From: Atractiella rhizophila
Taxonomy: Eukaryota
Reading direction: 5' to 3'
NCBI GenBank assembly: GCA_021432655.1
Contig: MU271598.1
Span: 1-40,737, forward strand
DNA: 40,737 nucleotides
The notes beneath the pieces were generated by a model that worked only from the letters and a program-made list of their open reading frames with translations, searched no databases and was not told the origin of the DNA. How positions within the stretch are numbered: position 1 is the first letter of the stretch; each line of letters begins with the position of its first letter. This document shows, piece after piece, positions 1 to 40,737 of the stretch. A program made the translations under genes and the position numbers.

Positions 1-803
1 ACTCCGTCCTCGAAAGAGATTGCTCCGCTCGCCACGGCCGCTGAATATTCACCACTCGAATGACCCAAGAACCAGTCCGCGCTAGCACTCAGATCCGTGT
101 TGTAATCTTTCTCGAGAACTCGCAGGATTCCGATACTCGTTATCAAAATGGCAGGTTGGCAATTTGAACTTCGCATGAGGATATGCTGAGGAGCGTTTTC
201 TACAACATCCCTCAGACATTCCCAGCGTTCCTCGTCATTGTCCTCTGAAGTACGCTCGATATTCTCCAGCCTTTTTGCCATATGCTCCAACCCCAAACTC
301 TTCATCCACTCGTCCCATCTTGCCAGAACCTTTGTAGCCTCCTCCCACGTCTTTCGAAACGTGTCAAATTTCGAGTAGAAGGTAAACCCCATTTTCGGAT
401 ACTGAGAACCGGAACCAGGGAAAAGGAGAGCCGTGGGTCGTGGAGAGGAAGGACGAGGAGGGTTGTACTTCAACAACCACGCGAGATCTGTGGACTCGGG
501 GTCCCACAGCGACTCCAGCTTCAGACGTCCTTCCCGAGCGAGTCTTCGTTTGAGAGACTCCTCCTCATGTCCCTTCTTCAATGCTTCCCTGATAATGTGC
601 TGAATCTGCTGATCGCTCACCACTCTCGACGCTGGATGTTTCAGAGCCTTTTTGAGCAATCTTTCGATCTCCACATCCTCCTGCTTGAGATGGTCAATAG
701 GAACCGTACGATATCGCAATCTGTAAGCTTCGTCCGTTGGGATAGGGACGGAATGGGTTCCCGTGAATGTTCTGGCACCTTTGGCGAGTTGCTTTTTGAG
801 CAT
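1..803 (-). CDS. MCT1: Mitochondrial malonyl-CoA:ACP transacylase (FabD/Mct1 family); 5' part only, runs off the window start
   Basis: Manual minus-strand translation from ATG 803 is open to position 1 and contains TALLFPGSGSQYPKMG, SSNCQPAILITS and the acyltransferase nucleophile motif FLGHSSGEYSAAVASGAISFEDG. It is missing from the ORF track because it has no stop inside the window. The start may lie at ATG 886 via a short intron. Confidence 0.9.
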   Translation of the reverse strand, partial: MLKKQLAKGARTFTGTHSVPIPTDEAYRLRYRTVPIDHLKQEDVEIERLLKKALKHPASRVVSDQQIQHIIREALKKGHEEESLKRRLAREGRLKLESLWDPESTDLAWLLKYNPPRPSSPRPTALLFPGSGSQYPKMGFTFYSKFDTFRKTWEEATKVLARWDEWMKSLGLEHMAKRLENIERTSEDNDEERWECLRDVVENAPQHILMRSSNCQPAILITSIGILRVLEKDYNTDLSASADWFLGHSSGEYSAAVASGAISFEDG

Positions 804-1426
804 GGCTACCGCTGGACTCGCTGGCTTCGTTCGAAGTAGGGTTCCCGTGAAGAGCTGCAGTCAAGGAGCGTGAATAGATGTACCATGAATGTCACTTGAG
901 CTGAGTCGGGAAGAGTGATGCAAAGCTTCGTCGTTTTGAGAAACACAGCGGGGTAAAAGCCGGGGTGCCGCAGCGGGAATCCCCGGCAGCGATTTCACGC
1001 TGATTCAGTTCATTCCCGAGTTCCTCCGCTTCTACCCGAATGCCGGCGTTCCTGTCCGTTGGCCGTTAACTCTGTTTGCTTGCTTGTTCTGGATGTTCTG
1101 GAAATTGTTATAATTCCATGATTCTGTTTGAATGTGGTCAGGCTTGTTGTACCAAGTCCATCTCGAAATGTTAGTTTTATGTTTACTGTTCCGAAGAATT
1201 GTGAGGTGAATGCGCCATCACCTTGACCCAGCTCCGATACCAAACTCTGTTTTTGTTTTTGACGAGTGAGACATTTGCAGTCAACAACGCGCCTGGAAAT
1301 GGATCCCGAGAAACCGATCCATTGTTGCACCCTGCACCAACAAGCAAGCTGTTGAAGGCTTCATAACGAAGAAACCTTCACCTCTCCTATTCCATCACTG
1401 TCTTTTTTCGAAACAGGAAAGTCAAC

Positions 1427-2084
1427 ATGCTACGAGTTATCACTTTCTTGCTCATCCTGCTCATCAACCTCTCGCGAGCTCAAGATTTCGATAACAGGCT
1501 ACGCTGCGACCCTGGATTCATCCCTCGCAATGGAGGTTTGTCTTTCTCTCCACATCCTCGTCCGTGACCTTGACGACAACGGTGCAACAGCCTGCGAGCC
1601 GTATCACCACCCACGTCTCACTCACCACCACTCGACGAAGATGGTGAAGCCCATCGACACACTCTGTCCCTCCGAGCACGAGATCGCTTGTCCCCTTCCA
1701 CACTCTCCTTCCACACTCAGCGTGCAACACGGCAAACAGCGGAGTTCTGCGGCTGCTTCTTCGAGGGGGAGAACGACGAGTGCAGATGGGTACGAGTGTG
1801 TGGACCCCATTAATGATCTTTTCAATTGCGGCGGGTGTTCGGCTTTGAAACGCGGAGGTGGACAGGATTGCTCGACCCTCCCTCATGCGTTGGGTGTTGG
1901 ATGTGATGAAGGAACCTGCGAGATTTGTACGTTCCACTCTATCTCTGGATCTTTCGATGAGGAGAAGCTTGACAAAGTAACAGTGAGTTGTAAGCGTGGT
2001 TATAAAATCTCCCTTGATCGGAGACGATGCATTCCTGGAGCGAGAGTTCATCATCGTGGTCATGAGAGCTCAGGTTTGAAATAG
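1427..2084 (+). CDS. Secreted Cys-rich CPL1/PriA-like protein (3 exons)
   Basis: Signal peptide MLRVITFLLILLINLSRAQ; GT..AG introns at ~1536-1590 and ~1927-1983. The Cys pattern LCP..E.ACP...GYECVDP.NDLFNCGGC...GQDCSTLP.ALGVGC..G.C..SCKRGY matches the basidiomycete CPL1/PriA domain. Confidence 0.82.
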
Positions 2085-2943
2085 ATTCCCTTGTGGCCTT
2101 AGCTTTGCTCTTCCTGATAATTCTGCTCTGAAATTCTGGCGTAGATGATATGCTACGCTTGGTTGCACTTTCTATTTAATACTTGGGAAAGCTCTCTTTC
2201 GAACTTCAAAGTGCACCGTTCTTATCGTTGCATGTATGTATATTGGCATATAATTGACGTGATAGAAAAATATTAATTCCCTTTAGATTATGCACCATAA
2301 AACGAGAACGTTCCCAACCCCAACGTTTGGATGCAGAAATGACGGAATTTCCAAGCAACACGGACACTCTGAGACCAACAATTTGAGAACAAACTTGGAC
2401 CATTGTGTATCGTAATGCAGGAGATGATTTTGATGACTGGTTTGGTTGCAGACGGACAATCCCAGACCATAGACATGGGTGCCATAAGTTACAACTCTTT
2501 GGACAAAATTTAAAAAGTAATGTGATCGTTAAAGTGAATTCTCATCTAATCACTATTTTCTTGGTTGATAGTAGACCTTGGGCCAGCTCTGACTAGATCT
2601 GACTTGAATAAAGGTCACAATGTAGTTGGGTTTGATGCATAACACAGGCACCTGAATGAAAACCTCAAGTTGCTGCATACAACGCCAACATAGAAACAAT
2701 ACATGCAGGCAAAATGAAAGAAAAAGTTCTGGTAATCACTGTCAAAAGGAAAGACAGACCAATTCAGAGTCTTCCTTTTACAAACTCTTCACACGATAAA
2801 CCGTTGTTTTACAGCAAGAGAATCGAGTCTTCGATTTAGGACGCGTCCCCAATATCTAAACATAGAGTGTGAGTGGGAAAAAGTTGTTGTGACCGACCAT
2901 ATTTCTCTGGGCTGGGAAAAGGACACGTGCAAAAGGTTTGTGA

Positions 2944-3000
2944 ATCGAGAAGGCTCGACTGGCAAACCTTACCAAAAATTTTCGAATTTCTCGAATACTT
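2944..3000. promoter_or_regulatory. Possible degenerate heat-shock elements upstream of HSP60
   Basis: TTCtcGAA dyad at 2988-2995 and degenerate ATCgaGAAggCTC at 2944-2956, ~80-130 nt upstream of the HSP60 ATG. No perfect three-unit nGAAn array. Confidence 0.3.
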
Positions 3001-3072
3001 CCACGACGACAACATTTCTTCAGCCTTCTCACTTTTTATTTTCAGTTTCCATCCACCACTTCAACCGCCAAC

Positions 3073-5188
3073 ATGCTCCGCTCAGTCGCCCGCGCTACCC
3101 CCCAACTCCCTTCCCTTGCGCTCCGCCAGCAACGGCGGCATGCCCACAAAATGCTCAAGTTCTCGTCAGAGGCAAGAGCTTCCATGTTGGCCGGTGTCGA
3201 CATCCTCGCCAAAGCGGTCTCTGTTACCCTTGGGCCAAAGGGAAGGAATGTTATCATCGAGCAGCCCTTCGGTGGACCCAAAATTACCAAGTTCGTCACT
3301 TTTCATTTTTTTCTTGGATAGCAAACTGACAACGGCAACCAGGGATGGTGTAACTGTCGCCAAGAGCATCACTCTTCAGGACAAGTTTGAGAACCTTGGT
3401 GCAAAGTGAGTATTACCGTACATTTAAGGGTGTTGTGGCGAAAGTAGGGGGAAATTGCATGACGCGTCCACCCGGCGTTGTCGTCGCACTTTTCCCAATG
3501 AAGGTCACGAAAGTGGCACCACTGTATTTTTTCAATCTTGTTCTGTGCTCCAAGCAAGAGCGAAACGGAGCAGTGGGAGATTTTTCTACTTGTCTTCCAC
3601 CCTCAAGTGAAGGAACGTGCTGACGTATCATTTCGCTTTTCAAGGTTGGTGCAGGATGTGGCGAGCAAGACGAACGAGATTGCTGGCGACGGTACTACGA
3701 CCGCTACCGTCCTCGCTCGTGCTATCTACTCGGAAGGTGTCAAGAACGTTGCCGCTGGTTGCAATCCAATGGACCTTCGTCGCGGTTCGCAGGCTGCCGT
3801 TGATGCTGTTCTCAAGTTCCTTGATAGCAACAAGCGGGTAATCACCACTTCCGATGAAATTGCTCAGGTAAGGCTTCTCCAGTCATACGAATCCAAGATG
3901 TTAAAAGGTGGGCTTCAGGTCGCTACCATCAGCGCGAATGGCGATGTCCATGTCGGCAGCCTGATTGCTCAAGCCATGGAGAAGGTTGGTAAAGAGGGAG
4001 TCATCACCGTTAAGGAAGGCAGGACTATCGAAGACGAGATTGAGATCACGGAGGGAATGCGTTTCGACCGTGGTTACATTTCTCCCTACTTCGTTACCGA
4101 CGTCAAGACCCAAAAAGTAGAATTCGAGAAACCTCTCATCCTGCTCTCTGAGAAGAAGATCTCCGCTATTCAGGATATCCTTCCTTCCCTTGAGATGTCC
4201 GCTCAACAACGACGGCCCTTGGTCATCATTGCTGAAGATGTTGACGGAGAAGCTCTCGCCGCTTGTATCCTCAACAAGCTCCGTGGTCAACTCCAAGTCG
4301 CTGCCGTCAAGGCTCCAGGTTTCGGAGACAACCGAAAATCCATCCTTGGAGATCTCGCCATTCTTACCGGAGGAACTGTCTTCACTGACGAGCTCGACAT
4401 CAAGCTTGACCGTGCCACACCTGACCTTCTCGGCTCATGCGGATCCCTCACCATCACCAAGGACGACACCGTCCTCCTTCAAGGCACCGGCACTAAGTCA
4501 ATGATCCAGGAGCGATGCGAACAGATCCGTGCCCTCATGAACGACCCCACTACCAGCGATTACGACAAGGGTAAGCTCCAGGAGCGTCTTGCTAAGCTCT
4601 CTGGTGGTGTTGCCGTCATCAAGGTCGGAGGTGCCAGCGAAGTTGAAGTCGGTGAGAAGAAGGACAGGTACGACGACGCGCTCAACGCTACCCGAGCTGC
4701 CGTCGAAGATGGTATCGTACCCGGAGGTGGAGTTGCCCTTCTGAAGCATGTTTTCCGTTCCATCCTTATCCCATCACTAATGTTTGGTCTCCAGGGCTTC
4801 CCAAATCCTGAAAGATATCAAGACTGCCAACTTCGATCAGTCCCTTGGTGTTTCCATCATCAAGTCGGCCCTCACCAAACCCGCCCGCACCATTGTCGAG
4901 AATGCCGGTGAAGAGGGATCCGTCATTGTCGGAAACCTGCTTTCGCAATACGGTGACAAATTCGAGATGGGCTACGATGCCGCAAAGGGTGAATACGTCA
5001 ACATGATCGAGCGCGGTATCCTGGATCCCCTCCTTGTCGTTAAGACTGCCCTCGTTGACGCTTCTGGTGTCGCCTCTCTCCTCGCCACTTCGGAATGCTG
5101 TGTCGTTGACGCTCCGGAGGAGAAGAGTGCTCCCGCCATGCCTGGAGGAATGGGCGGAATGGGAGGTATGGGAGGAGGAATGTTTTAA
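3073..5188 (+). CDS. HSP60: Mitochondrial chaperonin Hsp60 (GroEL family), 5 exons
   Basis: Presequence [24 protein letters not shown]; motifs [50 protein letters not shown]-terminal [14 protein letters not shown]. Introns at 3291-3342, 3406-3644, 3868-3918 and 4746-4794 (GC-AG). Confidence 0.98.
3421..3609 (+). other. Putative structured RNA element inside HSP60 intron 2
   Basis: Complementary segments read by eye: 3421-3432/3598-3609, 3442-3452/3581-3591, 3459-3465/3475-3481, 3491-3497/3574-3580, GNRA hairpin 3504-3517, 3536-3542/3553-3559, 3546-3551/3567-3572. Confidence 0.6.
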
Positions 5189-6593
5189 AGAGTTGACTTG
5201 AGTGGATTCAGATCTGACGGACGGATGGGGACGGAGGTAGTTGAGTCCCTTCACTTCGATTTTTGATGGTCGTTTTTCTTTACTAGCATTATCACCACCT
5301 CGTCGTCTCCCCTCGCATTTTATCCATATACCTATCCATTTTTTCATCTCGAAAACGACTCGAAATTAACCATGGTCGAACCTACCCCTAGTTAATATTC
5401 ATGCTTGCAACTTCACGAGCCAATTTAATCCTTGTAAAATGTACAACTGTTCGCTCTTTTCGGTCTGGGCGGAGGCATCTGAAATGCAAACATGATTCAC
5501 CACTCAAGTTGCAGTTCATGGCCATCCTTGTCCGTTTTTGATGAACGAAGGGACCTTCAAAGGTCAACCAGCTTGTAAAGATGTGCCGTAGTTTCCTTGG
5601 TGAAAGGCGCTTTAAAAAAATATTCATTCGAGACGTTAGACCTCAAGAATACCGTGAGGCTGCAACTCCACACTGCAGCGACGCAAACCATTGGAATCAT
5701 TTCCTTCTGCTCAAGTGCTATTCACACATATTCACATTTAAAACTATTGACAACATATTCTCTGTCCTGACAGAATGAGCAAGGACAAGAACCAATCAAC
5801 TAATCATCCAGTTTGGCCGTGATGCTTCGTTCCTTTGTGCTTGATGAACCAAGCGCAATGTGATAAAGTGAGAGAAGTGCGTACTCCATAAGTTGTATCT
5901 TTCCCCGTGTTATCGTTCTTAATCGTATACGTCTTATGCTGTTCTTGTGTCAGATATCTGATTAACATCTTGATAAAAAGGGAGACAAACATCGGGATCA
6001 TCTTTTTTCGGTTTCTCGTTTACCTTTCGATTAATTTACCCCAGATTTTAGAGAGTATTAAAAGGAATTACGCTAACTACCTCTCCCGTCGATTTACTCT
6101 TTGCGCTCTTTGGATCCTCTACATTCCCAGTTAGTGTCCGCTTGGAAAACACTGTTTGGGCGAAGCAAACTGACTTGCTTGATGGTATGGAGCATACTCC
6201 ACCCTATCACCCTCCTGAATGTCTGACATTGCTTCTGATTCTTGTTACCTTTGCAGTATAGGGATATTCGTTGCTTTTGTGCCAGTATTCTTTGCCCTGA
6301 AAGCTCGACGACGTCAGCAACGACGTCATCGGCCTGAGTAAAGAACAACGTTGAACAAACGGACAGCCCAATATTGGGAACGCTTCTGGCCCGGACTTGC
6401 ATGAGGTAGTGCTTTGGACTGTCATCTCTTGTACTCATTAGAGCGGTCATAAGGATCGGAGCCTACGACGCAAGCACTTATATGTATTCTGATACTTGTT
6501 CTCAGATGAATCCGGATGTTTGCCTGACGGGTGACACGCGAGTTTGTGCGAAGAATGCAATGATATTGTTTGAAATCAAGTCACTGAGCTCCC

Positions 6594-7803
6594 TTAAACG
6601 CTTCTTACCTGTACTTGCATTTGGGTCACATTGCCACTGCTTTGATCTGTTGCAGGATTCCTCTTCTCTGGTCTCTTGAACTCTATACCATAGTGACCAC
6701 CAAGCCCATATATTCTCCTTAAATCGAAGAAAGCGAAGGCTGAGATAGCGATGCACTCCATGAGGAGCTGGAGGATGTAGAAGAGTGTCCTGGAGCGCAC
6801 GGTAGAGTAAAATAGTTCCATGGGCAAGGGGTATGCAGAAGCGTCTTGTGGAGTGGGAACGAGGACGAGGACGAAGATGACGAGTTTATAGAACGTCAGA
6901 ACTGACTGTTCCCTCCGTTAATAATGTTCTCTTCCTGCTTGAAAAGAGCATTACCAAAGCGAACGTTACGATCAAAGGAAAGAGTAAATATTCCTTCGAG
7001 ATCATGCTATAATCGGCGTCGGGGCCAAAATAGCGCGCCAAGTTGAAGAGGCGCGGCTTCCCCGTTCGGAGACAGTAGCTTCTCTCGAAGTAGAAGAAGA
7101 GAAGGGTTGTGAAGAAGGTGGAGACTATCGTCCATGGGATGGATGCGGCTAGGAAACGAAGCTTGTGTACAGTTCGTTGTCGCCCAAGATCCCCAGAGCG
7201 TGCATCCCACCAGAAGAAGACTGAGATTATTCCCAAGACCAGCTTTAATGACTTCTTCATAATCAATTTCTCGAATGCACAAGAAGCAGACGTACTGCGC
7301 ATAATAACAACACCTGCCAATAAATCGTCAGCTTTCTTTCACAGGGTGAGATGAAGGAACTATCTTTAAAATTTTGACAATATATCGACCCAATGAGATA
7401 TATTTCTCCCCATATGCCCTTTCCGTGAGGTTCGGGAGGGGTTTCAACATTGCGAATATGAGGGTGAAATAAGCTATCGTTATCTGACCTTCTTTGATGA
7501 TCGTGATCGCCTTGCTGTCTCTGCCGTGTCCCAGCGCCTGAGCGAGATGCAAGCAGAGAGAAGGTGCCTGTCCAATGGTAGCCAGCACAAGCGGATGTGG
7601 AGCGAAAGCCAATGCTCGTCTGGGACGATTGAGAAAGAGGTTCCATAACGATAGGAATGTAAGGAGGACGAAGAGCACCAGAAATATTATTGTAGGCACC
7701 AGATCCTGCAGTTGCGATAAGAAAGAGCTTTAAGCTGCTAACAATGTAAACCTACGCTTCTCGTCGCGACCCCTCCACTAAGGACAGGCATCTTGTAAGG
7801 CAT
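6594..7803 (-). CDS. Multi-pass membrane protein, DUF3112/RTA1-like (paralog A)
   Basis: Spliced model MPYKMPVLSGGVATRS|DLVPTIIFLVLFVLL..., several hydrophobic helices, C-terminal PQDASAYPLPMELFYSTVRSRTLFYILQLLMECIA. Clearly homologous to the gene at 31223-32379. The family name is recalled from the GG..T..D..P.IIF N-terminal motif, not from a search. Confidence 0.75.
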
Positions 7804-8539
7804 AGTTGGTCCAGAGATTCGTAAATGGATTCAAATTTTACTTTGCTAAAGAAGCGATAAGAAGGAGTTGCCAACTTCTCTCCATACCGTTTTTGTATTC
7901 TTTCGGGAAGAAGTGCATTACATGTACGACATAACTTACACATGCGTCTGGGATAGTTCGTGATGACAGTGAAGACGATTTCGACAATCAGGTCTCAAAG
8001 GTAAAAGCGCAGGCATTACGCTGTGAAAGCAGAAGACGACTGAAGGTACTTGCTGGCCACTGCTTGGCGGCGTGCTTCCCGACTGGAGGGGGCACAGAAA
8101 GCAGGACGGAACTGTGTTCTTGTAAATCCAAATCAACCTCTCCGTAGTGAAAAAGTGAGCATTGTTGCACTCTCTTTTACCCGACGAGCCACTCAAGTTG
8201 CTTTGTCTGCGTCTGTCATGACTACTGCGAGCACCCGCCGTGGTACTTCCCACATCACGAACCACTAGACCGGGTTTGTCCAGTTCGTGGATGTGTTCAC
8301 TTTGGTCGGGTATACTAGAGTTTTGGCGGATTGGAAAAGTTGGGTTTGAACGGCGCGATCTTCCAGCATCGCCGAACTCGGAGAGGAAGATGAAGAATTT
8401 CCACAACGACTCGACATTCTTTCACTCAAGGGCACGACCTCACTTGACCAGTTAGAGCTTCATCTCGTGCGCATTCCTGTGGGACCATCTCAGCCCCGTG
8501 ATCTAACCTAAACACAAGCAGAAAACAGCCTATTACGAC

Positions 8540-9361
8540 ATGGCGACTTTCTTTGCCTGGCTTCGCTCGCCAGCTGCGCGGGACTACTTTATGAGTACAC
8601 ACTTGTACATTTCTTAGCCCTATTTGGCATTGCGTATGAGGTCTAAATGCTTGTTTCGGTATGTGGTGAAGTTGGGGACCAGTAAGTCTTCCATTCTGTG
8701 TCACACGAGGACTGGTTGGGTTGAGAGTTGTGTGTGCAAAGGTAGCCAATTGGGGCCTTCCCCTGGCCGCCCTAGCAGACATTCGCAAAGAACCTGATCT
8801 CATTTCGGGTCCCATGACCACCGCTCTTGCTTCATACTCGTGAGTGGACTCCCCTCCCGTCTTTAGCTGCACGGGCTGAGGCCGAGAATAGAATGGTTTT
8901 TATGCGGTTTGGTGAGCCCTTTTCAGCGATCAATGAAAACGGTATGAGATGACGAATTGTGTATGATCAGCGTGGATGGTGCAACCTCGAAATTACTTGT
9001 GAGTCTGCTTTTTCGCCAACAGGGACGCTAGCGGGCTGAACAATGCGAATCATAGGCTCTTTGCATGGTGCTTTTCTTTCATTTACTATTCTTCAGGTCC
9101 CTAAAGCTGGTACTAGCCACGCAACAAACGCTTCGGCACAATCAGTCCAGTTGTTTCGGTTTCTGAACCACCATGGGTTTGTCTTCGCTCTCCTTTCACC
9201 TTCAACAGCTCAACTGATTTCGCACTGGCAACAGATATATAGGATCGGGGTCGGGTAAGAGCGCCATAGAGGATGGGAAGGCAGAAGCGAAGCATGCAGT
9301 AGAGGCGACGAAGGCAGAGGCTCAGCATCTTGTCAGTGCTGCTAAGAAAGAGCTGAAATAG
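8540..9361 (+). CDS. MPC1: Mitochondrial pyruvate carrier subunit 1, copy 1 (8 exons, 139 aa)
   Basis: Exons 8540-8604, 8672-8681, 8742-8839, 8892-8911, 8971-8998, 9056-9067, 9117-9176 and 9235-9361 (all GT-AG) give [98 protein letters not shown]..., which carries the MPC1 signatures STHFWGP.ANWG.P and VQPRNYLLFACH. Confidence 0.95.
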
Positions 9362-9566
9362 ACTCAGAACACCTCTTGGTTGGAGGGTGGAAGAGGGAGA
9401 TGGATGGGTTTACATGCTGTGCAAATTTCCACAACGACTCGACATTCTTTCACTCAAGGGCACGACCTCGCTTGACCAGTTAGAGCTTCATCTCGTGCGC
9501 GTTCCTGTAGACCATCTCAACCCCGTGATCTGACCTGAACGCAAGCAGAAAACAGCCTATTACGAC

Positions 9567-10387
9567 ATGGCGACTTTCTTTGCCTGGCTTCGCTCGCCAG
9601 CTGCGCGGGACTACTTTATGAGTACACATTTGTACATTTCTTAACCCTATTTGGCATTGCGTATGAGGTCTAAATACTTGTTTCGGTATGTGGTGAAGTT
9701 GGGGACCAGTAAGCCTTCCACTCTGTAACACGAGGACTGGTTGGGTTGAGAGTTGTGTGCACAAAGGTAGCGAATTGGGGCCTTCCGCTGGCCGCGCTAG
9801 CAGACATTCGCAAAGAACCTGATCTCATTTCGGGTCCCATGACCACCGCCCTTGCTTCATACTCGTGAGTGGACTCCCCTCCCGTCTTTAGCTGCACGGG
9901 TTGAGGCCGAGAATAGAATGGTTTTTATGCGGTTTGGTAAGCCATTTCTAGCGATCAATGAAAACGGAATGAGATGGTGAATTTGTGTATGATCAGCGTG
10001 GATGGTGCAACCGCGAAATTACTTGTGAGTCTGCTTTTCACCAACAGGAAGGCTAGCCCGCTGAACAATGCGAATCATAGGCTCTTTGCATGGTGCTTTT
10101 CTCTCATTTACTATGCTTTGAGTGTCTAAAGCTGGCATTTAGTCACGCAACAAACGCTTCGGCACAATCAGTCCAGTTGTTTCGGTTTCTGAACCACCAT
10201 GGGTTTGTCTTCGCTCTCCTTTCACCTTTAACGGCTCAACTGATTCCACATTGGCAACAGATATATAGGATCGGGGTCGGGTAAGAGCGCCATAGAGGAC
10301 GGGAAAGCAGAAGCGAAGCATGCAGTAGAGGCGACGAAGGCAGAGGCTCAGCACCTTGTCAGTGCTGCTAAGAAAGAGCTGAAATAG
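9567..10387 (+). CDS. MPC1: Mitochondrial pyruvate carrier subunit 1, copy 2 (same predicted protein as copy 1)
   Basis: Same 8-exon structure with intact splice sites; all exon differences I could find relative to copy 1 are synonymous. Confidence 0.93.
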
Positions 10388-10885
10388 ACTCAGAACACCT
10401 CTTGGTTGGAGGGTGGAAGAGGGAGATGGATGGGTTTACATGCTGTGCAAAAAATTTGTTCGATCCAATGGGCGTTGCGTCGTGATTTGGAGAACCAACG
10501 AGAAGTATATAGGAAGAACCAGGGATGCATTTCGAAATCGAAAATAAGTTAGATAAAGAAGCGATCAAACAGTCAGCAACAATTCAATCACTCCACCACA
10601 CACCGACATCAACATCAGACCGACAAAGAGTGCTAAAGCGTATGCCATCAACTAGTCAACGCGAAAATCGAAAGTTGGGTATAGGTATTGAGTCCCGCTC
10701 CATCTCATGATATCATAAACATCAATAAAGAGAGAAAGATAAGATGGAATGATCCTCAATCCATGATATATCGGACAAAGGTATGATGATCCGGCAGGTA
10801 TGCCATCTATCACTAATTAGCGGCGGCACCCAGTTCCGCAAGTTGAGCGGAGAGACCGGCCTGTTCCACCATGAGCAGTCAGCAC

Positions 10886-11925
10886 TCAGCTCCGTTGTGA
10901 GAGTGCGGGAAGGGAGAAACCCACCATGCCCAGGACGAACTGATTGACAGTGTTCAAGACGCCATCAAGCTCATAAGACGCATTCGCACTCCCCTTCCCA
11001 GTCCCCGTAGGCTTTGCGCCGGACTTGGTACCCGTCGCACTCACAGTAGAGTTTCCGCTGGTGGTACCGCTGATGGTGGAGTTAAGGGAGGCGCTGGTGC
11101 TAATTACAGTGGAGCTCGACTTGGTGCTCGTCGTTGTGGGCTCCGGGGGAGGAGTGTACTTGGACGTGGACGTGGTTTTAGGCTGTGGCTTGTAGGACGT
11201 CGTTGGCTGTTCCTTCGAGCTGGTTGTCTTCGGTTTCGCCTTTGAGGTTGTCTTGGGCTCATCGTCATCCCCAGAGTCGTCGCCACCATCGTCTCCGGAA
11301 TCCGCCCCGACCACGGTCCAGCTCATCTGTCGATAATGTTGAGGGAAACACGGGCATAGATGCTGGGAGGAAACGTACGTGGAAGAGGCCGACGACTGGA
11401 TCTTCGAAGAAGTTGAAGAGAGAGGTAGACATGTCAAGTCCTCCGTACCCACAAGCTTCGCAAGCATCGACCACAACGGCGGTCTTAGACTTTCCTGGAG
11501 GAAATTGTGAATACAAGAGTGCAGAGAAGGGAGTGGCGAACCTTGGTATGTAATCTTTACAGTCTTCCCGCAGAAGGAAGAGCGAGCATCCGGGTTTCCA
11601 TATTGCTCAAAGTTGAGAGCTAGACCATCGCACCAGCTTAAGTCGTCAATTCGATGAAAGCAGAATAAGACATACCGACAACGGATTGAGTGTGCTTGTA
11701 GTATCCTCCGCAAGCGACTTCCGAGTCTGTCCATCCAAACTCCAATCAGCCAATCTCCACCACAACCACAATCAACACCAACGAACCTTCGACATCCCAG
11801 AAAGTTGCTTGACCACTGTACCCTCTCTTGGAGAGATGATGTCCATTGTGATATATCGGTAGATGCCCAGCGTTGACGAGAGTGACAGCCGCAAGAGCGA
11901 TAGAGGAGAAAGAGAGGAGTTGCAT
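10886..11925 (-). CDS. Secreted expansin-like / RlpA double-psi beta-barrel (loosenin-like) protein with Ser/Thr/Pro-rich tail
   Basis: Signal peptide MQLLSFSSIALAAVTLVNAG; spliced domain YSGQATFW..VACGGYYKHTQSVVALN..CGKTVKITYQGKSKTAVVVDACEACGYGGLDMSTSLF..MSW; then an acidic linker and an S/T-rich stalk ending in a hydrophobic stretch. Confidence 0.85.
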
Positions 11926-12399
11926 TGTTCAAAGATCGTATCTTCCGGTTCGGTGATACTGGTGTGGCTCTGGAGATTTACAAAAGAGTGGATGGGCTTG
12001 AAAGAGTGAGATACTGCAACAACAACCGTCAGAAATTATGCCTAGCTTCACGCTGAGGATGGAAGGGAGGCAAAGGGAAAAAAGAGATGGAAAGGTGTGG
12101 GGAATTTATAGCTCCGTTTGGCGCGGGCAAACGACGCTCGACCAACCTCGGTGCTACGTCTAATCCGCTCCAACATGCCTTCGGCAAATGTAGTGCCGCA
12201 CGGTTCCATTCTTGAGCGCCTGACTGTTTCACCGATTCAGGCCAGAAAAGTTTGGTGGATAACTGAAGATGCCACAGGGCCTGCGGGGTAATACAGACGA
12301 TGGCGATCAACAGAAGGAAATAGAAACGGTTGAAAATGCTTTGCCGTTCAACGGTTGCTATATGCATGATACCATCTAAGCTGCGAGCTCCAAGCCCCA

Positions 12400-13243
12400 A
12401 GTGGCTGGATTCAGGAGCTTTCGTGAAGAAAGACTTGCAAAGGCAAACTGCGATGAGTTGAACAGGAATACGCTGACGAAAATCGAAAGGACAAAGGAGA
12501 TAAGAGCACTAGATAAAATACTGACCACTGGCAGCCAGGAAGTTCTTGTGGTATACACCCTAATAAACAACGTAGCCTGAACTGCTGCAGAGCTACACCG
12601 ACCGAGAGAGAGTCAAGAGAGAGTGGAAGGTTGGAAACGGAGGTGGTCGTTTTGATCACGTTTTCGAAGATACCCCCACAAGGTTCCGCAAAAAGAAAAG
12701 AAAAATCTGGCAACAGCATCAACGAATGTTTCATATCATGGGTATAGGAACGTCAGGCGCTACAGCAAGCGTTGAAGGTTTCGCAGGAGTGGAGAGAATA
12801 TGAAGAGCCTGATGAAGAATGGGATATCACAAAAGGGATTTCAATCGAAGAAAGAATGAAGCACACAAGTTGGTGCGCAATCCTCTTCTTCCTGTGATGG
12901 GTGAGCTTTTCCTTCATATTCCTAAGCCAAAGGACACAGTCATCTACTGGAGGTGCTATATGATGAAACCAAGTCGAAAGTGGGAATCTCTCCTATTCAA
13001 ATCGTGAGGAAACCACAATTACTTTCTTTTCTGAAAGCCCTTCCACCATTCCGATGGAATGTGGAAAGAGAAGACTGCGTCTTTTGGCTTTTCAAGATGT
13101 ATGAGGGATTGGCTAATTGTTTGATGGGAGTAGATACATCTGCTTTTGACTGTGGCCGTTGGAACGATATAAAGCCATTCTTTCCTTGGCTTTGGGTAAT
13201 CGTAACCATCTCCCGAGGATGTAGTCCCTGCTGTATGAAATAA
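12400..13243 (+). CDS. Hypothetical multi-exon protein (boundaries approximate, may be degenerate)
   Basis: Purine-rich open stretches (e.g. ERQALQQALKVSQEWREYEEPDEEWDITKG; ORF 12953-13243) separated by GT..AG segments. No family recognised. Confidence 0.3.
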
Positions 13244-14029
13244 ATTTATTGTTCTCCCTCAATTTACAGCACATGATTGAGGAGCTACTCAAGGAACACA
13301 TTGGGTTGAGTCTGCTCTGTAGTGGCAGTATTTCGAAACGCGAGGGTACGCCTTGAGCATTAAATGCATTTCACGTCTTGTTTTTTCGAGGTCACACAAC
13401 CTGCTTCAGAGTTGCGCATATATTAGCTTCTACTCGCTGCCTGGCAGTGACGTGGCGATAGCACACCTTGCTGATTCAGGGAGGTCTTTGACGTGCCAAC
13501 TATCTTTTTATTATAGTCTCTCCGGAGCGAGAAGCCGCTCAAACACAATATCAGAACTGATCAAAAATGCAAACTACGAATAGGCTGATTTGGCCGAAAG
13601 AATCACAGCGCAATATTGTCTTTCATGACCTTCCGCTCCGCTTCCTTGAGGACCGGCAGAACTTCTGATCGATAGCGTCCTCTACAGAATCATCTCAAGC
13701 TCAAGGAAAGAGTTGAGACACTTTGGGGGAAAGAGCAAGCAATGAAATGAGGAGGACGCCCCCACCCGCCTCATTTTCGTTCCCTTCACAGTTTCCGGTT
13801 AAGTCATGAAGTATAGAATGTTTTTTTTTCTTCAGGCTGCAAAGTTGTTAAACGCGTGGCGGAGTTGACGGGAGTGACGATTCCATACTTTCGGGTCACG
13901 TGTGGTGTCCAAACAACGGTCCTTGTTAACGGATCCTTCCTTCTTACCCTTGGACCCTGAGACATAAGTACAAAACCACTCGCTAATATTTTTTGCGATA
14001 GAGGTTACAGCGTACGCGGTCTTCTTTTG

Positions 14030-15470
14030 CCGATGCTGGACCCTAAGGCTGAAACTATCTCTGTTGAGTTTCTTTTGTTTTTCTTGCCTCTTATCATCCC
14101 CCCATGTTCCAACACGATACAGTGGACTCTGATCATTCCAAACTGTCCGTGACCAAGATAAAGTGAGCTCGAATCTCCTTGTTCAGGTTAAGTTCGGTAA
14201 GTTTTGCACGTGTATCTACTTGGGCACAAACTAAGAAACTTCAGCGGCTTAGGCTTCAATTGATCCGGTATTGGGTGAAGTCTCCTTTGCAACCTCCTTC
14301 CCGAATTAGAGGGACCCAGCGATGACTGTCGAGATATAAGACACCCTGCCCATGATCCTCCTTTATCTGCTCCTCGACAGCTCGATTACCCTCTGGAGCA
14401 ACCTAAAGCTAGATTGACACCATGAGAAGGAAACTAGGTGAGTTGCCTGGAAACATGGCGGAGGCACCTTTACTTCAGATATTGGTATATAACCTCTATG
14501 GTCACGGTGTGTGTTTTCCTCCGTCAGTTTAACCCTCTATCTGACGTTACTCCTCTTCCAGCAGCCAATGTTCCTACCCCTTCTCCTCCTCCTTCGCACG
14601 TCGAAGGTACCCTCACAGCAACTTCTCGTAAGTAGCTTCTTGAGTTAAATTCATCTCTTAACCGGCCTTCGTCTGGATATTTGCTAGTTTAGCTGTTCCC
14701 ATAGCTGTGACTAGTTATTCTCCCCCTCCTATAGCAAACTTGGCACATTGTGGGCTATTTCTCTTTCCCAAAGCTATTTTTCACCCTTCCCCAGCATCGT
14801 CAGTTCAAGTCATCGCGACTTCCGCACAGCTGCCGTCTGCGTCCGTTGCTCCTGCTACACCTCAGACTGTTGCTCTCGTTCCTTCTGCCTCTCCTTCCCC
14901 AACGGCTGCTATACCCGCAGCTGATACATCCAGCTCACCTGCTCCTCACAATACTCTCGCTGTCGGTTCGAGTCCTACTCTGGGAAGTAAGTCCTTTTCC
15001 CTAAATATGTTGCCAATTCTTCAACTAACACCAATTTTAGCCGTTGCTCTTGTCCCCGCTCAGGCCTGGCAGCTACCGATCTATTTCTCTGATTTCTCTC
15101 CCTCGAGTAGGTAAGGGCCCATTGCTCAAGCACTGTTTAACATTTTATTCCTGTGGACAGCTTTCGTTTTTGCCGCCGACCCCTCTATTACCCCTCAGGT
15201 GATTTTTATCAACCCGAATGTCTCAGGTGTAGCAATGGGAAGGACGAGTGGGTCAATCCTCTTTTTTTTGCACCAATCGCTCAAGCTTGTTTCTTAGACT
15301 TCTAAGCCACATGGTTTCCATACTCACGAAAACGACTATAACTATTTATCTAGCCCAGAGTTTTGCCATTTCTTGTCTATTTTTGCATGGGACAGTTGGA
15401 ACTGAAGAAAGTTGCCTTTTTCGAGTGGGATTGCAGAAGTATCATCTGTCGTCTTACTACATGAGTTAAA
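14030..15470 (+). pseudogene. Possible degenerate multi-intron gene with Ser/Pro/Ala-rich exons
   Basis: Many donor and acceptor-like signals (GTGAGC, GTAAGT, GTGAGT; TTCAG, CTAAC) and low-complexity S/P/A open stretches at ~14530-14630 and ~14790-14990. I could not join them into a stop-free model. Confidence 0.25.
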
Positions 15471-15680
15471 CATGGTGTATTTGTTGGTTGTCTCGATGAA
15501 GCTGCTGCAATGCGAAATGTCGTTTTCTTTACTGCATTCTCCCTCTTCCTACTCGTAGTCTGCAGTCAACAGAACTGGAACACGTGAAGCGGAAACTTTC
15601 GACGTTTGACCTTTTGGGAACTGAACACCTAAGTATATTTCGCATTCATTGTTACAAAGCTTTTGTATTACATTCAACTT

Positions 15681-17942
15681 TCAATTCGATGATTTTAATC
15701 CGACGACATAATCTGAGGCAGCTTTGTTGTGATAACTCCCTCGAATCGGCCCTTCATCCACAATTTTGAGTTCTCCAAGCTGTTCCCCAAAGCGAAGGAT
15801 CTCCTCCAAGTAGAGCTCGAACCGTTTCTCAAAGGAAGCGAGGCACCCAGCTTTGTTTTCCTCGTTCAGCTCAGAATACTGCTTCCCATCAGCTAATCTC
15901 CTGATCGGTGGAACGAAGACACACCTCAATGCTTTGGCGTGCAAGCTTCTTCAAAGCAAACAGATCCGTCTGCCGCGATCCTTGCAGTACCTGATAAAAG
16001 TCGAACGACAAGCCAACATTCTGTATCTGACCGCCATCATCGCTACTTAGTGCACATTTAATGCCGTGATTGAAGAGAATGGGATAGGGCTAAAGGGGCC
16101 AAATGTGAGTTCGAAGAAGAGATAGTTGGGAAGACAGGACGAACATGCGTGGGCACTGTTCCAGAGAATCGCAGAACTTCGTTCGATATGGGACACACTT
16201 CTAGCACTAGACGCAAGATTGAGCTATCCAAAGTGAAAGGATAAAATGCTCACGAATGTCTTTGTCCTTTACCATCTGCATGAGGACCGGGTGTTTGACA
16301 AGCGAAGTCCTGCTTCTCTTTCAGTGGTGATGAACGAAGTGGGGAGGTACGAACCCGTGTCCTATCCGCTTAGAGCCAAGCAGTAAAGCATCATATAAAT
16401 TTTGATCTGATGCATCCCCGTCCCCTTTCTATTGATCGTTTAGCCTGCGTTACTGAATAAAGCAAAGAGACGCACAGTTTCGCCAGCGTGCAAGATGAGA
16501 GGTATGTCCAAGTTCGCTTCTTTGACAGTATTCTTAAACCAAAGGAAATCCTCGACGTAGTCGATGAGATTCCGCAACTCATCTGTGAAGTCTGGATTGT
16601 CTTTTTGGTCAGGTCCAAGAGGGAAGAACCAACCTTCTTTCCCAATGAGATCGAAACCGCAAATCAGCTCTGGGAAGCGTTGTTTCATTTCGATGCAATT
16701 GCGCATGAACTTCCTCATCTCCTCTCCCGGAGGGATAGTCTGCACTTTCTCAGTGCGTATTGCTGTGCATTAAGGAGGGGACTGACCTTCATGGAAGAAT
16801 AAATGAGTTTGAATCCCCATAAAAGCTCCTCCTCTCCACGTAATGCAAGCTCCTTCTTCACCTTCTCATACGCAGCAGCAAAGAGTTCGTAAGGATATGC
16901 CGTATCCAAAACCTGCTCGCCATCGGCATTCGTCATGTTGAAGATGAACAGGAGTGCTCTAGTCTCTACATGGCTTATTTCGTCCTACAAGCCGATGTAT
17001 CCTCCATCAATCTCTACTTTGAGTCTGTAACAGATGAACGACATACTTCTACACAGGTTCTCAAAATCGCCGCTAAATAATCCTGGAGTATCGGTCCATA
17101 GCACAACAAATTATATCCTATCATGAAGACGTATTCGAAGTGCGACCAGACCTGAGCCGAGCTCATCTTCTCACTAGGCATGATCCACGGATGGAACATG
17201 ATTTTGTCGACTAGGTACTTCTTAAACGCGTCCTCCTTTCCGCCACCGCCAAAGCATTGTTGAGCCAGCTTCAGAGGAATAAAAGATCCTGGAGAATAAG
17301 AGGGGGAAGAAACGTCCCATTCCACCTTACGGATGTCGCCAGAGAAGCTTGAGAGATATGGGGAGGAAGGAGGAAACACTTTGAAGGTAAACGGAACGTC
17401 TGTCGCTAACAGATAGGGGATATCTAGAGTTGAGAGCTTCTCTGGGGTGAGTAAGGATGGGAACGAAATGCAGACGTTCGGATATGTGAGCGCGATGTCG
17501 ATTAGGCCTTCTTGAGAGAGCGTCGCATCAAAGTGAGTGTGCAGCAGCGCGCCTTTCGGCATCTGAACAAGGATCAGCTAGAATTCGTCACAGAAAGCAT
17601 GTGCACCTTCTTAATAATGCTAAATAATTTCGAAGACAAGATTTTTTCTCGAGATCTGTAATAGCATCTCAGCAAGCAGCTGACACAAATGAAGAATTGG
17701 ACAAACGGTAAAAAGGGCTGTCCAGGCTCATCTTCCCAAAGTTGTTGGTTCTCATGATCCCTAATCTTCTCTATGATGTCTCTTGCACGTTGCTCTTTCT
17801 CATTCAGAGCTGTACATATTCAAGATAATCAGGACACTATTAATCTCTAGATCTGGGAGAATGAACCTTTCAAATCAGAGGCAAAATGAAGTGCCCTTTC
17901 TTTGGCAAGCAATGCATCGCGATTTCGACGATATTCCTCCAT
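15681..17942 (-). CDS. Adenosine deaminase, ADGF/CECR1(ADA2)-like, multi-exon
   Basis: Motifs MPKGALLHTHFDA, GFDLIGKE, LHAGET, LGSKRIGHG, EVCPISNEVL and ALSSDD (metal-binding and catalytic residues present); N-terminal MEEYRRNRDALLAKERAL. The start could be one exon further upstream (~18030). Confidence 0.9.
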
Positions 17943-18263
17943 GTCTATATGTGAGGGTCAGCAGAGAGAATGTTGAACGACGGGTTCTGGTGATTCTGCG
18001 AAATCCGCAGATCCAAATCAACCAAGGCATTAAGTAGTCCTCGGCAAGAGACCCACTTGCTTGTAGACTTGCGCGAGCTTCGAGCTTGCTGACTCGGAGC
18101 TCAACCTTGCCCAATTCACAATTCACCTCCTCTCAGAAGTTTCAGATGGGAAGCCGTTACCTCCTTTTGGGCCGATATATCGCTGATGGATGAGCTCTCT
18201 AGTAGCCACAAGGCTCTTACGTCTTACGCCTTGGGTGGTGGAAACTTTGTCCAAGTTGGGATT

Positions 18264-18300
18264 GGCGCGTCACGTCGATACGCGCTCACGCGCGCGACTC
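18264..18300. promoter_or_regulatory. Cluster of ACGCG (MCB-like) cores in the divergent promoter between the deaminase and FHA genes
   Basis: GGCGCGTCACGTCGATACGCGCTCACGCGCGCGACTC holds three ACGCG cores in 37 bp, ~90-125 nt upstream of the FHA gene ATG. Confidence 0.35.
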
Positions 18301-18389
18301 CTCACTTTGCGCTTCCGATCTCGGCGCAGCACTGACAAGTGGGGACCTGCTCACAACCCTCCTTCCAACAACCACAGAAGGCGACCACC

Positions 18390-21113
18390 ATGGCTACTTT
18401 GACCCTCAGACACTTACATAGCGATCAGACCTTTTATTACACTTCGTACGTCTCTCATCTTTGATGTGCGAAGGAAACTGATCGGAGATCATTCATGATA
18501 GGGACGATGGACCTGTTGTTTTTGGAAGAGCGTATAGGGACAATAGGGAGACAGAGAAGGAGTCTCTGGGAAAATTTAGGCTAGATGGATGTGATGTTAT
18601 GAGCCGCAATCATGCCAGGTTGGAGTGGAAAGATGACAAGGTGAGCGCTTTCCCCTTGGAGATGGAATCGGAAAGCGGCCTGTGTTTGGTGCCGACGGAG
18701 TTTTGTTTCGCTTGTGTTATTTGTACGAGCATAGGACCTCCTCGTCCGTGCAGTCATGCTCATTTCTTTGCTTGAAACTCTGTTCATCGTCCACTCAGTC
18801 GCTCGCTGGAATCATTTCTGTCTGCTTCTACGAGCTTGTTCCTTTGTTTCTACCTGTGGGACACTGCCATTATTCTCCCTCATACGGACTCAGTTGCTCC
18901 ATACCTGTCCAAGTTTGCTTTGGTGGCAAAATGAGTCAAGGTGTACTGTGTTGCTATTTTATTCTGAAGATGGGTTATCCTCAAATCACAGCGAAGGGGC
19001 TGGCTGAATATGGGCGGAGAGTGTTGGCCTCGACGTTTTAATTCTTATCATTTGCAGACACGATTGATTTTTCTCTCGCTTCTCGAAGAAGAGAGTTGAA
19101 GCGCGAGTTTCCAGCAGTGTTGCGGTCAGTGGTCTCTTTGATATGAGTTTCCTCGTAGAAGTAGAATATACTTTTTCTGCGTGTGTTAGAAAGGCTGTTG
19201 CAGATCTAGGAGCAAGATGGAGCTCTCTTACTTGTGAATGCTCTATACAGTATCACTTCTGGTACTTCCGTCTGCTCTTTATAGTTCAACGAGTTTGCAT
19301 GCGTTCGTGTCTCTTCGGAACATTTTATCAGGTCAGGCTTGGACTATGGTAGTGGGTATGGCCTGATTCATTGACTGTTTTAAGACAAGCGGGAATTAAC
19401 CCGAGATTTTTGCCTTGCTCTACGGTCTATCAAATGGGTCAGGCTACCCAATTGAGAAACCAAAAGTAGAAGAATTCTTTGGAATTACATTTCCCTTGGG
19501 GTTATGAGCAGTTTCCTTTGATGAATCTGGTTCTGATCTGTTGGGGTACAAATACTCAATAACATTCTTCTGTAGCCCCACCTTACCGATCTAGCCTCAA
19601 CGCACGGCACGTACCTCATCGATGAAAACGATGTTCATATTCAAACTCTCATCCCCAATCACTCTTATCCGCTTCATAACGGCCAAATCATCAGATGGGG
19701 CAAGCGCATAGAGTCGCGAGCCCTCCCAGCCATTGATCCAATCGAGATGCGGGTTCAAGTGCATGACGCAGGATACGGAATGCAGTGGCTGCCTGAGGAG
19801 TCGGACGAGGACGATCCGATTGAAGAGTACGAGCGAGGGGCATTCGCAGCTGGCCCTCCCTCATCCGTTGTCGAGACTCTGGAACGACTGGCGGATCGTC
19901 CCATGATTAGGCATTACTCGCCACCTCGTTTCGTATCGTCCATCAACAATACTGCCTTCTTGCCTAATCCTGCCATGTTCGCACCGGTGACCACGTCCAT
20001 GGACATGCAGGCCGCTCCCTCTTTCATGGACATAGAAGGACCAGATTTTGAAGAGATTGTTCACGGGGAAGGGGAGTCTATTGATCGGACAAAGAAGAAA
20101 TTCGCTGCCATCGACTATAGCCATTTCGATTTCAAGTTCATGTATGACATACCCTTTGTGTCTCCTCCGCGGCAACCCATAACCGAGTCGTTGGCCCCTC
20201 TGCAGCCGAGAAGCCCTTCTCCTCCGTCAAGCTGGGAAAACTTGTCTCCCCCTGGTTCTTCCCTTCCTACCCTTGAGAAGGACCAACAATCGTCTGTGGA
20301 TGGAGACGTGTCGGAAGTATATGAAACCTGCCCGAAGACTCTACCGAATATTGACCTCACGAAAGACTCTGAGGACGACGGCGGCATGGAGGAAGTTAAT
20401 GAAACAGCGGAGTCAGTACAAGACGTGCCCAACGTACTTCCTCCTGTTCAAGTTTGTCTCTTCTTCTCCATGTTCTCCAACTCACCTATCATTTAGATGG
20501 AACTGGAGGCATCCATTTTACCTGCTCATCCAACGGTTATCACCATCGATGGAACGGAAGAACCTGAAGCTGTCCCTGAATTACCTCAAACGCCACCTAC
20601 TATTCCTATTCAACTCGCGACTCCGCCAACTACCACAGAACGTAATGCGGTTATCCTGGATGTGGAACTTTCTTCGAGGATCCAACCTGAAGCTGCTGAA
20701 GCTACTACCCCTAATGGCGACTTGGAACCTATTGTTAAGGACCAACCAGTACGCATTTCCTTTCCTCTCAGGTCAGACATCTAATGAGAACTCAGTTGCT
20801 TCCTGAAGAGCCACAAGTCCCAGAAGTCTTTGCGGGTGAACCAGCTTCAGTCGACGACATCCCTTCTCAAGTTACTCCACACACTCTGAAGCGGAAGCAT
20901 TCAGCTATGGAGGCGGATGAAGGTGACGAGCCATTCAACCTCAATACGCAGAATCAAGTGCAGCCGGAGCAAGTGAGGCAAATTAAACGACCAAAGTGGA
21001 AGAGAGCGCTAGAGCTCACCAGTGCTGGGATGGCTGGGGCTGTTGTAGGAGCTTCAGGAATGTTGGCTACCCTGCTGTGGCTGGGAAGCGACGAAGATGC
21101 TATGCAGGTCTAA
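18390..21113 (+). CDS. FHA-domain protein with acidic/Pro-rich disordered middle and C-terminal transmembrane anchor
   Basis: Spliced N-terminus ..GPVVFGRAY..GCDVMSRNHARLEWKDDK|PHLTDLASTHGTYL..LHNGQIIRWG contains the FHA signature (GR, SRxHA, DLxSxxGT). The C-terminus GMAGAVVGASGMLATLLWLG is hydrophobic. Intron 2 spans 18641-19575. Confidence 0.85.
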
Positions 21114-21554
21114 GCGTTGTGAATGAAGTGTGGGTATGAACGGTTGTGTTCTTCCGTTTCCGATAGTATTAGCATGTGTTATCAAAAACACCTTTCCTCA
21201 TTCGCTAGAGCAATCCTGAAGGGATAAAGTTTGCCTGGCAGCTGCAAATCGTACCTTTTTGTTTCATGTCACCATGCCATGTTTTTTATGAATGCGTGTT
21301 CCCCTTCCACACCAGCTCAGTCCTCGTCAGTCCTCGTCAGACTCTCAGATTCAGTCGTCTTTCTCCCCAATGTGTGTATTCAAAGTATGAATGTATGAAG
21401 TAACTGGGAATAACTGAGAAATCAATTTGTATTACCTAACGTCATAATTCCAGCCATTGCACTTTGTTGCTACCGTACCATGCATCATGGATCCACAAAA
21501 ACTCAAACTCTTCCGCCTCTCTATCGATTTAGTTATCCGAGGATTTTTTTCCTC

Positions 21555-22957
21555 TCAATATTTGACAACTGGCCAACCGGTCGAGAAATCAAGAGTGTTT
21601 AATGCAAGCTTGCCGTTACCTGAATCAGTCCTTCCATCTGCAGACTTTGTCAGGCATGTTTCCAGAGGTAAGATTGACGCACGATAAATCATGTAGATCG
21701 TTCCATCCGTGTCCACGAAGATGTCTTGCCCACCGGTTCCACGAGTCTAAACCTTTGCGTCAGTAGCTTCGAAATCAGCAATGTCATCAGCGCACCCCAT
21801 CACCTTCGAGGAGCAGAGTTCCACCATTCTCAGTGTACATATTCTTTCCCAACACTCCAATAAAAGGGCCACGCTCGCTAACAACCCATCAGCAGCCATT
21901 GACAGTAGAGTCTATAAACGCAAACCTCGTAGACTTTCCCACCCGAATGTCGTAGTCGTGGTTGTCTGCGTCCCATGAAGTAAAAAGCCACCAAGCACCT
22001 GCGATACCAACAATGACCGGGGCTTCTTCAGCAGTCGTAGTTCCGGTTCGCCTTGCAAGTGAATCGTATCTTGTTGATCGCTATGAACAAGGGTTAAGGG
22101 AAGGCGAAATAGCTCAGCTTACGTGCTGCTCAGTGGCATCCCTACATTCTGAATTAACTTTTATGTCGCTATCTTGGTTGGATGACGAACCAGTGGCAGG
22201 ATTGAGGTATACACCTTTGATTCCGTCGTTGTAACTACCAAAAGACAGGTACCATTTAGCTCCGTCGTCAGGAAGTGAAAGATTCGGATCGATAGCATTG
22301 AACCCATTGCCTTCTTGAGTTTGAAGGACGAGGCCTTTATGGGTCCAACTGCCGGGAAGCCCGGTAGTAGAGGTTGCATAAAAGATGGCTGACTGTATTG
22401 GAGTTATGACGAAGTGTATGAGACTAAGCAAAATTACCAACATGATAAGATCCAAGTGTAGAGGCACAGTAAAATAGCTACAAAGGATTATGAGCATGAA
22501 TAACGTTTGAGCACCGTTAGGGATGCCTACATGGAAAGTTCCGTTGATGACTTTGCAGTCTGGCGCCCAGAGCTTCTTATTGGATCCTGAAGTGGGCCTG
22601 TGTTAGAGAAAAGCCTTTTTTCAGGAAAATGCCTACCTCCAGTGAAAGGATCTGGAATGTAAATTAGCGCTAGAGTTTGTTTACTACGTATGGCATACCT
22701 GTCCAGCTAGCTCCATTAGGCCATACCACTCCTGGTGAGTTCCAGTTAACCAGGTCGGTACTAGTAAAGGTCAGAAGGCCAACACCTCCGCTGAAAACAA
22801 AATAGGTGTCTCCCTTTTTGCACAATGTTGGAGATCCTGTGTCCGCGGGTGTCGAGATGGCACCATTAAAAGGACGAGAGGTGATGGCACTCGCCAAGCG
22901 GAGCAAGGTAGTAGAAGCGACAATGAAGTTGAAGATGGGCGTAAACATCATCATCAT
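21555..22957 (-). CDS. Secreted glycoside hydrolase family 43 protein, endo-1,5-alpha-arabinanase-like
   Basis: Signal peptide, then PTLCKKGDTYFVFS, TSTDLVNW, LWAPD, SAIFYATSTTGLPGSWT, FNAIDPN, WYLSFGSY..GI, AEEAP, IRVGKS, GTGGQDIF and LDFSTGWPVV across many short exons. Confidence 0.9.
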
Positions 22958-23551
22958 GTTTTTGATGAGAAAAGTGGAAGCAATGCCTTCCTCATATATG
23001 TAAGGCGCGACAGAGTACCTGAAGCATGTAATGCTGCACCCCACATATCTCTGGCCGCAGAACCTCCACCTGTAACTGTTCGCACACTCTCGCATGTTAA
23101 TGCGGGGAATAAGCAAGGAGGGAAGCTTGTGCGATCTTGTACATCGAGTCTCTCACACCCATGTCAATCCTGTCGTCCCTGTGACTGGTCAATCCAACAT
23201 CACAGCATGTTGCAGGACTGTTGCCTTGCGACACGACCACGTTTCTACTGCGAGAATTTGTAAAGATAATCGATAAGCACGTCGTATTGTCTCATTGGAG
23301 GAACTGCAAGCTATTGTCAATGGCGGTCCAGCTAGATAACACTGTCAAATTCAGCATGTCCCAAGAAGCGCTTGGTAATAATATGATACGGAGAAACGAC
23401 TCACAATTCTCTCTAACCACTTCCGACATCAGCCGTGTACTACGAGGACGGTAGGAGCAGATGGGAAAAGGTAGTGGGTCTGCAACGGGTCGGAAAATAC
23501 ACATTACTAAATTCTAGCCCTCGCGGTGCGAGTAATTGGAGCTGATATAAG

Positions 23552-25334
23552 CTACTGAATGTTGGAATTGATGGGATATGGATCCAAACTCTCCATCTGC
23601 ACAATATCCAACGTTCGTCCAATGGTCTCGTCCCACTCTTCCTCCCACATCCTCCACTTTCGCTGACCATCGCCAACGCCGTACATGCCTTCCTTGATGC
23701 CCGCTCTGAGGACATCAAGTTCAGAAGGAAACGAGGGGTAGTCGGAGAGGAGTTTCTTTTTCAATGTTATGTCAGAGAGCTGATTGTGGGGGCATTATTA
23801 ATACGAGCGAAGACTCACTGAGAGCAGGGAAGCGAGTTCGGACGGAGTTGAGAAGAGGTGACCGTTCTTGCCTTCGACAACGAGCTCATCGATGCTGCAA
23901 AGAGGGGTTAAGAGCTGCCAGGTTAATTCAGAGCAGACCCATGCCTTGAAAAGCGCAGCGCGCAAACGGGCAGGCCGCAACCAAACATATCCACCACTTT
24001 CATGGGCAGGTCAAAGCCAGACGAGCTTTGGTGTAGGGATATCCCAATATCAGCTGAGCCTGCTCCATCCGTGTCAGATTCACGAACCATAAACTATGGC
24101 TAACAATACTCACCAAGCAACTGTTCATACTCCACCATAGGTAACCATCCGGTCCACACTCTGACACCAGTCCATTTCCTCTCTCTTACTTGATCCTCAA
24201 AAGCTGTCTTCAGTGCACCGCCCTTCCCCGTTATGCACATCAATAATCGCGGCAGTTTTTTGTGTTTTTGGGATGTGAATACTTTCTCGTAATCGTCCAG
24301 GGCATGAAGAAGGATTGAGAAGTCTTCATCTGCTGTCCATGAGGTGGAGGAAACGAGAAGCGCCTCCTTTGACTCCTTTGGTCGCGAAGGAGGGAAGTTA
24401 AGCAAGAAATTGCTTCGATCAGAAGAGGCGAGACGATGAAGCGTGGCGGGTGGGCGGTCGTATAGGAGTATTTTCTTGCCTCTATTCTCACCTCTGTTTC
24501 AGTCCTAGCATTCTAGCCGAGTTGTAAACGTACATCAGCTGAAACTGGGCAGAGACGTCGTTTTGCATCTTCTGCGAAACAAAGACGTGCAAGTCTGCAA
24601 ATTGCCCACACGTCCGTTCTATCCTGTCAGTCCTTTCAGCACTCATAGACAAGCTGTTAGAAAGCAGGATCCTAAAACTCGCCATTCTGCCAGCTTGACA
24701 AGTCGGTGTTGAGTACCTAGACGCAGGGAAAGGATGGAATAGCCCGTATTGTGCCAGTCGATCATCAGACGTTGATTTCGCACAAAAGCCACAAGTTGAA
24801 CTATTGGTAAGGTAGGCAGTGAAGGTGGATTCTGCGGCGTAGACCGTCATTAGTCCCGGTTTCGGCTTTGCTAGAAGGCCTGAGACGGACCTGCACTATT
24901 ATCCAGGTTGAAGGTACATCGATCCAAAGAAGCAGTATGTATAGCAGTGAAACTGCATTGAGAAGGATTTTGAGAGGTGCGAGAAGAAGAAAAAGCTTTC
25001 TTGGTGCGTTCTGAGGGATTGGAGGATACCAAAGTCGATAATATTTCCGATTTCTATGCGGCTTTCCCTCTCCAGCGCAACCGTCAGTCTTTCCAGTAAA
25101 GAACTACATAGCCAAAGAAGGGATGCAAAGCGTACTGCCATCAGAAACAATATTCACGCTCCATCCATGGCTTTCAAACCTTTCGACGTGTCTGCTCATT
25201 CGTGGAGAGCGCTCGATATCCCCCAACACTACAATCGTTACCGTTTTCACGCTCTGGGTTGGACGCAGGGATTGGAATCGACGCCATACTATTGTGAGGC
25301 TTATGAGAGTGAGAGCAGAGAGAACGAGAGACAT
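23552..25334 (-). CDS. ALG1: Chitobiosyldiphosphodolichol beta-1,4-mannosyltransferase (GT33)
   Basis: N-terminal TM, then [69 protein letters not shown]. Confidence 0.92.
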
Positions 25335-25469
25335 GGTCGCTTGGTGACTGTCACGTGAATACCAAAATAATGGCGAATAAACCTTATCTTGCTTGCTTTC
25401 CTTGGATGATTGATGTTTGTTCTGCAAGCAACTTGCAACAACTACAGTATTTGATTCAACCTCGCAGTG

Positions 25470-25928
25470 ATGTCCCAGGAAAACGATTTGATTGGTGCAA
25501 TAATCACTCGCATGATGAGTGACGGTTCTTACGACTCGTATGTCACATTCCTTGCCCTTTACCATCCTGCCCGACTCAATCGTGAACTTGTAATGCTTAG
25601 TATTCAGCGCTTCCTTCGCGATTCTCTCTCAGAGAGTGGATGGTACGATGCCCTTCTCGATCATGCGAGAAGTAGGTTCATTCTTATTTCACTACGTCGC
25701 CGTTTCACGAGATGAGGTAGATCAAACCGTCGGGTCACAACGACCAACGGTGGACGAAGTGAGTCGGTTGATCACACCAAAGGCCAAAGGTATAGTATTT
25801 CTCTCACTGTGTAGCGCCACAGTTGAAGCTGACGGACAATTGGTGTGATAGAGAGCGTGCCGGAAGAGGTCATGGTCGAACTTCGTCGACGGGTGAAGGA
25901 ATACGTTGAAGCGAACGTAGAGAGTTGA
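25470..25928 (+). CDS. SUS1: Transcription and mRNA export factor Sus1/ENY2 (4 exons)
   Basis: Spliced MSQENDLIGAIITRMMSDGSYDSIQRFLRDSLSESGWYDALLDHARNQTVGSQRPTVDEVSRLITPKAKESVPEEVMVELRRRVKEYVEANVES matches the ENY2 pattern (L.ESGW, ITPKA..SVP.EV..EL). Confidence 0.88.
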
Positions 25929-26016
25929 TTCGAGCATTCAAGGTCCTCTCTACATCTCTTTCCGTGCCTTTCTTTGTTTGGGACTTGTAAAAAGTGATTT
26001 TATTGTACTGCATGCA

Positions 26017-27243
26017 TTACTGTGTTTGAGCGCCGTACCTATTGACCAGAGGGAAAGGACGCATCAGCATCTGTCCGAAAACTGGGAGAATGGAGGATAG
26101 GAGAGAGGAGTAGGATAAAACGTACCCCCTGAGCTTCTCAGCAAAGTTCCATTCCGTATCTACGCTCTTCGGCTCCTCAATCCTCGTTCCATTCTCGTCC
26201 ACGATGGCTACTATGAACTATCCACAACCGACATACGATCAGTTCTATCCATCGAGAAAGTAAGCAGACCGACCTTGTTCAAGGATCGCGCATCCCTATA
26301 GAAGAGTACCCTCAAACATCCCTCAATTACCTCCCTCGCTTCCTCCTCACTCATCTCCTCTCCCTTCGCTTGCTTGATCTCATATGCTCGTCGAAGCAAA
26401 GGTTGGGCGAGGTGGTTTCCAAACCCTGTCGCAAGCGTAGGAGAGGAATAAGTTGTACCGAGCAGGTCCACATATCCCAAGAAACTGTTCACGCATTCAG
26501 TTCAGTAAGGACGATGCGGAACCGCAGAGTAAAATGACATACGGAACACCTTTCTCCATGCCACCGACCAAGAGAGCATTCCATAATGGGTCGAACTTGG
26601 ACCGTCGACCATACATGAGTCGAGCGAGGTATTCGTAGATCTGGGAGGTGGTGAGAGTGTGTCCGTCATTCGCTACCTTTTCTCTCAGCCTGACAAAACA
26701 TCAACCCAAATCCTTAACGTCTTTAAAGTTGGGACGGAGAAACGACGAACATGACTTTCTCCAACGTGTGCTGAATGTTCTGCCAGTCGCTCAAGTCCCC
26801 ACCAGCCCCAATGATTGTGCTCTCCCCAACTTGCTTGATACGGGTTACGTCTCTGAAGCGAGCGAGGGAACCGTACGATCCTACAGTTCCTTCCGTCTTA
26901 ACAAGACTGACTCGTGGACTTGTGGGTGCAGGAGAACGTACCAAGAGTGTCGGCGGCCATGATTATCCCTCCCTTGAACTTCATGGCGATCACACTCGTC
27001 CCCGTCATGATAGGTTGCCTTCACCAAACACTCAGCACCAAAGCAGCACACCAAGACTCCCAATCATAAAGTGGTAGAAAAGACTCACTGGGTATGTTGT
27101 ATCCCTCCATCAGCTGCAACTGGCGCAGAGCTTGGCTTGTAAGAATACGTAGGGAATGTAGCGTGCGAATCGAACAATCCGCTCGCTGAGGAAGTGCCGG
27201 CTGCAAGAGGGCGTCCCCAATGAGTTCCTGGGAAGTGATCCAT
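26017..27243 (-). CDS. PRE4: 20S proteasome subunit beta type-7 (beta-4/PSMB4 family)
   Basis: MDHFP..WGRP propeptide; HTQQPIMTGTSVIAMKF, AADTLGSYGSLARF, MYGRRSKFDPLWN, GYVDLLGTTYSSPTLATGFGNHLAQPLLR, LFYRDARSLNK, C-terminal RGYGAQTQ. Confidence 0.96.
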
Positions 27244-27449
27244 TGTCGTGCAAGCTTGCGAGCGGCAGCTAAATTCGTCGATTTGTCGTTTCCAAAGCTG
27301 AATCGCTCAAGTTGAAGTCGAAGGATTGACGCGACGCGCAACTTCAGACCTCCGAGCGGAAGAGCCGTGTCGGACATGCTTGGCTGGCCGGGTTGATAAG
27401 GCCGGATTGGGGATAAGGGAGGCTGACGACTCAGACGACCACAATCGAA

Positions 27450-30400
27450 ATGGGTCCCAGACTGCTTCTTCTCGCTCTCTCAGCGCTCATCTCCCTCTCG
27501 CACGCCCAGCAGCTCCCTCCCTCCTCCATCAGGCGATCTCTCAACTGGGGTCCCCTTTCAACGGCAGCAGGTGGCAACTCAGGAGTCGAGAACTTCGTCG
27601 CCAGCTTCAATGACAGGAGCTGGCTGTGGAACGCTCCCACGACTCCCTCGGGCTTCGCGGAGGAGTTCTTGAAGGAGGCTTGGAGCGATGGGGAGACCAA
27701 ACTGCGCTGGAAATTGGTCGATTCCTACATCACCAAGCTCACTGGCATCAGTCATAATTGGTTCGTTCAAGTGAGCGAAGAGGGTCTCGAGATCTCGAAC
27801 GTCAACGTTCTGGTCAACGTCGATTTGAAGACGATGAAGGTCTTGAGCGTGAAAGGTGCGGAAGACGTGTTCACTGGTCCTTCTGGCTTCGGCTTGGAGG
27901 GATGTGACTCAGCGGTGGAGGACGAGTGTGAGGTGTTGGAGAGGCACATTCTGAACGAAATTGAACGCCTCATTTCTTCTGCCGAGGATAAGGTCGAAGA
28001 GCTTTTGTTCGAATCTGGGTCGAACGATCAAATCGTTTTACAAGGTTCCACGTCCTCTGCTCCCGCAGAAAAGGACAATTCACCTGGAGCTCTTCTCTCG
28101 AAGATGTCGAGTGACGATATTGCCACTCTGGCACGATGCAGCACTCCGTATCTCTCCCGGTTTGGCGTCGCTGCTCCGACTACCTCCTCGAGCAACTGCG
28201 CGGCATCTACCCCTGTCCTCGATCCCCGCCTATCCCTCATCTCCTTCCTCTCCATCGCCCATCCCTCTCTCCCCTCCTTTACCCCAGACAACTTCTTCGT
28301 CGCTCCGTCCATGACGACCGAAGGTGAATACGACATCACTCTGTCGAGTTCCTTCGCCTCCGCCTCAGAGGGAGAAGGGATCGAACAAATCTTCGCTCAC
28401 GGACCGGTCAGGTCGAAACTCGTCCAGGTCGTGCACGATGGTAAACTTGAGAAAGCCTGGTCGCTCGTCGTCCAGTCCGTCGATAACCACTACAACGCTT
28501 TCATCAAAGCTGGCTCTCCCTTCGCCGCCGACGCTCCTCTCATGGTCGTCGATTGGATGCGAGACTTCAGGGCTACTGGAGGAGAGGTCGTTCAGCCAGT
28601 TTCCCCTCCCGAAGGATTGGAGGCCCAAATCATGGGTTTCGATGCGCTCGGTCTCGGAGTGGTATCCGACCAGTGGACTTGGAACCCCTCTGCATTGGTG
28701 CAGACTGCCACACCGGTTTCTCCCATTCAACCCCAAGGAACTCAGCAGCCGGTACCTCCTCCTGAGCTCCCGATCCCAAAACACAAGGGTCCTTATTACA
28801 AGGTCTTCCCATGGTCCGTCAATGATCCGACTGAAGGAGGCCGCCAGCTGTTGTCCAGACATCAGAAGCCCGCTTACTTATCCTCTTCCGACTCCGATGT
28901 GAAGCAGGACACGTACACGGATCTTGATTGGGACGCCTCACCATACGGTTGGCACAGGATCCCCATCTCTTCTTCTGTGGCGTCTGCAGCCGTGGATGGA
29001 GGAGATCCATTCCCATGGCCTTTCCCCAAGGATCCGGAGGACGACCCGGAGGAACCACAGGATCCTCTACCCAAGCAACCGAAGGGAAGATGGGAGGACG
29101 TTCCTGGATGGCTAGAGAGGGTTGGCAGGGGAGGAGAGGACGCCGTCTTCAGGGATACACGAGGTAACAACGTGTTTGCTCAAGACAATCCCTCCGGTGG
29201 GTTCACCTTCGAGAATAACTTCCGCCCTGTTGGCACGCCAGCTGGGGAACATGGTCACCATTCCCCGGAAGGACAGAAGGATGGGCCGACCCATCCGACA
29301 GAGGAACTCGTCTTCGATTTCCCCCTTGGATGGAAGAAGGGAGGATCCACCTTGGATCCCGCTACCTATATCAATGCTTCGGTTTCAGAACTCTTCTATA
29401 CGATCAATGAGATCCACGACCTGTTTTGGAGATATGGTTTCGATGAACCGGCTGGAAACTTCCAAGAGAGGAACTTTGGAAGAGGCGGTTTGGGCAATGA
29501 CGCCGTTCAGGCTAATGCTCAGGGTTCGTTGTTCTCCACTCCTTTGTTTATAGGATGCTTAAGGAGTTTACTGTAGATGGAAGTGGAACCAACAACGCCA
29601 ACTTGTATGTTTGTTTATCATCATTTACTGAAATCCCTCTCCTAACTGTTCTTTTCTTTGTTTGCAGTGCCACCCCTCCAGATGGTCAACGCGGTCGGAT
29701 GAGGATGTACGTCTGGACTGGGAGTCAGCCATATAGGGACGGAGACCTGGAAGCAGGAATCGTGATGCACGAATACGCGCACGGAATTTCGACCCGTCTC
29801 ACCGGAGGACCAGCGAATTCTGGATGTTTGGGTTGGGGAGAGGCTGGTGGAATGGGTGAAGGATGGGGAGACGCTTTCGCGACCCTCATCAGGATGCAGT
29901 CTGCCAACGAAACGGAGTACGGAATGGGCGATTGGGCCTCTGGACGCGCTGGAGGCATCAGAAAGTACAGGTATAGCAGGAATATGACTGTCAATCCTGA
30001 GACTTATAAGGTTTTGTGCGTCATTCTTGCTTTGATGAATTAGAGCAATTGCTGATGGGATACGATGGATGTATAGGGACGGACCCGGATACTGGGGTGT
30101 CCATGCCATCGGCGAAGTCTGGGCTGAGATGCTGTACGAAGTTGCGGAGCTTCTCATTCCCAAGCATGGATTCTCGAAGACCCTCTTCCCGCCTGCTCTC
30201 GCTCACAATGCGTCGTTCTCGGATGTCTTGACGGAAGCCGAGAAGGACTTCTACTTCATTCATCCTTCGACCGGACTCAAAGTCCCTAAGCACGGCAATT
30301 CGCTCATGATCCGTTTGATCGTCGATGGAATGAAGTTGCAGCCCTGCAGACCTAGCTTTATGAATGCGAGAGACGCCATCCTCGAGGCTGATAAAGTCCT

Positions 30401-30640
30401 CACCGGCGGAGAGAACGCTTGTGAGATTTGGACTGGTTTTTCGAAGAGGGGTCTGGGTCCCGATGCTAGATTGGTCGGAGGTGAGTGTGCCGAGATTATT
30501 TGTTAGATGTGATCTGATGACACCTTATAGCTACTCCTTGGGGAGGTGGAGTCCGAGAGGAAGATTACACTCTGCCTGCCGGCGTTTGCAAGTCGGAGAA
30601 GAAGCCCAAGAACTCCGTTTCCTATGCTCGGTGGGATTAG
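27450..30640 (+). CDS. Extracellular fungalysin metalloprotease (peptidase M36)
   Basis: Signal peptide and propeptide; [46 protein letters not shown], zinc motif [44 protein letters not shown]. Introns near 29524-29576, 29606-29668, 30011-30077 and 30481-30530. Confidence 0.96.
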
Positions 30641-31222
30641 ACGTGCTCACGTTTTTATTGACTCATCCGCATTATACAAGCTCTTTATACACCGATACAG
30701 TAACGCTTTCCATCCCATCCTGTGCTTTTATGACGATTCTTCCCATCTGCTAGTTCATCACAGCTGATCAGGAGTTAGTGGACTCATGTATGTAACTTTA
30801 GCGTAGATAGTTCTTGAGGAATCAGTCGTTTCGTTCTGTATAGAATTGGCCGGATCAGTTATCGACGGATCCCATTATTTATTTTTTTGCTGACAAGCGA
30901 TGGTGAAGGTTGAAGTTGGTGAAGTTGTTCAAGCAGCGAAGGAATTGCAAATAGCGGACAACACTGGCAACTGCGGACGATGAGGGAGTGAACAAGCACC
31001 AACGTTCAGGATTCCCAACGTAGAGAGGCAGAGCAGAGCAGAGAAGCGTCGTGTAACTTGCGTATTTACCTCTGCAAGAGAGATGTTAATCGCATTCTTC
31101 ATGGAGGCGTTTGCTTTAAGAGAGGCCAGAGGTTGCCTCAATTCTCACTCCTTCACGCGAACATTATAACGTAAAGACCAGTTTTTTTCTCTACTAACAT
31201 ACTTTCCACTTCTTTTTTAGCA

Positions 31223-32379
31223 ATGGCGCATGAAATGCCAGTCCTGGATGGGGGGGTTGGTACGAAAGCTGTAAGAATGGCACACTTTGCTCTGAGATGT
31301 GTCTCATGCGATTGTAGGATATTGCACCGACCATAATCTTTATCGTCCTCTTCGTTCTTCTTGCTGGTTTATCACTGTGGAACCTCGTCCTCCGAGGTTC
31401 TCGACGAGCTTGTCACTTCGCACAGCGTCCAGTGATGCATGGAACGATCGGAAGGCTCCCTTTTCTTGTCCTCCATCTTATCCAGGCTTTCGGAGAAGGA
31501 CGAAATACGAAAGCAATCAGCATCATCAAAGAAGGGCAGATCATTATCGGTCACTTCACTCTCATCTATGCCGCGATTGACTGCCTTGTCCCGCTCATTC
31601 AACAGGCCTATGGTAAAAAATACCTCCTGACGGCACAACTCCTTGTCGCTGCTTTCGTGGTGAGCAATTTCTGTATCCCCAATGCAAACAACGTTGACAT
31701 CTGTTTCAGTGGACCTTATTGGGAGCAGTGCGTTATTTGGCGACTACATCCGATTTCCACTAATCAAAAGAGCAGACTGTTACAGGAGTAATCCAGTCAT
31801 TCTTCTGGTGGGACGGCCGGGAAGGCGACTTCCGACGTCAACGCACAGTTCTCGCTCTTCGACTTGTCTCCACCGTAATTCCTCTCGTCATCGTTGCTGT
31901 TCTCTTCTTCGGATATCTCCTCTTCGCCCTAGAAAGGAGACATTGGCTGAGGACGGGGAACAAGCGTCCGTTTAGGTGGCTCACTTTTGGACCAACAGCA
32001 GATTATAGCAAGATCTCGAAAGAGTCCCTCATCTTCCCTTTCGCTATCTTGGTACCCATGGTGAGTCTCCTCGCACAGTATCCCGGCAGGAAAGCTGAGG
32101 AGAAAGACAATATAGCTTCCTCTCGTCCTCTACAGAGTTATCGTGGCTCACTTCGTCCTCGTTCCAACTCCACAAGATCCGTCCGCCTATCCACTTCCAA
32201 TGACGCTGTTCTACTCCACTGTCCGCTCACGAGCTCTCTTCTACACCTTCCAGCTAGCCATGGAATGCATAGCCATGCTTCCCTTCGCATTCTACGACTT
32301 GCGCAAGATCTATGACCTCGACGGAAAGTGGGGTTGGAAAGTAAGTAGCCCTGCCAAAAACAACGCGGACGAGAAATAG
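31223..32379 (+). CDS. Multi-pass membrane protein, DUF3112/RTA1-like (paralog B)
   Basis: Spliced MAHEMPVLDGGVGTKA|DIAPTIIFIVLFVLL...FFWWDGREGDFRRQRTV...PTPQDPSAYPLPMTLFYSTVRSRALFYTFQLAMECIA; same exon layout as 6594-7803. Confidence 0.78.
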
Positions 32380-33221
32380 GCGGGTGCACGAAGCAGCGAG
32401 GCAAGAAGTGAAGTGCAAGAGGACAGTGGATGCGAAGGCTCCTTTGGCCACTTGTGCAGGCCAAATGTAAAAATTTGCTTCGACACAATGTACAACCACC
32501 TTCAGATCTTTCTAATTCTGTATATAATTTCAGCTTGGCTCATAGTAAACACATCTTCATAGTACTCTCTTTTTGTAATCTCTCATCGCCAACTCGCCAC
32601 AACGCACGTATTGTCAGAGAGACACAGTCAAAATATGGCAAAGATCTTGTAACAAGCCACAAGAGACGCCAGCGTTGTCTCAAAGTTCAGCACACCTTTC
32701 TCGTTCCTAATTTCCAGGCCTGTTCGTTCGTCTCATGAATCATCACAGCCTATTCTTTGGACATTCTCGCAGGACTGCAACTTGTTTTTAGCGGAACTTG
32801 CGGCGGAAAAGCAAACGCAGAAAATTGGAGTAAATGTTCAGTCATGGATGTCAGAACGAATTATTAGACCAAAGCGCCTGAAATCATCCAATACTAAATT
32901 GGAGCGGGCTATGAAACACCAGAACCCAGGCAGGAGCGGGTCATGAAAGGCAAACAGTGCTCTTGACTCTGTATTGTATTGTTGCGACGCGAGAAGGGCA
33001 ACAATAGCGAATGGAGGGAGATCCGTGCACAAGGACCACAGATTAACTGTCTGTCTTTCTAGCACTGACCTCTGAAGATCTGACGGGTCATGCTACTTGT
33101 TCTTCCGTCCTTGTTTGGCCAGACCTTTTAAAGATGCCATTTGCAGCCATCTTGAGGCTCCCATCCATCAGTAAAGAGCATATCTGATTTCCAAACTTCT
33201 GTCCCGTCGAACAGGATAAGC

Positions 33222-34761
33222 ATGTCGGATGTACAGGGAACGTCTTCAGCTTCAGGCAAGGGGAAATTTTCTGTCCGCCTCCCACGTCTCGTGGAGGAAG
33301 AGGACGATTGTAGCTCTCCTTTTGCAGGCCGAACCGGAGCTCCAATTTCCGATGCAATTCCGTCTCAGGCGAAAATCCAAGGTGGTGATAATTCCCGCGA
33401 CTGGAGAGACGGTCCACCTACGAGTGCTTCCCCTCTGAAGAAATCCGAATCAGCACCATCAATATTTTGCGCCGCACCGCGCCGGGGCGAGCCCTCGAAT
33501 CCTCCATCCTCCAAGATCCAGACGAGTGTGTACAACCACCCATCCATCCTTCCTCCCCCCACTACTCCCTTTCACAAACTCCCTCCTGACCTGCTCGAGA
33601 TCGCAACATCCGGAATTAACCTGCCGCCTGGTGTGGCTTATGTCAATGTGACTAGCGTGCAGATTCCAGTCAGAGTTTCTTCAGATGTGAGAGAATCAGC
33701 TCAGCAACACGAAAAGTCGATGAAGGCGATGAAGACCGAGATAAAAACACGGATTAAGATCAAGAATTGGAGGGATGAAATAAGCAGGCACGAAAATGAT
33801 CGGGAACGGAATGTGCCTCAGAGCGCGAAAGAGAAGGAAGTAGCGGAGAATGAGGATGAGGAGTGGGATGGCGCAAGTGAGAGTCAGCAGAGTAGCATCA
33901 CGTCGTGCTATACGCAAATGCCTGTCGATACCCAATCTACGATCCTCACAGCGATGGACGTGGATGGCCAATCCTTTGAGTCCCAATTCTCCACTCGGAC
34001 GGCAATGGACGAGGACCAAGATGGAGAGCCATTATGGGAGTTAGCGATGGAGCAGCGGAAGGAGGAAACGGAAGAGTTTTCGCAGAACACGAACAACACT
34101 TTCATTTTGGAAGACATTCAAGATTCAGATGACCTTGACAATCATGAAGACGATCGCCTATCTGATACCGGAACAGTGCATGCGAACATGGAAGAATTGA
34201 AAAAGACCGCGTCGGATTGGACCATTTCCACTCAGACGCAACCTTTAGCTCAGAACGAGACGCGCTGCCTGTTCCCCAGTTCGGGTTGTCTTAGAATCGT
34301 TATCATCGATGGAGATTGCGACATATGCAATGTAACTGTGTGCTCTCGAAGCTGGGATTTGGGACTTTTCGTTAGCTCCGTAAGCATTCTTCCCATGCTG
34401 CTCCTAAAATAATTATAGAGCTAACCTAGTTACTCATATAGGATTCTTCGTCGGCTCCTATCCAACGTCTTGCCATCCTTGAGGAACCTGATACTCGCCC
34501 TTTCCGTTCGTTCAATGTGAAGGATCAACTCAGGATTGAAACATGGAGAGAACTCAGGTACTTCAACAAAACTCGCTTTGAGCTTTCATCAGTCATACCT
34601 TGCCAAGAAAGGGTATGTCCTTGTTCTCCCAATATACATCTCTGCCTAAACAGGGGCGAATTTCCTGCTAGGTGTATCGGCTTTTGAGACGCCTCATTGA
34701 AGCCGGATTGTGTGATGGCGACGAGGTGGTGGAAGCAATTTGGCAAGCGCAATCAAGCTAG
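33222..34761 (+). CDS. Hypothetical protein: long low-complexity acidic/Pro/Ser-rich region followed by a small Cys-containing C-terminal domain
   Basis: 396-codon ORF continued through plausible GT-AG introns (~34380-34441, ~34613-34671) to a TAG at 34759-34761. No family recognised. Confidence 0.6.
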
Positions 34762-35408
34762 GTATTGTTTGAGACTAATCGGAAATGAATTTGGAATTTC
34801 AGACTAAGAGTATTTTCAATGGTGCCTAATCTCAGAGTATATCTTTCACAACTTGACGAAATAAAGAATTAAATTTGAGTTCCAAGACAGTATTATTTCC
34901 GAACACTAATGTAATAATGATACTGTTGCTACGGAACTGTAGTGCTTTCATTACATAACCTGCGGCCTGAGGCACTTTTACCAGCTTTTACTGTGATACA
35001 CCAGCCACTGCACCCAGTTAGTGCCAGCCTTTCACAGGTGTGTAATCTCTTTGGGGTTGCTGTCCCGTCCGCAGCTTCTAGATCCTCTTGTATCATGCGT
35101 TAGTGACAAGTCAACTGCACTACTAGGAAATTCTTAAATCGCTGGATCAGAGGCAGATTTAAGATGCCTCGATAGTGCCACGATCTTTGATTATTGCTAT
35201 TGAACAATGTCAAAATTACTTAGAACGCGAATCGAAGTTATTGCACTGAGTCGTGGCTCAGCGAGGTGTCCGACTTCCTAGTATCACACCTTTCCTTGCC
35301 TTGTTATATATCATGAAACCAGGCAGTTTTGATGGTTCAATCATTTCCTCCTACGTCCTTTCGTCATGCTCAAGTTCTTTCTGTTGTCAGGGTTAGAGCA
35401 CGCCCGCG

Positions 35409-38168
35409 ATGTCAACCGCGTTCCGTTGTGCTGCGTGCCAGAAGGCTGGAACAGCATGTCTTCGCGCTCACGTCAAACCAAGTTGCGATCGGTGCATGGC
35501 TCTCGATATTCCTTGCGAGTCGTCGCATCGGGTGCAACTAAAGATGAAAAATTCCAAAAGGTCTGCTACAACATCCCTATTTTTAACTTAGGCTTTTTAA
35601 CGCTCATCGAGTTGTGCAGGTGGGACATCGACGAGTTGCAAAATCGAGCGGGCTACACTTCTTCCAATCAGTTGCTTCGAGACATCACTCAGCTTGATGA
35701 GGGCGACAGGAAAAGAACAAAAAAGAAAGCTTCCCATTTGAGAGTTTTACAGCGAAATGGGTTCCAAGAACTGTGAGAGAAGCGTTATCCGATGGGTGCA
35801 CCTGACGAGCCCACTGTCAGGACCATTCGTTCCGAAACGAAAAAGCTAGGTAGCATATACCCTCAAGATTGGATTTCGGACAGTATATATCAATCTCAGA
35901 ACGTGGGGCACAAGTCGGTCAGTTTCAAACTCGGAGCTTTTCAGTTACAATCATCACTGGGAAATCATTTAATCAAGTGTTCGCACCCTATCATTCCCAA
36001 GTGCAAGCAATCACTCAAGAAGCTGGTGATAGTGGCTTTAACGCCCGATTTTCTCGTTAATCTTAAAAAGGTTACGGGTTTGGACTTTCCCACAGGGTGG
36101 GCTTCATTTAACATTCTCAAAGAAAACAAAGCTGGGTTGGGCGAGTTTTCAGAGGCGAGTCCAGCATCGTTCTATCTACAGCACCACTCATCACCTTTGG
36201 ACAGCTGTGGATTACCCTACTTCTTTCGATGGGGACATCAGAATCCTGGCACTCGGTGAGACCAGGCTGAACTAACGCAAACGTGTAAACTTAATGGTTA
36301 ACAGGGAATACTGGGTCGAGCGGCACTCTCAGAGCAACCACGTCAATCATTGAACAATGAGCTAGGTGACTACAGAACTTGCGGCGAAGCACGGTCTGGA
36401 GCCCGATGGGCACTTGCTATCAAAACCCTTTCATTAGCCGTTTCGGTCCTTCAAACTCCATCCCAACAAAGCCTCAGCATCACGAACGCAATACTTGGAA
36501 TCTTCAATAACTTCCGCTCCACCGATCTAACTTTATCGCTACTTGAATTGGGCGTTGGTCACTTTCGAAAATTACTTTCACAAATCGAGGATCGGCAGGA
36601 TAGGCGGCAATTTATCGATAAATTCTTCGTGCCACTTTATGTAGGCCTCTGATAACCGCCTGCTTCACGCTCAGGTTTACACAGGTAGCAGACGGGAAGC
36701 TACATAGCGAAGGACCAGGACTTCCAAAGTTGTGCGCGGCTCTTTTTTCCATGAACCACTCGCACTGATCAGGTGAGTAGCACTGACCACGACCTACGCT
36801 CCTTCCTTCGCTCAGTGGACCCGAGCGCAGAAATTTACATCGACCCAGAATACTTCTTCAGAATCCAATCCTCCGACCAGCCTTCAGTTCTAGGGGATTG
36901 TGAGTCTTACTGGAAGTTTCTGATTTGTATGAGGCGGCACTTCGCCATTGTTCGTGAGTTTTCTCACACTTCTGTGAGCACACCGTGACAGCTTTTGTAG
37001 GGGAAAGATTTACGGCCAAAACCTTCAATCAGTTCAAAACCTCAGCTTCAATGGCAGAGAATGCCATCTCTCAGCTCGTCAACCTTATGGCCAGATATCG
37101 CACTATGCGCGAGCAAAATTTCCGTCCCTCACCTCCTTCTCCTCGAAGTGGAACATCTATTCCACCTTACTACGTTGGACCTGGAGGAGAAGAAGCACTG
37201 AACATTACAAAAGTCCTCCAAGTCGAAGAGTCCACCGTCCTGTTCCTGACATGGGGGCTCGCCATCGAGCTTTGCGAGCGTTTTCCAACTAATTTAAGGC
37301 TGCAGGAACTTTGCGCCACTTTACAGCAAGCAGGAGATGTACAGATCAAGCTCTCGCTCGAGCTTTGGACCTTTGTTGTCGACCTATACCAAGTCCTTGA
37401 GCCATCTCAAAGCATCTTTCAGAGTCCCATTCGCGGGTACATGATCCTGATCCGGTCCTTTAGACTGTTACCCAAATCATGGAAGTATCTTGTACACTGG
37501 GAACGCAAGTTCCCTCAGCACAGTTCCATATTGCAACGGTCAGTCTTCTCCATTGTGTTTATTGCTTGATTTGACGGCCAGCTAGCACAATAGCGATTTG
37601 GAAGCACCTGTCTTTTTCTGCCTTTGAACGAACGACCAACATTCAGGAGTATGAGGAAGAACATGAGAGGATTGAAGTAAATTTGACTTTCTTTTCTGGC
37701 TAATATTTATGGTTGAGACCACAGGTTGCTGATCGATTTTCGGCTTTCCTCCCCTCGACTGATGCAACACTTTGCCTTGGCTCCAGCGAAAGAGTAAATC
37801 CAACACCACCGTCTCCTACGATTGCAGATTTCTCTCTTACTCTAGGATCAATCTCACACTCAAAGCAGACTTACTAACGTTCAACAGCGGGATCTGCTTC
37901 TTGGTGGAGTTATCCCAACATTTCTTCATGTCATATTTGGACAATATCACACTCCTGCGCAGTACATCGTAGACATCACATTTCTGCCCTTCAACTTTTG
38001 ATATTTCTAGGGCCTTTCGAGGCAGCATTCAGTTTCATCTCTGACGCCGCATTGTTGTTGTAGCCACCTTGTAAACTAGCTGTTCGATCGTCCACTTCAT
38101 CGATATGTGAATTAACGGGTCTTTCGAACAGAACAACTCCTAATCCTCAGTTTGGGCTTTCAGCATGA
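35409..38168 (+). CDS. Zn(II)2Cys6 fungal transcription factor-like protein (3' end approximate)
   Basis: First exon MSTAFRCAACQKAGTACLRAHVKPSCDRCMALDIPC fits C-x2-C-x6-C-x8-C-x2-C-x6-C. It splices (35561-35619) into a chain of downstream plus-strand exons (ORFs at 35792, 36350, 36773, 36985, 37772). Confidence 0.72.
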
Positions 38169-38690
38169 AGTGTGGTCAGAGGTGGCCTGCATGAAGCAAG
38201 TTGATGATGTGACATCAAAGGTTAAACATGCTAGTGTGTGATCGCCTCTCGTGATTCTGCAGGATGAGGATACTATGAGACGAGCGTAGATTGCATATCC
38301 TTGAGGCAGCCTTGTTTCGACATCACTCCTTTATTTCCTTTGATTAGTGAAAGTTCGTCGTTTCGTTTTAGTAGTGTATGAACAAGGTGAGGTGCTTGAT
38401 ATACTTGATTTTGTCTTCAGATTGTTGCGTCCTCATGCCTCAAATCGAGGATTGGTTTTTCGTTCGGATCTTGCCACGTTGCTGTGATATTGAACACAAT
38501 GAAACCTATGGCAGACGATTGCATTTAATGTTTGATTGTGAGAGTTAATATTTCAATGTAGTAGTAGTAGGCAATAATCGAACATTTCTCCTTGTATCCG
38601 TCCATCTATGGGATCTATCGCTAATTGAGGGTAAGTTTGGAACTTTTGGATTTTCGCTTCGTTACAGCGCGTATCTATGTTGCCACCATC

Positions 38691-40737
38691 CTAGCTGGAC
38701 TGGGCGTACTTTGACCAAGAGCGGAACTGTGCTCCTTTGAAGTAGAATAACTGGCTTCCATTTAGCATGGCGAATAGAATGAGAAACAGACTCACATAGA
38801 GCACGGGAATGAGTCCAATCTCCAATCCAGCAAGCAAACTACAGCCAGGACCAACTCCCAAATTCTTAAAGAGAGCTCTTCCGAAGAGAGGGAAACAGCT
38901 GAGTCAAGCATGAGTTGTTTCGTGTGCAGGTGAGCGAGGGAACAAACCCAGCCATGCAAGAGCGGAAGAAATCGTTTCCCGCTGAAAGCAAATGATTTTA
39001 GTAAACGTCTGGAGCTGACGAACAAATCCTACCTAACACACTCGCCTGATACCGTGGGTAACTCATTGGTAGGTATATCAGGCAAACCTGGAACATGAGG
39101 AAGATTCCAGCTAAAACCAATATCAGATAATGGTAGAAAGGGATAAGTGGCGGCAACTTACGCATGTATAGTGCTGCCGCGATGATCGGAGCAATCCAGT
39201 GCACAGACTCTCTTGAACTCCAACCTGAAAGCAATAATTAATCGTAGTCCGAGGCTAGAAATGTACGCATACCGTAGAAGAATAAGCTGACTGGGATGAA
39301 AAAGCAACACACCAGGCCTACTTCCAGTCGCTCCTCAGGGATAATGGTCCCATTGCGCATAAAGCGGGGCTCGTAAATATACTTCTGGGCGGCGGCGTAA
39401 ACTGCGAACGACAACATGCAGGTGATGGCGAATCCCACGAAAGGCAGTCCTTGTTCTCCAAGGTTGAAGTGATAGATTTCGCCAAAAACAATAGGGAAGG
39501 CTTCGAACCACCTAGACTCATCATGTAAGTAATTTTCATCGAAAATAAGTTCGAGACGAATTACAGATAGAAAATGGAATAAGTGAGACCTGCATTGACA
39601 TTAGCCATATTGATTAGACAAGGACAAAACAAACCTAAGTAAACGTTGATAAATAGCACGGCAGGTTCCATCATCAACTGGAATGGCTTGAGCAATGCCT
39701 CTGAAGCAATCTCTCCGAGAGTTAAGTTAGCTTGATCGATCTCGCTCTGACTCCTGAGCTTGTTGTTTCCAGTCAGTTTGCGCAAGCGCTGTGCCCGCTT
39801 CAGCAGAATCTTGGGTGCGTATGTCTCCGGGAGAATAAAAATCAATAAGATGCAGCTAAACCCGCAAATCCAAATCAACTGCGCGTTGTTTCAGTCAACA
39901 AGCACTCTCTAACGTGACAGAAAGCAGACCTCATAGAGCGGCCATTTGTAGCCATTATTTTGTGCAGCAAAACCGCCAACAACGGGCCCTAGTTTTCGAT
40001 CAGATCCAAGAAAGCATGAGCAGTTAGCCTACCCAGAACAGGTCCCAAGACCTAGTTTGCGCGTCAATACTGGGAAACAGAAGAAGCAGAGAACTGACAG
40101 CTCCTACAGCCCATCTATCTCGCAGCTCTGTCAGTGAAGCCGTAAGCGGTACGGGGAGTAATCACGCACAAGGCAATTACGTATGGCAACTTGATTCCGG
40201 GCCAAATGTCTGCCATTGAAGCCCCACCAGTAGCTAAAGCTGGTGAACCAACAAAACCAGTCAAGAAACGGAATGTCATCAAGGTCTCGTAGTTGCTGGT
40301 CGTAAAAGTAGGAATTTGAAAGATGACGAAAAGAAGGAGGGTATAAATGTAGGGAGGATTCCGGCCTACACATCTAATTGTCAGACCTAGACATGAGCCG
40401 CTGAGAATGCGGCAGACCAATGGCTGGGATTTCTGATAACGGGGAAAGAAACAATGGCCCTTGGACACAAAATATCAGCGGTGCATCGATTAACGATTCC
40501 TAGATACATACCGATCCCATATCCGATGACGAAGAGAGAGAGACCTAAGACACCTCGCACGTAGCTCACATGGAACCTCTCCATCACACCCGGAATCGAG
40601 GGGGAGCTTGAGAACGCCGTGAGCATACTCATCTCGACATTCGCTGCGACCAAAAGACCCACTAGATAGCGCTACCAATGTAAACTGAGGAAGATCACGG
40701 GATCCAGATTAATATGAGTACATTATGTTCTGTCGGA
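38691..40737 (-). CDS. MFS drug:H+ antiporter, DHA1 family (Flr1/Tpo1-like); 5' end outside the window
   Basis: VYIGSAIY, LGLSLFVIGYGIG, GRNPPYIYTL, FRFLTGFVGSPALATGGASMADI, LPETYAPKILLKRAQRLRKLTG, EPAVL, PEERLE, RESVHWIAPI, YPRYQASV, GNDFFRS; many short exons. Confidence 0.93.

Follow-up and report, generated by a model that had tools for sequence, protein, structure and literature searches.

A self-complementary 189-nucleotide insert in a spliced HSP60 intron of Atractiella rhizophila, possibly a zipper-type intron architecture

The DNA analyzed here, a 40,737-nucleotide stretch referred to below as the window (contig MU271598.1 of assembly GCA_021432655.1, positions 1 to 40,737), is from Atractiella rhizophila, which belongs to the Pucciniomycotina (Atractiellomycetes), and carries on its + strand a five-exon mitochondrial HSP60 gene with exons at 3073-3290, 3343-3405, 3645-3867, 3919-4745, and 4795-5188. 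The 574-residue product of the joined exons is identical to P0003, which has the NCBI name chaperonin GroL [Atractiella rhizophila]; the runner-up proteins have at most 90% identity over exon 4, so that a close relative is not on record. The introns measure, in order, 52, 239, 51, and 49 nt, the fourth being of the GC-AG type, and the unusual length of intron 2, which a preliminary description of the locus had set against 49-52 nt for the other three, is therefore upheld.

Intron 2 is precisely spliced. The joint 3405>3645, at which 239 nt bounded by GT..AG are skipped, is present in one spliced contig each from X4, X5, and X8, i.e. in three of the four runs, and the joint from 3290 to 3343 likewise occurs in contigs from X4, X5, and X8; it follows that intron 2 is real and is removed exactly. 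These spliced contigs, together with a 151-nt DNA record from X3, are near-identical to the window, with 0-3 other letters per piece, and the X3 record, which spans 3495-3645, is identical to it. Over the ~220-260 exon bases that they cover, the X5 and X8 contigs depart from the window at 2-4 letters, which points to variant strains. Other pieces from the same runs, covering exon 3 alone, differ at 5-9 letters. The RNA-like runs give the intron no cover, an absence to which no weight is attached. Because introns in such fungi are kept at ~50 nt, a spliced intron of 239 nt is a natural test of how limits on intron length are evaded. Excision of 3421-3609 leaves, as had been claimed, 15 + 35 = 50 nt, with the branch-point consensus CTGAC at 3620-3624; in a motif scan of the intron, CUGA occurs once, within this CTGAC. 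The features discussed are collected in Table 1.

Table 1. Coordinates of intron 2 of the HSP60 gene and of the elements predicted within and beside it
Feature	Positions	Strand	Properties and basis
HSP60 intron 2	3406..3644	+	239 nt, phase 2, GTGAGT...AG; spliced translation identical to P0003, contig joints
Self-complementary insert, structured core	3421..3609	+	189 nt; z -4.64 on +, -1.74 on -; missing from the L001 and L003 introns
P1 closing stem, 5' arm	3421..3432	+	Pairs with 3598-3609, 11/12, 1 G-U
P1 closing stem, 3' arm	3598..3609	+	Stem check, pair probabilities, minimum-energy fold
Inner closing stem, 5' arm	3437..3447 (3437-3440, 3443-3447)	+	Pairs with 3586-3594; minimum-energy helices of 4+5 bp
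Inner closing stem, 3' arm	3586..3594	+	Minimum-energy fold
Hairpin A, ~20 bp	3448..3496	+	Minimum-energy helices of 7+3+6+4 bp
GUCAC-GAAA-GUGGC GNRA hairpin	3504..3517	+	5/5 pairs
Hairpin B	3519..3576	+	7-bp lower stem, internal loop, 7-bp upper stem; resembles the S. pombe snR91 5' hairpin
AGAUUU, aligned to the snR91 H-box region	3578..3583	+	ANANNA 5/6, last A missing
Branch-point consensus CTGAC	3620..3624	+	A3623 lies 21 nt upstream of the 3' splice site; read from the sequence
Exon 2 3' end, intron-pairing	3377..3402	+	Predicted 23-bp helix with 3516-3545, duplex -27.9 kcal/mol; chance-level

The self-complementarity of 3421-3609 is genuine, lies far beyond chance, and stands out as exceptional within this DNA. 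The whole intron (3406-3644) folds on the + strand to -80.2 kcal/mol, with a z of -3.18 (1/200 shuffles as good) and, in a larger shuffle set, of -3.45 (0/300), as against -0.21 and -0.08 in two shuffle tests of the - strand. The effect is stronger for the core, none of 300 shuffles being as good as the + strand (z -4.64) and 15 of 300 being as good as the - strand (z -1.74). Natural sequence gives a similar picture, in that 98 other 189-nt + strand windows have a mean z of -0.17 (sd 1.06, minimum -2.85), none is at -3 or below, and the core surpasses all 98. These energies, and the pair probabilities given below, describe nested folding only. The proposal that the excess length of the intron is a self-folding domain is thus borne out by comparison with shuffled controls.

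The minimum-energy fold of the isolated intron has 76 pairs, 14 of them G-U, and comprises a weak helix between the donor and branch regions (3406-3417/3612-3624), P1, the inner closing stem, and a four-way junction to which hairpin A, the GNRA hairpin, and hairpin B belong. In the isolated intron the donor and branch regions are ~50% paired with one another; at 37 °C the inner closing stem has there a probability of 0.84-0.91, and the GNRA hairpin one of 0.99, compared with 0.03 for the latter in the 3343-3720 context. A base-pair check found that each of the nine stems of the preliminary description pairs as stated, e.g. 3442-3452/3581-3591 (11/11 pairs, 4 G-U) and, at the level of complementarity only, both stems of the pseudoknot (7/7 and 6/6). 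The stems Ha (3459-3465/3475-3481) and P3 (3491-3497/3574-3580) of that drawing are likewise complementary, but have an ensemble pair probability of 0.0; in the minimum-energy fold the G-run is instead paired with 3490-3496, giving the long hairpin A. Taken alone, hairpin B differs from shuffles to a similar extent on the two strands (z -2.64 on +, -2.44 on -). The symmetric loops of the minimum-energy fold hold 2 A-C mismatches compared with 14 G-U pairs in the fold, a count that the folding algorithm itself favors.

The prediction changes once exon 2 is attached. In all three contexts modeled (3343-3720, 3300-3800, and 3250-3900) the optimum pairs 3377-3402 of the exon with 3516-3545 of the intron over 23 bp, hairpin A alone persists, and P1, P2, and hairpin B fall to a probability of ~0.01, the mean pair probability of P1 at 37 °C being 0.78 in the isolated intron. 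The exon 2-paired conformer is better than the intron-only fold by 4-5 kcal/mol and is optimal for all transcript lengths from 3540 onward; hairpin A alone keeps its stability whatever the context (0.77-0.91 in the isolated intron, 0.83-0.90 with exons attached). The exon 2/intron helix is nonetheless attributed to chance, because a duplex of -27.9 kcal/mol or better is given by 17 of the 69 further natural windows taken from HSP60 exons (and by 3 of 81 shuffled exons) and because similarity at the DNA level is not significant; a long-sequence RNAduplex comparison of exon 2 with the intron, in which 212/1000 were as good, is uninformative. An origin of the insert as an inverted duplication of exon 2 was considered and rejected, its local alignment being matched in 62/300 shuffles. 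The modeling shows that the predicted intron fold is fragile in pre-mRNA, as a chance helix with the exon displaces it. Thus, the suggested approximation of donor and branch point stands in part, in that the predicted closing stems would juxtapose the 15-nt donor flank and the 35-nt branch-point flank in the intron on its own, but are predicted to be displaced when exon 2 is present.

Comparison with related genes indicates that the extra sequence is derived. From a metagenome scan for HSP60 loci, 80 loci were kept among the matches listed, of which three (L001-L003) have at least 80% identity; all three are fungal-like HSP60 loci. An intron at the same codon and in the same phase is present in L001 (53 nt) and L003 (44 nt), in both cases without the insert, and L002 has no intron there. 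The shared position and phase imply that the intron is ancestral and that the 189 nt were gained in the lineage of A. rhizophila. Among the loci listed the orthologous introns compared are short, which counts against part of the interpretation in the preliminary description.

These results can be brought together in a tentative scheme, in which an ancestral phase-2 intron of ~50 nt, located after ...FENLGA-K/R, would have gained, at 15 nt past its donor, a lineage-specific insert of 189 nt. The isolated intron RNA is predicted to fold as a rod (3421-3447/3586-3609) capped by the four-way junction of hairpin A, the GNRA hairpin, and hairpin B. Such a fold would loop out the extra sequence and may return the donor and branch-point flanks to approximately the spacing of a short intron (~50 nt); formation of the fold in pre-mRNA and a benefit to splicing are steps that we infer. 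It is proposed that self-folding of the insert is what makes it tolerable and allows splicing of the intron to continue. With a confidence that falls a little short of even, we favor the reading that the insert is a lineage-specific, self-complementary passive architecture of the zipper type, and probably neither a sensor nor a gene.

Zipper stems are known from S. cerevisiae introns, including those of RPS17B, RPL7A/B, and others, according to Rangan et al. 2025 (PMC12350175). By the positional criteria given there, the predicted stem 3437-3447/3586-3594, with 9 bp and a linker of 31+25 = 56 nt, lies within the range for zippers, whereas P1, the outermost stem, falls outside the S. cerevisiae range, since it comes nearer to the branch point (a distance of 10 nt to CTGAC and a total linker of 15+10 = 25 nt) than the yeast model allows. 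The stem that lies within the range is non-optimal once exon 2 is attached. The zippers of that source and the present insert are alike in their lineage-specific appearance, which in both cases makes covariation hard to obtain. They differ in that the host gene here has other introns of ~50 nt and the looped-out part is a multi-branch domain of 189 nt, and in that the stems are here predicted ones. The feature is a new example of a structured long intron, a kind that is already known.

Several observations argue for the zipper-type reading, i.e. the combined length of the flanks (50 nt), which is close to that of the gene's other introns (52, 51, and 49 nt), precise splicing in three of four runs, the z of -4.64, and the absence of the insert from L001 and L003, together with the lack of an Rfam family at gathering score, of a tRNA-like gene, and of protein relatives of the insert's ORFs. 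By contrast, the reduction of P1, P2, and hairpin B to ~0.01 in the exon 2 context argues against it, and the ~50% mutual pairing of the donor and branch regions could hinder splicing rather than help it. The G-U pairs (14/76) and the strand asymmetry could, moreover, stem from mutation bias and not from selection on RNA. Selection on the RNA could be the cause of the asymmetry, but so could a bias from C to T on the non-template strand of a gene with high expression, which is the alternative that we infer. Should splicing depend on the closing stems, the zipper principle would apply not only in budding yeast but also in a basidiomycete with short introns.

The insert may alternatively be a decayed foldback or MITE-like transposon insertion, with its hairpins being what is left of inverted repeats at the DNA level and contributing nothing to splicing or regulation; we regard this as unlikely, albeit worth serious consideration. 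Its ends are 12-nt inverted repeats in which 11 of 12 positions pair (10 Watson-Crick and 1 G-U), it lies within an older intron that is short elsewhere (L001 and L003), hairpin B scores equally on both strands, and the - strand of the insert still reaches a z of -1.74 (15/300). In these respects, as in its length of ~190 nt, its high self-complementarity, and the use of a pre-existing intron as a site, it resembles MITE/foldback elements. It differs from them in that no target-site duplication was seen on reading the insert flanks, no second copy was found in the 40.7-kb window or the 80 listed loci, where there were only chance matches of 9-14 nt, and the fold of the sense strand is much the better (z -4.64 versus -1.74), with the excess of G-U pairs over A-C mismatches (14 versus 2) being a count favored by the algorithm. 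Were many genomic copies of the insert to be found, it would be an example of intron growth driven by a transposon; whether a zipper or a transposon is the outcome, current concepts are unchanged. The introner-like elements of fungi are also relevant, these having, like intron 2, a length above the genome norm and unusually stable predicted folds; by contrast with them, the intron position is here ancestral (L001, L003), only an internal segment is extra, and sister copies are unknown.

A different type of explanation is that the excised intron yields a stable ncRNA, either a divergent or degenerate H/ACA snoRNA related to snR91 or an undescribed RNA, a possibility that we consider decidedly doubtful. 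H/ACA snoRNAs have an ANANNA H box in their hinge, an ACA 3 nt from the 3' end, and two hairpins that can each hold a pseudouridylation pocket 14-16 nt from its box, the pocket being complementary to the surroundings of a uridine in rRNA or snRNA; in box C/D RNAs, RUGAUGA is found toward the 5' end and CUGA toward the 3' end, and there is a terminal stem. The preliminary description recognized no RNA family, which holds insofar as the window has no Rfam family at gathering score, but there is a sub-threshold match of 29.9 bits (gathering score 50) to RF01443 (S_pombe_snR91, an H/ACA snoRNA) at 3511-3628 on the sense strand, with an E-value of 0.0014 (291 nt searched) to 0.0047 (1 kb). The other sub-threshold Rfam matches in the window and L001-L003 reach at most 23.7 bits. 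In favor of the match, hairpin B has the order lower stem, internal loop, upper stem, and then AGAUU, as in RF01443, GGAGAUU is identical at the H-box region, the lower stem as read from the alignment pairs differently from the model at two places, and the spacing from the upper stem to AGA comes to 15 nt, as against 18 nt otherwise, if this stem is taken to be closed by C3533-G3562. Location on the sense strand of a spliceosomal intron is, in addition, a property shared with intron-encoded H/ACA snoRNAs.

Against this, the match is below the gathering score and was not reported in the scan of the whole window, and the parts that would identify an H/ACA RNA are lacking. A full ANANNA H box was found by the intron motif scan only at 3441, not in the hinge; there is no ACA box in the 3' part or 3 nt from a possible 3' end, the lone ACA being at 3420, near the 5' end of the intron. 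The triplet aligned to ACA is ACG (3623-3625), whose A coincides with the predicted branch point. The second hairpin of the alignment is truncated to 26 nt, as against 50 nt in the model, and has ~22 nt and no pocket. The internal-loop strands beside the upper stem, as read from the alignment, are AAACGGAG rather than the UUaCGgag of the RF01443 model, and the same target would therefore not be selected; in the minimum-energy fold, moreover, this loop is mostly self-paired. On the grounds of its sub-gathering score, missing ACA box, incomplete H box, and shortened second hairpin, assignment of the insert as an H/ACA snoRNA was rejected, and the earlier suggestion of a hosted ncRNA is left with this match as its lone lead. 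No.UGA.GA motif is present in the intron, where the sole CUGA is that of the branch point, so that box C/D features are lacking; a search for a tRNA-like gene in the intron found none, and the window contains no rRNA. In PMC5824354, homology is described as leaving most H/ACA snoRNAs of the Pucciniomycotina undetected, which is in favor of the ncRNA explanation, but several H/ACA families found in S. pombe alone are described there as restricted to Schizosaccharomyces. Searches of the literature for introns of A. rhizophila found none, and one for snR91 returned nothing relevant; PMC8216456, in the part available to us, treats Ascomycota only and contains no HSP60 structure.

More speculatively, the 189-nt domain may be an undescribed functional RNA of the Pucciniomycotina, e.g. 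a highly divergent H/ACA-like guide with a single pocket, built on hairpin B and an AGA-type box, another stable ncRNA derived from the intron, or a riboregulator whose intron-only and exon-paired folds would determine the amount of HSP60 pre-mRNA spliced under stress; we consider this improbable. The case for a heat sensor or a new class of RNA is weak.

The related explanation of a cis-regulatory splicing switch, in which a thermosensor or an element bound by protein or ligand would tune HSP60 splicing under stress by alternating between folds, is in our view very improbable. The host is a heat-shock gene, the modeled intron-only and exon 2-paired conformers are mutually exclusive and ~5 kcal/mol apart, and, in the 3343-3720 context, the donor is predicted to be more accessible at 37 °C (0.78) than at 10 °C (0.31), all of which are consistent with a switch. 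However, the stems are predicted to be stable from 15 to 50 °C, with P1 at a pair probability of 0.76-0.78 in the isolated-intron model and the hairpins at 0.64-1.0, so that the splicing thermometer suggested at the outset is not borne out in silico. Nor is a switch driven by temperature, as the two pre-mRNA conformers keep nearly the same energy gap (-4.6 to -3.9 kcal/mol) over the range of 15-50 °C. Switching by way of the alternative stems listed in the preliminary description finds no better footing, since Ha and P3 have a probability of 0.0 and the actual competitor, exon 2 with 3516-3545, is at chance level (17/69 exon windows; DNA similarity 62/300 shuffles). The lack of a riboswitch or other cis-regulatory Rfam match, and the lack of conservation of the insert in the orthologues compared (L001-L003, among the loci listed), also speak against it. 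An RNA structure near splice signals and a gene linked to heat stress are features that intron 2 shares with the thermosensor in the intron of yeast APE2 and with bacterial RNA thermometers, but the stems here are predicted not to melt in the physiological range, and, compared with APE2, the structure sits on the donor side of the branch point instead of downstream of it, ahead of the 3' splice site.

That the pairing is chance complementarity within a long intron, with no biological structure, is scarcely credible, since, although the region was picked after its stems had been noticed and its minimum-energy prediction shifts with the flanks, nothing near a z of -4.64 occurs in 300 shuffles or 98 natural windows and the region tested has the splice sites and P1 as its boundaries.

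Other scans concerned additional long introns, transcription signals, and coding potential. A crude intron survey of the window gave 44 candidate rows, in which no second long intron was established, the 10 other long candidates having flanks that look non-coding. The intron contains no terminator-like site and has one promoter-like match at chance level. Its ORFs are likewise chance ones; no protein relatives were found for region 1-48 of a frame that reads through the intron (3502-4746), and an 89-residue frame at 3354-3620, considered as a protein and rejected, gave a lone chance match, to a repeat protein, at an E-value of 8.9e-4 among 1.84 billion representatives.

In the fold of the isolated HSP60 intron 2, i.e. 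the intron RNA without its exons, a 9-bp helix is predicted between the donor GUGAGUAU (3406-3417) and the branch-point region GUGCUGAC (3612-3624), with a modelled probability of ~0.5 across all temperatures tested. If formed, this predicted helix would occlude both splicing signals, the donor and the branch point.

Intron 4 of the same gene is of the GC-AG type; only that boundary gives a spliced product identical to the 574-residue reference protein P0003 (chaperonin GroL of Atractiella rhizophila). No in-frame stop codons are present within intron 3, and since its length is also divisible by three, its retention would add 17 residues to the protein, rather than truncating it.

Introns 3 and 4 of HSP60 in the window
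Feature	Position	Length (nt)	Description
HSP60 intron 3	3868-3918	51	length divisible by three
HSP60 intron 4	4746-4794	49	GC-AG, donor GCATGT

Spliced HSP60 contigs matching window positions 3250-3800 occur in three sequencing runs (X4, X5 and X8) and are near-identical to it, with 0-3 differences per piece; each run is filed under an organism label other than A. rhizophila (three labels in all). The word depth for this region climbs to thousands in X4, which suggests that A. rhizophila was present and active in the samples behind these runs.

L001, a related fungal metagenome contig encoding a fungal-like HSP60, carries a tRNA gene (2305-2376, minus strand, 61.8 bits) upstream of its HSP60, ~160 nt from the start codon.

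Elsewhere in the window there is a tandem duplication at 8396-10439 (period ~1026 nt), within which lie six collinear repeat blocks (D1-D6), with 88-98% identity between its two copies. A 162-nt inverted repeat, I1, has arms (6707-6868 and 32153-32314) that are 72% complementary and separated by 25 kb; a possible explanation is a pair of diverged, paralogous gene segments that point in opposite directions.
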